A DNA stretch of 64,000 bases from Elusimicrobiota bacterium. GTDB taxonomy: Bacteria; Elusimicrobiota; Elusimicrobia; UBA1565; UBA9628. The stretch covers positions 21,246-85,245 of the forward strand of contig JBIOJO010000002.1 in the NCBI GenBank assembly GCA_044450965.1, in the 5' to 3' direction. How positions within the stretch are numbered: the first letter of the stretch is position 1; every line of letters begins with the position of its first letter. The position numbers and the translations under genes were made by a program. Positions 1-64,000 of this stretch are shown piece by piece. The notes beneath the pieces are model-generated. The model did no database searches. It was not told the origin of the DNA and saw only the letters and a list, made by a program, of their open reading frames with translations.

Positions 1-723
1 GCGGCCAGCGAGGCCAAATCCCGCTTCCTGGCCAACATCTCCCGGGAGTTCGGCAATCCGCTGAACGCGATCATCGGCTTCGGCGAGATCCTCCTGCGCC
101 GCCAGGACGGCGAGCTCAACCCCGAGCAGGACGAGGATCTCCGCGCCATCGTCGACGGCGGCCGGCGTCTGGGGGCCCTGATGGCGGAGCTGATGGAGCT
201 GGCGCGGCTCGAGGCCGGCGCGGTGGAGGTCTCTCTCCAGCCCGTGGCGGGCCGAGAGGTTCTCGAGGATCTGCGGCGGCGATTTGCCGCGGAAGCCGCG
301 AAGAAAGGACTGTCGCTGCGCGTGGAGTTCGGCGAGAGTCAGGCGCAGGTCCAGGCCGATCCGGAGCGCCTGCGCCAAGCGCTCGCCTACATCGTCGCCA
401 ACGCGATCAAGTTCACGCCGCGGGGCGGAGTCGCCTTGGGGATGCAATCGAACGAGGCGGAAGTCGTTTTCAGCGTCCGGGACGAAGGCCCGGGCATTTC
501 GCCGGAGGAAAGGGAGAAGATCTTCGAGCCGTTCTGGCAATCCCGGCGCTTGGAGGGGGTGAAGAAGACGCAAGGGCTCGGGCTGGGGCTGTTCCTGGCC
601 AAGCGGCTGGTGGAGCTGCAGGGAGGAACGCTCGTCGCCGGCAAGGCGGCCGGAATGGGAACGGTTTTTTTCGTGCGCCTGCCGCCGGTGCCCGCCGCGG
701 AGTCCGTGAAGGAGGGACGATGA
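1..723 (+). CDS. Sensor histidine kinase, C-terminal part (HisKA dimerisation region plus HATPase_c). The gene starts upstream of the window. The H-box reads SREFGNPLNAIIG, so Arg sits where the phospho-His is expected.
   Basis: Frame-1 translation from nt 1 gives AASEAKSRFLANISREFGNPLNAIIGFGEILL (HisKA-like), then a G1 box DEGPGISPEE and a G2 box GLGLGLF. It ends 4 bp into the downstream receiver gene. Confidence 0.7.
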   Translation, partial: AASEAKSRFLANISREFGNPLNAIIGFGEILLRRQDGELNPEQDEDLRAIVDGGRRLGALMAELMELARLEAGAVEVSLQPVAGREVLEDLRRRFAAEAAKKGLSLRVEFGESQAQVQADPERLRQALAYIVANAIKFTPRGGVALGMQSNEAEVVFSVRDEGPGISPEEREKIFEPFWQSRRLEGVKKTQGLGLGLFLAKRLVELQGGTLVAGKAAGMGTVFFVRLPPVPAAESVKEGR

Positions 724-1109
724 TCACGCTGCTGGCCGTCGACGACATGCCCGAAAATCTCAGGCTCGTGCGCAAGCTCCTGTCCACGCAGGGCTTCCGC
801 GTGCTCGAGGCGTCGAACGCGGAAGAGGCCCTGGCGATCGCCTCCCAGGCGATGCCGGAGATTCTCCTGGTGGACCTTCGTCTCGGAGCGGGAACGCTGA
901 CCGGCTTCGAGCTGGCGGAGCGCGTCCGGAAGCTGCCCGGAGGCGCCGATGCGGTCATTCTGGCCATCAGCGGCGGCGCCGTGATCGATGACGAAGCCCG
1001 GACCCGGGCGACCGGTTTCGACGGGTTCATTCTCAAGCCCTTCGCGTTCGGCGAGTTCGCCGACCGCCTCAAAGACTCCCTGGCGAAAAAGAAGAAGCCC
1101 CGGCCGTAA
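720..1109 (+). CDS. Single-domain response regulator receiver (CheY-like)
   Basis: MITLLAVDDMPENL...LVDLRL...ILKPF carries the receiver Asp and Lys signatures. ATGA overlap with the upstream kinase. Confidence 0.8.
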   Translation: MITLLAVDDMPENLRLVRKLLSTQGFRVLEASNAEEALAIASQAMPEILLVDLRLGAGTLTGFELAERVRKLPGGADAVILAISGGAVIDDEARTRATGFDGFILKPFAFGEFADRLKDSLAKKKKPRP

Positions 1110-1126
1110 GGAGAGCGGCCTACGAT

Positions 1127-3151
1127 ATGATCAGGTGGTTGCCTGCGGCGTTACTGCTGGCTTGCGGCGCCGCCCTCCTCCGGGGCGACTCCCCTCCGGC
1201 CATGCGGATCGGCGTGCTCAAGTTCGATACGGCCGACGCCGCGGTCAGCGGCGCGGCGGCCGGCGACCTGTTCAGCGCCGCCCTCTACCGGAATTTTCCC
1301 GGGCTCTCCGTGGTCGGGCCGGCTCAGGTGGAAGCCGTGATCTCGAGGGAGCATCTTCCCAGGGGGAACGAAAGGCTGGACCCGGAAGCGGCCGGGGCGC
1401 TGCAAAATGCCCTGGAGGTGGACGCGCTGGCCAGCGGGACCATCATGGCGTTGGAGACGAACGCCGACGGAGGGGGAGGGACGCTGATGATCGGCGCGCG
1501 CCTCATGAAGCTCCCCTCCGGCGAGATTCTCTGGGCGGACACGCGGACGGTCCGCATCGGCGCGCCGTTGCTCAAGAGAATGCTGGGCGCGCCGCGGGAA
1601 TCCGACGCGGTTCTTGCCGGCAAGCTCCTGGAGCTGGGGGTCTTCCAGCTGGTCCAGGATCTCGGCCAGCGCCTTCCCGAGGAGGCTCTCGCTCCCACGG
1701 ATCGCGGCGCCGGAGAACGCTCGGACGAGCGCTGCGCCCCGCCGGCCTTCTATGAAACCCTGGCGCGAGACGCCGACTGGTTTTACGGCGTCGGCAAGGA
1801 CCCGGACACCGACAAGGCGCGCGCGGCGGCCCTGGCCAATCTCGCGCTGCAGGCGACCGGCCGGGCCGACGGCCTGGCGACGGACACCGGCCTGCTCGCG
1901 GGATGGGAGCAGGACGACTTCCGGCGCTGCAAGGGGTTCAGCTACGTCATGGTCCGGATCGGGAAGGCGCGGGTGCGCGAGTTCCTCGCGCGGAACCCAG
2001 GCGCCGGCGCGAATACCGTGCTGCAGGATCTGAAGCGGCGCCTGGACGTCCTCGAGTCCAGCAATAGCCGGATTCTCGACCGTTCGGCGGAAAATCCCCG
2101 GCGGTCTTTGGCTCCCCTGCTCATGAAGGACACCATCGCGAGCGTGAAGGCCTTGATCGGCTCCGGCACCGCGCTGGATCAGGTCGTGCGCGCCAACGTC
2201 GCCAGCACCGAGATGATCTTCTCGGACCTGTTGCGCCCGCAGGCGCGCTGCGGGGGGACGAAGTGCCCGGGAGGGCCGACGCTGGAGCAGGCCGGCTTCA
2301 TCGCCAGGGCGCGCCGCAAGATCGCCGCCGGAACCATCGCCGTGGACGACGTCGTCTCGGTCCACGCCATCTTCGCCCATTATTCGAAGGCCGACGACGA
2401 TCGCGAATTCCTCGAGGCCGTCATTTCCCGGAAGCGCCCCGCGGCGCCATCGTCCGAGGATTACGAACACACCCGCGAACTGGCTTTCCCTTTGGCCTGG
2501 AGCGCGGCCTTGGCCCGCGACGACTGGGCCCGATTCTTCAAGTACTGCACGGATTACCTCCGGATGTTCCCGCAGGGCATCTACGCCGCGGCGGCGGAAA
2601 AAAACAGGGAGAACGCGGCCGATATCCTGATGCTGCGGAACATGGAGATCTCCGCCGCTCCCTCCAAATTAACCGCTGTGGGGAATTGGGTCAACGAATT
2701 CTTCTCGCCGCCCGTCAGCGACTTCCACGCGCGTCAGCAGGAAGAGATCAGCAAGGCCGTGCAGGAGGGCCTGGACTCATTGAGGACGTCGTCCGATCTT
2801 GAGGCGAGCGCACTGGTACCGGACGAGCCTCGGGGGCGTCCCGCCGATTCGGAGCCGATCTCCGCCGGGGAGGATTCCGCCGCGATCGCCAGGGGCCGCG
2901 AGCTTTACCAGCGGGACTGCGTGAGATGTCATGGAATCGAGGGAAAGGGCAGCCCCGCCGTGATCGCGATGTTCCGGCTGTCTCCCGAGGCCATGGATCT
3001 CACGCGCGTCAACCTGGATGCCTATTCTCCCGACGGCCTTTCGATCACGCTCAAAGACGGAAAGAAGGCCATGCCGGAATATAAAAAGGCCCTGAGCCGC
3101 GAGGACGCTCACGCCCTGCTGGAATATCTTCGTCGTCTCCGCGACGAGTAG
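1127..3151 (+). CDS. Exported multidomain protein: N-terminal LpoB/CsgG-like domain and C-terminal mono-haem c-type cytochrome domain
   Basis: Signal-like N-terminus MIRWLPAALLLACGAALL. RIGVLKFDTADAAVSG...LEVDALASGTIM resembles the LpoB/CsgG-like fold. C-terminus has CVRCHG (CxxCH) followed by Met-containing loops. GGAG lies upstream of the ATG. Confidence 0.55.
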   Translation: MIRWLPAALLLACGAALLRGDSPPAMRIGVLKFDTADAAVSGAAAGDLFSAALYRNFPGLSVVGPAQVEAVISREHLPRGNERLDPEAAGALQNALEVDALASGTIMALETNADGGGGTLMIGARLMKLPSGEILWADTRTVRIGAPLLKRMLGAPRESDAVLAGKLLELGVFQLVQDLGQRLPEEALAPTDRGAGERSDERCAPPAFYETLARDADWFYGVGKDPDTDKARAAALANLALQATGRADGLATDTGLLAGWEQDDFRRCKGFSYVMVRIGKARVREFLARNPGAGANTVLQDLKRRLDVLESSNSRILDRSAENPRRSLAPLLMKDTIASVKALIGSGTALDQVVRANVASTEMIFSDLLRPQARCGGTKCPGGPTLEQAGFIARARRKIAAGTIAVDDVVSVHAIFAHYSKADDDREFLEAVISRKRPAAPSSEDYEHTRELAFPLAWSAALARDDWARFFKYCTDYLRMFPQGIYAAAAEKNRENAADILMLRNMEISAAPSKLTAVGNWVNEFFSPPVSDFHARQQEEISKAVQEGLDSLRTSSDLEASALVPDEPRGRPADSEPISAGEDSAAIARGRELYQRDCVRCHGIEGKGSPAVIAMFRLSPEAMDLTRVNLDAYSPDGLSITLKDGKKAMPEYKKALSREDAHALLEYLRRLRDE

Positions 3152-3190
3152 CCGCCGGGCATCCCGGGCGATATTGTCTAGAATAGGCCA

Positions 3191-4579
3191 ATGAGGCTGG
3201 TCCTGGCGGCCGTCGCGGCGCTGTTCTTCATGCGGATGCTGGTCCACGTGGACCCGGACGTGTTCTTCCACCTCAAGGAGGGCGGACGCGTCCTGTCCGA
3301 ACATCGCCTGCCCCTGGTCGAGGAGTACTCATTCACTCGCGCCGGCAAGGCGATGGTCGCGACCGAGTGGCTGTCGGGCGCGGCGTTCGCCGCGGCCTTC
3401 CGTCTTGGAGGCTACCCGGCGGTCGTCGTCCTCAACGTCCTCCTGATCGTCGGCGCCCTGCGGCTGATGACGAAGATCTGGGACGAGGAAGGGCCTCCGG
3501 AGAGCGCGCGGGCGCTGTTGACGGCCCTGGCCGCCTTCGCCTTGCTGAGCTTCGCCCAGGCGAAGGTCCAGAACTTCACGTTTCTATTCTTCGCGCTGTA
3601 TTTATTTTGGGTCCGTCGTTGGGAGAAAGGCGCCCGCTGGGCGCCGTGGGCCATGGCGGGGGGGCTGGCGATCTGGGTGAACCTTCACGGCGGATTCACC
3701 TTGGGGTGGGTTCTTCTCGGGGCCGTGTGCGCCCTCGATTATTGGAAGGAAAAGCGCCCGAGCGCGCTCGCTCCGTGGGCGGCGGGCACTTTCGCGTGCT
3801 TCCTTCATCCGAACGGGGCGATGGCGTTCGTTTATCCTATTTGGTTCGTCTTCGCCGCGCCCGCCGCGCGTTCATTGATCGTCGAGTGGCGACCTCTCGG
3901 CTGGGCTTGGTCGTCGGTGCCGTATTTATTCGTGCTGGCGGCGGCGCTGTACTTCCGGATCGACCGGCTTCGTTCGCGGTTCCCGTGGGCGTTCCTGGGA
4001 TTCGTCTTTCTGGTGATGGGTCTGCGCGCCCGCAAGATGATGCCGTATTTCGCGTTGGTCGAATGCGCGGCGGCGGGGTTGGCTCTGGCGGGGACGAAAT
4101 CGAACGGCTCAAGGAAGAAGTGGATGCTGGCGGGGACCGTTACGGTCTTGGCGGCCATCACGGCGGTGGAACTCTCGGAAGCACGGGGCATGACCGCGTA
4201 CGGACCGATCTCCGATTGGGAAAGGGAATTTCCTCGCGAGGCCGTGCAAAAATATATCGCGCGCGACTCCGGCAAACGGATATTTCATGCCTACGAATGG
4301 GGCGGCTATTTGACGTACAAGCTCCCGCCCGGCGATCGTGTGTTTATCGACGGGCGGTTGGACCCTTATTGGACGCTCTTGACCGACTACGAGATCTTGA
4401 TGCACGCCGCCCCCGGGTGGGAGAAGCTGGCGGCGGATTACGGCATCGAGGCCGCGCTCCTGCCTCCGGCCTCGTCCTTGGCCCGCGCGCTGGACCGCGA
4501 TCCGGGCTGGAAGGCCGTCGGCACCGACGGCCGCGCGGCCCTGTACGAGCGCCGCGGCGTCGGACCCAAGAAGGACTAG
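3191..4579 (+). CDS. Polytopic integral membrane protein, function unknown
   Basis: 462 aa with about 10 hydrophobic helices and coding-like GC3. Motif YEWGGYLTYKLPPGDRVFIDGRLDPYW near the C-terminus. No family assigned by eye. Confidence 0.5.
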   Translation: MRLVLAAVAALFFMRMLVHVDPDVFFHLKEGGRVLSEHRLPLVEEYSFTRAGKAMVATEWLSGAAFAAAFRLGGYPAVVVLNVLLIVGALRLMTKIWDEEGPPESARALLTALAAFALLSFAQAKVQNFTFLFFALYLFWVRRWEKGARWAPWAMAGGLAIWVNLHGGFTLGWVLLGAVCALDYWKEKRPSALAPWAAGTFACFLHPNGAMAFVYPIWFVFAAPAARSLIVEWRPLGWAWSSVPYLFVLAAALYFRIDRLRSRFPWAFLGFVFLVMGLRARKMMPYFALVECAAAGLALAGTKSNGSRKKWMLAGTVTVLAAITAVELSEARGMTAYGPISDWEREFPREAVQKYIARDSGKRIFHAYEWGGYLTYKLPPGDRVFIDGRLDPYWTLLTDYEILMHAAPGWEKLAADYGIEAALLPPASSLARALDRDPGWKAVGTDGRAALYERRGVGPKKD

Positions 4580-4613
4580 GGCCTTTACCGCGGCCTCCCT
4601 GGGACTTCGCGCC

Positions 4614-5642
4614 GTGTCGCGGCGCGTCTTCAGGGACTACAATAGCGCTATGGGGAAAACCTCCGCCGTTCTGACCGCCTGGTTGCTGGCCGGGGCCGTC
4701 GCCGTTTCCGCGCAGATCGCCGCGCCGCGCGCTTCGTTCACGTCGCCCGTCGCGGCTCTTCCGGCCTTCGCCGAGCCGTCGGCCGCCGCGGCCGCCGGCT
4801 TGTCTCCGGCGCCCTTGAGCCCCGCGCTTCTCTCGGCCCCCGCGCTGGCGCCGGCGTTCGCCGCGCCGATGAGCGCCTCGGAGCCGAGGGCCCAGAAGCC
4901 CGAGAAGGCCGCCGCTCCCTCCGAGTTCCCGCGCCTCGTGGCCGATCTGATGAGCAACGACGCGGCTCGATCGAACGTCGCCGTCCAGGAACTGCTCAAG
5001 CTGAAAGAGGCGCATCTCAACGACCATCCCGATTCGGTGAAGACCCGGATCTTGGACCTCAAGCCCATGCAGATCCCGGCCGGGATGTACGAGGTCCAGG
5101 ACAAGGCCAAGAAGCTGCGTGACATGAAGAACAAGGAGTCCGAGGCCTGGCTGAAGGAGAACTCGGTGCCGGTCGTGGAGGACTACAAAGGCCGACAGCG
5201 CCCCGTGGACCACCATCACGAGGCGCGCGCGGCCTGGGAAGCCGACATCGACGACGCCTACACCCACCATTATTTCGACGACGAGATGCACGCGCGGCTC
5301 AAGGCCCTGCCCCGTGAGCAGTTCTACGCCGTGACCCGAGCGATGGGCCTGTTCTACGACCGCGACCAGTTCGGCGCCGGCCCGCATGACCCCAATCACC
5401 TGCCCGAGGACGTGCGCGGCATGGGCGACGATCCGTTCCGCAGCGTGGCCTGGCAGGTCCGCAAGCGCGGCGGCTACGACAAGACGGCCGTCCCGTTCGC
5501 GGAATTCAAATGGGCGCAGTTCTTCCGGGACCGCGTGAAGACCTACCCGACCAAAGCCGACTTCGAGAAAACCGTCGTCGAGGCGATGGCGCTGGTCCAC
5601 GACCCCGGCGCGAGCGATCTGCCCGGCTACAAATCCAAGTAG
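4614..5642 (+). CDS. Exported hypothetical protein with Ala/Pro-rich low-complexity N-region and His-rich segment
   Basis: Signal peptide MGKTSAVLTAWLLAGAVAVSAQ, then an APAL-rich linker, then a conserved-looking C-domain (VDHHHEARAAWEAD...FAEFKWAQFFRD). Confidence 0.45.
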   Translation: MSRRVFRDYNSAMGKTSAVLTAWLLAGAVAVSAQIAAPRASFTSPVAALPAFAEPSAAAAAGLSPAPLSPALLSAPALAPAFAAPMSASEPRAQKPEKAAAPSEFPRLVADLMSNDAARSNVAVQELLKLKEAHLNDHPDSVKTRILDLKPMQIPAGMYEVQDKAKKLRDMKNKESEAWLKENSVPVVEDYKGRQRPVDHHHEARAAWEADIDDAYTHHYFDDEMHARLKALPREQFYAVTRAMGLFYDRDQFGAGPHDPNHLPEDVRGMGDDPFRSVAWQVRKRGGYDKTAVPFAEFKWAQFFRDRVKTYPTKADFEKTVVEAMALVHDPGASDLPGYKSK

Positions 5643-5686
5643 GCCGGACCTCGGCAAGCCGGGCTCCGGTATGCCATAATCGCCGC

Positions 5687-6118
5687 ATGAGCGACGCTTT
5701 CGCGGCCGGATCGAGCGAAGACCCCAAAACCAAGGAAATCCTCATCGTCGACGACGACGAGGCGATGCTGAACCTGCTTCAGATCCTGGTGCGCCGCGAC
5801 GGCTTCCGCACCGACCTGGCCTCCACCGGGGACGACGCGCTGGAGAAGCTCAAGCGCCCGCATTCCGCTTTGATCCTGGACCTGATGCTGCCCGGCGGGA
5901 CCAGCGGCTTCGACGTGCTGGCGCGCCTGAGGACGTTCGAGGGGACGGTCCCTCCCGTCATCGTGGTGACCGCCCACGCGCAGTCCGCGGAAGTCCAGGC
6001 CGTCATGAAGGATCCCAACGTGGTCCTGTTCCTCTCCAAGCCCATCAACCAGGAAAAGCTGCTGGGGGCGCTCCATAAGGTCCTGAAGACCCGCTCGTCG
6101 CGCCCGCCGAAGACGTAG
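5687..6118 (+). CDS. Single-domain response regulator receiver
   Basis: MSDAFAAG...EILIVDDDEAML...ALILDLMLPGGTSG...FLSKPI. The internal ATG at 5687 was preferred over the track start (5510) because the receiver fold begins there. Confidence 0.75.
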   Translation: MSDAFAAGSSEDPKTKEILIVDDDEAMLNLLQILVRRDGFRTDLASTGDDALEKLKRPHSALILDLMLPGGTSGFDVLARLRTFEGTVPPVIVVTAHAQSAEVQAVMKDPNVVLFLSKPINQEKLLGALHKVLKTRSSRPPKT

Positions 6119-6123
6119 CCGCG

Positions 6124-6411
6124 CTACTTCTTCTTGAGCTTGGCTTTCTCGGCGCAGGGATCGCCGGGATAAGACACCAGCAAGGACGGATCGCTGGCCT
6201 TCAGAGGCGTGACCACCCGGCCGTCCTCCATCACCGTTCCGCCCTCAGGAGCCGCGGTCGGCGCGTTCTGCGGCGCGACGGCGATGAGCGGGGGGAGGGC
6301 CTCCACGACCGGCGGACGCGGCGTCGCCAGGCCCTTCGCGACCCAGCCGAACGCGAAGCCCCCCGCGGCGGCCCAGGCGGCGGTCCTCAAGGCGCGGCTG
6401 GCGGCGGTCAC
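6124..6411 (-). CDS. Small exported hypothetical protein (95 aa)
   Basis: Strong G/C third-position bias on the minus strand. Hydrophobic N-terminus AAWAAAGGFAFGWVA. No homolog recognised. Confidence 0.35.
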   Translation of the reverse strand: MTAASRALRTAAWAAAGGFAFGWVAKGLATPRPPVVEALPPLIAVAPQNAPTAAPEGGTVMEDGRVVTPLKASDPSLLVSYPGDPCAEKAKLKKK

Positions 6412-6475
6412 CCCGATAGTATGACCGCGCGGGCGGCCCCCGTCAAGCGCCGGGACGAATTGCTAAAATCCGCGG

Positions 6476-6892
6476 ATGAAGATGATCAAGGAATTCAAGG
6501 AATTCGCGATGAAGGGCAACGTCGTGGACATGGCCGTCGGCGTCGTCATCGGCGGCGCGTTCGGCCGGATCGTGACGTCGTTCCTCAACGACATGATGAT
6601 GCCGCCGCTGGGGATGCTCACCGGGGGCGTGGACTTCACCGACCACCGCCTGACGCTGAAGGCCGCCGAGGCCGGTGGGAAAGCCGTCACGCTCAACTAC
6701 GGGGCCTTCATCACGGCCGTGGTGGACTTCGCCGTCGTCGCCTTCGCGGTGTTCATGCTGGTCAAGGCCATGAACACGCTCAAGCGCGAGCAGCCGGCGG
6801 CGCCCAGCGAGAAGCAGTGCCCCGAGTGCCTGCTGACCATCCCGCTCCGGGCCAAGCGCTGCGGCCACTGCGCGCAGCCCCAGCCCTCCTGA
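6476..6892 (+). CDS. mscL: Large-conductance mechanosensitive channel MscL with C-terminal Cys4 zinc-ribbon extension
   Basis: [46 protein letters not shown] closely matches the MscL N-terminus and TM1. The C-terminus has CPEC-x11-CGHC. Confidence 0.85.
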
Positions 6893-8025
6893 GCTCCGCC
6901 CTCGCGCTCCTCTCTCTGCTGGGGAGCGCGGGCCTTTGGGTGTGCCTGGCGGTCACGCGGCGCCATTTCCGCGGCGCGCCGCCGGAGGCCTGCGCCCGGC
7001 CGATGACCTTGATCAAGCCGATCAAGGGCCGGGACGACGCCATGGAGGACGGCTTCCGCGCCATCGTGGCGGCGGATCCGGGCCGGACGCTGCAGGTGCT
7101 GATCGCGCTGGAGACGGCCGATGATCCGGCCTATCCCGTCGCGCGCGCGTTCGCGGACGCGCACCCGGACCGCGACATCGAGGTGGTGCTGACGGGCCCC
7201 TCCGGCCCGCGCATGGGCAAGATCCACAACATGATCGAGGCCGCGCCCCGCGCGAAGCACCGCGTCATCCTGTTTTCCGACGCCGACGTCCGCATCACGC
7301 CGACCCTCCTGTCCGACACGGCGCGGGCGTTCGACGCGGGCGCCGACGCCGTCTACGCTCTGCCCTACCACGCCTTCGTGTCCGGTCCCGGGGGCTGGCT
7401 GTTCCTGGTCGCGTTCAACCACTCGTTCTGCGTCCCGGTGGCGCTGACCTACCGCTTGGGAAAACTGCGCTCGTTCGCCGGGGCTTGGATGGGCTACACG
7501 AAGGAGGCGCTCGCGGCGATCGGGGGCCTGGAGCGCTTCGAGAACGCCATCGCCGAGGATTTCTCCTTGGGTTTGGCGGCGAGCCGGGCGGGCCTGCGCC
7601 AGGTCCTGCTGCGCGAACCCGTCCTGGTCCGCGAGACGGGGACTTCCGTGAGCGAGGCGTTCACTCACATCTCCAAATGGACCTCGATCATCTTCTGGAG
7701 CTGGCCCGCGCCGGTGATCGCGGCACCGTTCGCGAGTCCATGTTTGTTGGGATATATATCCATTGCGCTCGCCGTGACGCTGGGGCTTCCAGTGAAATTA
7801 TCGTTGTTCGCCGTGTCCGTCGCGGCGCTCTCCCGCATCGCCGTCGGCGTTCTTCAAGACGAGTTCCTCAGCGGCTCCCGCGCCCCATTCTGGAGCTACG
7901 CCTTGCTTCCCATCGCGGACCTGGGGGCGCTGATTTTCCTCCCGCTGGCGCTCCGTCGCACCGTCACCTGGCGGGGAAAAACATACCGGCTGACCTTGGG
8001 CGGGCACGCGGAAGTCGTCGCCTGA
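6826..8025 (+). CDS. Family-2 glycosyltransferase of the ceramide glucosyltransferase-like (GT21/HpnI-like) type. The start codon is uncertain: no in-frame ATG covers the N-terminal TM segment, and the possible GTG at 6826 lies inside mscL.
   Basis: TM anchor [27 protein letters not shown], then [13 protein letters not shown] motif FSDADVRI and [10 protein letters not shown]-terminal [13 protein letters not shown] resembles the WRxGRYRL tail of glucosylceramide synthases. Confidence 0.6.
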
Positions 8026-8054
8026 CCTGTCAATTTGCTAATCTCCTGATCCTC

Positions 8055-8960
8055 ATGGCGCGCACGATCCTCGTCGTTGACGACGACCAGACCTTGGTCG
8101 CTCCGCTGAAGGACGGCCTTGAGTCCGCGGGCTACCGCGTGGCCACGGCGTTCGACGCCGCCCAGGGAATCCTCCAGGCGCACGAGGCGCGCCCGGATCT
8201 GATCATCCTGGATTTCTACATGCCCGGCGGAGACGGCGGCTGGGTCTATGAGCGCCTGCGCGCCGCGCCGGACACTATGGAAATCCCGGTCGTCTTTTCG
8301 ACCGGCCTGACCTTGGAGGAGCTCCGCGAGAAGGTGAAGTCCGGCTCCCGCACGTATTTCCTGAAGAAGCCCGTGGGCTTCAACGGTATTCTCTCGATCG
8401 TGAACCAGGTTCTGGGCGAGGACCGCCGCGCCATCATGGGCGACCCCGAACTGCCGAAAACCACGGGCACCCCGCCGCCGCCCCCGGCTCCGGCGCCCGC
8501 CGCGGCCGCTCCCATCGTCCGGCCGAAGGCGCGGTTCAACGAGTTCGACGTGCGCGTCACCTACGCCGATACCGACAAGCTGGGCATCATCTACTACGCG
8601 AACTACCTGAAGTACTTCGAGCAGGGCCGCACCGAGCTGATGCGCGGCCTGGGCGTGCGCTACCGGGACCTGGAGATCACCCGCAAGCTGTTCCTGCCCG
8701 CCGTGGAGGCGCGCGTGGAGTACAAGGCGCCCAGCCGCTACGACGACCTGCTGACGGTGCGCACCTGGATCGCGGAGATGGGCAAGGCCAGCATCTCATT
8801 CGAGTGCGACGTGGTGGACAAGGACCTGGGCGGCAAGCTCTGCGCCCGTGGATTTTCCCGCCACGCCATCGTCAACGACCTGTGGCGCACCACCCGCATC
8901 CCCGAGGACCTGCGCGCCCTGCTGAGCCCGTACGTGGGCCTAGGACCTTCCGCGAAGTAG
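8055..8960 (+). CDS. Response-regulator receiver domain fused to a YbgC/4HBT-type acyl-CoA thioesterase (hotdog fold)
   Basis: N-terminus MARTILVVDDDQ...LIILDFYMPGGDG...YFLKKP is a receiver. A Pro-rich linker PPPPPAPAPAAAAP follows. FNEFDVRVTYADTDKLGIIYYANYLKYFEQGRTELM aligns with YbgC [31 protein letters not shown], catalytic Asp included. Confidence 0.8.
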   Translation: MARTILVVDDDQTLVAPLKDGLESAGYRVATAFDAAQGILQAHEARPDLIILDFYMPGGDGGWVYERLRAAPDTMEIPVVFSTGLTLEELREKVKSGSRTYFLKKPVGFNGILSIVNQVLGEDRRAIMGDPELPKTTGTPPPPPAPAPAAAAPIVRPKARFNEFDVRVTYADTDKLGIIYYANYLKYFEQGRTELMRGLGVRYRDLEITRKLFLPAVEARVEYKAPSRYDDLLTVRTWIAEMGKASISFECDVVDKDLGGKLCARGFSRHAIVNDLWRTTRIPEDLRALLSPYVGLGPSAK

Positions 8961-8972
8961 GCGCGTCCGGCG

Positions 8973-10406
8973 TTATTCGTTCGGCGGGCCGGAGCCGGTC
9001 ATGGCGTAATAATAATTCGAACGGAAAAAATCGTTCGTCGTCATGACCGCGAAGGGCGTGCCCGCCATCGGTTTCTTCGTGTCCGGATCCACGAAGAAAT
9101 CCACGGTGCCGTGGCCGTTGGAGCCCATGCTGAAGGCGTTGGCGCGGCCCATGAACCTTTCCGGGTGTTCGATCAAGGCCATCATGACGTCGGTCATCGC
9201 GGCCAGGAACGCCGCCTGCTGGTTCTCGTCGTTGGCCAGCCCCACGCCGTACTGGTTCATCCACTGCTGGTTGATGTTCTCGTCCAGCCGCGCCAGCACG
9301 TCGGGAGTCCCGTTGGCCTTCATCAAGACGAGCTGCCCGTTGTTGCCCGGGTCGTAGGTCAGGGAGCCGTCCGTATTGCGCGTGAGCTGCCCCCGCGCCC
9401 AGGGAATCGAGCCGCCGACCGGGATGCTGACGACGGGGTTCGGGCCGAACATGCTCAGATAATCCGCGTACAGCCGCGCGTAGCCGGCGGACACTTTCCC
9501 GAAGACGCCGGGCACTTCGCCGTCGGGCCCGGCCGTGCCGGCCGTCAAGGTCGCGCTTCCGCCGCCCGACGTCGCGCCCGCGGCCTGTCCGGTCGCGGAC
9601 GCCGGCGGGGGTTTGGCGGCGTCGGAGGCGGGAGAAGCGCCGACGGAACCGCCCGAGCCGCCGTAGGCGGCGGCCGTTCCGGAGGCCTGCGATCCGGAGA
9701 TTCTCGCGGCGAGGGCGTCGCTCACGGTCGTGCCGGCCGACTCGCCCGCGGGTCCGGAGCCGTCGGCGGCGACTTCGGGCGGCGCGCCGCCGCCGTCGCG
9801 ATTGCCCGTGTCGGCCTTGGTCCGGTAGCCGCCCGTCTTGCTCGTTCCCGACATCCCGCGCCGGGGCCGGACGCCGAAGGCCAACAGTCCTTGGGATGAC
9901 GATCCCGGCGCGCCCGCGGCGGAGGCCTTCGCCGGCGACGAGCGGCCGGCGGCCGCGCGCGCTCGAGCGGTCCGGGCGGCGCTTGGCGCCACGGAATTGG
10001 GACCTTCACCTTCCAGCTTCGAGGAACGAACGACATCCTCTCTTCGGGCCGCGGCGTCACCCGCGGTCGCGGCCGACGAGGAGCGCGAGGGGAGGATTCC
10101 GGAGATCGGGCGCGTCGCGGCGGACGTCGGCGGGCGCTCATCGGTCTGGATCGTCGGGCGCGGCGAGTCCGCCGGCCGGGATCGAGGCATCGGGGAGAGG
10201 GAGGTCGATGCGGCGGGGGCGGCGTTCGCATGGACGGGAGCGGTTTTGGGATCGAACACCGACGGCGCGGCGCCGCGCTTTGAGCCCCCGTCCCGGATCA
10301 GGAAGCTGTAGCCGAATATGCCGGCGGAGACGAGCACGGCGGCGGCGATGACCGCTTTTTCACGCCGCTTGCCGGTGGCTTCTCGTTCGGCGTTCCAGGG
10401 AGGCAT
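8973..10406 (-). CDS. Membrane-anchored hypothetical protein with a ~300-aa Ala/Gly/Ser/Pro low-complexity region and a conserved C-terminal domain
   Basis: N-terminal TM AVIAAAVLVSAGIFGYSFLI, long low-complexity middle, structured C-terminus (...NQQWMNQYGVGLANDENQQAAF...). GC3 is coding-like on the minus strand. Confidence 0.5.
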   Translation of the reverse strand: MPPWNAEREATGKRREKAVIAAAVLVSAGIFGYSFLIRDGGSKRGAAPSVFDPKTAPVHANAAPAASTSLSPMPRSRPADSPRPTIQTDERPPTSAATRPISGILPSRSSSAATAGDAAARREDVVRSSKLEGEGPNSVAPSAARTARARAAAGRSSPAKASAAGAPGSSSQGLLAFGVRPRRGMSGTSKTGGYRTKADTGNRDGGGAPPEVAADGSGPAGESAGTTVSDALAARISGSQASGTAAAYGGSGGSVGASPASDAAKPPPASATGQAAGATSGGGSATLTAGTAGPDGEVPGVFGKVSAGYARLYADYLSMFGPNPVVSIPVGGSIPWARGQLTRNTDGSLTYDPGNNGQLVLMKANGTPDVLARLDENINQQWMNQYGVGLANDENQQAAFLAAMTDVMMALIEHPERFMGRANAFSMGSNGHGTVDFFVDPDTKKPMAGTPFAVMTTNDFFRSNYYYAMTGSGPPNE

Positions 10407-10468
10407 GGGCTCAGTGTAGCCCCGCCCCTCCGGCTTGTCGAGTTAAAAGATGGCAAGCATCTGACAGG

Positions 10469-11302
10469 CTAGACGGGGACGGCGAGGTAGTACCATTCCT
10501 CGCCGAACTTGGCGTCCGAAAAGGGCATGACGAGGAACGAGTCCTCGGGCGCGGTCAGCCCGGTTCCGTCGGCGCGCCGGGCCAGGAGTTCGCCTTTGCT
10601 CACCGGGTCGAAGTTCGACCAGGCGCGAGCGAAGGAGCCTTCTCTCTCGCGGTAGACCACGCGCGTGAACCGGAGGGTTCGCGGCGGCCGCGCCGGCGAA
10701 GGCGCGTCCGTCAGTCCGAAATGGGCCATGGAACGGACGGCGAACGCCAAGCCTAGCTCCGCGCAGGCGCCGTCGTCGTTCTGCCCCACCTCGACCGTCA
10801 GCGCGAGCTTGCCCAGGGCGTGGGCGCATTCCGTGGTGGTGATGGTCTTGCCGCCCGCGTAAAGCGCCGGCCAGCCCGTCAGAAGGAAGCGCGCGCCCAG
10901 CGATTCGGCCCAGGCCCGCGTCTCCGGCGATTCGTCGTCGAGAAAAACGAAGGGCGGGCTGGGCGCCGGCGTGCCGTGAAGATCGAGCGTCGCGTCGGCC
11001 GCTTCGAGAAGGGGCAGCAATTCATTGGCGAGCGCTTGCTCCCGGGTGGCGGGGGCGGCATGCCGGCGCACGATCCGGTTGAGATTTTCGTCGACGCCGT
11101 GGAGGCCGAGCCTGACCGCCTCGGCATTGACGCGGGGCGCGAGAGTGAGCGTCCCGCGCCGGGGACGCAGGCGCCCCGCCTCGAGTTCGGTCATCAGCTT
11201 CTCGAGCGCGAGAACCCCCGGCTTCTCGTCGCCGTGGACGCCGCCGAGGAGCAGGAGGTGCGGGCCGGGCAGGGACGCTTGATATCGGACGATGTCGATC
11301 AT
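10469..11302 (-). CDS. Succinylglutamate desuccinylase/aspartoacylase (AstE/AspA) family zinc hydrolase
   Basis: LLLLGGVHGDEKPG (His/Glu zinc ligands) and the overall AstE/AspA pattern. Confidence 0.7.
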   Translation of the reverse strand: MIDIVRYQASLPGPHLLLLGGVHGDEKPGVLALEKLMTELEAGRLRPRRGTLTLAPRVNAEAVRLGLHGVDENLNRIVRRHAAPATREQALANELLPLLEAADATLDLHGTPAPSPPFVFLDDESPETRAWAESLGARFLLTGWPALYAGGKTITTTECAHALGKLALTVEVGQNDDGACAELGLAFAVRSMAHFGLTDAPSPARPPRTLRFTRVVYREREGSFARAWSNFDPVSKGELLARRADGTGLTAPEDSFLVMPFSDAKFGEEWYYLAVPV

Positions 11303-11363
11303 GGATTGAAAAAAGAGCGCCGGCGGGTGTTCCCCGCCGGCGCTCTCATCGGCGCGACGCCGT

Positions 11364-12437
<1,074 letters not shown>

Positions 12438-12442
12438 GGTGG

Positions 12443-12480
12443 TGTGTCTCCTTTGATCCGAAATCTTGGCTTAATTATAC
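12443..12480 (-). promoter_or_regulatory. Putative sigma70 -10 box (TATAAT on the minus strand at 12474-12479) plus an SD for the aldolase gene
   Basis: The reverse complement reads ...ttgcgacgagccatttcgTATAATtaagccaagatttcggatcaAAGGAGacacaccATG. The -35 is ambiguous. Confidence 0.3.
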
Positions 12481-12511
12481 GAAATGGCTCGTCGCAACGG
12501 ATTGACCGATA

Positions 12512-13597
12512 TCAGGTGTACGGAACGGCCTCGCACTCGGACGAGTAAGGGGCGGCCAGGCCGCTCTCGCTGGCGTACCACGACCAGGCGACCTTGACCA
12601 GCGCCTTCAGGATGCAGGCGGCGGGAATGGCGAACACCAGGCCCAGGAAGCCGAAGACCTCTCCGCCCAGGACCAGGGCCAGCAGGAACACCATCGGGTG
12701 CAGGTGGACCGAGTGGCGGGCGATGACGGGCTGGAGAAAGGCCTCGTCGGCGACGCGGATGCCGACGAACAGCAGCGCGACCTTCGCCCCGGCCCAGACG
12801 GTGCCGAACTGGTACCAGGCCATGCCGCCGCCCACCAGGATCCCGACGACGGCGCCCATGTACGGCACGAAGGAGCTGACGCCCGACAGCGCGGCGATCG
12901 CGAAGGCGTTGTCCACGCCCATGGCGAGCAGGCCGACGAAAGAGACGATGGTGATGGCCGCGGCGACGATCAGGATGCCGCGCAGGTAGTTGCCCAGCGC
13001 GGTGTCGATTTCGCCCATCAAATGGATGGCCTGCTCCACGTAGCGGCTGGGCGCGGATTGGATCAGGTGATCGAAGCCGTCGGGGCCGTCCAGAAGGAAG
13101 AAGAAGCCGATGAACGGCACCAGCAAGGCGTGCGCCAGGAACGGCAGCAGCCCCAGGATTTCGGTGGGCAGGGCCTGGAGCCGCTCCAGGCCCGTGCCGA
13201 CCACGGAATCCAGCGCGTGCTCGGCGATCTTCGGCGGGAGAGGGAGTTCGCGGGTGAGCTTGACCTGCTGGAGGGCGACCAGCTTCTGGATCTGCTTCGC
13301 GTAGGCCGGGGCGTTGGCGCCCAGGCTTTCCACCTCTTCCACGATGACGGACTTGAGGCCCGCGTAGGTGGCGTAGCCCAGCAGGCCCGCCGCCAGATAG
13401 CCGGCCAGAACCAGGTGGGAGCGGCGCAGGCCCTTCGCCTCGAAGTAGGTGACCAGGGGATTGAGCACGTAGGCGAAGGCCGCGGCCAGGACGAAGGGCG
13501 TCAGGGCCTCGCGCACCAGATAGGCGCCGTACAGGCACGCGCCGGCGACGACGAAGGCGCTCAGCGAGGGAAGGGCGCGGCTCTGTTGCTCAGGCAT
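12512..13597 (-). CDS. AI-2E family transporter (PerM/UPF0118)
   Basis: Eight-TM topology and the typical N-terminus ...FVVAGACLYGAYLVREALTPFVLAAAFAYVLNPLV. Confidence 0.75.
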   Translation of the reverse strand: MPEQQSRALPSLSAFVVAGACLYGAYLVREALTPFVLAAAFAYVLNPLVTYFEAKGLRRSHLVLAGYLAAGLLGYATYAGLKSVIVEEVESLGANAPAYAKQIQKLVALQQVKLTRELPLPPKIAEHALDSVVGTGLERLQALPTEILGLLPFLAHALLVPFIGFFFLLDGPDGFDHLIQSAPSRYVEQAIHLMGEIDTALGNYLRGILIVAAAITIVSFVGLLAMGVDNAFAIAALSGVSSFVPYMGAVVGILVGGGMAWYQFGTVWAGAKVALLFVGIRVADEAFLQPVIARHSVHLHPMVFLLALVLGGEVFGFLGLVFAIPAACILKALVKVAWSWYASESGLAAPYSSECEAVPYT

Positions 13598-14096
13598 TCG
13601 GGGACGCGGCGGCCGGGGCGCCGCTCATCGAGCGGCGCAGGCGCGCCGACAACAGGCGCGCGAGGTGGCCCATGATGCTCACGCCGATGCGCGGGTGGGC
13701 GCTGAGCAGGGAGTCCAGCTTGGTGCGATAAAGCAGGTGCAGGCGCGAGGGCTCGATCGCGGTCGCGGTCGCCGAGCGCGGCAGGGACTCGAGCAGGGCC
13801 ATTTCGCCGAAGAATTCGCCCGGCTCCAGGGTGTAGAGTTTGACGGGCTTTCCGTCCGCGCCGCTGCGGGTCAGCTCGACCTTTCCGGACTCCAGGATGA
13901 AGAGCGCGCGGCCGATGTCGCCCTCCATGAAGACCACCTCGCCCGACCGGTAGGTGCGCGCGTGCAGGGAGTGGACCAGCTCTCCGATTTCGCCGCCCTT
14001 CAGGTCGGCGAACAGCTCCAAGGAATGCAGGAACTGCTTCTTCTTGGAGAACTGCGGGTCGACGAACCAGCGCCGCAGGGCTTTGAAGGGGGCCAT
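13590..14096 (-). CDS. Stand-alone cyclic-nucleotide-binding (cNMP) domain protein
   Basis: MAPFKALRR...FFGEMALLESLPRSATATA is a CAP-like cNMP-binding fold. The internal ATG at 14096 was chosen because the track ORF start (14444) would run across the upstream small gene. 8-bp overlap with the AI-2E gene. Confidence 0.6.
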   Translation of the reverse strand: MAPFKALRRWFVDPQFSKKKQFLHSLELFADLKGGEIGELVHSLHARTYRSGEVVFMEGDIGRALFILESGKVELTRSGADGKPVKLYTLEPGEFFGEMALLESLPRSATATAIEPSRLHLLYRTKLDSLLSAHPRIGVSIMGHLARLLSARLRRSMSGAPAAASPNA

Positions 14097-14101
14097 GCGC
14101 G

Positions 14102-14338
14102 TCAGCTCAGGAATTTGAAGCCGACGGACAGGATGTTCTTCAGCGAGGAGACCCAGCCCTGGCGCATGGACTCGCCGAAGCTCTGCACTTCCTGGTCCAC
14201 GCGGTACGCCGCGACTTCGACGGCGGAGGCGGCGTCGCGGACCTTGATCATCGCGACGGCGAAGACGGCGATCATGACCGCCAATTCGACCACGATCAGG
14301 GCGAGGCAAACGGCGATGAAGGTGTCCATGGAGGCCAT
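14102..14338 (-). CDS. DUF948-like small membrane protein (78 aa)
   Basis: MASMDTFIAVCLALIVVELAVMIAVFAVAMIKVRDAASAVE is an N-terminal TM followed by a helical region. Strong GC3 bias. The stop lies 5 nt before the cNMP gene start. Confidence 0.45.
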   Translation of the reverse strand: MASMDTFIAVCLALIVVELAVMIAVFAVAMIKVRDAASAVEVAAYRVDQEVQSFGESMRQGWVSSLKNILSVGFKFLS

Positions 14339-14364
14339 CGTACCAAAATTGATAAGATGCGCGC

Positions 14365-17112
14365 ATGTCCGAGACGCGTTCCGACTGGTCGGCGACGGTT
14401 CGTCTGCCGAAGACGGATTTCCCTATGAAGGGAGATCTTTCCAAGCGCGAACCGGAATTCCTGAAGGCCTGGGCCGACGCCGGCCTGTACGAGCGCCTCC
14501 AGGAGCGCCAGAAGGGCCGCCCTCCGTTCGTGCTTCACGACGGCCCGCCCTACGCCAACGGCCACATCCACATCGGCCACGCCCTCAACAAGGTTCTCAA
14601 GGACATGACGGTGAAGGCCCGCGCCCTGATGGGCCACGCGACGCCGTACGTGCCCGGCTGGGACTGCCACGGCCTGCCCATCGAGACCGCGCTGCTGAAG
14701 GAAATGAAGATGAGCAAGCGCGGCGTCACCGACATCCCCAAGTTCCGCCGCGACGCCGCCGCCTTCGCCGAACGCTTCATCGTCCTGCAGCGCGAGGAAT
14801 TCCAGCGCCTGGGCGTGTTCGGCGACTGGTCGCATCCCTATAAAACGATGGCCAAGGACTATGAGGCCAGGATCCTGCGCGCCTTCCGCCTGCTGGTCAA
14901 GCACGGCCACGTGTACCGGGGCCTGAAGCCCGTGCAATGGTGCATCACCTGCGAGACGGCGCTGGCCGAGGCCGAGGTCGAGTACAAGGACAAGACGTCT
15001 CCGTCCGTGTACGTCGCCCTGCCGGTGACGGAGGGCGAGCTCAAGGGCGTCGAAATCGTCGTCTGGACGACGACGCCCTGGACCTTGCCCGCCAACCGCG
15101 CGGCCGCGTTCAACCCGCTTCTGGAGTACGCGGAAGTGGAGGCCGACGTCGCCGGACGGCGCCGCCGCCTGATCGTGGCGAAGGCGCGCGTCGAGTCGGT
15201 GGTCAAGGAGACCTCCGCGGAGAACGTCAAAGTCCTGCGCTCGTGGACCGGCGAGAAGATCACCGCGCTGCTGCCGCGCTACGCCCTGCCGTATGAGACC
15301 AAGCCGGGCGAGACCGGCGTCTCCGTGCTGGCCGAATACGTGACGGCCGATGACGGGACGGGCATTGTCCACACCGCGCCTGGACACGGAGAGGATGACT
15401 TCCACACCGGCGTCCGCGAAGGGCTGGAGATCCTCAATCCCGTGGACGCCTCCGGTCGCTACACGGACAAGGCCCCGCGCTGGACCGGCAAGAAGATATT
15501 CGACGAGGGCAATCCCGAGATCGTGGCCGACCTGCGCGAGCGCGGCTGGCTGCTGGCCAAGAAGGACATCACGCATTCGTACCCGCACTGCTGGCGCTGC
15601 AAGAACCCGGTCGTGTTCCGCACCACGGAGCAGTGGTTCCTGAAGCTGTCTGAGGAACTGCGCGGCCGCCTGCTGGCGCAGATCGACGCGACGCAGTGGG
15701 TGCCGGCCGACGGGCGAACGCGCATCGCGTCCATGGTGGGCAACCGGCCGGACTGGTGCCTGTCGCGCCAGCGCGTCTGGGGCACGCCCATCACGGTGCT
15801 GTACGGCGCCAAGTCCGGTACGGCGATCCTGGACGACGCCGTGTTGGAGGCCATCGAGAAGAAGGCCGCGGCCGACGGCTCCGATTTCTGGTTCGAGCGC
15901 TGGGGCGAGATCCTGACCCGGAAGGACTGGCCGTTTCTGCCGGATCATCCCGCGCTGAAGGACGGCTTCCGCCGCGAGTCCGACATTTTGGACGTGTGGC
16001 TGGACTCCGGCGTGTCCTGGCTGTCCGTCCTTGGCGAGGAGGCCGTCGCCGACCTGTACCTGGAGGGCTCCGACCAGCATCGCGGCTGGTTCCAGAGCTC
16101 CTTGGTGATGTCCACGGCCCTGCGCGGAAAAGCGCCTTACAAAGCGGTGCTGACGCACGGCTTCGTGCTGGACGAGAAAGGACGGGCGATGCACAAGTCC
16201 ACCGGCAACGTGGTCGCGCCGCAGGAAGTGATCTCCAAGTGGGGCGCGGACGTGCTGCGCCTCTGGGTCGCGCTGTCGGACTACAACGACGACGTGCGCA
16301 TCTCGGACAAGATCCTGGAAGGCCCGGCGGAGTCGTACCGCCGCGTGCGCAACACCTTGCGCTACATGTTGGGAAACCTAAACGGCTTCGACCCCAAGAA
16401 CGCCGTCCCGTACGAAAAGCTTCCGGAAATGGAACGTTTCTTCCTGCACCGCCTGGCCGCGCTACAAAAGGAAACGTTGGAGGACTACCGCGAGTACCGC
16501 TACCGCGCCGCGGCCCGCCGCCTGGTGGAGTTCTGCGGGACCTTCTATCTGGATGCGACAAAGGATCGCTTGTATACGTTTGCCGCGGACGCCCCTGAGC
16601 GGCTGGCCGTGCAGACCGTGATGGCCGAGGCGTTCCAGCGTCTGTGCGCGTTGCTGTCCCCGATTTTATCGTTCACCTCCGACGAAGCGTGGCGCTTCTG
16701 GTCGTCGCGCCCGTCCGACAGCGTATTCCTGTGGGATTTGCCCGCGTGCGATCCTCGGTGGACCGACGCCGCACTCGCCGCGCGCTGGGAAAAGGCGCTG
16801 GAAGCGCGCGCTGTCGTTCATAAGTCTCTCGAAGAGTCGCGGGCCGCCAAAACGATCGGATCCTCGTTGCAGGCCACTGTCGTGGTCAAAGCTCCCGCCG
16901 AGACGTTGGAGGCCCTCAAGAGAATCGATCTTCCCGAGTTCTTGATTGTCTCTAATGCCACGACCGAGATCAGCGTCACGGGCGAGTTGACTTCGTTCGT
17001 CACCGCCGCTCCGGGTAAGAAATGCCCGCGCTGCTGGCGCTGGCAGGCCGACATCGGCTCGAATCCGACCCAACCGGAGCTATGCGGGCGCTGCGCCCAG
17101 CAGTTGTCGTAG
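14365..17112 (+). CDS. ileS: Isoleucyl-tRNA synthetase (type 1, with C-terminal Zn finger)
   Basis: HIGHALNKVLKD, KMSKS-like KSTGN, CP1 editing domain, C-terminal CPRCWRW...CGRC. Confidence 0.95.
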   Translation: MSETRSDWSATVRLPKTDFPMKGDLSKREPEFLKAWADAGLYERLQERQKGRPPFVLHDGPPYANGHIHIGHALNKVLKDMTVKARALMGHATPYVPGWDCHGLPIETALLKEMKMSKRGVTDIPKFRRDAAAFAERFIVLQREEFQRLGVFGDWSHPYKTMAKDYEARILRAFRLLVKHGHVYRGLKPVQWCITCETALAEAEVEYKDKTSPSVYVALPVTEGELKGVEIVVWTTTPWTLPANRAAAFNPLLEYAEVEADVAGRRRRLIVAKARVESVVKETSAENVKVLRSWTGEKITALLPRYALPYETKPGETGVSVLAEYVTADDGTGIVHTAPGHGEDDFHTGVREGLEILNPVDASGRYTDKAPRWTGKKIFDEGNPEIVADLRERGWLLAKKDITHSYPHCWRCKNPVVFRTTEQWFLKLSEELRGRLLAQIDATQWVPADGRTRIASMVGNRPDWCLSRQRVWGTPITVLYGAKSGTAILDDAVLEAIEKKAAADGSDFWFERWGEILTRKDWPFLPDHPALKDGFRRESDILDVWLDSGVSWLSVLGEEAVADLYLEGSDQHRGWFQSSLVMSTALRGKAPYKAVLTHGFVLDEKGRAMHKSTGNVVAPQEVISKWGADVLRLWVALSDYNDDVRISDKILEGPAESYRRVRNTLRYMLGNLNGFDPKNAVPYEKLPEMERFFLHRLAALQKETLEDYREYRYRAAARRLVEFCGTFYLDATKDRLYTFAADAPERLAVQTVMAEAFQRLCALLSPILSFTSDEAWRFWSSRPSDSVFLWDLPACDPRWTDAALAARWEKALEARAVVHKSLEESRAAKTIGSSLQATVVVKAPAETLEALKRIDLPEFLIVSNATTEISVTGELTSFVTAAPGKKCPRCWRWQADIGSNPTQPELCGRCAQQLS

Positions 17113-17534
17113 CGCTGGTCGCCGCCGATCGCGCGACGAAGCTCTGGGCGATGGGCGACCTGCGCCGCGTCGGCTCCATTCCCGTCTTCCGTTACTTCGA
17201 ACTGGCCTACGTGGAAAACACCGGCGCCGCCTTCGGCCTGGGGCGCGGGGCGAACGGCCTGTTCATCGCGGTGTCGGTCGTCTTGATCGCCGTTCTGGCG
17301 CGGATGCTGCGCCGCTGGCCGAAGGACGACCTGTGGCTTCAGGCGGGGGGAATCCTGGTGCTGTCCGGCGCCTTAGGCAACCTCTACGACCGGCTGGCCT
17401 ATAAATACGTCGTGGACTTCCTCTACATCCACGGCTGGCCCGTGTTCAACGTGGCCGACTCCTGCATCACGGTCGGCGCCTGCCTTCTGGCCTGGGGCCT
17501 GAAGGACGAGAAGCCGGCCGAAGCCGCCCGCTAG
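17082..17534 (+). CDS. lspA: Lipoprotein signal peptidase II
   Basis: MRALRPAVVVALVAADRATKLWA...NTGAAFGLG...FNVADSCITVGA. The start is inside the 3' end of ileS (31-bp overlap), the conserved ileS-lspA arrangement. Confidence 0.85.
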   Translation: MRALRPAVVVALVAADRATKLWAMGDLRRVGSIPVFRYFELAYVENTGAAFGLGRGANGLFIAVSVVLIAVLARMLRRWPKDDLWLQAGGILVLSGALGNLYDRLAYKYVVDFLYIHGWPVFNVADSCITVGACLLAWGLKDEKPAEAAR

Positions 17535-17535
17535 A

Positions 17536-19818
17536 CTAAGCTCCGTCCTTCTTCTTGGGCGTGTTGAGGTACTTGCTCGCCGCGTAGGCCGCGCCGCCGA
17601 TGATGGCCGCGCCGGCCAGCATCACCAGAGGCCCGCCGAAGAAGCTTCCCAGGATCAGGCCGAACATTCCGAAGGCCATGCCGTTGGCGATGTTGCGGTA
17701 CAGGTTCGGGTCGGGTTTCTTGTCGGCGGCGCCGCACTCCTTGTCGGTTCCGGCCGTGGATCCCGGATTCGCGGTGGTCTTTCCGCCGCAGGAGGCCGCG
17801 GGAACGTCGCCGACAACGGCCGGCTTTTTGCCGGAGTCCGGAGGGGGCGTGTCGTCCGGCTGGGCGTTGAGGGAGGCGCACGCCGCCTTGACGGCGGGGT
17901 CGGTGATCGGAGGAAGCGAAGCGGCCGGAGCGTTGGATTTTTTCGCGGCGCTGGGATCGCATTCGGCCGCGACGCGGCTGATGCAATCCTTGTCCTTCGC
18001 GCATGCCAGCACTTTTTGCGCTTTCTCCTCCGGGGCGCAGGCCGCCGTGGCGACCGATGCGCCGCCTCCGTTGATGACCGCGTTCTTATACGGAGCGCAG
18101 ACGTCCTTTTGCTGGGTCGGGGACAAGGTCGTGAAGGTGTCGTTATCCCGGATGGCGAGGATTTTCCGGTATTTTTCGTACACGGCGGCCAGCTTCGCCG
18201 GGTCGCCCTTCGCGTCCGCGACCTCCTTCAGGTAGGCCGTTTTTTCATCGGGAGTCAGCTTCTTGATCTGATCGTCGGTGAGCGGGGCTTTTCCCGTTTC
18301 GGGGGGCGACGTGTCGGTCGGCTTGTCGCCGGGTTTAGCGCCGGGGACGGTGCCGACGTCCGGCGCGCCGGGGACCTTGATGCCCGCGTCGGCCAGCATC
18401 TTCCGGTAGCGCGTGGCGATTTCGTACGCCACCAAATGCTCCGAGGGCCTGCTGGCTTCGCCGTTGACGATCATGATGTGGGCCATCTCGCGCTTGTAGT
18501 CGACCTTCGCGTCGCCCAGCTGGAGCGTCTGGACCTTGGCCTTGGTGATGGCGGCCAGGGCGTCCACTTCCGCCGGGGCCAGCTGGATCTCCGCGCCGGA
18601 GTAATGCTTCACGGCCAGGATGGCCGCGCTGATGGCGACGGGATCCATCTTCTTGCGGGCCTCCTGATATTGGGGAAGCCCTTCGGGACGGAGATTCTTC
18701 TCGACATTGTCGCGCGTCGTCTTGTAGAGCTCGATCCGGGCGGCTTTCGACTCCTTGACCACGACCTTACTTCGCGCGTCGTAGGCGGTGCGCTGGATGG
18801 GAGTGAGCCAGTCCTCCTCGGCGGGGGACAATTTCAGGACCACCTTCGAACGGTCATCGGCGCCGGCGGGACCGGTGCGCGGCTTGGCGCCGCCGACGCG
18901 GCCGGCCAGCATCCCGCGGAACTCCGCCACTTTCTCGACGGCATGGTCGCGGTTCGGCCCGGGCAGCGGGCGCCCGTCGGCTCCGAGCCTGACCGTCGCC
19001 ATCGCGCCCTTGTACTCCTCCAGCGCATTGTCGCGCTGGAGATGGGCGCCGACGCCGGCCCCTTTTTTGATCGCGCCGAGCTTTTTGAGTTCATCGGCGT
19101 CGCGTATGGCGATCAGCGCGTCCAGATACGCGGAAATTTTCTTGGGATCGAGCGGGGCTTTGGCCAGCGCCTCGTACTGCGCCTGGGCGAACGAGGGGAG
19201 ATGCTTGGCGACGGCATGGCGGGTCTGGCTCTCGAGCGTCAGTCGCGCGTCGGCGGAGGGATTCTCGCCGGCGGTCTTGTCGTAGTACGCTAGTTCGGTC
19301 TTCTCGAGCCAATAACGCTCGTCCGCGCCGAGCGCGGCGAAGCGTCCGTCCGCGCTGACGGCCGGCTTCAGTTCCGCGTCGGAGGGCGCGCGAAGGGAGA
19401 CGTCCTTCCCGTTCTTGCCGCGGTTGACCACGAAGGTCGGCGTCATGGTCCCGGGGCCGTAGACGGTCAATTCCGCGATCTTGGGGTCGACGGGCGTGAT
19501 CGCCGCCTTCCCGCTGGAGACGTCGAGCTTCACGCAATAGACGGGAATTTTGGTGTTGTATCCGAAGCGGGTGCCCCAGCTGTGCGACTCGGCGGTGACT
19601 TCGGAGAGCTTGCTGGCGAGAAACCCTCCGGGGCAACCGGCCGCCTGAGCGGCGTCGGCGCCGGACAGCACCTTCCATTCCTGGGGGTTGAAAGGCACGG
19701 TCCCGGCCGCAGGCGCGGGCGAGGACGCGGGACGAGGCGGAACGATCGCGTATGCTCCGTTGGGCAGGAGCAAAGTCGCGGCGAGAATGAGAGAGGGGTG
19801 CCTCATTTTTGGCCTCAC
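17536..19818 (-). CDS. Large exported protein (760 aa) with N-terminal signal peptide and C-terminal Gly-rich TM anchor, function unknown
   Basis: Signal LILAATLLLPNGAYA. C-terminus GMAFGMFGLILGSFFGGPLVMLAGAAIIGGAAYAASKY plus a basic tail. Confidence 0.5.
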   Translation of the reverse strand: MRPKMRHPSLILAATLLLPNGAYAIVPPRPASSPAPAAGTVPFNPQEWKVLSGADAAQAAGCPGGFLASKLSEVTAESHSWGTRFGYNTKIPVYCVKLDVSSGKAAITPVDPKIAELTVYGPGTMTPTFVVNRGKNGKDVSLRAPSDAELKPAVSADGRFAALGADERYWLEKTELAYYDKTAGENPSADARLTLESQTRHAVAKHLPSFAQAQYEALAKAPLDPKKISAYLDALIAIRDADELKKLGAIKKGAGVGAHLQRDNALEEYKGAMATVRLGADGRPLPGPNRDHAVEKVAEFRGMLAGRVGGAKPRTGPAGADDRSKVVLKLSPAEEDWLTPIQRTAYDARSKVVVKESKAARIELYKTTRDNVEKNLRPEGLPQYQEARKKMDPVAISAAILAVKHYSGAEIQLAPAEVDALAAITKAKVQTLQLGDAKVDYKREMAHIMIVNGEASRPSEHLVAYEIATRYRKMLADAGIKVPGAPDVGTVPGAKPGDKPTDTSPPETGKAPLTDDQIKKLTPDEKTAYLKEVADAKGDPAKLAAVYEKYRKILAIRDNDTFTTLSPTQQKDVCAPYKNAVINGGGASVATAACAPEEKAQKVLACAKDKDCISRVAAECDPSAAKKSNAPAASLPPITDPAVKAACASLNAQPDDTPPPDSGKKPAVVGDVPAASCGGKTTANPGSTAGTDKECGAADKKPDPNLYRNIANGMAFGMFGLILGSFFGGPLVMLAGAAIIGGAAYAASKYLNTPKKKDGA

Positions 19819-19900
19819 TTTGGGGTGTCCTTGAACCTATTGAGAATAGCCCCGAGGGCGCTTTCGCGCAAGCCCCTCCGGACCTACCGCGATCTGGGCC

Positions 19901-21289
19901 TTAAGACCTATCCAGCAGAGCGACGAGCTCGACGTGGGACGTTTGCGGGAAAAGGTCGACCGGCTGGACGCGCTTGAGGGAGAAGCCGGAGTGCGCGAGG
20001 AATTGGGCGTCGCGGGCGAAGGTCGCCGGATCGCAGGAGACGTACACGACGCGCCGTATGCGCTTGTCCGTGAGGAATCGGCGCACGGGCTGGGACAGGC
20101 CGATGCGGGGCGGGTCCACCGTGACGGCCACCTCGCTCGTGAGTTCGTTGGCCAGCTTCGGCAGGACGGATTCGGCCCGGCCGGCGCGGAAGCGCGCGTT
20201 CTTGACGCGGTTGCGCTCCGCGTTGCGGTAGGCGTCCTGGACCGCTTCCCGGTTTTCCTCGACCCCGATGATCTTCGGGAAGGTGTCCGCCATCCACAGC
20301 GTGAGCGTGCCGACGCCGCAGTAGAGGTCCAGGCCCATGGGGAACTTGCGGCCGCCCTCGCGCATGGCCAGCTTGGCCTCGTTGTAGAGGATCTCGGCCG
20401 AGGGGGTGTTCACCTGCATGAAGGCTCCGGGGGACATGGAGAAGCGGAACTTGCCCATCGTCTCCTCGATTTCGCGGGCGCCCCACATGCGGCGCCACTG
20501 CTCGCCGATGACCACCGACGTGCGCTCCTGCTGGACGTTGACGTGCAGGCCGATGACCTCGGGGTGCTGGGCGCGGAGCTCGGCGGCGAAGGCCTCGCGA
20601 TCGGAGAACTCGGAGCGCGTGACGACCAGGGCCACGATCGCCTGGTTCTCCACGTTCGTGCGGATGTAGAGATGGCGCAGCCAGCCCTTCCCGGTCTTGC
20701 CGTCGTAAAAGGACCAGCGGCGCGCGATGGCCATCTTCTTGACCGTGTGCGCGATGCGCACGGACAGCTCCGGCTGGATGGGGCACTCGCGCATGTCCAC
20801 GATGGTGCGCGAGCCCGCGGAGTAGAAGCCCATCATGGGGCCGTGCGGGCCGTCGCTGAAGGGAATCTGGACTTTGTTGCGGTAGCCCCACGGCTTGGGC
20901 GCCGCCTTGACCGCGGCGACCAGCTTGTCGGCGTCGGCGAACTTGCCGATGCGCTGGATGCAGTCCACCACGATGGAGCGCTTGTGTTTCAGCTGGGACT
21001 CGTACGCCAGATGCTGCCAGTCGCAGCCGCCGCAGGCCGGACCCGGACGCGAGGGCGCGGAGTGGTGCGGGCAGGGCGGATCGATGCGTTCCGGCCCGGA
21101 GGAGATCACGCGCTTGATGCGCGCGCGCGCGAAGTTCGACTTCTCCTCGAAAATCTCGACTTCCAGCTGGTCGCCGGGAGCCGCGTGGGGGATGAACAGC
21201 ACCCGGGCCGACCCTTCGGCCCGCGCGACGCCGTCGCCTTCCGGCGCCATCGAGTTGACCTTCACCGTCAGGATTTCGCCCACGCTCAT
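19901..21289 (-). CDS. rlmD: 23S rRNA (uracil-5)-methyltransferase RlmD/RumA (TRAM + 4Fe-4S + SAM MTase)
   Basis: [26 protein letters not shown] is a TRAM domain, Cys cluster CPHH...CGGCDWQH, C-terminal MTase motifs. ATG 21289 was chosen over 21340 because the latter would overlap the divergent lipoprotein gene. Confidence 0.85.
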
Positions 21290-21323
21290 GACCCCGATGG
21301 TACCAATTTTATAGAATCGACGC

Positions 21324-22154
21324 ATGAAGACCGGTTTCAAACTGCTGGCGCTGGCGGCCGCCGCCGTCCTGGGGGGCTGTGTCCCTTATCCAGGCGAACT
21401 GCCGGACGACGGCCGCGGGAACTCGAACTACGGCATCATCGAGGGCGCCTACCCGGGCCTGGACGCGGGGTCCTCCGAGCAGCAGGGGCTGCATTTCAAG
21501 GTGAAGGCCTACGGAGCCGAGGTTTCGCAGTCGGTCTCGAACATGTGCGAATCCGCCTACACTCGCGTCATGAACGACACCGGGCTGTATTCCTTCCAGC
21601 CCCGGGGCATGTACTCCATCGTGGTGTACGGCTCCCAGGACGAGTACCGCAAGAAGACCGGCCAGCCGGACTGGTCGGCCGGCGTGACCGTCGGCAACGC
21701 CATCTACACGTTCTATTCGGACCGGCTCAACGGCGTGCTGTCGCACGAGATGACCCACCTGATCTGGTTCGAGTTCATGAACGGGCGCCTCTCCGACCAG
21801 CAGCGCTGGGTCAACGAAGGCCTGGCCGTCTACGAAGAAGCGAAGGCGGGCAACCAAGGCCGCGAGCTGTTCGTCACCTTCCTTCCGACGCTGCGCTCGG
21901 CGCCGCTCCCCATGGACCAGCTTCAGAACCTGGCGCCGAACAACGAGCGGGCCTACGACGCCAGCCTGTGGTACGCGCAGGCCGAGAGCATGATCCGCTA
22001 CATGATCGAGAAGGGCGGACGCATCGGCTTCGGCCAGTTCCTCATCGCGATCCGCGACGGGCAGAATTTCGACGCGGCGGTCTTCGCGGGCTTCCCGGGG
22101 CAGTGGCGCACGCTGGGCGATTTCGAGAACGACTGGAAGCGGAGCCTCCTATGA
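21324..22154 (+). CDS. Lipoprotein with gluzincin-like HExxH...E motif (putative metallopeptidase)
   Basis: Lipobox [16 protein letters not shown]...(19 aa)...[13 protein letters not shown] overlap with copA. Confidence 0.6.
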
Positions 22155-24367
22155 GCCCGCGCGCCGAGGCCCGCCCCTCCCGGCGGATCGTGCTCCCCGT
22201 GCGCGGCATGCACTGCGCGTCCTGCGTGGCGAAGGTCGAGGGCGCGCTGACGTCCCTGCGCGGCGTCGATTCGGTCAGCGTCGATCTCCCGTCGCGGACG
22301 GTCGCGATCTCCTTTACCCCCGCGCCAGGAAAGCTCGAGGTCAAGCATCTGCGGCGCGCCATCGAAAAGGCCGGCTACGACGTGCTGGGCGAAAGCGAAA
22401 GCCGCACCCAGGCCGAGTCCATCAGCCTGCTGTCCCAGCAGGACGAGCAGAGCGCGCTGCTGACGCGCCTGCAGGCGGCCACGATCCTGTCCGTGCCGCT
22501 GATGCTGGCGCATTGGCTGAACCTGTCGGCCTACACGTCCCTGCTGATCGCGATCCCGATCCAGGTTTGGGGAGGCTGGCATTTCCATCAGGGCCTTTCG
22601 CGCGCCCTGCTGCGCCGGCGCGCGGACATGGACGCGCTGGTTTCCGTTTCGACCTGGTCGGCTTTCCTTTACAGCGCCTACGTCGTGCTGTTTCCGGAGA
22701 CCCTGCCGCCGGCGGCGCGGCTGACGCAGTGGGACGCGGTCAGCGGGTTGATCGTCTTCGTGACGCTGGGGCGCTGGCTGGAAGCGAAGACCCGCGGCAA
22801 GACGAACGAGGCGGTCGTCAAGCTGATGCGCATGACGCCCAAGACCGCCCGCGTTTTCCGCGACGGGGAAGAGCGGACCGTGCCGCTGCGCGAGGTCGTC
22901 ATCGGCGACGTCGTCCGCGTGCGTCCCGGGGAGCAGATCGGGACGGACGGCGAGGTCGTGTCCGGCCGCTCGACGGTGGACGAGGCCCTGCTGACGGGAG
23001 AAAGTCTCCCGGTCGAAAAGGCCCCCGGCTCGCGCGTGTGGGGCGGGACGCTGAACAAGAACGGCGCGCTGGAGATCAAGGTCGCGCGGTCCGGCGACGA
23101 ATCCGCCCTGGCGCGCTTGGTCGAGTCCGTGCGCGAGAGCCAGGCCACGAAGCCCAAGATCCAGCGCTACGTGGACAAGATCGCGCGCTGGTTCGTGCCC
23201 GGAGTCATCGGCCTGGCGGTGCTGACGGCGGCGGTGTGGCTGCGCTGGGGGCCGGAGCCGCGCTTCCTGCTGGCGATGACCTGCTTCGTCTCCGTCCTGG
23301 CGTCCGCCTGCCCGTGCGCGCTGGGCCTGGCGACGCCGCTGGCCGTGGTGGCCGGCATGGGGCGCGCGGCCGAGATGGGCGTCTTCATCCGCAACGCCGA
23401 GATCCTGGAGGACGTGGGCAAGCTGGACGTCGTGCTCTTCGATAAGACCGGAACGCTGACGCTGGGGCGCCCGCGGATCGCGGGCGTCGTCGCGGTGACG
23501 GGGACCGAGGACGAGATGCTGGCCTGGGCTCTGGCCTGCGAGGAGCGCTCGGAGCATCCGTTCGCGGCGCCCGTCCTGGCGCTGGCGCGGGAGCGCCGCG
23601 TGAAGGCCCCTCAGGTGGATTCCTTCGAGGCGCTCCCGGGGCGCGGCGTGATCGTCCGTTCCGGCTCGCGGCTGGTGCGCGCCGGCAGCCTGCCCTGGCT
23701 GAAGGAGGAGGGAGTTCTGATCCCGCAGGACGACGCGACGCGCTTCTCCGAGGCGGGCTCCCTGCTGGGCGTGTCCGTGGACGGGATTTTCCTGGGCGCG
23801 TACCGGATGGAGGACACTTTGCGTCCGTCGGCGGCGGCGGCGGTCGCGGCGCTGAAGGCGCGCGGGCTGGAGGTCTGCCTGGTGTCCGGCGACCGAAACG
23901 CCGCGGCCTACCGCGTCGCCGAGCAGGTCGGCATCGGCAAGGTCTTCGCCGAGGTCCGCCCCGACGAGAAAGCGCTGATCGTGCGCCGCTTCCAGGAAGA
24001 AGGCAAGAAGGTGGCCATGGTCGGCGAGGGCTTCAACGACGCGCCGGCGCTGTCCCACGCGGACATCGGCATCGCGCTGGCCAACGGGGCGGACGTGGCC
24101 ATCGAGTCCGCGGATATGACCTTGATGAACCCGGACCTGACCTACCTGTCGAAGGCGATGGAGCTCAGCCAGCGCATCCGCACGGTCATCCGGCAGAACC
24201 TGGCCTGGGCTTTCATCTACAATCTCGCGCTGATCCCCGTCGCCGCCGGCGCGCTGTACCCGAAGTGGGGCATCCTGCTCCGCCCGGAGTACGCCGGCGC
24301 CGCCATGGCGCTCAGCTCCATTTCCGTCGCCTTGAACTCGCTGCGCCTCAGGAGAAAAGATGTCTAA
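22151..24367 (+). CDS. copA: Copper-translocating P1B-type ATPase
   Basis: N-terminal HMA GMHCASC, TM CPC motif [25 protein letters not shown]-like hinge. Confidence 0.9.
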
Positions 24368-24785
24368 GAACAAGAAGGAACCGCTGATCTACGGCTACAA
24401 CCCGGAGCTGTCCCTGTCCGGCGCCGACGCGCCCCTGCCGCCGATCGAGACCTGGCCCAACCAGTACAAGGGCTACGAGATCAAGATCGAGGTGCCCGAG
24501 TTCACGTCGGTGTGTCCCAAGACCAAGCTTCCCGACTTCGGGGCGATCACGGTGCGCTATCTGCCGAACAAGGAGTGCCTGGAGCTGAAGAGCTTCAAGT
24601 ACTACATGCTGGGCTACCGCAACATGGGCATCTTCTACGAGAACGCGGTGAACCGCATCTGCGACGACATCGCCAAGGCGACGAAGCCCGCGTGGCTTGA
24701 GGTCGTGGGCAAGTTCACGCCGCGCGGCGGCATGCAGTCGACGATCACCGCCCGCTGGCCGCGCAAGGCCTTCCCGCCGCGTTGA
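24360..24785 (+). CDS. queF: NADPH-dependent 7-cyano-7-deazaguanine reductase (type I QueF)
   Basis: [15 protein letters not shown] motif. 141 aa. AGGAGA RBS. 8-bp overlap with the copA 3' end. Confidence 0.85.
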
Positions 24786-26500
24786 GGAAATACGTCCCGC
24801 CGGCGCTGATCGCGCTGGGGGCCGTTCTTCTTCTTTTGAACCTGGGCCGTCCCGCGCTTTGGCAGGACGAGGCGGAGACGGCCCTGCGCGCCGAGTCGAT
24901 ACTGGAAACCGGGCTTCCCCGGATGACGCTTCGCGGCGTCGTCGTCACGGCCCAGCCCTCGCTGGTCAAGTCGGAGGGCACCGCCTCCGGGATCTGGACG
25001 TGGAACACGTGGCTGCCGGCGTATTTGGCCGCGGCGTCGTTCGCCGTCCTGGGCCGGACGCCTTTCGCGGCGCGCCTGCCGTTCGCGCTGGCCGGAATCC
25101 TGACCTTGTGGCTGTGGTGGGGACTTTGCGCGGACGGGGAAAATGACGAGTTGGCCGACCGGCGCGCGTGGGCGCCGGAGGCGGCCTTGGCCCTGCTGGC
25201 GCTTTCTCCCGCGTATCTTCTGTTCTGCCGTCAGTCGCGATATTACGCGTTGGTCGCGCTGGGAACGGCGCTGGTCCTCCGGTCGTGGCGCCGGCTCCTG
25301 GAGAAGAAGCCTTGGGGGGCGCTGGCTCTCGCGCTTTCCCTCAACTTCCTCCTTCACGCGTCGTTCGCCTTCTTCGCGGCGGCGGCGCTGGCCCTGGCGC
25401 TCGACGCCGTTCTGCGCCTGGACGAATGCCCGCGCGCGGGCCGCTTCTGGGACGCCGCGCTGATGACGCTCGCCCTCGCCGTTCCCGCGGCGTGGTACTT
25501 CCGGGTCTGGGATCGTCCCGGCAACCATTCCTACGGCTGGGTGGAATCGTTGGAGTTCCTGAAAACGTTCATACTTTGGATCGGAGCCTTCGCCGTCCCG
25601 TCGGCGCTCGTACCCGCCGCTTTCGCGCGGCGCTGGGTTCTTCTCGCCGTCGGGTTCGTCCTGCTTTGCGGCCTCGTCGGCGAAGGACCCTGGTCGTTGA
25701 TCTGCGCCGTTCTGACCTGGCTGGCCGTGCTGGCCGCCGCCGGCGCCGAGCCCGCGCCCTACGGCGTGATGAACTTGCGGCGGATGTGCCTCCTTTTTGT
25801 GGCCGCGACCTTGGGCCTGCTCGCGTTCGGCGCCGCGGAGCCCTACGGACGCTATCTGGCCGGGGTTCTGCCGGCGCTGGCCTACCTGGCCGCGCGTTCG
25901 TTGTCGACGCTGGGCCGCGGCCGGCCGGCCGCGGTCGCGGCGCTGACCGCCCTGGCCGTCTCCAGCAATCTCTTTTTTCTGGCGCCGCTGAAAGCCGCGC
26001 AGGCCTTCGCGGCGCCGGACCAGCCGGCCCTTTCGGTGTCCGGCATGATGCGCGGGCGCCTGCGCGACATTCCCCTGCGCTCGGACCTGGCGCGCTTCGC
26101 GACGGCGTCGTTTTACGGCGGCGAAGGCTACGTCGAGGCCGCCGCCGCCGCCATGCGCGCGGGCGGGGGGCGGTCGTTCTTCTCCGACGCCGACGAACTT
26201 CCGCTCATGTTCGCGACCCCGCTGCGTCCCATGTATCCGGAGGAATTCAAGACCGGCGAGCCGGATTGGATACTGCCGTCGCCCTGGCTGAGCCTGACTC
26301 CGGATTTGGCGGCGCGCGTGCGCGAGCTGGCGGCTTCCGGACGCTACGAGGCGGTGTTGGTCGAGGCTCCGCGGCTGCTGTGGCAGAACAATCCCGATCC
26401 CTTGTTCCGCGACTTTTCCCCGCGGCGCGGCCCGCTGCCGCTGTTCCATCGCCGGTCCACCGGCGGCGGCGGCGGCGCGAGTGGTATCATAAAGCCGTGA
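24782..26500 (+). CDS. Polytopic membrane glycosyltransferase, GT39/GT83 (PMT/ArnT)-like. The TTG start is tentative.
   Basis: N-terminal TM followed by the loop motif LWQDEAETA (DE motif of PMT/ArnT-type GTs). More than 10 TM helices. TTG start overlapping the queF stop. Confidence 0.5.
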   Translation: MRKYVPPALIALGAVLLLLNLGRPALWQDEAETALRAESILETGLPRMTLRGVVVTAQPSLVKSEGTASGIWTWNTWLPAYLAAASFAVLGRTPFAARLPFALAGILTLWLWWGLCADGENDELADRRAWAPEAALALLALSPAYLLFCRQSRYYALVALGTALVLRSWRRLLEKKPWGALALALSLNFLLHASFAFFAAAALALALDAVLRLDECPRAGRFWDAALMTLALAVPAAWYFRVWDRPGNHSYGWVESLEFLKTFILWIGAFAVPSALVPAAFARRWVLLAVGFVLLCGLVGEGPWSLICAVLTWLAVLAAAGAEPAPYGVMNLRRMCLLFVAATLGLLAFGAAEPYGRYLAGVLPALAYLAARSLSTLGRGRPAAVAALTALAVSSNLFFLAPLKAAQAFAAPDQPALSVSGMMRGRLRDIPLRSDLARFATASFYGGEGYVEAAAAAMRAGGGRSFFSDADELPLMFATPLRPMYPEEFKTGEPDWILPSPWLSLTPDLAARVRELAASGRYEAVLVEAPRLLWQNNPDPLFRDFSPRRGPLPLFHRRSTGGGGGASGIIKP

Positions 26501-27129
26501 CCTTTCTACGAGTCTCCGCCGTTCTCCTCGCCGCCGCGGCTTCCGCGCGCGCGTCGGCGCCTCAGGGCGGCGCTTCGGGCTTCGCCGCGGCCAACGGCGC
26601 CGCGGCGTACTCGGTGGTGACCGACGCGGGCGCGACGTCGGGTCGGGTCATCGTTCGCCGTCTGGGATTGGACGGCGGCGTTCTGTGGGAGGACCGTTGG
26701 GGGAGCGGCCGGAACGAATCTCCCGTCGCCGCGGCGGTGACGTCGTACGGCGGCGTCAGCGTCGTCGGCGACGACGACGTCGGCTGCTTCGCCGGCCACT
26801 GGTCAACGCGTTCCAACCGGGTGTGGTCGCAGGAGCTTCAATACGGATCCGAATGCCACGCCCGGACGGTCCTGGTCGACGAGAGCGGGAATTCCTACGT
26901 GCTGGCGACGACGGTCGCCGGGGGGACGTCCGATGCGACTCTCTGGAGGATCGATCGTCGCGGCGAGACGTCCTGGGTGTTCCGCCCCAGCCGCCCCGCC
27001 TCGCGCTACGCGTTCGCGCTGACGCTCTCGGCGTCCGGGGACGTGCTCACCGTGACGACCGCGGCCAGCGGCCCCTCGGGATGGGTGTACGAGAATTTCG
27101 ACGTGGACTCCGCGGGCCGGGCGCGCTGA
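26497..27129 (+). CDS. Exported hypothetical protein (GTG start)
   Basis: Signal VSAVLLAAAASARASA. GTGA overlap with the upstream gene. Coding-like GC3. Confidence 0.4.
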   Translation: MTFLRVSAVLLAAAASARASAPQGGASGFAAANGAAAYSVVTDAGATSGRVIVRRLGLDGGVLWEDRWGSGRNESPVAAAVTSYGGVSVVGDDDVGCFAGHWSTRSNRVWSQELQYGSECHARTVLVDESGNSYVLATTVAGGTSDATLWRIDRRGETSWVFRPSRPASRYAFALTLSASGDVLTVTTAASGPSGWVYENFDVDSAGRAR

Positions 27130-27200
27130 GACCTTTCGCCGCGGATTTGATTCGCCGCCTCAGGACATGATAAGATTACGGCCGTCGCTCTTCCGTACTT

Positions 27201-27275
27201 GCCCAGTTGGCGCAGTGGTAGCGCGTTCCCTTGACATGGGAAAGGTCACAGGTTCAAATCCTGTACTGGGCACCA
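27201..27275 (+). tRNA. tRNA-Val (anticodon GAC), CCA encoded
   Basis: Manual cloverleaf: acceptor GCCCAGT/ACTGGGC, D-arm GCGC-AGTGGTA-GCGC, anticodon stem TTCCC/GGGAA with loop TTGACAT, T-arm ACAGG-TTCAAAT-CCTGT. Confidence 0.85.
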
Positions 27276-27289
27276 TTTTCCTTCCTGAT

Positions 27290-27317
27290 CGGGCGCGCTC
27301 GGCGCGCTCTTTTTTTG
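27290..27317 (+). terminator. Rho-independent terminator after tRNA-Val
   Basis: GC hairpin gggcgcgc-tcg-gcgcgctc followed by TTTTTTT. Confidence 0.55.
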
Positions 27318-27460
27318 CCCGAATTGCCCATCGAATCGCGGCATAATTCCAAAAATGAGCGGCTCCGCGGGCGGCCGCCGCGCGGGGTCCGGAGCGGTGG
27401 GCAGAGGCCCAGGCAATATGTCTATAATATCGCCCCGTTACCATTAAGGAGTTGCTGACC

Positions 27461-29245
27461 ATGGCCGACATCGTTCGTTCCGAAGATCCGAACTCTCCCG
27501 AGGCGCTGGACGCCCTGCGGCATTCCTGCGCGCACGTGATGGCCCAGGCCGTGCAGGAGCTCTTTCCCGGCACGAAGATCACCATCGGGCCCGCCATCGA
27601 GAACGGCTTCTATTACGATTTCGACTCCCCGCACCGCTTCAGCGAGGAGGATTTTCTCCCGATCCAGAAGCGCATGCTCCAGATCGCGGAAGGAAACCTT
27701 CCGTTCGTCGGCAAGGAAGTGACCTACGACGAGTCCAAGGCGTATTGGACCGCTAAGGGGGAGACGTACAAAGTGGAGCTGCTGGAAGGCTTCAAGGACC
27801 AGAAGCTGACCCACTACTCCCACGGGACCTTCACCGACTTGTGCCGCGGAGGCCACACGCCCAGCACCAAGGCCATCCGCCACTTCAAGATCCTGTCCGT
27901 GGCCGGCGCCTACTGGCGCGGCGACGAGAAGCGCCAGATGCTCCAGCGCCTGTACGCGACGGCCTGGCCGACGAAGGACCAGCTCAACGAGCACCTGAAG
28001 CAGCTGGAAGAGGCGAAGAAGCGCGATCACCGCAAGCTGGGTCCGGCTCTGGACCTGTTCAGCATTCAGGACCTGGCGGGCCCCGGCCTGATCTTCTGGC
28101 ATCCGAAGGGCGGCCGCATGCGGATGATCATGGAAGATTGGCTGAAGCAGGAAGCGCTCAAGCGCGGCTACCAGATGGTCTATTCGCCGCACATCGCGAA
28201 CAAGGACCTCTGGAACGTCTCCGGCCACACGGGCTTCTATCGGCAGAACATGTTCGGCGAGATCGAGGTCGAGAAAGCCGAGTACATGCTCAAGCCGATG
28301 AACTGCCCGTGCCACATCCTGATCTACAAGAGCGGCCTGCGCAGCTACAAGCAGCTCCCGATGCGCCTGGCCGAGCTGGGCACCGTCTACCGCTACGAGC
28401 GCTCCGGCGTCCTGCACGGCCTGATGCGCGTGCGCGGCTTCACCCAGGATGACGCGCACATCTTCTGCACGCCGGATCAGATCGAGTCCGAGATCGAGGG
28501 CTGCCTGGACTTCGCGCTCAAGGTCTTCGATGTGTTCGGCTTCACGAAGTACCAGATGGAGGTCTCCACCTGGGACCCCGAGAAGTCCTCCGACTACGTC
28601 GGAGAGGCTTCCGATTGGGAGCGCTCGACCGCCGCGCTGATCTCCGTGCTCGAGCGCCGAGGCACGCCGTACAAGCTGTGCAAGGGCGAGGCCGCGTTCT
28701 ACGGGCCGAAAATCGACGTCAAGCTGATCGACGCCATCGGGCGCCCGTGGCAGCTGTCCACCGTGCAGTTCGACTTCAACCTGCCCAAGCGCTTCGAGAT
28801 GGAGTACGTCGGCCCCGACGGCGCCCGGCACCGGCCGCTGATGGTGCACCGCGCGCTGTACGGGTCCATCGAACGCTTCTTCGGCATTCTCGTCGAACAC
28901 TACGCGGGCAACTTCCCTCTGTGGCTGGCTCCGGTCCAGATCAAGATCCTGACGCTGACCGACGAGCAGAACGCGTCCGCCGAGGAATTGAGGAAGAAGC
29001 TGGACGCCGCGGGATTGCGCGTCGAGGTGGACGCGCGCCCCGAGCGGATCCAGCACAAGATCCGCGAGACGACGCTCGAGAAAGTTCCGTACATGGTCGT
29101 CCTGGGCCCGAAGGACGTGGAGGCCGGCACCTTGGCCGTGCGCCTCCGCGACGGCCGTCAGTTCAACGGGCTGGCCCCCGCCGATTTCATCGCCAAGGTG
29201 ACCGACGAAGCCGCATCGAAAAAGACCGCGCCGTCCTGGGAGTGA
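27461..29245 (+). CDS. thrS: Threonyl-tRNA synthetase lacking the N-terminal TGS domain
   Basis: Starts in the N2/editing domain (HSCAHVMAQA), class II catalytic core, anticodon-binding C-terminus. AAGGAG 9 nt upstream of ATG 27461. Confidence 0.9.
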   Translation: MADIVRSEDPNSPEALDALRHSCAHVMAQAVQELFPGTKITIGPAIENGFYYDFDSPHRFSEEDFLPIQKRMLQIAEGNLPFVGKEVTYDESKAYWTAKGETYKVELLEGFKDQKLTHYSHGTFTDLCRGGHTPSTKAIRHFKILSVAGAYWRGDEKRQMLQRLYATAWPTKDQLNEHLKQLEEAKKRDHRKLGPALDLFSIQDLAGPGLIFWHPKGGRMRMIMEDWLKQEALKRGYQMVYSPHIANKDLWNVSGHTGFYRQNMFGEIEVEKAEYMLKPMNCPCHILIYKSGLRSYKQLPMRLAELGTVYRYERSGVLHGLMRVRGFTQDDAHIFCTPDQIESEIEGCLDFALKVFDVFGFTKYQMEVSTWDPEKSSDYVGEASDWERSTAALISVLERRGTPYKLCKGEAAFYGPKIDVKLIDAIGRPWQLSTVQFDFNLPKRFEMEYVGPDGARHRPLMVHRALYGSIERFFGILVEHYAGNFPLWLAPVQIKILTLTDEQNASAEELRKKLDAAGLRVEVDARPERIQHKIRETTLEKVPYMVVLGPKDVEAGTLAVRLRDGRQFNGLAPADFIAKVTDEAASKKTAPSWE

Positions 29246-29247
29246 GA

Positions 29248-32200
29248 ATGAAGACGACCCTCGCCGTCCCGATCGCGCTGACCCTGGCCCTCGCCCTGCC
29301 CGCCAGGGCGATGTCGTGGGGCGGCTCCTCGAAGCCCGATTTCGACGCCGTGTCCGAGGAGGCCGGGTTCTCTTCCGCGACCCAGCTGTTCCAGGAGACC
29401 GGCCGCGACAAGCTGGCCGTGGTCCAGGCCTTCGAGAATTTCGTCTCGCAGTTCCCGCGCAGCCCGCGGGTCGTCGACGCGCAGTTCCTCATCGGCGAGG
29501 CTTACCTGCAGCACGCGCTGTCCATCTTGAAGTCCGAGGCGACCGCCAAGAAGTCGTCCACCGCCCGCCTGCTCGCGCCGAAGAATCCGGCCGCGGCGAA
29601 GGCCCTGGAGGACGCGCGCAAGGCGTTCGAGGACGTCGTCCGCGACAAGAAATCCGGCCTGGCCGCCTCCGCGCAGTACCGCCTGGGGGAGGTCGCCTAC
29701 AACGACAAGGACTGGGAGAAGGCCGTCGCGGAGTTCCAGAACGTCGACAAGAATTTCCCGAAGTCCTACATCAACCCCGAGGCGCTGATGGGGATCATCT
29801 ACTCGGACCTGGCTTTGGAGCAGTTCTCCCAGGCCGAGGCGAACCTGTTCCTGCTGGGCGAGACCTACCCGACCTTCCTGCGCGAGCCGGCGGTCCTGTA
29901 CGCGCAGGGCATCGTGGCGCTCCACAAGGGCGACTACGCCAACGCCGAGCGTTCGCTGAAGGAAGTGAAGACCGCCGACGCGCAGTACTACCTGGGCAAG
30001 ACCTACCTGCTCAGCAAGCGCGCCTACCTGGCCGCGGCCGCCTTCGAGAACCTGATCCGCGACTACCAGGATTCCGAGCTGAAGGAGGAGGCGCAGTTCT
30101 TCATCGGCGACTCGTTCTTCCTGGCCGAGGACTTCAACGGCGCGATTTCCAAGTACCAGCGCTTCATCCAGCTCTATCCCGAGAGCCCGCTGCGCGTGTC
30201 CGCGCTGTTCCGCATCGGCTCGTCGTACTTCCAGAAGAAGGACTACGTGGAGGCGCGCGCCAACTTCCAGGCCGTCCTGGACCGCTACCCGAAGGACTTC
30301 TTCGCGCCGCTGGCTCAGTTCTTCATCGCCGAGTCCTACCTGATCGCCGGGCAGACGCGCGAGGCCCTGTTCGCCTACACCAAGGTCATCACGCAGTATC
30401 CGGACGCGGTCAAGATCGCGCCGGTCGCCTACTTCAAGCTGGCGTGGTGCCAGAACCAGGTCGGCGACTTCATGCAGGCCATCCAGACCGGCAACAACTT
30501 CGTGGCCCAGTACCCCAACCACGTGCTGGCCAAGAACATCTACGTGATCGTCGGCAACTCGCAGCTGTCGCTGAAGCGCTACGCGGAGGCGACGTCGTCC
30601 TTCCAGCGCATCATCGACCTGGCGCCGTCGTCGGACATCGCCGAGCAGGCGCTGTTCTCGATCCTGAAGAGCCAGTACGACCAGAAGGCCTTCAACTCCA
30701 TCCTGACGTCCTACCAGTTCATCTTCCGCCATCTGCCGCCGTCCAAATCCAAATGGCGCTCGATGAGCTACCTGTACGCCGCCGAGGCCTACCTGCAGCT
30801 GCAGCAGGTCGACGAGGCCAAGGTCATCTACGAGATGATCCTGAAGGTCTATCCGGACGACCCCGCGGCGTTCTACGCCCAGGACGGCCTGGCGTGGTGC
30901 CACTCGTACAAGGGCGAGGACCAGATGGCGCTGGAGGCGCGGCAGAAGCTCAAGGACATGCTCGCCGTGGCCAACTCCTCGTTCAGCTTCTCCGGCCTCA
31001 ACGAGCTGGGCATCGCGGACTCGATGTTCAACCAGAAGAACTACGAGGACTCCTATCAGCTCTACGCGAAGTACGCCGCCGACAATCCCGCGTCCCCCGA
31101 GGCGCCGTCGGCTCTGTACCGCGCGGCGATGAGCTCGTATCACCAGCGCTACTACACGCAGGCCATCGACTTGTGGAAGAAACTGATCGACCAGTACCCG
31201 AACGCGAAGGACTCCGCCCAGGCCCGCGCGCAGATCGCCGACACCTTGTTCCGCGCGCAAAAATACCCCGAGGCGATCGCGGCCTATCGCGGACTTCTGG
31301 ACGCGGACGCGAAGGGGCCCGCCGCGCCGCTGGCGCACCTGCGCATCGCGCAGTCGGCGTTCAACATGAAGGACGACGCGGCGGCGGTCAAGGAGGTCCA
31401 GGATCTGGTCGGGTCTTTCCCGGCGGCGCCGGAGTCCAACGACGGCCTGGATATCCTGGAGGCCGTGTTCGACCGCTCCCGCGGCTACGATTACAAGACC
31501 AGCCTGCGCGCGATCGTGACGTCCCAGCCCGGCACGCCCATCGGCGGGGAGGCTCAGTTCCGCCTGGCCCGCCGCGCCTTCGACGCGAAGGACTACCCGA
31601 CGGCCGCCGTCGAGTTCCAGAAGTTCTCGGTGGACTTCACGAACCACCCCGAGCTTCCGAAGGCGCAGTTCCTATTGGGGGAAAGCTATTTCAACCAGGG
31701 ACGCCATCAGGACTCGATCCCGGCGTACGAGCGCCTGCTCAACAACTTCGACAAGAACGACGACACGCCTCTGGCGGTGTTCCATCTGGCGAGCGCCTAC
31801 TACGCTCTGGAGAAGTACGACGACGCGTCGCGCTTCTACAACCGTCTGATCGAGGAGTATCCCAGCTCCGAATTCGCCGAGCCGGCGCAGTTCAACCTGG
31901 CGCTGGCGTACAAGAAGCTGGGCAAGCTGGACATGGCGCAATACGCCTACCAGAAGTACGTGGCCGCGGCCAAGCCCGGCGACGGGCAGGCGCAGAGCGC
32001 GCTGTGGGAGACGTATCAGATCCAGAAGGACCGCAAGGATTTCGACGGCGCGATCGCCACGCTGGCTCAGATCCGCTCCGTGCCGAAGGCCGACGCGGAC
32101 CTGACGTTCGAGACCTATTACAGGGAGAGCGAGGTCCGTCTGGCCGCCGGCCGGCCCGACGAGGCGCTGGCCGTCTGGGAGAAGATGCGGGCCATGAAGC

Positions 32201-32595
32201 CCGCCGGCTCCCCGTACCGGCTCCAGGCCCTGATCAAGCTGGGCGACGCGTACGAGAAGGCCAACGATCCCGCCTCCGCCGCGGACGTGTACGACGACCT
32301 GGCGAAGTCCGGGCCGAAGGACACGGCGAAGGCCGCGGCCGCGCGCGCGGCCGTGCTGCGCAAGTCCGCGGGCGGGGCGAAGCCGAAGAAGGCGGCGGCC
32401 GCCACGCCGAACGTGGACGAATCCGTTTCGCCCGACAGCGGCGGCACCCAGGTGATGCCGTCCGACGCGGGCGACGATCAGCCGGCGCCGGACGCGGTCC
32501 CGGTCAAGAAAGCGAAAAAGGCGAAGTCCGCCGTGAAGGGCCGACGCGGGGCCGCCGAGCCTTCGATGCCGGGCATGTCCAACCAGACCAACTAA
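29248..32595 (+). CDS. Exported giant tetratricopeptide-repeat protein (1115 aa) with a Lys/Ala-rich C-terminal tail
   Basis: Signal MKTTLAVPIALTLALALPARA. More than 20 TPR-like Y/F/W-x-helix repeats. Tail AKPKKAAAATP...KKAKKAKSAVKGRRG. ATG 3 nt after the thrS stop. Confidence 0.75.
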   Translation: MKTTLAVPIALTLALALPARAMSWGGSSKPDFDAVSEEAGFSSATQLFQETGRDKLAVVQAFENFVSQFPRSPRVVDAQFLIGEAYLQHALSILKSEATAKKSSTARLLAPKNPAAAKALEDARKAFEDVVRDKKSGLAASAQYRLGEVAYNDKDWEKAVAEFQNVDKNFPKSYINPEALMGIIYSDLALEQFSQAEANLFLLGETYPTFLREPAVLYAQGIVALHKGDYANAERSLKEVKTADAQYYLGKTYLLSKRAYLAAAAFENLIRDYQDSELKEEAQFFIGDSFFLAEDFNGAISKYQRFIQLYPESPLRVSALFRIGSSYFQKKDYVEARANFQAVLDRYPKDFFAPLAQFFIAESYLIAGQTREALFAYTKVITQYPDAVKIAPVAYFKLAWCQNQVGDFMQAIQTGNNFVAQYPNHVLAKNIYVIVGNSQLSLKRYAEATSSFQRIIDLAPSSDIAEQALFSILKSQYDQKAFNSILTSYQFIFRHLPPSKSKWRSMSYLYAAEAYLQLQQVDEAKVIYEMILKVYPDDPAAFYAQDGLAWCHSYKGEDQMALEARQKLKDMLAVANSSFSFSGLNELGIADSMFNQKNYEDSYQLYAKYAADNPASPEAPSALYRAAMSSYHQRYYTQAIDLWKKLIDQYPNAKDSAQARAQIADTLFRAQKYPEAIAAYRGLLDADAKGPAAPLAHLRIAQSAFNMKDDAAAVKEVQDLVGSFPAAPESNDGLDILEAVFDRSRGYDYKTSLRAIVTSQPGTPIGGEAQFRLARRAFDAKDYPTAAVEFQKFSVDFTNHPELPKAQFLLGESYFNQGRHQDSIPAYERLLNNFDKNDDTPLAVFHLASAYYALEKYDDASRFYNRLIEEYPSSEFAEPAQFNLALAYKKLGKLDMAQYAYQKYVAAAKPGDGQAQSALWETYQIQKDRKDFDGAIATLAQIRSVPKADADLTFETYYRESEVRLAAGRPDEALAVWEKMRAMKPAGSPYRLQALIKLGDAYEKANDPASAADVYDDLAKSGPKDTAKAAAARAAVLRKSAGGAKPKKAAAATPNVDESVSPDSGGTQVMPSDAGDDQPAPDAVPVKKAKKAKSAVKGRRGAAEPSMPGMSNQTN

Positions 32596-32607
32596 AGAGG
32601 AAACTTC

Positions 32608-33222
32608 ATGGGCGACATCCATATTCTGCAGCTTTTCCAGCAAAGCTTCACCTTGGTCATCATGCTGTTCCTGTCGGTGCTCTCGGTGACTTTCGCGGTG
32701 GAGCGCTGGTGGTACTTCCGCACGGCGGCCGGCAGGGCCGAGGACGTCCTGGGCGGCGTGCGCAAGCAGTTGGAGGGCGGCAAGCCCGAGGCGGCCGCGG
32801 CGGCGTGCCAGAAGAACCCGACGGCGGTGGCGCAGGTCGTCGCCTACGGCCTGATGCACGCGGGCCGCTCGCGCAAGGACCTGGAGGAGCTGATGCTCTC
32901 CAAGCTGAAGGAGGAGCGCCTGAAGCTGGAGCGCTTCCTGCCCATCCTGGGAACCTTGGGCAACATCTCCCCGTTCATCGGCCTGTTCGGCACGGTGGTC
33001 GGCATCATCAAGGCGTTCCGCGATCTGGCGGCCTCCGGCACGGGCGGGCCCTCGGTGGTCGCCGCGGGCATCGCCGAGGCGCTGGTCTCGACGGCGGCCG
33101 GCCTGCTGGTGGCCATTCCGGCCGCGGTCCTGTACAACTATTTCATGGGCCGTCTGAAGAAGACGACCGTCGAGATGGAAGTGGCGAGCGCGCGCCTGAT
33201 CGTGATGCTGGGCGCGAAATAG
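32608..33222 (+). CDS. MotA/TolQ/ExbB-family proton channel
   Basis: 3-TM architecture with FIGLFGTVVGIIKAF and GIAEALVSTAAGLLVAIPA. Confidence 0.85.
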   Translation: MGDIHILQLFQQSFTLVIMLFLSVLSVTFAVERWWYFRTAAGRAEDVLGGVRKQLEGGKPEAAAAACQKNPTAVAQVVAYGLMHAGRSRKDLEELMLSKLKEERLKLERFLPILGTLGNISPFIGLFGTVVGIIKAFRDLAASGTGGPSVVAAGIAEALVSTAAGLLVAIPAAVLYNYFMGRLKKTTVEMEVASARLIVMLGAK

Positions 33223-33238
33223 AAGGACCGGGAGAACC

Positions 33239-33655
33239 ATGGCCGGCGCGTCCCAGAACGACGGCGAACCGATCACCGCGATCAACGTCACCCCGTTGGT
33301 GGACGTGTGCCTGGTGCTGGTCATCATCTTCATGGCCGTCGCGCCCATGGCCGTGACTTTGGGCATCAAGGTTCTCGAATCCCGCCCGTCGAACCAGGAA
33401 GGCAAGGCCTCGGTGGACGAGAACGTCCAGATCAAGATCGCGTTGGACGGCGGCATCACGGTCAACGGGACGAAGACCGACGGGATGACGTTCCGTTCGG
33501 TTCTGGCCGGCGCGTTGACGCGCAGCAAGGACAAGATGGTCATCATCACCGCGGACGCCCGCAACCATGTCGGGCAGGTCGTCGAGGTCCTGGACGCGTC
33601 CAAGCAGGCCGGGGCGCTGAAGCTGGCGATCATGAAGGCGGACGGGGGGAGCTGA
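33239..33655 (+). CDS. ExbD/TolR-family protein (paralog 1)
   Basis: [21 protein letters not shown] is a single TM, followed by a periplasmic domain. Confidence 0.85.
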
Positions 33656-34065
33656 TGGCGGGATCCAGCTACAGCGACGACGCTCCCATCACGGACATCA
33701 ACATCACGCCGCTGGTGGACGTGTGCCTGGTGCTGGTCATCATCTTCATGGTGACCGCGCCGATGATGTCGGATCCGGCCATCAAGGTGGAGCTGCCCAA
33801 GGCCCACACGCAGGAAGGCGAGGAGAAGGACAAGATCACTTTGACGCTGTCGAAGGACGGCGAGTACGCGCTCGACTACGTGAAGTTCACGGACGTCAAG
33901 AAGCTGGAGGAGACGCTCAAGCAGAAGCTGGCGGAGAGCGACTCGAAGCTGATCATCCTGCGCGCCGACAAGGACGCGCTGACCGGCCAGCTGACGGACC
34001 TGATGGCCCGCGCCAAGGACGCCGGCGCGCTGTCCATGACGATCGCGACGGAACAACAGAAATGA
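33655..34065 (+). CDS. ExbD/TolR-family protein (paralog 2)
   Basis: [26 protein letters not shown]-type overlap with paralog 1. Confidence 0.8.
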
Positions 34066-34083
34066 AGACGGGGTCTCTGAGGC

Positions 34084-35154
34084 ATGGCTGAGGCGCGCAT
34101 CCCGACGTCGGTCGTCGTCTCCGTGGGCCTGCACGGCGGGCTGCTGGTGTTTTTCGGCCTGGCCATGCGCGAGGCCCCCAAGCAGGCGGCCAAGGTCGTG
34201 GACGGGGTGGACTTGCTGATCTCCGCGCCAAAGCCGCGCGCGGCGCAGGGCGAAGCGGCTCCCAAGCCGCCGCCGCTGTCCACGTTCGATTTCCTGAAGC
34301 TGGCCTTGCCGACGGTCCCGCATTCGGCCGCCCCGGCGCAGCTGTCGATCAAGATGCCCGAGCACAAGATCGCGCTGGCCGACGCGCCGAAGCTGGAGGA
34401 CGAGGCGAAGAAGGACCGTGGGCCGAAGCTTCAGACGCTGGACCTGAGCGCCCATCCGGTGGACGTGGCCAAGCTGGACGTGAAGATCACCCGCCGCCAG
34501 GCCGCGGCGACCTTGGCCGCGCTGCCGCGCCTGGAGGAAGTCGGCCGCAAGCGGGTGAAGAACCTGCCTCAGGCCCTGGAGCTGGAGGACCGCCGCCGGG
34601 AGGCGGTCGCCGCCTCCGGCCTGCCGGAGATGACGATCAAGACTCCGACGCGGCGCCAGGCTCTGGCCGCGGTCTCCGCGCTGCAGGAAGCCGCGCCCGC
34701 CGAGCGCGCGCCGGAGCGTAAGGGGCTGGGCTCGCTCCTGCCGGAAAGGCCGCTGCTGATGGAGGCTCGCCCTCAGCCGGTCATGGCCGCTAAAATGGAG
34801 AAGGTCTCCGCGATCGCTCCGCGCCTGGAGCGCCGCCAGGCCGAGCAGGCCGGCGCCGCGAAGAAAGGCGTCGAGATCGAGGGGCCGCTGGCCGACCGTA
34901 AGGTCGCGGCCTATTCGGTGCCGTCGTTTCCGGACTGGGCCCGGAACCAGGGAATCCTGGAGGCCGACGTGGCCATCCGGTTCACCGTGGACGAGGACGG
35001 CAACGTGATGCCGGGGATGCGCGTGGAGAACTCCTCGGGCTACGGCCGCCTCGACAAGCTGGCGATGGAATCCTTGAGAAGCTGGCGCTTCGCGACGAAG
35101 CCGGGCGCGGGCGTGCAGTGGGGCGTGATCACCTTCCGGTTTATCTTGGAGTGA
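34084..35154 (+). CDS. TonB/TolA-like energy-transducer (N-terminal TM, long Pro/Ala/Lys linker, C-terminal TonB_C domain)
   Basis: TM VVVSVGLHGGLLVFFGLA. C-terminus ILEADVAIRFTVDEDGNV...GYGRLDKLAMESLRSWRF matches TonB_C. Confidence 0.7.
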   Translation: MAEARIPTSVVVSVGLHGGLLVFFGLAMREAPKQAAKVVDGVDLLISAPKPRAAQGEAAPKPPPLSTFDFLKLALPTVPHSAAPAQLSIKMPEHKIALADAPKLEDEAKKDRGPKLQTLDLSAHPVDVAKLDVKITRRQAAATLAALPRLEEVGRKRVKNLPQALELEDRRREAVAASGLPEMTIKTPTRRQALAAVSALQEAAPAERAPERKGLGSLLPERPLLMEARPQPVMAAKMEKVSAIAPRLERRQAEQAGAAKKGVEIEGPLADRKVAAYSVPSFPDWARNQGILEADVAIRFTVDEDGNVMPGMRVENSSGYGRLDKLAMESLRSWRFATKPGAGVQWGVITFRFILE

Positions 35155-35159
35155 CGACT

Positions 35160-36101
35160 ATGATGATGAACGCGATCGCCGTCCTGCTTCTGTCCGTCCC
35201 GGTCTCGGCCCAAAACGCGCCGGCGTCCACCGGCCCGGCCACGACCGGCGGCATGCCCACCGAGGTCGTCATCAAGGCCGACGGCAACAAGCTCTCCGAC
35301 ACCAAGCCGCCGCTCAAGATCGACGTGGACCCGTTCGAGACCATCCGGCCGGAGCTGAAGCCCGACCAGAACCTTCTGCTGGCCGTGTCGCCCCTGACCG
35401 TGTCGTGGCGGCGCACGCACCCCGAGTTCCTGTTCAACGATCGTGTGATCCAGCCGTGGCGCGGCACGTTCAGCCAGCGTCCGGGCATCGCGTTCAAGAT
35501 CCGCGAGCAGCTGGAGAACCTCCTGGGAGGCGGCAAGGGCGACCCCAAGGAGCTCAAGAAGTGGGGCTGGAGCCTGACCATCGCCGACGAGGAAGGCCGC
35601 GTCTTCCATCACTACGAGGGCTCCGGCGATCCGCCCGAGGAGATCATCTGGAACGGTCAGAACGACCAGAACGAGTGGGTCCGCGCCGGCCGCTCCTACT
35701 CCGCCGTCTACACGTTCACCAGCCCCGACGGCTCGCCGCGCACGCGCGTGGGCAACCCGCTTTTGTTCAAGGGCATCGTCCACCAGGAGGACACCGGCCT
35801 GCACATCAGCATGGACTCCTCGGTGCTGTTCGGCACCAACAAGAACGGCCAGGAGCTCCAGGACGGGCCCGGCAAGGACCTGCTGCGCTCCGCGGCCGAC
35901 CTGGTCAAGCGCCGTTTTCCCGCGATCCCCATCGCGGTGCGCGTCTACTCCAACACCAAGGAGCTGGGCGACGCCCAGGCCGCGGCCGTTCAGCAGTTCC
36001 TGCTCCGCGACCTGATGGTTCCGGCGCGCAACATCTCCACCGACGCCGCGCGCGCCCCGTTCTCCGATCAGCGCGTCGAGGTCGTGCTTCTGAACCGGTG
36101 A
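35160..36101 (+). CDS. Exported protein with a C-terminal OmpA/Pal-like peptidoglycan-binding domain
   Basis: Signal MMMNAIAVLLLSVPVSA. C-terminus SVLFGTNKNGQEL...IPIAVRVYSNT...DAQAAAVQQFLLRDL is a divergent OmpA_C-like domain. Confidence 0.55.
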   Translation: MMMNAIAVLLLSVPVSAQNAPASTGPATTGGMPTEVVIKADGNKLSDTKPPLKIDVDPFETIRPELKPDQNLLLAVSPLTVSWRRTHPEFLFNDRVIQPWRGTFSQRPGIAFKIREQLENLLGGGKGDPKELKKWGWSLTIADEEGRVFHHYEGSGDPPEEIIWNGQNDQNEWVRAGRSYSAVYTFTSPDGSPRTRVGNPLLFKGIVHQEDTGLHISMDSSVLFGTNKNGQELQDGPGKDLLRSAADLVKRRFPAIPIAVRVYSNTKELGDAQAAAVQQFLLRDLMVPARNISTDAARAPFSDQRVEVVLLNR

Positions 36102-36433
36102 CCGTCGGCTCGGGTAACTACAAGCGCATCTACGCCGTCGCGCGGCGGATTCCGCGCGGCCGCGTCGCCACCTACGGTCAGATCGCGGCCTTGGCCGGCC
36201 TCCCGAACCACGCGCGTCAGGTCGGGTACGCGCTCCAGGCGCTGCCCGAGGCCTCGGACGTGCCTTGGCAGCGCGTGGTGAACGCTTCGGGGGGAGTCAG
36301 TCCTCGCCCTCATCCTTATGCGGTCATGATGCAGCGCGCCATGCTGGAGAAGGAAGGCGTCGTCTTCGGCGCGAATGGGAAAATTTCGCTCTCGCGGTAC
36401 GGTTGGCACGCCAAACTCGGTTCCAATCGTTGA
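36098..36433 (+). CDS. Alkyltransferase-like protein (MGMT DNA-binding domain without the catalytic Cys: PWQRVV replaces PCHRV)
   Basis: NYKRIYAVARRIPRGRVATYGQIAALAG...PWQRVVNASG. GTG start overlapping the upstream stop. Confidence 0.65.
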   Translation: MTVGSGNYKRIYAVARRIPRGRVATYGQIAALAGLPNHARQVGYALQALPEASDVPWQRVVNASGGVSPRPHPYAVMMQRAMLEKEGVVFGANGKISLSRYGWHAKLGSNR

Positions 36434-36623
36434 CTGTTGTTAACAACAGTCACGCGATACCTGGCGTTCAGCTGTTGGCGCCAACAGTTGCGGGTTGTGG
36501 AAAACGCGTCAAACCCCTCGCCACCCGGGCGCGGCGCCCCGATCCCTGCCATTTATCAGGTTGTCCCGCGTCAATAAACGCGACCTCCCCGCTGGACCCC
36601 GCGCCCCAAAAATCCTAAGATGA

Positions 36624-37682
<1,059 letters not shown>

Positions 37683-37728
37683 TCCCATCGCCAGCAATTC
37701 GAAGAAGCGACACGCCACCATCATCGGC

Positions 37729-38607
37729 GTGCCCCTGGATTACGGCGCCTCCAAAAGAGGCGCCTCGGGCGGCCCCGCGGCCGTCCGCCGCGCGAACCTG
37801 ATCGAAGGCCTGGAGGCCTTGGATCTGGAGATCGCCGATGCCGGCGACCTGACCGTTCCTAAGATCGCCCCGTCCGCCAAGGGCAAGCTCAAAAACGCCG
37901 CGGCGATCCTCAAGGTGTGCTCGGAGCTGGAGAAGCAGACGTACGAGGCCGTGGCCAACGGTTCGACGCCGATCACCTTGGGCGGCGACCACAGCCTGGC
38001 CGTCGGCTCGGTGTCCGGCGTGTCGCGCGCGTTCCGCGACAAGGGACGCAAGGTCGGGCTGATCTGGGTGGACGCGCACGCGGACATCAACACGCCGGAG
38101 ACGTCCCCGAGCGGGAACGTCCACGGCATGCCGCTGGCGCATCTGCTCGGCATGGGCCACAAGGACTTCGCGCGCCTGGGCGGCTTCGCCCCGAAGATCG
38201 ACCCGCGCAACGTCGTGCTGGTCGGCATCCGCGACGTGGACCGCGCGGAGGCGGTCAACATCCGCAAGTCCGGCATCCGCGTCTTCTCCATGCAGGAGAT
38301 CGACCGCTACGGCATGGGCGTGGTGACCGAGCAGGCCATCGACATGGCCAGCGACGGCACCGCGGGCTTCCACGTCAGCTTCGACATCGACTGCGTGGAC
38401 CCGGGCAACGCGCCCGGCACCGGGACCATCAAGCGCGGCGGCCTGACCTACCGCGAGTCGCACCTTTTCATGGAGCTGGTCGCCGACTCCGAACGCATGC
38501 TGGGCCTGGACCTCGTCGAGGTCAATCCTCTCGAGGACACCCAGAACGCGACCGCCGTGCTCGCCTCCGAGCTGATCTGCTCGGCGATGGGCAAGAACAT
38601 TTACTGA
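37729..38607 (+). CDS. rocF: Arginase (ureohydrolase family, RocF-like). The true N-terminus probably extends upstream to about 37687 with no canonical start codon.
   Basis: GGDHSLAVGSVSGV, DAHADINTPETSPSGNVHGMPLAHLLG and SFDIDCVDP motifs. The in-frame upstream sequence reads KKRHATIIGVPLDYG, the conserved strand beta-1, back to the gap stop. Confidence 0.8.
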   Translation: MPLDYGASKRGASGGPAAVRRANLIEGLEALDLEIADAGDLTVPKIAPSAKGKLKNAAAILKVCSELEKQTYEAVANGSTPITLGGDHSLAVGSVSGVSRAFRDKGRKVGLIWVDAHADINTPETSPSGNVHGMPLAHLLGMGHKDFARLGGFAPKIDPRNVVLVGIRDVDRAEAVNIRKSGIRVFSMQEIDRYGMGVVTEQAIDMASDGTAGFHVSFDIDCVDPGNAPGTGTIKRGGLTYRESHLFMELVADSERMLGLDLVEVNPLEDTQNATAVLASELICSAMGKNIY

Positions 38608-38617
38608 GGTACCTCCG

Positions 38618-39823
38618 ATGACCGAGAAGGCCGCCCTGAAGCTGAAGCGCCTGCAGGATTTGACGTTCAAGGGCAAGCGCGTCCTGGTCCGCGTGGACTA
38701 CAACGTCCCGATGAAAGGGACGAAGATCGAGGACAACTCCCGCATCCGCGAGACGCTGAAGACCCTCGAGGCCTTGATCGCCGGGGGGGCGAAGATCGTC
38801 CTGATCGCCCATTTCGGCCGGCCCAAGGGGAAGGTCGACCCTAAGTACAGCCTCAAGCCGGTCGCCGAGGAATTGGCGCGCCTCCTCAAGAAGCCCGTCG
38901 CGTTCGCGACGGACTGCGTCGGCCCCGTCGCCGAGAAGGCCGTCGCCGCGCTCAAGCCCGGCGACGTGCTCCTGTTGGAGAATCTTCGCTTCCACGCCGA
39001 GGAGGAGGCCAACGATCCGGCGTTCGCCAAGGCTCTCGCCAAGAACGGGGACCTGTTCATCCAGGACGCGTTCGGCGCCCTGCACCGCGCGCACGCCTCC
39101 ACCGCGGGCGTGACGAAATACCTTCCCGGCGCCATCGGCTTCCTGGTCCAGCGCGAGCTGGAGTTCCTTGACCGCGTGATCGGCAATCCGACGCGTCCGT
39201 TCCTGGCCATCATCGGCGGCGCGAAGGTCTCGGACAAGCTGGCGGTCCTGGACAAGCTCTTGGACCGCGTCGACGTCCTCCTGATCGGCGGCGGAATGGC
39301 GTACACCTTCCTGGCCGCCCAGGGCATCAGCATCGGCAAGTCGCTGCTGGAGAAGGACCAGATCGAGGCGGCCAAGGCCATCATCGAGAAGGGCTACAAC
39401 AAGAAGGTCGAGATTCTCCTTCCCGCCGACCACTTGGCCGTGCGCGAGATCAAGGCCGACGCCGCCGTCACCATCACCCAGGCCATGTCCATCCCGCCGG
39501 ACCTCATCGGCGTGGACATCGGCCCGCACACCATCGAGTTCTTCACGGAGCACGTGGCCAAGGCGAAGACCGTCTTCTGGAACGGCCCCATGGGCATCTT
39601 CGAGATGGAGGCGTTCTCCAAGGGCAGCTTCGCCGTCGCCCAGGCCATGGCGGACGCCACGAAGAACGGCGTCACCACCATCGTCGGCGGGGGGGACAGC
39701 CTCTCCGTCGTCGCGAAGGCCAAGCTGGCCGACCAGATGAGCCACTGCTCCACCGGCGGCGGCGCCAGTCTGGAGCTTCTGGAGGGGAAAATCCTTCCGG
39801 GCCTGGCCGCTTTGGCGTCCTAA
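38618..39823 (+). CDS. pgk: Phosphoglycerate kinase
   Basis: 401 aa. N-terminal RVDYNVP and the hinge/ATP motifs are conserved. Confidence 0.95.
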   Translation: MTEKAALKLKRLQDLTFKGKRVLVRVDYNVPMKGTKIEDNSRIRETLKTLEALIAGGAKIVLIAHFGRPKGKVDPKYSLKPVAEELARLLKKPVAFATDCVGPVAEKAVAALKPGDVLLLENLRFHAEEEANDPAFAKALAKNGDLFIQDAFGALHRAHASTAGVTKYLPGAIGFLVQRELEFLDRVIGNPTRPFLAIIGGAKVSDKLAVLDKLLDRVDVLLIGGGMAYTFLAAQGISIGKSLLEKDQIEAAKAIIEKGYNKKVEILLPADHLAVREIKADAAVTITQAMSIPPDLIGVDIGPHTIEFFTEHVAKAKTVFWNGPMGIFEMEAFSKGSFAVAQAMADATKNGVTTIVGGGDSLSVVAKAKLADQMSHCSTGGGASLELLEGKILPGLAALAS

Positions 39824-39852
39824 GACCAGAAAAAAGGTATAATCCAACCCTC

Positions 39853-40212
39853 ATGTACCACTTCCTTCTCGTCGTTCACATCATCGCCTGCCTGGCCATG
39901 GTCCTGGTCGTCCTGCTTCAGACCGGACGCGGCGCGGGCCTTCAAATGTTCGGCGGCGGCGGAGACTCGCTGATCACCACGCCGGGCGGCTCGAGCTTCA
40001 TGAAGAAGTTCACCACCGGCCTGGCCGCGACGTTCGCCTTCACCTCGCTTTTCTTGACGCTTCTTCAGAACCGCACCGGCATGTCGAGCGTGACCTCGAA
40101 GATCGCGGATACTCCCGCGCCCCTCGAAACGCCGGCACCTCAGCCTTCGGCTTCCGCGCCCGTCGCGGCTCCGATCGCCGCTCCGGCCGCGGCTCCGGCG
40201 AAGAAGAAGTAG
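39853..40212 (+). CDS. secG: Preprotein translocase subunit SecG
   Basis: MYHFLLVVHIIACLAMVLVVLLQTGRGAGL...FGGGG, two TM helices, Ala/Pro C-tail. Confidence 0.8.
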   Translation: MYHFLLVVHIIACLAMVLVVLLQTGRGAGLQMFGGGGDSLITTPGGSSFMKKFTTGLAATFAFTSLFLTLLQNRTGMSSVTSKIADTPAPLETPAPQPSASAPVAAPIAAPAAAPAKKK

Positions 40213-40222
40213 CCGCACCGAC

Positions 40223-40306
40223 GCGCGGGTGGTGGAACTGGCAGACACGTACGCTTGAGGTGCGTATGCCCGAAAGGGTTTGGGGGTTCAAGTCCCCCCT
40301 CGCGCA
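40223..40306 (+). tRNA. tRNA-Leu (anticodon GAG), long variable arm, no encoded CCA
   Basis: Acceptor GCGCGGG/CTCGCGC (G6-U67 wobble), anticodon stem TACGC/GCGTA with loop TTGAGGT, variable arm TGCCCGAAAGGGTTT, T-arm GGGGG-TTCAAGT-CCCCC. Confidence 0.85.
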
Positions 40307-40326
40307 AAATTATTCCTCATCGAAGA

Positions 40327-40363
40327 AAGCCCCGGACCGAGACGATCGGCCCGGGGCTTTTTT
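40327..40363 (+). terminator. Rho-independent terminator after tRNA-Leu
   Basis: Stem about 11 bp (gccccgg.accga / tcggcccggggc) followed by TTTTTT. Confidence 0.6.
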
Positions 40364-40389
40364 CTTCTCCTTCGGCGACGGAACCTTCC

Positions 40390-40424
40390 TTGACGACGGG
40401 CTCCTCCGGGTCTATACTCCGAAG
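40390..40424 (+). promoter_or_regulatory. Canonical sigma70-type promoter TTGACG-17-TATACT, with the ATG about 7 nt downstream (leaderless or near-leaderless transcript)
   Basis: ttgacg(40390-40395), 17-nt spacer, tatact(40413-40418), ATG at 40425. Confidence 0.5.
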
Positions 40425-41168
40425 ATGAGCCTACTGCCCGCCCTCCTGCTCGCGCTGGCCGCCGCTCCGGTTTTCGCCGCGCCGGCCCCGCCCGCCCCGT
40501 CCGATCCGCCCTTGGTGGCGGCGGTCAAAGGCGGGGATCTGACCGGTTTGAAGGCGGCGCTCGCCGGGGGCGCCGCGGTCGGCGACAAGGACCGGTACGG
40601 GTGGACGGCCGTGATGTGGTCCATCGGTCACGGCGAAGCCGCGATGACGAAGGCCCTTCTCGACGCGGGCGCCGATCCGGCGCCGAAGGACGCGCCGAAC
40701 TACAACGCGATGATCGAGGCCGCCAAGGGCGGGCGCTTCGACGTCGTGCCCCTTCTGGCCGCGAAAGGCTTCTCCTGCGCGGCGAAGGACGAGCTCGGCA
40801 TTCCGGCTCTGTCCTACGCGGTCTCGCAGGTTTCGACGGGGACGGCCCTGGCTCTTCTCGCCTGCAAGGCGGACATCGACGCCAAGGACGCGAACGGGTT
40901 CACGCCGCTGATCCGCGCGGTCCAGGCCGGACAGGCGGCGGAAGTGAATCTTCTGATCGCGAAGGGCGCGGCGCTGAACGCGCGCGACGCGCAGGGCTAC
41001 ACCGCGCTGATGTGGGCCGCGCACAACGCCTTCGTCGACGCGGCGCGGGCGCTGCTGGCGGCGAAGGCCGATCCCCGGATCAAGGGAAAGAACGGCCAAT
41101 CCGCGCGCGACATATCCCAGAAGCGCGGCAGCGCCGGAGTCTCGGCGCTCCTGCCCGCGACGCCTTAA
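40425..41168 (+). CDS. Exported ankyrin-repeat protein (about 5 ANK repeats)
   Basis: Signal MSLLPALLLALAAAPVFAAPAP. Repeats such as GWTAVMWSIGHGEAAMTKALLDAGADP and NGFTPLIRAVQAGQAAEVNLLIAKGAALNARDAQGYTALMWAA. Confidence 0.75.
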   Translation: MSLLPALLLALAAAPVFAAPAPPAPSDPPLVAAVKGGDLTGLKAALAGGAAVGDKDRYGWTAVMWSIGHGEAAMTKALLDAGADPAPKDAPNYNAMIEAAKGGRFDVVPLLAAKGFSCAAKDELGIPALSYAVSQVSTGTALALLACKADIDAKDANGFTPLIRAVQAGQAAEVNLLIAKGAALNARDAQGYTALMWAAHNAFVDAARALLAAKADPRIKGKNGQSARDISQKRGSAGVSALLPATP

Positions 41169-42352
41169 GGTTTGCCGGGCTTGGGCGGCGTCACGCCGTA
41201 GAGACCGAGGCGTCGAGCGTGCTCGTAGGCCGCGAACGGCATCAAGGTGTGCTGGCCGCCGCGCACTTGGGTGGACGACGCGTCGAATCCGACGTGGTCC
41301 AGGAAGCGGACCTCCAGCGTCGTGGGGACCTCCGACTCGGGGTGCTCGCGCTTGATGAAGGCGACCTTCAGCGCGTGCAAGGTCGGGCTGTGGCCCATCT
41401 CGGATTCGAAATGGCGCTCGAGCTTGGGCAAGGTGTCGGGGTTGCCCTTCTTGTCCACCAGGCGGTAATGGTCGTCCCCGACCATGTACCAGGCGTCCAC
41501 GCGGCGCTCCTGATTGAGCGCGAGGATGCGGAAGATGTTCGTCTCGCCGTCCAAGGTGGTGCCGACCGCGATGGGCGAGTACTGGAAGAACGGCGCGAAG
41601 ACGTCCAGGACTTCGCGGCCCATCGGATGGCGGGTCGCGACCGGGGTCATCGTCGGCTTGCGCGGGTCGTCTCCGGCCAGAACGAAGACGATCTTGTCCA
41701 CGCCCAGTTCTCCGACGGCGCGCAGCGCGATCAGGAGATGGCCCCACTGGAACGGGTCCGCGGCGACGGGGTAGACGCCGACGCGCGCGTGGGTTTCCTC
41801 GGGGTTGGCGGGATCCGATTCGGAGAGGCGGATGGAGCGGGTCGGGTCGATCTCCTTGGCGTCGAGACGCTCCTGGATGCGCGCCAGGGCGCGGTCGGAC
41901 TCGACCGCCACGGTCTCCAGCAAGGACGCTTCGGGCTCCGTGTACTCGCGCGCGGCGGAGAGGAGCTGGACGCGGACGCGCGCGCGGACCTGGGCGGTCG
42001 GCGAGGAGGCGGGCAGCGGGAAGCGGACGTCCAGCTGGTTGAAGAGGAAGTAAAGGCGCTCGGCCGGAGGAAGTTCCTCGTTCGCGGCCGGGGCGAACGG
42101 AACGATCTCGACGGCGCGGGACGCGGAGGCGGGCTTCGGCGCGGGCGAGGGGGCGGAGGCCGCCGCGTGCGCGGAGAGCGACGGCGCGGACAAAACGGGG
42201 GAGGTCAGCGAAGGCGCCAGCGACGGGGAGGCGGTGAAGGCCGCGGGGACGCCGACGGCCGCCGGGACGGGGGAAACCTCGACGCGGCCCAGGACGGCGG
42301 CGCGGACCGGCAGCGCCAGGAGCACGGTCAGAAGCAGGTTCAATCTCTTCAT
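41165..42352 (-). CDS. NadD-like nucleotidyltransferase domain (C-terminal ~205 aa) preceded by a signal peptide and a ~170-aa Ala/Pro/Ser-rich region
   Basis: C-domain YPVAADPFQWGHL ((H/T)xGH motif), AGDDPRKP, RHPMGREVL, DASSTQVRGG (ISST-like), ...RRLGLYG, aligning along E. coli NadD. N-terminus MKRLNLLLTVLLALPVRAAV. There is no in-frame start near the domain boundary. Confidence 0.6.
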   Translation of the reverse strand: MKRLNLLLTVLLALPVRAAVLGRVEVSPVPAAVGVPAAFTASPSLAPSLTSPVLSAPSLSAHAAASAPSPAPKPASASRAVEIVPFAPAANEELPPAERLYFLFNQLDVRFPLPASSPTAQVRARVRVQLLSAAREYTEPEASLLETVAVESDRALARIQERLDAKEIDPTRSIRLSESDPANPEETHARVGVYPVAADPFQWGHLLIALRAVGELGVDKIVFVLAGDDPRKPTMTPVATRHPMGREVLDVFAPFFQYSPIAVGTTLDGETNIFRILALNQERRVDAWYMVGDDHYRLVDKKGNPDTLPKLERHFESEMGHSPTLHALKVAFIKREHPESEVPTTLEVRFLDHVGFDASSTQVRGGQHTLMPFAAYEHARRLGLYGVTPPKPGKP

Positions 42353-42458
42353 GCCTTGATTAAACCACGGGAGGCGCGCCGCACCAAGGGTCCGACGGCC
42401 CCGCGGGGCCCGGAGCGGAGGGCCTACTGTCCTGGATCAACCGCGGGCCTGACTTTAG

Positions 42459-43586
42459 TCAGTAGGCCAGTTCGAAGCGGCGGCGCTTGCCGTCCGCCTT
42501 CATCATCGTGATCAGGCTTTTCAGGCTGTCGCCCTTGGCGTCGAAGATGAAGGTCCCCATCATGGCTTTGTGCGGCTGAGCGCGGATCTCCTGGATGGCG
42601 GCCTTCCGATCGCCGTGCGTCTTGCGCAGGGCCCACAGGGCGATGCGGGCCGCCTCGTAGGCGTAGTGGTCGAAGGTGCGCGGGGAAGCGTCCGGATAGC
42701 GCTTGTGATACCTGGCCAGGAAGTCCTCCGCGGACGGCAGCGCCTCCAACGGAACGCCGCTGACCGACAGGTACGCCCCGTCGGCCGCGTCGCCGGCGTA
42801 GCGGAAAAAATCGTCGCTCTTCGCGCCGTCGCCGGAGAAGAACGCGCCGGCGAAGCCCGCCGCGCGCGCCTGCTTGAGCAGGAGCCCCGCTTCCACGTAC
42901 ACGCCGCCGAAAAAGACCCCGTCGGGCTTCATGTCCGCGATCTGGCGGACCGTGGCGGAGAAATCCGCGCCGCCGCGGGGAATCGAGGTGAAGAAGGAGA
43001 CCTCCCCGCCGCGGGCTTCGAAGCCCCGCCGGAACGCCTCCGTCAAGCCGACGCCGTAGGGGGTTCCATCGTGGATCACGGCCAGCCTCTTGAGCCCGAG
43101 GCGCCGGCGGGCGTACTCGGCGTCCGAATCCCCCTGCAGGGCGTCGGAAGGAGGCAGGCGGAAAACGACGCGGGCTCCGCCCCAGTCGTCGCGCTCCTGC
43201 TGGAGGGTCAGCTCCGGGGCCGTCGCCGAGGGCGTGATCATGGGCATCGGATCGAGAGAGAGGACTCGGGCCGCCTCGATGGCGCAGCCCGACGTCAAAG
43301 GTCCGATCACGGCGAAGACCCGGGGATCGGCGGCCGCGCGGCGCGCGGCGTCGGCGGCGGCCGCGGGGACGGCGCGGTCGTCGAACGGGACCACTTCGAC
43401 CGAGACGGCGGACGCGCCGGACGCGGCGTCGTCCGCGACGGCCAGGCTCACGGCCCGCTCCATGCCCTGCCCGTCCGCGGCCAGCTCCCCGCTCATCGGA
43501 GCGATCACGGCCAGCTTGACGGGCGCCGGGGGCTTTGCGCACGCCGTCAGCGCCGCCAGGACGGACGCGAGGAGCATTCGCCGCAT
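42459..43586 (-). CDS. Periplasmic substrate-binding lipoprotein, branched-chain amino-acid (LivK/PBP type-1) family, orphan
   Basis: Lipobox LTAC. Type-1 PBP fold pattern (AVIGPLTSG..., GVFFGG...). No adjacent permease or ATPase genes. Confidence 0.7.
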   Translation of the reverse strand: MRRMLLASVLAALTACAKPPAPVKLAVIAPMSGELAADGQGMERAVSLAVADDAASGASAVSVEVVPFDDRAVPAAAADAARRAAADPRVFAVIGPLTSGCAIEAARVLSLDPMPMITPSATAPELTLQQERDDWGGARVVFRLPPSDALQGDSDAEYARRRLGLKRLAVIHDGTPYGVGLTEAFRRGFEARGGEVSFFTSIPRGGADFSATVRQIADMKPDGVFFGGVYVEAGLLLKQARAAGFAGAFFSGDGAKSDDFFRYAGDAADGAYLSVSGVPLEALPSAEDFLARYHKRYPDASPRTFDHYAYEAARIALWALRKTHGDRKAAIQEIRAQPHKAMMGTFIFDAKGDSLKSLITMMKADGKRRRFELAY

Positions 43587-43713
43587 GCGCCAGTGTAGCC
43601 GCGCCCCGTCGCTCCGTCAAGCGCGAAGATGAGTCCAAGGTTTTCTCCCGGCGTATTCATGGCTCCGGCCCCGATCCCTGGTGAAGGCGGGATAGGACGG
43701 TTATAATGGCCCC

Positions 43714-45159
43714 GTGCCCGCTCCCGCGCTCGTCTGGTTCCGCCTGGATCTGCGTCTCGAGGACCAGCCCGCTTTGGCCGAGGCCGCGGCGCGCGGCGGG
43801 CCCGTGATCCCGGTCTTCGTCTGGTCGCCGGAGGAGGAGGGCGCGGCGGCGCCCGGTGCCGCCTCGCGCTGGTGGCTGCACCGTTCCTTGGCGGCGCTGG
43901 AGGCAAGCCTGCGCGCGCGCGGCTCCCGTCTGACCATCCGCCGCGGGCCGGCGGCGGCGGCCTTGGTCAAGCTGACGCGGGAAACGGGGGCCGGCGCGGC
44001 GTTCTGGAACCGGCGCTGCGAACCCAGCCTTGTCGAGCGCGACGCGGCGGTCGAACGGGCCTTGCGATCGGAGGGTTTCGAGACCAAGACCTTCAACTCG
44101 TCGCTGCTGTTCGAGCCGGACGAGGTTCGAACCTTGACCGGCAATCCCTACCAGGTGTTCACGCCTTTCTGGCGGGCATGCCTGGATCGTCCCGAACCGG
44201 CGGCGCCCGGGCCGTCTCCGAAGACGCTCGCGGCGCCGGGCCGCTGGCCGGACGGGGAAGCCCTCGACGCGCTGAAGCTGGCGCCGAAAGCCGAGCGGAC
44301 CGCCGGCTTCCATTCGGCCTGGACCCCCGGCGAGACGGGCGCGCGCGAGCGCCTGGACGCGTTCGTCGAGCACGCCGCCGGCGGCTACCACGAGTCGCGC
44401 GACCGGATGGCGCGGGACGGGGTGTCGCGGCTGTCGCCGCATCTGCACTTCGGGGAGATCTCCCCGCGCGCGGTCTGGGCCGCCGTCAGCCGCCGCGCCG
44501 CGGGCGACCCGGGGCGCGGCCCGGAGACCTATCTTAAGGAACTGGGCTGGCGTGAGTTCGCCCACCACCTGTTGACGCGCTTTCCGCGGACGGTCGACCG
44601 GCCGCTGAGGCCGGAATTCGAAAGCTTCCCGTGGCGGAGCGACGTGAGAGCGTTCGAATCATGGACGAAGGGGCGGACGGGCTACCCGGTGGTGGACGCG
44701 GGGATGCGGGAGCTGGGGCGCACGGGCTGGATGCACAACCGGGCGCGGATGATCGCGGCCTCGTTCCTGGTCAAGGATCTGCTGATCGACTGGCGCCAGG
44801 GCGCGGCGTGGTTCTGGGATACCTTGGTGGACGCGGATCTGGCGAACAACACCTTGGGTTGGCAATGGGTCTCGGGCTGCGGCGCCGACGCCGCGCCTTT
44901 CTTTCGCATTTTCAATCCCGTGCTGCAGGGAAAGAAATTCGATCCGGAAGGGGAATACGTGAAGCGCTGGGTTCCGGAGTTGACCGAGCTTCCCCCGAAG
45001 CTGATCCACGAGCCCTGGAACGCCGACGCGCGTCATCTGGGGGCGGCGAGGAACTATCCCCTGCCCATCGTGGATCACGGCCGGGCGCGCGTGCGCGCTT
45101 TGGCGGCGCTGTCCGTCGCGTCCAAGCACCGGATCTCGGCGGCGGTGGACCGGACATGA
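43714..45159 (+). CDS. phrB: Deoxyribodipyrimidine photolyase (CPD photolyase, class I)
   Basis: LVWFRLDLRLEDQPAL, and the FAD-binding TGYPVVDAGMRELGRTGWMHNRARMIAASFLVKDLLIDWRQGAAWFWDTLVDADLANNTLGWQW. Confidence 0.9.
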   Translation: MPAPALVWFRLDLRLEDQPALAEAAARGGPVIPVFVWSPEEEGAAAPGAASRWWLHRSLAALEASLRARGSRLTIRRGPAAAALVKLTRETGAGAAFWNRRCEPSLVERDAAVERALRSEGFETKTFNSSLLFEPDEVRTLTGNPYQVFTPFWRACLDRPEPAAPGPSPKTLAAPGRWPDGEALDALKLAPKAERTAGFHSAWTPGETGARERLDAFVEHAAGGYHESRDRMARDGVSRLSPHLHFGEISPRAVWAAVSRRAAGDPGRGPETYLKELGWREFAHHLLTRFPRTVDRPLRPEFESFPWRSDVRAFESWTKGRTGYPVVDAGMRELGRTGWMHNRARMIAASFLVKDLLIDWRQGAAWFWDTLVDADLANNTLGWQWVSGCGADAAPFFRIFNPVLQGKKFDPEGEYVKRWVPELTELPPKLIHEPWNADARHLGAARNYPLPIVDHGRARVRALAALSVASKHRISAAVDRT

Positions 45160-45575
45160 GCGAACGCGTCTTCTCCTGCCGCATTTATGGGGTGCTGCGC
45201 GAGGGCGGCAAGGTCCTACTGACGCGCTCGGTGTTCCGGGGCTCGCCGTTCGTGAACTTTCCCGGCGGGGGAATCGAGATCGGCGAGGCGCCGATGGACG
45301 CCCTGCGCCGCGAGTTCGCGGAGGAGACGGGGCTGACCGTTCGCCCGGTGCGCGTCCTCCATTCCAGCGAGGGCGCGCATCTGTCCACTCAAGCGCCCAT
45401 TCAGATCGTGGCGTCGTACTGGCTGGTCGAGAAGACGGGAGGGGACCTGCGCTTGGGTGGCAACGGCGACGACGTCCTGGAGCTGTTCTGGGCGGATCCC
45501 GCGCGCCTGCCGCTGGACCAGATGTTCCCGTCCGACCTGGAGTTCTCCTCGCGCCTGCCGGGTCTTCTCCTTTAA
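45156..45575 (+). CDS. NUDIX hydrolase
   Basis: Nudix box GGGIEIGEAPMDALRREFAEETGL. ATGA overlap with phrB. Confidence 0.75.
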   Translation: MSERVFSCRIYGVLREGGKVLLTRSVFRGSPFVNFPGGGIEIGEAPMDALRREFAEETGLTVRPVRVLHSSEGAHLSTQAPIQIVASYWLVEKTGGDLRLGGNGDDVLELFWADPARLPLDQMFPSDLEFSSRLPGLLL

Positions 45576-45617
45576 ATCGCCCTTGAAATCGCCGGGCGGC
45601 GGGGCTATCCTGACGGC

Positions 45618-46289
45618 GTGAAGCTGTTCCTTTCCTTCGCCGTCCTGTTCTGCGCGACGCGCGGGGTCGCCGGCCCCATCGGGGCCGTGGACGCGCACGC
45701 GGTCTCCGCCACGGGTTTTCCCGGCGCGTACTTGGAGAGCATCTCCTTGGCGGCCGCGTCCGATCCGTTCTACGGCTCCCGCTTCCTGGACGGGCTCCAG
45801 GTCCATCTGCAGGCGGTGAGCGGCATGACCGCCCAGCCCGCGATCGCCAGCTACCTGGAACAGGCGGCCACCGCCGGTCAGGGCCTGGGCCAATTGAAGG
45901 AGTCCTTGGGCGCGGTGCCCCTTGATCCGCCGAAGGCGGCCGCGCTGCTGATCGCCAACGCGCTGGCGCGTCCCCGGCAGTTCCGCGAAGTGATCGACAA
46001 CCTGGAGACGTTCAAGCCGGGCCTGGGCCGCCACGCGGCCGCCATCCTGCGCGAAACCAAGGGCGAGGGCGACAAGCGCGTCATCGCGGCGCTGCGCGCC
46101 GCGGGGGAAAACAAGCCGCAGGGGAAGATGCTGACCTACGGCCCCGACGGGCGGCTGGACATGCTGTTCGACGGCATCGAGGGCGTCCGCGCCGGCGCCG
46201 CCGAGTCCTCCGTCGTGACCGCCCCGGCGAGCGTGTATGGGCCCGACGGCCGTCCGCGTCCTTCCGGGCTTCTTCCCGCCAAGCCGTAA
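45618..46289 (+). CDS. Exported hypothetical protein (GTG start)
   Basis: Signal MKLFLSFAVLFCATRGVAGP. Coding-like GC3. No homolog recognised. Confidence 0.45.
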   Translation: MKLFLSFAVLFCATRGVAGPIGAVDAHAVSATGFPGAYLESISLAAASDPFYGSRFLDGLQVHLQAVSGMTAQPAIASYLEQAATAGQGLGQLKESLGAVPLDPPKAAALLIANALARPRQFREVIDNLETFKPGLGRHAAAILRETKGEGDKRVIAALRAAGENKPQGKMLTYGPDGRLDMLFDGIEGVRAGAAESSVVTAPASVYGPDGRPRPSGLLPAKP

Positions 46290-46338
46290 GTCCCGGACGG
46301 TTGAGGTCCGCGGGCATATCTGGTATCATGTCCGTCAC

Positions 46339-46413
46339 GGGCCTGTAGCTCAGCTGGGAGAGCGCCTGCATGGCATGCAGGAGGTCAGCGGTTCGATCCC
46401 GCTCAGGTCCACC
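46339..46413 (+). tRNA. tRNA-Ala (anticodon GGC), G3:U70 identity pair, CCA encoded
   Basis: GGGCCTGTAGCTCAGCTGGGAGAGC..., anticodon loop ATGGCAT, T-arm AGCGG-TTCGATC-CCGCT, acceptor 3' CAGGTCC-A-CCA. Confidence 0.85.
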
Positions 46414-46419
46414 AGATTT

Positions 46420-46441
46420 AAAACCCCCGCGAGGGGGTTTT
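46420..46441 (+). terminator. Rho-independent terminator after tRNA-Ala
   Basis: aaaaCCCCCgcgaGGGGGttttt. Confidence 0.6.
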
Positions 46442-46514
46442 TAATTTCAGGGGATCGAACCGCTGAACGACTTTAAAGGCGGTCCGGCCGCGCGTCGTGC
46501 CGCGCGGCCGGGCC

Positions 46515-46541
46515 GCGGTTCGATCCCGCTCAGGTCCACCA
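46515..46541 (+). repeat. 27-nt direct duplicate of the tRNA-Ala 3' end (gcggttcgatcccgctcaggtccacca), 128 bp downstream of the original copy. Att-site-like.
   Basis: Exact match to 46387-46413. Preceded by a perfect 11-bp GC hairpin (ccggccgcgcg-tcgtgc-cgcgcggccgg). An inverted partial T-arm fragment lies at 46448-46466 (ggggatcgaaccgctgaac). Confidence 0.6.
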
Positions 46542-46676
46542 CTTTCGACGCGTTTCTCGACGAGAACCCGGTTCGAGCCTTTCGTTTGGCTTTGACCGGG
46601 TTCTCTGCTTTTGGAGGGGCTATGGTCACAAATTGGTCACAAGCCTTTTTGGCCGGCGCCACAACGAACACAGGCC

Positions 46677-46710
46677 TTGACGCGAGCTGCTACGGGGCTA
46701 CACTCAGGCG
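46677..46710 (+). promoter_or_regulatory. Sigma70-type promoter TTGACG-16-TACACT, then GGAG and ATG 46722
   Basis: ttgacg(46677-46682), tacact(46699-46704), GGAG 46713-46716. Confidence 0.45.
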
Positions 46711-46721
46711 ATGGAGCGGCG

Positions 46722-47942
46722 ATGATGGGGGGCGACACGAAACTTGGCAGGCGGTTGTTCAATTGTCTGCTGGCGATTGCCGGTGTCAGTTTGTCGTCGC
46801 GGGCCGACGCTGCGGCGGCCTCGCCGCTCTTGGTCGACGAGGCCTGCTTTGCGGTCGCTGAGAGCACTCAAGACTGGCTTCCTAGAGAAGGTGGAAAGGG
46901 ATGTAAGACCTCTCCTCACGGGACAGAGCCCGACGACATTTTTTCATTCGAAGAAGGAGCCAACCTCGAGCGGGGCCAAACGTTCTCAAACTTTGGTTCG
47001 ACACTGGCAGTTGTCGAGGTCGCCGACGATATCCTGGTTCTTGTCGATGGAAAAAAAGTTGCCGAGTTCACGGATCCGCACGGCGTAAGGGAGCCGATTC
47101 AGGCCGCGTTTTTCCATGATCGAAGCTGGGTACTTGAGCACGACGGCACCGTTGTGGTCGACGGCCATGACATCGCCAAAGAAAATGGATATCAAGCGGT
47201 CTTCTTCTATCGGTTTCTCGGCGATCGTCCCTTTTTCCTGTTCGTGGATGCCGCCGGAAAATTTGGGATGTCTTTCGATGGCAAGGTTCTCCCATTCCAT
47301 TACGACGCAATACCTTATGGGCTTTGTTGCAGCAATGGCGTATTCAATCCTCGGCGCAGTCCCAGCGCCGCGGTCTTCTTCGGCCTCAGAGGAAAGACAT
47401 GGTATAGCGTGACGGCACGCGCTCGTCTTCCGACACCTGAAGAAACAACGCAAAAGGTTGAGGGGATCGTCAGTTCCCTCGAGTCCGCGCGGAACTGGTT
47501 TACAGTCGAGGTCAACGGCGAGGGTTGGGCGACCACTCTTAGTAGCCACACGATGATGATGCGTTCAGGCCAGAAACCTATCCCAGCCCGCTTCGACTTG
47601 CTTCATCTTGGGCAAAGGGTCAGTACGATCCGGGCGTCGAACGGCGAATTACTGTGTGTCATTTTTCTTGATCCGGTCGCCGATGGAACAGAGAAGGCCA
47701 TGACTTCTGTACTCGCGGAAGTCGTCTCATACTCAGGCTCAAGCGCGGAATTGACCGTACTCACTTGGGGCTCTGTCCGTCAGAGCTACAGCTTCATCAT
47801 CACTCCCGATACCAAGATTTGGCGCTATAAGGGTTTGCCGATAAAGGTTCCGGTCGAGACGCTCGTCCCGGGTGCGCCTGTGACCGTTGAATATGAAGTT
47901 GAAGGATCCAGCCTCGTGGCACGAACAATCGGCGGGAGGTAG
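46722..47942 (+). CDS. Exported hypothetical protein (406 aa) in a lower-GC segment
   Basis: Signal MMGGDTKLGRRLFNCLLAIAGVSLSSRADA. GC is about 55%, against about 68% in the flanks. Runs of A/T are common here and rare elsewhere in the window. Confidence 0.55.
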   Translation: MMGGDTKLGRRLFNCLLAIAGVSLSSRADAAAASPLLVDEACFAVAESTQDWLPREGGKGCKTSPHGTEPDDIFSFEEGANLERGQTFSNFGSTLAVVEVADDILVLVDGKKVAEFTDPHGVREPIQAAFFHDRSWVLEHDGTVVVDGHDIAKENGYQAVFFYRFLGDRPFFLFVDAAGKFGMSFDGKVLPFHYDAIPYGLCCSNGVFNPRRSPSAAVFFGLRGKTWYSVTARARLPTPEETTQKVEGIVSSLESARNWFTVEVNGEGWATTLSSHTMMMRSGQKPIPARFDLLHLGQRVSTIRASNGELLCVIFLDPVADGTEKAMTSVLAEVVSYSGSSAELTVLTWGSVRQSYSFIITPDTKIWRYKGLPIKVPVETLVPGAPVTVEYEVEGSSLVARTIGGR

Positions 47943-48043
47943 CTCCACTGTCCGAACTCGGCTTCGCTGGTGATTCCCATTGGCCACTATCCGCTAATAG
48001 CAGCTGACGCTACTAGCGATGGTAAAGAACCGTTTCACCGGCC

Positions 48044-49276
48044 CTACAAGCCGGCGAGCATCGTCCACGGAAGAGCGACGATCTTCGTGCCCATCCGAGC
48101 CACCTTTCGGCCGGTATGGACGAGAACGCCCGCGCTCGCCTCGGGGTGGTCCTTGAGGAACGCCTCGAGGCCTCCGCAGTCGGCGTAGCTGGGGGAGTCG
48201 GTCAGCTTGACCTCGACGGCGATGATCTTGCGGCCCCACTCCAACACCAGGTCGACTTCGCTGCCTTTCATGGTGCGCCAATAGTAGAGGCGGAGTTTCG
48301 GCGTGAAGGTCCCGGCGAGAGCCTTCAAGTGATGGAAGATCAGGTTCTCGAAGAGCGGGCCCGTTTCCCGTGAGGCTTTGATCGAAGCCTCGTCGTGCAA
48401 GCCGCCGAGATAGGCTGCCAGAGCCGGATCGATCCAATGAAGCTTGGGAGCCTTGATCAATCGCGTGGTCCGGTTGCGAGCGAACGCGGGGAGTCGGTCG
48501 ATGAGACAGGTCGTCTCAAGGAGGTTCAGGTATCGGTGCACCGTCGCCTGGGAAACGTGGGAGTCGCGGGCGACATTGGTCTGATTGACCACCTGCCCGC
48601 AGCGAAGGGCCAGCACTTCCTTGACCGTGCGGAAGTCGGACAAGGATTCGACCTGCGAGAGTTGCCTGAGGTCGCGTTCAAGATACGTCGCCGAGTAGCC
48701 TTCCCACCAGCGCGTCCGGCTCTCCGCCGTGGGCAAGGAGAGCAGGCCGGGCATGAAGCCCCGCGCGATCGCGGAAATGGGGTCCTGTGCATGCGCCGCG
48801 AGCGTCTCGTCGCGGGGGAACTCCCCTTCGAAGATCGCCTGGACGACAGACGGAGCATTCTTGCGCTGAACCTCGCCGGCCGTCATGGGAAGGAGCGTCA
48901 AGTAGACGGCGCGTCCCGCCAGGCTTTCGGAGACATGCTTCATCAAAAGGAGATTCGCGGAGCCCGACAGGACGAAGTGCATCTTACGCGGATGCTCGTC
49001 CACGGCCTGCTTGACCGCGGAAAGAATGGCGGGAAGGCGCTGGACCTCATCCAGAATCACGTGATCCGCGCCCGCCCAAAGGCCGGCGGGGTCGCGCTCG
49101 CCCTGCCGCAATGCATCCAGGTTGTCGAGGGTGACGTACTTCCAGCGCTTGGTCGGCTCTTCATGCCGGAGGAGGGTGCTCTTGCCCACCTGGCGCGCTC
49201 CGGTGAGGACCACGACCGGGTGTTCGGCGACGGCTCGCGCGAACTGAGGGGCTAGCCAACGGGGGAGAAAATTCAA
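48044..49276 (-). CDS. AAA-family ATPase with a C-terminal DUF4143 domain (ATPase family common in mobile/accessory regions). TTG start proposed.
   Basis: Walker A VVVLTGARQVGKSTLL, Walker B HVILDEVQ. The C-terminal region is typical of the AAA_14 + DUF4143 architecture. The track ORF extends a further 59 codons into an AT-rich promoter region, so the start was trimmed to TTG 49276. Confidence 0.7.
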   Translation of the reverse strand: MNFLPRWLAPQFARAVAEHPVVVLTGARQVGKSTLLRHEEPTKRWKYVTLDNLDALRQGERDPAGLWAGADHVILDEVQRLPAILSAVKQAVDEHPRKMHFVLSGSANLLLMKHVSESLAGRAVYLTLLPMTAGEVQRKNAPSVVQAIFEGEFPRDETLAAHAQDPISAIARGFMPGLLSLPTAESRTRWWEGYSATYLERDLRQLSQVESLSDFRTVKEVLALRCGQVVNQTNVARDSHVSQATVHRYLNLLETTCLIDRLPAFARNRTTRLIKAPKLHWIDPALAAYLGGLHDEASIKASRETGPLFENLIFHHLKALAGTFTPKLRLYYWRTMKGSEVDLVLEWGRKIIAVEVKLTDSPSYADCGGLEAFLKDHPEASAGVLVHTGRKVARMGTKIVALPWTMLAGL

Positions 49277-49440
49277 TTCTTTGTCTGAATCGTTATTATT
49301 CACTATCTGAATTATAAGTCGCAACTGTCCAATTTGCAAGACCTCTGAGGAAACGTCGGGCGGGGTTGGTGACGAAGGCGGTTGAAAGCCCCCGCTGGAG
49401 GAAATCCGACACTTCCGGCGGCTTCCATCGTCTAACGGGC

Positions 49441-49959
49441 ATGAAATCCGCATTGCTCTCCGTCGCCTTGACCGCCGCGCTCTCCGCCTCCGCGGCCGCG
49501 GGCTCCATCCCGAAGTCGAACGTGACGGAGACGCTGGCGTACGCCAGCGCCGAGCAGGCCGCGGTGGAGGCGTTGAAGATCGCGATGCCGCTGAGCGGCA
49601 GCTATGAGAACGGCGGCTTCATCGCCGAACGGGACGGGGAGTATTTCTACTCCGATCCCGTCTCCGCCCACGAAGAGGGACATATCTCCTTCGCCGCCGT
49701 GATACCGGCGGGGGCCCGGCTGGCGGCCATTTATCACACCCATCCCGGCGCTTCCTCCGAATATCTTCTTTTCTCGTCCGACGACGTGAAGGAAGCCCGG
49801 GCCCTGGGCGTGGACTCCTATATCGGGGTGCTGGACGACCATACGGTCCGTCGCTTCGAGCCGGGCCGGACGCCCACGCGGCCGTTCGCGGCGCCGGCGG
49901 AAATGCTTTCCGGCATGGTTTCCGACGGCGTGATCGTCGCGACAGTCGTCAATTTCTAA
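49441..49959 (+). CDS. Exported hypothetical protein (172 aa)
   Basis: Signal MKSALLSVALTAALSASAAAGS. Contains a His-rich YHTHPG segment. Divergent from the ATPase gene across an AT-rich region. Confidence 0.5.
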   Translation: MKSALLSVALTAALSASAAAGSIPKSNVTETLAYASAEQAAVEALKIAMPLSGSYENGGFIAERDGEYFYSDPVSAHEEGHISFAAVIPAGARLAAIYHTHPGASSEYLLFSSDDVKEARALGVDSYIGVLDDHTVRRFEPGRTPTRPFAAPAEMLSGMVSDGVIVATVVNF

Positions 49960-50063
49960 AATCCGGCCGCCTGATTCCGCTGACAATCGCGAGATTGTCC
50001 CCTGCGCGGGCGCGGTTACACTTAATAGCAGGCCCTCTCTCCCTGCCCCGCGCGGAGGCGCTT

Positions 50064-50477
50064 ATGTCCGAACAGGAGACGAAGCCGGTGATTCTGATGG
50101 TCGACGATGAGGCGGAATTCATCGACATCGTGAGGCGCTGGGCGGAGGCGGACTACCAGTTCGTCGGATTGACGGACGGCGGCGAGCTCGAGGAAGAGAT
50201 CGACGGGCTGGAGCCGAGCCTGATCGTCCTGGACGTGAACATGCCCGGCATCGGGGGCTTCGAGCTCTGCCGTGAAATCCGCGCGCAAAGGCGCTACGAC
50301 GACATCCCCGTGCTCTTTCTCACGGGGAGCCGGGAGGACGAGGATTTCCTGAAGAACCTGGAGGCGGGCGGCACCGCCTACCTATCGAAGCCCGTCGGGC
50401 GCAAGCAGCTGCTGGGGATGTTCCGCGAACTGATCGGCGGGGAGGTCCAGACGGCCGACACCGGCGGCGCGGATTGA
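50064..50477 (+). CDS. Single-domain response regulator receiver
   Basis: VILMVDDEAEF...LIVLDVNMPGIGG...YLSKPV. GGAGG RBS. Confidence 0.75.
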   Translation: MSEQETKPVILMVDDEAEFIDIVRRWAEADYQFVGLTDGGELEEEIDGLEPSLIVLDVNMPGIGGFELCREIRAQRRYDDIPVLFLTGSREDEDFLKNLEAGGTAYLSKPVGRKQLLGMFRELIGGEVQTADTGGAD

Positions 50478-50480
50478 GGG

Positions 50481-50903
50481 CTAGCCGCTCGCGCGGCGAG
50501 GCGCGCGGGCGGCGCACTCGGCGACTTTCGCGCGCAGCGTCTGCGGCAGGACCGGCTTGCTCATGAACTCCAGGCCCTCGGCGCCGTAGCCAGGCAGTCC
50601 GCGCATCCCGTCCATGTCGAAGCCCGTCAGGATGAGGATGGGGAGATCCCGGGACCGTTCGCGCCGGCGGATCAGGGCGGCGGCCTCGAAGCCGTTCAGG
50701 CGCGGCATCATCAGGTCCATGACGATCACCGCGAAGTCCCTTTCCAGGAGCCGCCTCAGGGCCTCCTCGCCGTCCGACGCCTGCACGATGTCCAGTTCGA
50801 GAGACTCCAACGTCGCCCTCAGCGCGAACAGGTCGTCGGGGTCGTCGTCCACGATGAGGACGGCGGCCCGGGCCTTCGTCTGCGGCGACGGCGTGGAGCC
50901 CAT
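50481..50903 (-). CDS. Single-domain response regulator receiver
   Basis: VLIVDDDPDDL...VIVMDLMMPRLNG...FMSKPV. Confidence 0.75.
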   Translation of the reverse strand: MGSTPSPQTKARAAVLIVDDDPDDLFALRATLESLELDIVQASDGEEALRRLLERDFAVIVMDLMMPRLNGFEAAALIRRRERSRDLPILILTGFDMDGMRGLPGYGAEGLEFMSKPVLPQTLRAKVAECAARAPRRASG

Positions 50904-50914
50904 GGTTCATCCCC

Positions 50915-56362
<5,448 letters not shown>

Positions 56363-56430
56363 CGCGATACTATGCGCGCCACGGCGGAAATTATCAACGC
56401 CGCGGCTGTCAGGACTGTCAGCGGACGGCG

Positions 56431-57102
56431 TCAGACGATCAGCTGGTAGCCGGCTCTCGTCGTCGAGACGCGGTAGCCTTCGTCGCCCAAGTCCTGGCGA
56501 AGGCGCTGGACCGTCTTCTCGAGGTCGTTCTTCGTGCCTTCGCGGCCCCAGATGTTCTCGACGAGCTCCGGCCACGGCACCTCGGCTTCCCTCTGGATGA
56601 GGTGGAACAGGACTTCGAAGCGCTTCGGCGCCAGGTTGGCGATCATCTTTCCGCCGACCCAGACCGACTTCGATTCCGGCAAAATCCGGAAAACGCCGCG
56701 TGACCACACCGCGAAAGGCGGCTTCGTGCTCCGGCTGGCGAGCAGGCGCTTGATGCGCGGGACCAGCTCCGACGTCTGGATCGGCTTGCGGAGATATTCG
56801 ACCGCTCCGAGGGCCTTGATCTCGCTCTCGAAGAAGTTCGCATCGGCGGGGTAGGCGGTCAAGACGATGATGGGGATGTCGCGCGTGGCCTTGTGCTTCT
56901 TGAGGAGCCTGACGACTTCGACTCCGTTGAGCCCCGGGAGCATCATGTCCAGCAGGATTAGGTCGGGGTTGAGGGAGAGGGCCTTCTCGTGGCCCTCGGG
57001 GCCGGTGAAGGCGTAATGAACCTCGAAGCCCTGATTTCGCAGGACGTGCGAGATCAGATGCTGGAAATCTGGATCGTCTTCGACGCTGAGTATTCTGTGC
57101 AT
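56431..57102 (-). CDS. OmpR-family response regulator (REC + winged-helix DNA-binding domain)
   Basis: [13 protein letters not shown]...[13 protein letters not shown]...LRKPI, then a winged-helix C-terminus ...[25 protein letters not shown]... Confidence 0.8.
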
Positions 57103-57154
57103 CAGCGGGAGGGTCGAGGGTCTTCGTTCATATTAGCAGTTCCCGTTTGAAAAT

Positions 57155-57520
57155 CTAGAGCGCGGCCATGAAATCCTCGTCCTCGAACGGTTTAAGCAGG
57201 ATTTTCGCCACGCCCTCGCGCAGCGCCCGCTTCTCCAGGTCCTTGGAGACCCAGGCCGTCATGATGACGAGCCGCGTCCTCCGCGTGAGCGGGTCCTCGC
57301 GCAGCCGCCGGCACAGCTCCCAGCCGTCGATCTCCGGCATGGACAGATCGATGATCGCCAGGTCCGGCTGCATCAGACGGGCCTTGCGCAGGCCCTCGCT
57401 TCCATCGTAGGCGGTGCTCACCTCATGCCCTCCCGCCGTCAGGCGCAGGGCGAGCGGTTCGACGAGGTCGCGCTCGTCGTCCACGATGAGAATTTTCCTA
57501 GTCGGCGCCGGCCCTGGCAT
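57155..57520 (-). CDS. Single-domain response regulator receiver
   Basis: KILIVDDERDL...LAIIDLSMPEIDGW...LLKPF. Start trimmed to ATG 57520. Overlaps the upstream kinase by 23 bp. Confidence 0.7.
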   Translation of the reverse strand: MPGPAPTRKILIVDDERDLVEPLALRLTAGGHEVSTAYDGSEGLRKARLMQPDLAIIDLSMPEIDGWELCRRLREDPLTRRTRLVIMTAWVSKDLEKRALREGVAKILLKPFEDEDFMAAL

Positions 57521-58961
57521 GGGGCACCTCCCCGGCGGCGTCGCCCGGCGTCGCGATCGGAAGCGTGAAGCGGAAGCAGGCCCCGCGTCCGGAGGCGTTC
57601 TCGGCCGTGATCTTCCCTCCGTTGAGCGCCATGATCTCCCGGGAGATGGCCAGTCCCAGCCCGGTCCCCTTGTAGCCCGAGCCGCCTTTCGGGCGATCAA
57701 GCTGGACGAATTTGTTGAAAAGATCGGCGATCTTCTCCGGCGGAATGCCCGGGCCGTCGTCCACGACGCTGACCTCCAGCGCGTCTTCCTGGAGCGCGGC
57801 GCGGACGAGGACGCGCGCCCGGGCGTAGCGCAGCGCGTTGTCGAGAAGGTTCCCGAGGACCTGCGCGATCATGTCCGCGTCGACGTGCACGTCCGGCGAA
57901 TTCTCGGGGAGGTCGTACAGAAAGACGACGGGACGCGCGCGGTTCGCCATCCGCACGCCTTCCGCGACCTCCCGGATCAGGCCGATCGGCTCCACCGCCT
58001 TGCGGCTCACGCGCGCGCGCCGCGATTCCAGGCGGGAGAGGTCGAGGAAGTTGTTCAGCAGGCGGGTCAGGCGGTTGATGTTTCGATCCGCGGACGCGAT
58101 CAGGCCCTCCTGATCCGCGTTCATCGGACCCGCCAAATGGTCGCGCATCGTGCCGACCACGGCCTTGATCACGCTGAGGGGCGTGCGCAGCTCGTGGGCG
58201 ACCGTGCTCAGAAGCTGGTCCTTCATCTGATCCGCGCGCATCCGATCGCGGACCTCGGCCCGAACCTCCTCCAATTTCTTGAGCTCGGTGACGTCGCGCA
58301 GGGTCGCCAGCCAGGCGGGGCACCCCCGCCACTCGATCTCCGCCGTCCGCATCTCGACCAACGCGTCGGGGCCCGGCTCCTTGCGAATATTGAGTTCGAT
58401 CGAGCGTCCGGAGGCGAGCTCGTATTCGAACAGGCGACCGATCAGCTGCTCTTTCTTCTTGCCGAAGAGAGCCGCCGCGGCGGGATTGGCGTAGCGGACC
58501 AGCCGGTCGCGATCGACGATGACCGTTCCGTCCGGGGAACCGTCGACGAGGGCTTCCATCTGACGGAACAGGCGGTTGCGCTCCAGGGCGAAGGCGATCG
58601 CGTGGCGCAGGCGCGTCGCGTCGACCTTGCTCTTGCTGAGGAAGTCTTGGGCGCCGTGCGCGATGGCCTCCAAGCCGACGTCCTCCTGGTCGTTGTTGGT
58701 CAGCACGACGGCGGGCAACCCCGGCGCTTTGGCTCGTACTTTGAGCAGCGTTTCCAGGCCCCGGCTGTCGGGAAGCATCAGGTCGGTCAGCACGATGTCG
58801 TACTCATGGCGCGCGAGCAAGTCCAGGCCGGACTGAAGGCTGTCGGCGCTTTCGAGGACGTACCTCAGCGTGTCGCCGCAGGCCTCGTTGACGTACATGT
58901 TCATCAGCATCGTGTAGTCGGGATCGTCCTCGATCAAGAGCACCCTTACTCGTTGTTCCAC
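57498..58961 (-). CDS. Hybrid REC-PAS-HisKA-HATPase_c sensor kinase (receiver at the N-terminus)
   Basis: VRVLLIEDDPDYTML...IVLTDLMLPDSRG. PAS-like middle. H-box LLSTVAHELRTPLSVI. G-boxes DDGPGIP and GTGLGLAISREI. Confidence 0.8.
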   Translation of the reverse strand: MEQRVRVLLIEDDPDYTMLMNMYVNEACGDTLRYVLESADSLQSGLDLLARHEYDIVLTDLMLPDSRGLETLLKVRAKAPGLPAVVLTNNDQEDVGLEAIAHGAQDFLSKSKVDATRLRHAIAFALERNRLFRQMEALVDGSPDGTVIVDRDRLVRYANPAAAALFGKKKEQLIGRLFEYELASGRSIELNIRKEPGPDALVEMRTAEIEWRGCPAWLATLRDVTELKKLEEVRAEVRDRMRADQMKDQLLSTVAHELRTPLSVIKAVVGTMRDHLAGPMNADQEGLIASADRNINRLTRLLNNFLDLSRLESRRARVSRKAVEPIGLIREVAEGVRMANRARPVVFLYDLPENSPDVHVDADMIAQVLGNLLDNALRYARARVLVRAALQEDALEVSVVDDGPGIPPEKIADLFNKFVQLDRPKGGSGYKGTGLGLAISREIMALNGGKITAENASGRGACFRFTLPIATPGDAAGEVPHARAGAD

Positions 58962-61084
58962 GATGCACCTCCCACGGCGGCGGCGTCTGGGCTCGCGCTC
59001 GGATTCCCGGACGGAAGGACGACGGTGAAGCGCGTGCCTCGGTCCGGCGCGCTGTCAACGGAGATGGTCCCGCCGTGCCGGGCGACGATCCTTTGGCAGA
59101 TGGCCAGCCCCATTCCGCTTCCCGGAAAATCCTTGCGGCTGTGCAGGCGCTGAAAGGGCTGGAACAAGCGCTCGGCGAACTTCATGTCAAATCCGACGCC
59201 GTCGTCCGCGACGACGAGCTCGCAACGCCCGTCGTCCCGCGTCCTCCCCAGGACCTGCACGTTCGGCGAGCGGTCCGCACGCCGGAATTTGATCGCGTTC
59301 CCGATGAGATTGTGGAGGAGTTGGCGCATCTGCTGAGGATCCGCCATGACCGTCGGCAGCTTCCCGAGGTCGATGGTTCCGCCCGATTCGGCGAGCGCCA
59401 CGTCCAGACCGTCGACCACATCCGCGGCGAGCGCGGAAAGGTCGACCGAACGGGCCGGCGCCTCGCTCGCGCTGACTCGCGCCAGCGTCAGCAGGCCGTC
59501 GATGAGCTTTTGCATGCCGTCGAGCGCTCGGCGGAGCCGAGCGAAGAAGTCGCGGTCGGTCTCGTCGAGGCGCCCGGCCATATGGAGCGCGATCTGCTCC
59601 GCGAAGGCCGACGCCTTTCTCAGCGGTTCTTGAAGGTCATGCGAGGCCACGTACGCGAATTGCGTGAGGTCCGCGTTCGAGCGCGACAGGGCGTCCTGCG
59701 CGGCCTTCTGCGCCGTGATGTTCTCCACGACGAGTCCGACCAGCGGGCCGCCGAGGGGGAAGATCTTGATAGAGAAGTGCGCCCCCGGTACGCGCTCACG
59801 GCTGACGAAATCCGGGAGAAGGCTGGCCGCTCCGGATCTGATCGATTCCGCGCACAGCCGCGGCAGATCGGTGGTGAAGACCTCGGGCGCGAACGCGAGG
59901 AGGCTCTGTCCCTCCGCCGGATCGGAGGCTTCAGCCAATTTGAGGCCGGCGGGATTCATCTCCACGATGCGCAGGGAGCGCACGTCGGCGGGGTCGTCGA
60001 GCCGGAGGACGACGATGCCCACGGGCAGCTCGTCGACAAGGTGCTTGTAGAGCCGGATTCGCTGGCCATCCTGCTGCCGTCCCAACGCCGCGACGCGCAG
60101 AGTCGCGTTCGCGGTCCAGAGGTCGCCGTCCTTTTCCGTCACGCGCCGTTCGAGCGCGGCTCGCGCCCGCCCCAGGTCCGACATCAACGCGCGGATAAGA
60201 TAGGAGGTCAGCGCCGCGGCGGCGATGTAGACCGAACTAAATGCCAATGATTCGACGCGAGTCGAGTTCGCGACGAACGGTCCCGCCCCGCGCAGGGCGC
60301 ACCAATGGACCATGGCCGCGAGCAGCGCGGCGGCGGCGGTGACGCCGCGCGGGCCGCGACGCAGGCTGGTCCAGACCAGTATCGGGAACGGAAGGAAGCT
60401 GAGAGGATACTGCGCTTCCCGGCGGAAGGCGCCGAATCCGATCCAGACGGAGAGAGCGACGAGCGCCATCGCCGCGGCGGTCCGCGCCGCGTCCGCGGAG
60501 GAGGGGGCGTCCTCCTCTTCGTCAGGCGCGCGCGGATACCATGCGAGCGCGAGCGGCGAAACGATGAGCACGCCGACGACGTCCCCGATCCACCATGTGA
60601 GCCAGGATTGGCCGAACAGTTCCGGGTTCGTGATTCCGAGAGCGACGAGCGCCGCCGTTCCGACGCTGGCGCCGATAAGGCAGATCACCGGCGTCAGCGC
60701 GGCGAAGAAGAGAACGTCCCGGCTGCTCTCGAGAGGACGGCGCTCGGCCAGGAAGCGACGGAGCAGCCGGGCGCCCGCGAGAGCCTGGGCCGCGCTACCC
60801 ACGGCGATTACGGCCGCGGCGACGGAGGCGACCGCGCCCGGGCGATCGGCGGCGAGCGCCAGAAAATTGCTCAGCCACGCCCCCAGAAGGACGCCCGCCC
60901 CCGCTTCCGGCCCGAATAGAATCACGGCAGCCAGGGCGAATCCGGACGCCGGCCAGATCGGGGAGGCCGCCGTTCCCCTCAGGGCGACCGCAAGGCCCGC
61001 GCGCGCCAGGACGTAATACACCGCCGCGACCAGCACGACGGCGGAGCCCTTGCCTCCGATGCTCTTGGACAGCGTTTTCTGCAT
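58946..61084 (-). CDS. Membrane sensor histidine kinase with MASE1-PAS-HisKA-HATPase_c architecture
   Basis: MASE1 signature ASPIWPASGFALAAVILFG with about 8 TM helices. H-box FAYVASHDLQEPLRKA. HATPase NLIGNAIKF...GSGMGLAICQRIV. Start trimmed to ATG 61084. Confidence 0.75.
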   Translation of the reverse strand: MQKTLSKSIGGKGSAVVLVAAVYYVLARAGLAVALRGTAASPIWPASGFALAAVILFGPEAGAGVLLGAWLSNFLALAADRPGAVASVAAAVIAVGSAAQALAGARLLRRFLAERRPLESSRDVLFFAALTPVICLIGASVGTAALVALGITNPELFGQSWLTWWIGDVVGVLIVSPLALAWYPRAPDEEEDAPSSADAARTAAAMALVALSVWIGFGAFRREAQYPLSFLPFPILVWTSLRRGPRGVTAAAALLAAMVHWCALRGAGPFVANSTRVESLAFSSVYIAAAALTSYLIRALMSDLGRARAALERRVTEKDGDLWTANATLRVAALGRQQDGQRIRLYKHLVDELPVGIVVLRLDDPADVRSLRIVEMNPAGLKLAEASDPAEGQSLLAFAPEVFTTDLPRLCAESIRSGAASLLPDFVSRERVPGAHFSIKIFPLGGPLVGLVVENITAQKAAQDALSRSNADLTQFAYVASHDLQEPLRKASAFAEQIALHMAGRLDETDRDFFARLRRALDGMQKLIDGLLTLARVSASEAPARSVDLSALAADVVDGLDVALAESGGTIDLGKLPTVMADPQQMRQLLHNLIGNAIKFRRADRSPNVQVLGRTRDDGRCELVVADDGVGFDMKFAERLFQPFQRLHSRKDFPGSGMGLAICQRIVARHGGTISVDSAPDRGTRFTVVLPSGNPSASPDAAAVGGASWNNE

Positions 61085-61244
61085 CCGCCCTCCCGATGGC
61101 GACGATTCCAGTTTGCCGCCCGCGGGGCCCGGCTTCAATGACGGGAAAGTCAGCGAGGTCAGGCTTCGCCGGATGTTTACCTCTTGTTTCGTCGCGCGCC
61201 GCGGGTTCCGGGGGTATATTCTCCGTGACGGGAGGAGTGAGATC

Positions 61245-61697
61245 ATGGACGAACTACGGATGCACCAGCTGACGAAGGAGATGGTCGCCGAGGAGCTGCG
61301 GCTCATGGGGGATCCGTGCAAGACGGCGGCCGAAGTGGTCCGCCGCACCCTGACGGCGGCCCTGCAAAGCCCTCCCGACGGCACCGCTCCGGAGCGCATC
61401 ATCGAGGACTCGGTCAAGGGCGCGATGACGGCGGTGCTGCTCGCGGATCAGAACCTGACTCGCGCCGCCATGCTGGTGCTTGCCGCGGTAATGGACGCCT
61501 CCAACGCGACGGTGGAGCCGAGCGCCGCGATGGGCGCGGCGCTCAAGGGCGTGGCCGATCTGCGCCGCTTCACCGACCCTCAGCGCCTGGAGGAGATCCG
61601 CTTGGAGATCGCCGCGCAGTACATGGGAGCGGGCGAGGTGTTCGTTGAATACCTGCGCGCGCCGATCCCCGGAGACCAGACTCCCGCGCCCCGTTGA
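61245..61697 (+). CDS. Hypothetical cytoplasmic protein (150 aa)
   Basis: GGAGG RBS 6 nt upstream of ATG 61245. Helical, Ala-rich. No homolog recognised. Confidence 0.45.
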   Translation: MDELRMHQLTKEMVAEELRLMGDPCKTAAEVVRRTLTAALQSPPDGTAPERIIEDSVKGAMTAVLLADQNLTRAAMLVLAAVMDASNATVEPSAAMGAALKGVADLRRFTDPQRLEEIRLEIAAQYMGAGEVFVEYLRAPIPGDQTPAPR

Positions 61698-61720
61698 CGA
61701 GATTTTGATAGTATGGGCGC

Positions 61721-62314
61721 GTGCTGGCCGTCATCGTCGCGCTGACCGCTCCCGCGCTCGCCGCCGATCCGCTCGTCAACGTGAGGACGGCCGTTCCCGG
61801 CGTCGTGCTGGACCTGCATTACGCCACCGCCCGGAACTTCACGGGACGGGCGCTCTATTCCGTGCCCGCCGCTTTTCTGCGCCGCTCCACCGCGGCTAAA
61901 TTGGCGAAGGCCGCCGAAGCCCTGCGCGCGCGCGGCCGCCGGCTGGTGATCTACGACGCGTACCGGCCGCTGTCGGTCCAGAAGCTGATGTGGGCGGCCA
62001 AGCCCGACCGGCGCTTCGTCGCCGACCCGGCGCGCGGCTCGGCGCATAATCGCGGCGGCGCGGTCGACGTCGGTCTGGCGGACGCCGACGGCGCGCCCGT
62101 CGCGATGCCCAGCGGGTTCGACGAGTTCGGACCGCGCGCCGCCCACGGCGCGCCGGATATTCCGCCCGCCGCCCGGGCCGAGGCGGAAAGCCTGAAGGCG
62201 GCCATGGAAGGGGCGGGATTCAAATCCCTGGCCGAGGAATGGTGGCATTACCAGGATCCCGCGGCGAAGGACTGGCCGCTTCTGGACGTTCCCTTGGAGG
62301 AGCTCTCCCCATGA
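61721..62314 (+). CDS. D-alanyl-D-alanine dipeptidase-like peptidase M15 (VanX/DdpX family) with signal peptide
   Basis: SAHNRGGAVDV and EWWHYQD zinc-ligand motifs. Signal MLAVIVALTAPALAADP (GTG start). Confidence 0.75.
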   Translation: MLAVIVALTAPALAADPLVNVRTAVPGVVLDLHYATARNFTGRALYSVPAAFLRRSTAAKLAKAAEALRARGRRLVIYDAYRPLSVQKLMWAAKPDRRFVADPARGSAHNRGGAVDVGLADADGAPVAMPSGFDEFGPRAAHGAPDIPPAARAEAESLKAAMEGAGFKSLAEEWWHYQDPAAKDWPLLDVPLEELSP

Positions 62315-63051
62315 AAAAAGCGTTCCGCGCGGCGTTCACCGCCGCCCTCGTCCTGGCCGTGATCGGCATCGGCGTCGTCTCCCTGACGCTGGGGAATATC
62401 GTGAAGACCGCGGTCGAGACGGCCGGCCCGCGCCTGCTCGGCGCGCCGGTCACGCTGGAATTCGCCGCGCTGTCGCCTTTTTCCGGACGCGGGACCCTGC
62501 GCGGGCTGGTGATCGGCAATCCGGCGGGATTCAAAGGTCCCCACGCGGTGCGCGTCGGCTCCGTGGAGATCGCCTTGAAGGTCTCGTCCTTGCTGACGGA
62601 CACGATCGTCGTGGAGAGCGTCGTCGTGAGCCGGCCGGAGATCGTCTGGGAGCTGGGACCCGGCGGCGTTTCCAACCTGACCCGCCTGCAGAAGAACGCC
62701 GAGACGTCGGCCGCCACCCTGGGCGGCGGCAAGCCGACTCCCGCGCCCGTGCCCGCGGCCAAGCCGGGCAAGGCGCTGCTGATCGCGGACCTCCGGGTCA
62801 CCGGCGGTTCCGTGGGTCTGTCGGCCACCGCGTTCGGCGGCGGCGCCCTGAACGCGCCGCTTCCCGACGTCCATCTGAAGAATCTGGGCGGCAAGGGGAA
62901 GTCCCCGGCGGCCGTGGCCGCCGAGGCGCTGAGCGCGGTGACGTCCTCGGCCCAGCGCGGCGTGTCGAATATCGGCTCCAAGACCATCGACGCCGCGGCG
63001 TCCGCCGCGCGCTCCGCGCTCGACTCCCTGTTCCGCAAGGCGGGCAAGTGA
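62311..63051 (+). CDS. Membrane-anchored protein with an AsmA-like N-terminal region
   Basis: MKKAFRAAFTAALVLAVIGIGVVSLTLGNIVKTAVETAGPRLLGAPVTLE is characteristic of the AsmA-family N-terminus. ATGA overlap with the peptidase gene. Confidence 0.5.
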   Translation: MKKAFRAAFTAALVLAVIGIGVVSLTLGNIVKTAVETAGPRLLGAPVTLEFAALSPFSGRGTLRGLVIGNPAGFKGPHAVRVGSVEIALKVSSLLTDTIVVESVVVSRPEIVWELGPGGVSNLTRLQKNAETSAATLGGGKPTPAPVPAAKPGKALLIADLRVTGGSVGLSATAFGGGALNAPLPDVHLKNLGGKGKSPAAVAAEALSAVTSSAQRGVSNIGSKTIDAAASAARSALDSLFRKAGK

Positions 63052-63539
63052 GCGCCCCGGATTATCTTCCGCTGACCCCGGGCCTGCGCCTGGAGTACGC
63101 GGTGAACCGTTTCCAGCGCGAGCGCGCGCTCGTGGTCGAGCACCTCCCGTCCGCCGCGGGCGTGACCGTGCGCCGCACGTGGACGGCGCCGGACGGATCC
63201 AGCGAATCGGAGACCAGCCGCGCCGAACGCCGCGGAGACGGGATCTACGTGGACGGGGCCCTGATCCTGCCCCTGCCGGCGGTTCCGGGCGCGCGTTGGT
63301 CCGCGCCGCCCCGCGAATACCGCGTGGAAACCCTCGACGCCGCCGCGAGCACCCCGGCCGGCCGGTTCAACGGGTGCCTGCGCGTCGGCTACCTGATCGC
63401 CGGGGGGGACGGCGGCTCCGGGGAGCGCCTGTACGCGCCCGGCGTGGGCCTGGTCCGCGAGACCTGCCACGACGAGGCCGATCCGTTCGAGGTGGCGCTG
63501 ACCGCGTCCTTCCCGGCCGCTTCCGCGGGGGCCGCGTGA
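63048..63539 (+). CDS. Hypothetical protein (GTG start)
   Basis: GTGA overlap with the upstream gene. Coding-like GC3. No homolog recognised. Confidence 0.4.
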   Translation: MSAPDYLPLTPGLRLEYAVNRFQRERALVVEHLPSAAGVTVRRTWTAPDGSSESETSRAERRGDGIYVDGALILPLPAVPGARWSAPPREYRVETLDAAASTPAGRFNGCLRVGYLIAGGDGGSGERLYAPGVGLVRETCHDEADPFEVALTASFPAASAGAA

Positions 63540-64000
63540 CCGAGCTTTCTCCCGAGGAGCACTCCGCCAAGATCGCCGCCGCGCGCCGCGCGGCGCAGGT
63601 CTGGGGCCGCGCGAGCGTCGCCCAGCGCGTGGAAGCCCTGACCGGCGTCTGGGAGCATCTGTCCGCGCGCCGCTCCGAGGCGCTGGCCGTCATCCACGAG
63701 GAGACCGGCAAGCCGCGTTTGGAGGCGGAGCTGGTCGAGTTCGGCGCGGCGGGACTGCTCGTGAGTTATTTCGCGGCGAACGCGGAGCGGATCCTGGGCG
63801 AGCGCCCGGCGTGGACGCCGTGGTTCTTCCTGAACAAGCGCGCCGCGGTGCGGCGCCTTCCTCGCGGCGTGGTCGGCCTGATCGCGCCCTGGAACATGCC
63901 GTTTCTCATTCCGTTCGGCGACGCGTTCTGCGCCATGCTGGCCGGCAACGCGGTCCTGCTGAAGCCCTCGGAATGGACGACGCGCACCGCGCTGTGGCTG
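63536..64000 (+). CDS. Aldehyde dehydrogenase family protein, N-terminal fragment. Continues past the window end.
   Basis: ALDH-like N-terminus (VWGRASVAQRVEAL...GKPRLEAE...LIAPWNMPF). GTGA overlap with the upstream gene. Confidence 0.7.
   Translation, partial: MTELSPEEHSAKIAAARRAAQVWGRASVAQRVEALTGVWEHLSARRSEALAVIHEETGKPRLEAELVEFGAAGLLVSYFAANAERILGERPAWTPWFFLNKRAAVRRLPRGVVGLIAPWNMPFLIPFGDAFCAMLAGNAVLLKPSEWTTRTALWL

Follow-up and report, generated by a model that had tools for sequence, protein, structure and literature searches.

A Duplicated tRNA-Ala(GGC) 3′ End in an Elusimicrobiota Genome: A Probable Integrase Attachment Hotspot with a 127-bp att-Flanked Module

The tRNA-Ala(GGC) Gene and Its Repeated 3′ End

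The window, i.e., the whole stretch of 64,000 nucleotides of Elusimicrobiota DNA that was analyzed, carries a tRNA-Ala(GGC) gene followed closely by a second copy of its own 3′ end (Table 1). The tRNA gene is 100% identical in L083, L085, L086, L088, L091, L094, L108, and L109, where the L-numbers are labels of loci from related lineages or viral contigs. The repeated sequence is the 27-mer GCGGTTCGATCCCGCTCAGGTCCACCA. A 27-nt duplicate of the tRNA-Ala 3′ end had been predicted and is real, except that the first copy had been placed at 46387–46413, one base off. Copies of the 27-mer were sought throughout the window. Exactly two are found in the 64 kb, and no further site appears even when up to 3 mismatches are included. 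With the same tolerance, none of 100 dinucleotide shuffles gave a match. Similarity around the two copies reaches 32 nt at 94% identity.

Table 1. Features of the tRNA-Ala(GGC) locus in window coordinates.
Feature	Position	Strand	Remarks
Promoter-like site of the tRNA gene, TTGAGG-17-TATCAT	46301–46329	+	Hexamers kept upstream of the tRNA in relatives
tRNA-Ala(GGC) gene, encoded CCA	46339–46414	+	ARAGORN call; Rfam tRNA, 62.5 bits
27-mer copy 1, T-arm to CCA of the tRNA, attL-type repeat	46388–46414	+	
127-bp module: terminator, inverted T-arm, spacer, GC hairpin, pseudo 3′ end	46415–46541	+	
termA, predicted bidirectional intrinsic terminator, AAAACCCCC-GCGA-GGGGGTTTT plus T run	46420–46445	strand-neutral	
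Inverted copy of variable-loop/T-stem/T-loop part of the tRNA, 16 nt	46451–46466	−	16/16 complementary to 46385–46400
Unpaired 12-nt spacer with GACTWT	46467–46478	+	
GC-rich hairpin P2, arms 46479–46494/46501–46516, 6-nt loop	46479–46516	strand-neutral	
27-mer copy 2, pseudo 3′ end of the tRNA; candidate attR of the module and attL of the next element	46515–46541	+	
Type-B arm, read as left end of a degenerate integrative element	46551–46648	+	94.9% over 98 nt to L091–93
Perfect palindrome TTCTCGaCGAGAA	46554–46566	strand-neutral	Also directly after the tRNA in L091 and L109
Hairpin then TGCTTTT, terminator-like	46562–46605	+	
Direct repeat TGGTCACAA-AT-TGGTCACAA, 11-bp period, candidate arm-type protein-binding sites	46623–46642	+	
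Low-GC (0.53–0.56) ORF, secreted protein, first cargo gene	46722–47942	+	No Pfam or PHROG match
AAA_14/DUF4143 ATPase gene, GC ~0.63	48044–49453	−	

Parts of the 127-bp Module

The segment that ends with the second repeat is a compact module of five parts. The terminator, the inverted T-arm fragment, and the perfect 11-bp GC hairpin that had been described between the repeats were all confirmed, and the 100-bp interval between the repeats contains no ORF. The terminator has a CCCCC-GNRA-GGGGG architecture that is present in every module compared. A termA-like terminator also stands behind the distal repeat of the L091 island, which suggests that the ancestral order was tRNA then termA; on this basis, termA is probably the ancestral tRNA terminator.

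The inverted T-arm copy is kept in all modules. It was considered as a relic of a convergent tRNA gene and as a PBS-like primer site. The former was rejected as the similarity ends at GGTCAGCGG and the sequence does not allow an anticodon arm to be drawn; the latter was dropped because the fragment is not complementary to the 3′ terminus of the tRNA. The conserved bases of the module are mostly derived from the tRNA, GACTWT of the spacer being the only conserved part without a tRNA origin.

P2 consists of 11 perfect pairs, or 16 pairs including one T·G, and has a DNA fold of −24.7 kcal/mol (z −5.3). The P2 sequence differs by lineage and the hairpin is retained, with z values of −5.3 in the window, −3.4 in L085, and −4.1 in L086. 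It is weaker in the form shared by L081 and L083 (z −1.2); that is, the hairpin is significantly stable in three of the four forms. In the predicted fold of each module, the inverted T-arm and the 5′ half of the pseudo T-arm form an outer stem enclosing P2, and whole-module folds have z values from −2.9 to −5.3. In both module copies of L081, mismatches in the outer stem are uncompensated.

The module was also examined for features of known kinds. An Rfam search of the region gave nothing except the tRNA, and no match to rtT was found even at E values up to 10. No sigma-70-like promoter was found inside the module; the one candidate, at TATNAN, has no usable −35 and was ruled out. A tRNA-like minihelix, in which GGGCC would pair with GGTCC (including a G·U), can be formed in the window only and is not conserved. 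IS200/IS605-type (PATE) and MITE readings were set aside, as target-site duplications are far shorter than a direct repeat of 27–64 nt. The module was also sought at the two other tRNA genes of the window and is present at neither.

DNA beyond the Second Repeat

The DNA after the second repeat had been described as compositionally different. The drop in GC is real: 0.53–0.56 over 46850–48050 versus 0.69–0.73 upstream. The first recognizable feature past the repeat is the type-B arm. It matches the left end of the island in L091 at 95% identity, whereas the adjacent 223-aa proteins of the two loci are only 60% identical. The arm also aligns with the tRNA-proximal ends of the prophages in L109 and L133, i.e., the ends carrying the 3′ part of the integrase gene, and the alignment takes in the stretch that encodes the integrase C-terminus there. 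We read the arm as the putative end of a degenerate element of the L109/L133 family, one that is joined at the pseudo end and not at the tRNA.

Three sequence features lie within the arm. The palindrome TTCTCGaCGAGAA is found in L109 at 1194–1206 and again at 3912–3924, in the divergent region between the S24 repressor gene and the small gene next to it; it suggests a predicted repressor operator beside the attachment site. The terminator-like hairpin, GAGAACCCGGTTCGAGCC...GGCTTTGACCGGGTTCTC, has a second copy after an unrelated gene in L091 (15458–15503) and may be one member of a dispersed hairpin family of terminator-like form; near the loop, its sequence CGGTTCGAGCC looks like a T-arm. A viral scan with GAGAACCCGGTTCGAGCC gave one chance match, in a coding sequence.

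The third feature is the TGGTCACAA repeat, of which the window holds two copies against 0.07 expected. The repeat is also found in L091 (10905–10924); L109 is without the motif. Its 20-nt pattern recurs in 15 viral contigs (L117–L131) of about eight unrelated families, with GC contents of 0.34–0.58. In the L117 family, the pattern lies 110 nt upstream of an integrase with an Arm-DNA-binding domain; in L128, three copies lie immediately behind the integrase gene; in L121, the pattern follows a tRNA-His 3′ end and a terminator, as it does in the window; and L119 has at least seven tandem copies. The repeat may be a widespread predicted site for arm-type or accessory-protein binding. A literature search for GGTCACAA with 'integrase' returned no relevant paper.

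Beyond the two genes of Table 1, further cargo in the window includes a gene for a DUF4329 protein and two-component signalling genes. One of these genes, at 50915–56707 (−), encodes a 1930-aa hybrid histidine kinase with nine HAMP/HAMP_2 domains, GAF, HisKA, and HATPase domains, and three receiver domains, and it is surrounded by more response regulators and kinases. Pfam detects no integrase between 43 and 64 kb, and tblastn with the L109 integrase likewise picks up no relic. The 17.5 kb downstream, up to 64000, contain no additional copy of the tRNA end, which leaves the island behind the second repeat without a definable limit.

The Module and Its Surroundings in Relatives

The loci of relatives were retrieved through homologues of the gene upstream of the tRNA (45618–46289), which encodes a 223-aa secreted protein with 56 homologues in metagenomes. 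The upstream gene order is kept in relatives, as follows: binding protein, photolyase, NUDIX, 223-aa gene, tRNA-Ala. By tblastx, matches to relatives are unbroken from about 36 kb to 46453, and nothing downstream is common to the window and any relative. Thus, the tRNA is a synteny breakpoint. A separate scan with the photolyase gene gave best matches of 53–62% identity in other phyla, which do not have the locus in common.

One copy of the module stands in L083 and one in L085, L081 and L086 each have two in tandem, and L107 retains a decayed form. It is missing in L082, L088, L091–93, L094, L108, and L109. In lineages with the module, the 223-aa neighbour protein is 46–81% identical to that of the window. 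The module interior is conserved at least as well as the neighbouring gene, the identities being 93–94% versus 82% for L081 and L083, and 73–84% versus 63–68% for L086. Terminator copies within one genome (L083, L086) are near-identical; between genomes they differ. In L086, the two modules are followed by ordinary surface-polysaccharide genes.

This distribution bears on two earlier expectations. The roughly 100 bp between the repeats had been taken for a collapsed or excised one-off remnant, which does not fit a conserved module found once or twice in tandem across divergent lineages. The competing expectation was a conserved pseudo-tRNA with no link to variable DNA. Its first half stands, since relatives show the same conserved duplicate, but the duplicate always lies beside variable DNA.

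No integrase is associated with the module at any locus examined. Neither the metagenome and viral scans nor INPHARED and PLSDB yielded a full-size element with module-type ends. Scanning a metagenome collection, evidently one without most of the relevant contigs, for the module motif recovered one true locus, L086, plus a chance match in a coding region, L087. In the viral scans, the 25-mer matched only genuine tRNA-Ala genes in the tRNA arrays of large phages, and neither the module motif nor close relatives of the L109 integrase were matched. BLAST of the module and arm against INPHARED phages and PLSDB plasmids returned only tRNA-Ala genes.

In relatives, many short-read contigs stop within the tRNA-Ala gene or immediately ahead of it, as is to be expected at the border between a repeat and strain-variable DNA. 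Fourteen contigs from different samples (L089, L090, L095–L099, L110–L116) end about 100 nt or less past the 223-aa gene, the pattern expected if the tRNA 3′ half is repeated or joined to alternative sequences. The end was read directly for L110 alone among the fourteen; it lies in the tRNA anticodon arm.

Individual relatives show rearrangements of their own. In L085, the closest relative with the module (neighbour protein 81% identical), the whole block at 871–1150, from the promoter through tRNA-Ala, terminator, and module to a second terminator, is inverted with respect to the 223-aa gene, with breakpoints outside the tRNA and outside the repeats. In L107 (1251–1323), the tRNA-Ala is followed by AAA instead of an encoded CCA (GGTCCAAAAATT), with the decayed module behind it. 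A HigB-like toxin and HTH antitoxin pair directly follows the module or modules in L081 (11386–11959), L083 (4130–4701), and L107 (1526–1816). Its promoter, TTGACAA-N-ACACGG-N-ACCTGTTAAAC, is near-identical in the three lineages, and the pair is not in the window. Two loci without the module, L108 (1975–2030) and L094 (10863–10915), have in common the sequence CCCATCACCCC...CCTCTTCCCTCRAGGGAAGAGGGGG slightly downstream of the tRNA, which may be the arm of another element family.

Empty Sites, Islands, and Integrases at the Same tRNA

In L091–93, the CCA of the tRNA is followed by ten divergent bases and then by 98 nt that match the type-B arm of the window. These loci join CCA to post-repeat sequence; their difference from the window is therefore an insertion or deletion of the module with limits exactly at the repeat. 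That is, the empty-site comparison that had been proposed, once run, gives L091–93 as a precise empty site for the 127-bp segment. L082 likewise has an exact empty site where L081 carries two modules and another 5.7 kb. L081 and L082 come from different samples and encode an identical 223-aa protein, and the sequence that adjoins the tRNA in L082 sits 6 kb away in L081. The insertion in L081 comprises two modules, the HigB/HTH pair, four to five more genes, and a 50-nt pseudo-tRNA half, the modules forming its tRNA-proximal end. These exact empty sites support the view that the repeats behave as att-type sequences.

The position of the exchange can be narrowed from L081. The resident tRNA there is intact and has the T-stem variant CTGCGG/CCGCAC. 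The inverted T-arm matches the CAGCGG variant instead, and both it and all three pseudo 3′ ends carry T-stem variants unlike the resident tRNA. If the junctions arose by site-specific exchange, this difference places the crossover in CACCAATCT, at the tip of the tRNA. We infer such a crossover point for the locus. The T-loop was rejected as the crossover point in L081, since the resident tRNA there retains its own T-stem variant.

Integrase genes are found at the tRNA in two relatives. In L109, a 374-aa gene is convergent with the tRNA, its stop codon lying 38 nt past the tRNA. The product matches the phrog_1 integrase (E 6e−24) and, weakly, Pfam Phage_integrase and SAM_5; its homologues are annotated as integrases, and the gene is followed by an S24 repressor gene and small phage-like genes. 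In L133, from another Elusimicrobia MAG, the gene for one of these homologues (E 1e−35) is convergent with tRNA-Ala(GGC), 5 nt from the tRNA end, and adjoins a phage-like replication/recombination module. The two convergent integrases point to a tRNA-Ala(GGC)-specific tyrosine integrase family in the phylum. Alongside these integrase-bearing prophages, repeat-bounded islands without an integrase lie at the tRNA in L081 and L091. The L091 island is 4.1 kb long, carries a copper ATPase gene, and is bounded by the tRNA and by a 45-nt repeat that is a copy of tRNA positions 32–76. The earlier notion of this tRNA as an integration hotspot gains support from the L109 and L133 integrases and from the stop of synteny at the tRNA in every relative.

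Comparison with Known Systems

The Islander principle of tRNA-integrated islands is said to go back to Williams in 2002. Integration leaves a displaced tRNA fragment beside a regenerated tRNA gene (PMC4383910, PMC9897764). The window has an intact tRNA gene and a cognate 3′ fragment in direct orientation on one replicon, and relatives provide precise empty sites. Elements in tandem and, in relatives, tyrosine integrases convergent with the same tRNA are further likenesses to such islands. Unlike in Islander islands, the interval between gene and fragment is only 100 bp and gene-free. There is no integrase between the tRNA and the fragment, and the module would fail both the integrase filter and the length filter.

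In the summary of Pavlovic et al. (2004) given in PMC5704250, CIMEs keep att repeats on both sides and have lost their integration genes. A three-step tandem accretion at att sites is described for CIMEs (PMC5704250), and the ssrA island arrays of Dehalococcoides include integrase-less islands (PMC3146451). The locus resembles both in its flanking att repeats, in the lack of integration genes, and in the highly plastic DNA downstream of the target gene. The module has the 27-mer on each side as candidate attL and attR and, being gene-free, holds no integration or transfer genes. Described CIMEs are kilobases of decayed ICE or IME, whereas the module is 127 bp. Also unlike CIMEs, it has a form conserved across divergent lineages and occurs in tandem copies, and its link to a larger element is putative.

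A third comparison is with the tyrT/tyrV repeats (rtT) of E. coli. Egan and Landy in 1978 and Rossi et al. in 1981 are reported to have described them, with units starting with the last ~19 nt of the tRNA. The tyrT repeats are co-transcribed with the tRNA, no terminator intervening, and yield the RttR RNA. We checked E. coli NC_000913.3, which has three repeats with a 178-bp period, the last overlapping the tyrV 3′ end. As in tyrT/tyrV, the tRNA is followed by units that hold tRNA 3′ terminal bases and can stand in tandem: one unit in the window and two each in L081 and L086. A co-transcribed, processed RNA is not indicated by the sequence, with its intrinsic terminator after the tRNA and its lack of an rtT match. 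The present units differ from those of tyrT in the strong terminator that intervenes and in holding an inverted T-arm and a GC hairpin. Their presence, again unlike at tyrT, correlates with insertions and deletions of islands.

Interpretation

The reading that we favor, with a probability of roughly 0.6, is that of an integrase attachment hotspot with a tiny att-flanked, CIME-like scar, followed by a degenerate island. Tyrosine-integrase elements would use the 3′ tip of tRNA-Ala(GGC) as their attachment site in this Elusimicrobiota lineage. The 127-bp module would be a very small integrase-less element, or scar, between att-type repeats. The left part of the module would provide the present terminator of the tRNA gene, and its right end, the pseudo tRNA 3′ end, would be a second usable att core. 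Its copy number (0, 1, or 2) would shift by recombination between tRNA ends, either site-specific or unequal homologous. A further element would then have joined at the second core, leaving as its recognizable parts the arm of about 100 bp and an integrase-less, partly low-GC cargo. An integrase would have made the module, and events would have run in this order. What is observed is the repeats, their exact presence or absence, the tandem copies, the integrases and islands in relatives, the homology of the arm, and the break in synteny. The fall in GC behind the repeat and the frequent contig breaks at the tRNA speak for this reading as well, and tRNA islands, CIMEs, and accretion follow a like logic in the literature. 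Several points count against this proposal. The window has neither an integrase nor an L109 integrase relic between 43 and 64 kb and no third tRNA end downstream, no module locus has an integrase, and no full-size element with module-type ends turned up. The likeness of terminator copies within a genome fits in-place duplication or concerted evolution better than import, and a 127-bp circle is an unlikely substrate for recombination. Overall, the original prediction is partly supported.

The same near-identity of terminator copies within genomes, set against their difference between genomes, favors a vertically inherited tandem repeat in the tRNA trailer, created and resized by unequal homologous recombination or replication slippage with no integrase and with islands merely nearby. 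E. coli tyrT/tyrV is a precedent, and module likeness partly tracks the hosts, the window being nearest to L085 and L107, and L081 nearest to L083. Such a repeat would also explain a module with no linked integrase that was not found away from tRNA-Ala, be it in the metagenome and viral scans, INPHARED, PLSDB, or at the two other window tRNAs. Slippage leaves unexplained the inverted T-arm copy and how the first second tRNA end arose. The modules of L081 belong to a 6-kb insertion/deletion difference bounded by tRNA ends. The spread is patchy as well: the module is absent in L108, the locus closest to L081, and present in L086, where the neighbour is 46% identical. The terminator between tRNA and repeat, too, departs from tyrT. 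We hold this explanation to be doubtful.

An unlikely extension of the att reading makes the module, 127–140 bp in its various forms, a miniature non-autonomous integrative element composed solely of an att core, a terminator, and an inverted T-arm plus hairpin recognized by a recombinase. It would be moved or amplified in trans by tRNA-Ala-specific integrases, filling a MITE-like role for tyrosine-integrase elements. On this proposal, it could have spread between Elusimicrobiota lineages and could serve as a landing pad that diverts later integrations from the functional end of the tRNA.

The module might also have been kept for a role of its own as a structured RNA or DNA element, be it as a double terminator or insulator that protects the tRNA gene against transcription from the variable DNA, as a decoy att site that draws incoming elements off the functional tRNA end, or as a small tRNA-like RNA. 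The replacement of P2 by other sequences that still form a stable hairpin in three of four lineages would be in keeping with this, as would the T-rich stretches that follow P2 on the minus strand in L081 and L083, the whole-module folds, and an interior conserved as well as or better than the neighbouring gene. A decoy would also account for the next element in the window having joined the pseudo end and not the tRNA. Against a function speak the Rfam matches to the tRNA alone, the lack of a sigma-70-like promoter within the module, the uncompensated outer-stem mismatches in both L081 copies, the decay of the module in L107, and its absence from six relatives. The conserved bases, moreover, are mostly those of the tRNA, with GACTWT the sole exception. 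We regard such a function as quite unlikely.

Finally, the region is hard to assemble, as the frequent breaks of relatives' short-read contigs at the tRNA attest, yet it is highly improbable that the duplication arose as an artefact when a repeat-rich region of this MAG was assembled, because the module interior is unique sequence and the same architecture, with lineage-specific interiors, recurs in five independent assemblies from different pipelines (JGI, ENA, and NCBI).

Features of this kind are well known; the module, however, is of unusually small size (127 bp) and is kept across related genomes. As the phenomenon is a textbook one, the gain is incremental, unless the module proves to be a miniature element. 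The locus nevertheless documents a phylum-level integration hotspot, with a putative cognate integrase family, in the Elusimicrobiota, which are uncultured and whose mobile-element biology is barely described. Its exact att boundaries could be used for mapping islands in Elusimicrobiota MAGs, and it accounts for short-read assembly breaks at tRNA-Ala in this phylum. The module is also a test case for whether att scars persist or spread as elements, and for whether a pseudo-att end protects the functional tRNA.

An Element on the 5′ Side of the tRNA in L133

Islands that carry the 5′ part of their target tRNA, termed 'reversed orientation', make up 159 of 3919 Islander islands (PMC4383910). The likeness to them is found in the relative L133 and not in the window. 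In L133 (10965–13126), the 5′ half of tRNA-Ala is repeated over 38 nt at a site 2.1 kb upstream of the tRNA. This copy delimits a DUF6088/AbiEii toxin-antitoxin element, in which the palindrome GTCTCGACGAGAG is found together with ATGGTCCCA-like repeats in two clusters. The element looks like one of these rare 5′-fragment integrations, with the prophage on the 3′ side of the same tRNA. L133 thus shows tRNA-Ala(GGC) as an apparent target from both sides within the phylum.

Follow-up and report, generated by a model that had tools for sequence, protein, structure and literature searches.

A probable tRNA-linked accessory islet of Elusimicrobiota with two apparently independent single-gene units, an exported-protein gene and a candidate defence ATPase-nuclease

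Genomic islets at tRNA genes (Hacker & Kaper; Juhas et al. 2009, PMC2704930) are segments shorter than 10 kb with atypical GC content and codon usage, lying directly downstream of a tRNA gene, not present in related genomes and carrying accessory cargo. The segment described here, at 46.65–49.34 kb of a 64-kb window (the whole stretch of DNA analysed), belongs to the same size class and shares the composition, the position and the accessory cargo; the genomes in which neither of its genes was found are distant relatives. It differs in having no mobility gene, in tRNA-derived repeats that do not flank the cargo, and in a cargo made of two units of unlike composition rather than one block.

The tRNA gene itself invites comparison with attL/attR scars and CIMEs of tRNA-targeting tyrosine integrases. 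Like them, the site has the last 27 bp of the tRNA gene duplicated without a mismatch, together with a short insert and no integrase, and its copy number differs between relatives. Unlike them, it shows intervening DNA of 56–100 nt in tandem arrays and a conserved fold, in which the duplicated T-arm and an inverted one base-pair to enclose a variable GC hairpin; no matching attP was found in viral contigs.

A third point of reference is PDC-S01, an ATPase fused to a PD-(D/E)XK domain and the fourth commonest defence candidate, as yet unvalidated (PMC12988326). DUF4143, listed within the PD-(D/E)XK superfamily (PMC3424549), forms this family together with AAA_14 (COG1373). One islet gene matches the family HMM over its full length, with the same domain order and intact catalytic residues. 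It is solitary, as is typical of such genes, which occupy variable neighbourhoods often rich in mobile elements (IS elements, toxin-antitoxin genes, plasmids); nothing distinguishes this copy from the rest of the family.

We favor the interpretation (probability about 0.6) that the segment is an ordinary tRNA-linked accessory islet, consisting of two independent single-gene units that are neighbours by chance. In this view, one permissive site, where a conserved synteny block of an uncultured Elusimicrobiota genome ends in tRNA-Ala(GGC), would have received two self-contained converging units: a foreign exported-protein gene and a PDC-S01-type AAA_14/HTH/PD-(D/E)xK ATPase-nuclease. Their adjacency would be an accident of insertion, not a functional pairing. 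The islet matters little on its own, because it is a routine example of accessory genes gathering at tRNA genes.

The tRNA-Ala site and the left edge of the islet

The tRNA-Ala gene (46339..46414, plus strand; anticodon GGC, G3:U70) was identified by ARAGORN and is the sole match of the Rfam scan (RF00005, 62.5 bits). An identical 76-mer is present at 18 Elusimicrobiota genome loci. The gene ends a conserved synteny block, photolyase–NUDIX–hypothetical–tRNA-Ala, kept in part or in full at eight Elusimicrobiota loci. Neither islet gene is found at any of the eight, and the genes downstream differ at each, which would fit an accessory status as far as such relatives allow: they are distant (upstream proteins 43–79% identical), so loss of downstream synteny could also reflect ordinary rearrangement instead of insertion. 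The genome contigs scanned contained no relatives of a 223-aa left-flank protein.

The tRNA gene is immediately followed by a 127-nt unit (46415..46541, plus strand), an att-like scar or tandem unit not present in the closest relative, L017. It comprises a terminator hairpin (about 46420–46442, plus strand), an inverted 16-mer copy of the tRNA T-arm (46451–46466), a 16-bp GC hairpin (46479–46516) and a perfect 27-nt repeat of the tRNA 3′ terminus (46515–46541, duplicating 46388–46414), and its predicted fold is unusually stable (z −7.4). The 27-mer occurs twice with 27/27 identity and a period of 127 nt (chance expectation 0), and the two copies enclose just 100 bp (46415–46514) with no gene. 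Because of this att-like duplication, which bounds a foreign segment missing from L017, the site shows evidence of past site-specific recombination. The inverted T-arm segment was also considered as a minus-strand tRNA and rejected, as ARAGORN and Rfam find nothing there.

The next 109 bp (46542..46650, plus strand) are ancestral tRNA-distal DNA held in common with L017, where the equivalent block directly follows the tRNA without the 127-nt unit. Aligned by blastn, positions 46515–46650 of the window and 4481–4616 of L017 are 92.6% identical over 136 nt, while the flanking genes reach 66–73%. The block contains a second terminator-like hairpin (46562–46605, plus strand) followed by TGCTTTTG, as well as a tandem TGGTCACAA(A/G) motif (46623–46643, plus strand) that is unique within the window. 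A small ORF of 80 aa starting at 46622 was rejected as a gene, since only its first ~10 codons are common to L017. Homology with L017 stops at ~46650–46653, marking the left edge of variable DNA ~237 nt past the tRNA, a tRNA-adjacent insertion position. Since the L017-like DNA is to the right of the 27-bp repeats, these do not delimit the islet. With both repeats on the left and the distal copy missing, target-derived direct repeats do not flank it: even when as many as 9 of the 27 positions may mismatch, no third, degenerate copy is found, and no repeat of at least 9 nt joins the left edge to either candidate right edge.

Recombinase domains are lacking among the Pfam-scanned genes at 38–61 kb, and querying the window by tblastn with three tyrosine recombinases yielded nothing but a weak false match at 16.4 kb, inside IleRS, in agreement with the earlier note that no recombinase is present; serine recombinases and transposases were covered by the Pfam scans of called ORFs only. 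A scan of limited sensitivity of 58 ORFs downstream of the 18 identical tRNA loci revealed no recombinases either. Altogether, neither a cognate integrase nor an attP-bearing element for the scar was found in the window, in these ORFs or in viral contigs, where the 27-mer matched only complete tRNA-Ala genes within the tRNA arrays of large (jumbo) phages.

In at least four Elusimicrobiota genomes, tRNA-Ala(GGC) precedes units of 83–127 nt that form tandem arrays of variable copy number. The same architecture recurs in L011/L029, L013 and L015 with differing hairpin sequences; the unit pattern gave no matches in viral contigs and, in metagenome contigs, only the known L011 contig. In L013 and L015, small low-GC3 HigBA-like genes lie directly 3′ of the repeats. 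One could speculate, though we think it improbable, that these units constitute a new kind of tRNA-targeted miniature element without an integrase, or a platform for recombination, mobilised in trans and marking a site that draws in single-gene cassettes. If so, the cassettes would be the exported protein and PDC-S01 here and the HigBA-like genes in L013 and L015, and the units would stand apart from the inert scars of classical integration.

Composition of the islet and the exported protein

The earlier note had reported a GC dip here, and sliding-window computation places the GC minimum of the entire window in the same spot: 0.541 for the 1-kb segment at 46.9–47.9 kb (z −4.9), compared with 0.671 ± 0.026 outside. 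All 12 of the lowest-GC 1-kb segments in the 64 kb begin within 46.3–47.4 kb. At 300-nt resolution, GC is 0.51–0.59 across 46.9–48.1 kb versus 0.66–0.78 in the left flank. Past the islet it stays slightly below the window mean until ~50.4 kb, and the right edge is not sharply marked.

Codon usage is likewise not uniform. The exported-protein gene (46722..47942, plus strand; 406 aa) is a compositional outlier: its GC3 is 0.609, whereas 36 genes of the window give 0.886 ± 0.046 (z −6.0), and its CAI-like index stands at z −4.1. The ATPase gene (GC3 0.80, z −1.8) is nearly host-like, and the DUF4329 gene has a GC3 z of −1.0. The strong anomaly is thus confined to the exported-protein gene, and the foreign composition suspected for the segment applies to this gene but not to the ATPase gene. 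The differing composition of the two genes probably reflects different histories. Between their convergent stops lies a spacer of 101 nt (47943..48043), containing neither a strong terminator nor a repeat in common with the left edge.

Upstream of the exported-protein gene, a consensus scan detects a promoter-like site, TTGACG-16-TACACT (46677..46704, plus strand), suggesting that the gene may have its own promoter; with 9/12 positions matched, the earlier wording "near-consensus" was generous. By eye, the predicted N-terminus, MMGGDTKLGRRLFNCLLAIAGVSLSSRADA followed by AAAS, reads as a Sec-type signal spanning approximately residues 1–30. A beta-propeller-blade-like domain follows at ~90–250, with an invariant CC at 202–203, and the C-terminal half (262–406) is unique and beta-rich, its structural model being of low confidence.

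The protein had been described as belonging to no recognisable family. This holds for curated libraries: Pfam, NCBIfam, PADLOC and PHROGs give no match, and neither half searched separately against Pfam yields anything at E up to 5. Homologues above 55% identity were not found, and a word-indexed search with the 406-aa protein returned only itself; a word-indexed search with a 15-sequence profile added one profile member. The domain profile had no sequence matches in the PDB, and Foldseek found nothing in the PDB below E 1e-3. An HMMER scan, by contrast, reveals a widespread domain at roughly residues 100–235, held in common by 628 representative proteins (E down to 2e-39), whose family-invariant residues (E, G, PF..F, CC, F and W) are kept here.

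Elsewhere this domain, for which Pfam has no model, forms the C-terminal part of lipoproteins and of PD40-repeat and zf-HC2 anti-sigma-like proteins. In the 406-aa protein, by contrast, it occupies the N-terminal half, behind a plain signal peptide, and is extended by 140 residues without detectable relatives; the usual CCEP motif of the family is replaced with CCSNG. The protein points to a large extracytoplasmic domain family with an invariant vicinal Cys-Cys, lacking a Pfam model. It would most likely serve as an extracytoplasmic binding or sensing module. We propose that the gene would be a recent, compositionally foreign import, with a Sec-exported product built around a blade-like core of ~150 residues.

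Two homologues are informative as to origin. The closest one, P0122, adjoins three tyrosine recombinases, hinting that the exported-protein gene may have been integrase-borne. The other, P0125 at locus L008, lies in a stretch of low GC on an otherwise GC-rich contig (GC3 0.535 vs 0.84–0.92). An AAA_14 gene is present in neither context.

The ATPase-nuclease and its control region

The second islet gene (48044..49303, minus strand), convergent to the first, encodes a protein of 419 aa starting at GTG 49303, a model supported by homologue lengths of 417–420 aa. Its earlier assignment as an AAA_14/DUF4143 ATPase is confirmed by Pfam (AAA_14, E 3.8e-25; DUF4143, a PD-(D/E)xK nuclease, E 6.9e-40); an HTH match is weak. 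The defence-type character proposed for it also stands: the PADLOC PDC-S01 profile PDLC04790 matches over the full length (E 2.5e-117), residues 2–408 of a 410-aa version aligning with profile positions 10–418 of 422. The Walker A motif GARQVGKST (G35..GKST43), D85-E86, D351 and E364-V-K366 are invariant or nearly so among 25 homologues. In PHROGs, none of the three proteins searched has a match. The protein belongs to an Elusimicrobiota clade, and its gene is 86–87% identical at the DNA level to Elusimicrobiota loci; the PDC-S01 family also occurs on 295 plasmids.

Based on these matches, the gene is a single-gene candidate anti-phage system. Its domain content suggests that the ATPase would activate the nuclease at the C-terminus when it senses foreign nucleic acid.

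A very AT-rich stretch at 49270–49340 had been read as a divergent promoter region. It turns out to be the ATPase gene's own promoter and first ~10 codons, not divergent intergenic DNA. This conserved 5′ control region (49276..49339, minus strand) extends from the −35 box of an invariant sigma70-type promoter through the first codons: TTGCAA (49339–49334), TATAAT (49316–49311), then 7 nt and the GTG. It is overlaid by palindromic half-sites on the minus strand, ATTCA (49312–49308), TGAAT (49302–49298), ATTCA (49290–49286) and GAAT (49279–49276). Codons 2–12 have an AT3 of 0.79, compared with 0.24 in the remaining gene.

DNA homology among six ATPase loci extends exactly from the −35 box to the stop codon. 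The same 5′ layout is observed at the Nitrospirota locus L030, and the TGAAT-N7-ATTCA palindrome is kept in a Thermus pTT27 homologue. Judging by these alignments, the control block travels with the ATPase gene across phyla. The mRNA is apparently leaderless, as the start codon comes 7 nt past the −10 box. The ATTCA/TGAAT dyads over the transcription and translation start form a putative operator, most likely serving autorepression via the HTH of the ATPase itself.

No account of this control block, with its conserved promoter, leaderless-type start and palindromes, was found in the PDC-S01 literature searched. PDC-S01, among the commonest unvalidated defence candidates, appears to travel as a self-contained promoter-operator-ORF cassette, and the TGAAT-N7-ATTCA site, K41 and D351/E364/K366 provide handles on its regulation and activity.

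Homologues of the ATPase with 79–89% identity occupy five other Elusimicrobiota contexts, and one with 57% identity is found in Nitrospirota; they have no neighbour in common. The exported protein is beside none of these six, and tblastx of the ATPase loci against the window detects no further shared gene. Across the seven neighbourhoods, the window included, homology is limited to promoter and ORF, indicating that the ATPase has no obligatory partner.

Origin of the two genes

The earlier suggestion that the exported protein and the ATPase could be paired in a minimal accessory or defence-like module has in its favour only their physical adjacency and the defence-candidate nature of the ATPase. 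It is not supported, because ATPase homologues occur in six contexts without the exported protein; conserved co-occurrence of the two families is absent from the P0125 and P0122 contexts as well. The genes are convergent, each appears to have its own promoter, they differ in composition, and one product would be exported while the other is cytoplasmic; moreover, PDC-S01 by definition consists of one gene. We regard such a module as largely refuted already and its probability as minimal: the islet is not a new two-gene system. A looser link, in which a single integrase-borne island entered at the tRNA-Ala 3′ end and left both genes behind after losing its integrase and distal att, is doubtful but deserves more consideration. 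It would account for the tRNA adjacency, the exact 27-bp duplication, the foreign composition, the recombinase trio next to P0122 and the HigBA-like low-GC3 genes right after the same tRNA repeats in related genomes. The decayed island originally proposed thus retains its foreign DNA at a tRNA with a repeated 3′ end, but not repeats that flank the islet. They are 127 nt apart with no gene between them, and the 109 nt past the second one are present in islet-less L017, so that the islet begins beyond both. A third repeat or a repeat joining the putative edges is missing, as is a recombinase at 38–61 kb; GC3 of the two genes is far apart (0.61 vs 0.80), and the ATPase falls in an Elusimicrobiota clade.

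Two independent units therefore remain our preferred explanation, and two further alternatives concern the low-GC gene alone. It could be native, with a composition dictated by functional or expression constraint or by age rather than horizontal transfer, and the low GC of P0125 in L008 would agree with an intrinsically AT-biased family. We consider this unlikely: repeated transfer explains the L008 case equally well, amino-acid content does not account for deviations of 4–6 sd in GC3 and codon adaptation, and the gene is missing from all syntenic relatives. Finally, as the source is a MAG, the 1.4-kb low-GC stretch might be a chimeric join introduced during assembly or binning, which seems very improbable. 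The stretch lies in the interior of a 132-kb contig, has Elusimicrobiota-type DNA on both sides (the L017-like tRNA block and the ATPase gene with 86–87% DNA identity), and holds a single uninterrupted ORF of 406 codons that encodes a genuine homologous domain.

The PDC-S01 ATPase and its control region

The islet, a variable segment at ~46.65–49.34 kb, carries a 406-codon ORF for an exported protein (46722–47942, +) and, convergent on it, the ORF of a 419-aa ATPase (48044–49303, −). Its interest lies mostly in the cassette-level regulatory block of this PDC-S01 gene and in structured repeats of the tRNA end. The ATPase matches AAA_14 and DUF4143 in Pfam and, end to end, the PADLOC PDC-S01 profile PDLC04790 (E 2.5e-117), bearing out the family type proposed in the earlier note. 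PDC-S01, in which an ATPase is joined to a PD-(D/E)XK domain, is a "putative defence candidate" from guilt-by-embedding and is reported to rank fourth in frequency among prokaryotic defence systems and candidates; most such candidates still await experimental validation (PMC12988326). DUF4143/COG1373 belongs to the PD-(D/E)XK superfamily (PMC3424549). The Walker A motif G35-x-RQ-x-GKST43, D85/E86, D351 and E364-x-K366, invariant or nearly so in 25 homologues, are all kept here, and the protein is a regular PDC-S01 member. On the evidence of 417–420-aa homologues and the DNA alignment, its start is GTG 49303 rather than the first in-frame ATG or a TTG.

The nearest relatives are 75–91% identical, and those with a named source are annotated as Elusimicrobia, many of the closest matches being unnamed; below them lies a gap to ~60% identity and many other phyla. 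Homologues sit beside transketolase (L001), XFP phosphoketolase (L002/L003), a hypothetical protein and an NTPase (L004/L005), an rve transposase and a second AAA_14 gene (L006), TatA (L007) and, in Nitrospirota, VapBC (L030). No conserved neighbour, tRNA or exported-protein relative occurs in any of these six other contexts, which speaks against the exported protein and the ATPase forming a two-gene module. The family is found on 295 PLSDB plasmids (168 conjugative or mobilisable), and the Thermus pTT27 copy is flanked by IS110 and IS1634 transposases. The Thermus AAA_14/DUF4143 gene TT_P0211, which may be the pTT27 copy or another one, is reported to be induced 6.6-fold with plasmid DNA present (PMC4406477).

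Nucleotide homology among the ATPase loci begins exactly at the −35 hexamer and ends at the stop codon (alignment of six loci). The −35 box TTGCAA (49339–49334, −) is separated by a 17-nt spacer from the −10 box TATAAT (49316–49311, −), which lies 7 nt before the GTG. The AT-rich stretch formerly read as a divergent promoter is thus the ATPase's own −35/−10 pair, start and first codons. Seven loci, the Nitrospirota one at 57% protein identity among them, have TATAAT and the 7-nt gap to GTG/ATG without variation. Since 7 nt leaves no space for a Shine-Dalgarno sequence, the transcript would be leaderless. The control region (49276–49339, −) has its counterparts at L001, L002, L004, L006, L007, L030 and L041.

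Half-sites of the pattern ATTCA-N5-TGAAT-N7-ATTCA-N6-GAAT overlap the −10 box, the start and codons 2–9, throughout which AAT, TCA and GAA are used; AT3 is 0.79 in codons 2–12 versus 0.24 in the rest of the gene. The TGAAT-N7-ATTCA palindrome is kept in the Thermus homologue, though the annotated start there lies downstream of it, and this persistence favours a constraint on the DNA or RNA over a coding constraint. The palindromes and TATAAT layout are kept from Elusimicrobiota to Nitrospirota and partly to Thermus. The ATPase has a weak HTH_IclR match (residues 227–254), and the most economical reading would be autorepression via its own HTH.

The exported protein and the GC dip

GC falls to 0.51–0.59 in 300-nt windows across 46.9–48.1 kb. 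Ranked by GC over the full 64 kb, the bottom 12 windows of 1 kb begin at 46.3–47.4 kb, with a minimum of 0.541 versus 0.671 ± 0.026 elsewhere in the window (z −4.9), so the reported dip is real, and it is the strongest in the 64 kb. Compared with 36 window genes having a coding-like GC1/2/3 pattern (GC3 0.886 ± 0.046), the exported-protein gene is strongly deviant (GC 0.555, GC3 0.609, GC3 z −6.0, CAI-like z −4.1). The ATPase gene lies at the lower end of the host range (0.631, 0.805, −1.8, −1.4), and the neighbouring DUF4329 gene deviates still less (0.655, 0.838, −1.0, −0.6). In composition, then, the island comes down essentially to a single gene: foreign composition holds for the exported-protein gene but not for the ATPase. 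At other loci the GC of the ATPase gene roughly follows that of its host (0.567 where the contig is 51% GC, 0.652 where it is 68%), a pattern suggesting that the gene has long resided in these lineages.

Searches of Pfam, NCBIfam, PADLOC and PHROGs gave no hit for the exported protein, and in a 5.8-billion-protein index it matches only itself, recorded for an Elusimicrobiota MAG and annotated as hypothetical. To this extent "no recognisable family" was correct; among 1.8 billion cluster representatives, however, a full HMMER scan picked up 628 proteins (E ≤ 1e-3). Almost all of them align to residues ~100–235, the best (P0122) covers residues 37–261 at 38% identity, and residues 266–406 had zero matches in that scan. 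The common domain, covered by no Pfam model, is usually C-terminal in other proteins, following a lipoprotein or plain signal peptide, PD40 repeats or an N-terminal zf-HC2, an anti-sigma-type zinc finger. E139, G148, P170, F171, F174, C202, C203, F219 and W227 are invariant in its alignment. The protein is thus real and, by a signal peptide read directly from the sequence and found likewise in homologues, predicted to be exported. It bears a partial-propeller-like extracytoplasmic domain. The domain family that it joins as a new, divergent member is unnamed, and the architectures in which the domain occurs suggest binding or sensing as its role.

Directly beside the closest homologue, P0122, lies a run of three tyrosine recombinase genes, recombinase-in-trio-like (L009, 2264–5455). 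Another homologue, P0125, occupies a low-GC stretch of an otherwise high-GC contig (L008, 4800–6430; GC3 0.535 versus 0.84–0.92). These two cases hint at, and do not prove, mobility of the gene family. Four near-perfect palindromes of the type GTGCCAATTTGGCAC precede P0125.

The tRNA-Ala site

The 27-nt 3′ end of tRNA-Ala(GGC) (46339–46414) is repeated exactly at 46515–46541 (chance expectation 0), with an inverted 16-nt copy of the T-arm between the two copies. Searched for in one genome per species, the identical 76-nt tRNA turned up at 18 Elusimicrobiota loci, eight of which keep, wholly or partly, the upstream photolyase–NUDIX–hypothetical–tRNA block. Downstream genes differ in all eight, and none carries the exported protein, the ATPase or the DUF4329 protein; the segment is thus absent from these relatives, which are distant.

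In the closest relative, L017, a homologue of 46542–46650 directly follows the tRNA. Over 136 nt, the 27-mer included, L017 and the window are 92.6% identical, versus 66–73% for neighbouring genes, and L017 then diverges into SRPBCC, MarR and HtpX genes absent from the window. By this alignment, the 127 nt at 46415–46541 are an insertion or duplication relative to L017, and variable DNA starts at ~46651, right of both repeats, which therefore do not bracket the islet. The window holds no further copy of the 27-mer, and the candidate islet edges have no repeat in common. Among the genes scanned at 38–61 kb there is no recombinase, as had been claimed: phosphoglycerate kinase, an ankyrin protein, a periplasmic binding protein, photolyase, NUDIX and a hypothetical protein lie to the left, and the secreted DUF4329 protein, response regulators, a 1930-aa HAMP-array hybrid kinase and further kinases to the right.

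The site is clearly a synteny breakpoint with site-specific-type recombination in its past, and the present cargo is not attributable to a single integrase-mediated event. Ordinary rearrangement instead of insertion at the tRNA is possible because the relatives used are distant. Like genomic islets (PMC2704930), the segment is small, compositionally atypical and tRNA-adjacent, and the distant relatives compared lack it; it differs from such islets in its lack of flanking repeats and an integrase.

Three further genomes carry comparable units, in tandem, behind this tRNA: two identical 127-nt units in L011/L029, two 83-nt units and one decayed in L013, and one unit plus one decayed in L015. Each has an inverted T-arm at its start and an exact copy of the tRNA 3′ 27-mer at its end, and copy number varies between close relatives. 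All fold alike (z −3.2 to −5.2) into a long stem, the inverted T-arm pairing with the duplicated one over 10–13 bp around a GC-rich hairpin whose sequence differs from genome to genome. The window's first terminator resembles the native one of L011, L027 and L028, and its second that of L017. No integrase, attP or viral counterpart of the units was found, and we regard them as att-like scars able to amplify by unequal exchange. The L013 and L015 arrays are followed by low-GC3 HigB/HigA-like toxin–antitoxin genes (L013 1180–2051; L015, tRNA-oriented, 373–945); these make up the second case of a very small islet at this tRNA that lacks an integrase.

The DUF4329 protein (172 aa, secreted, 49441–49959, +) probably lies outside the islet, since its composition is host-like; it has a JAB/MPN-like motif HTHPGASSEYLLFSSDD fitting HxHx7Sx2D and a weak Prok-JAB match. 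The hybrid histidine kinase (1930 aa, 50915–56707, −), with a long HAMP/HAMP_2 array, GAF, HisKA-HATPase and several receiver domains, has stand-alone response regulators on both sides. Just past the tRNA terminator, the tandem motif TGGTCACAAA/TGGTCACAAG (46623–46643), also kept in L017, may be a protein-binding site; its 109-nt block is ~91% conserved versus 66–73% for neighbouring genes.
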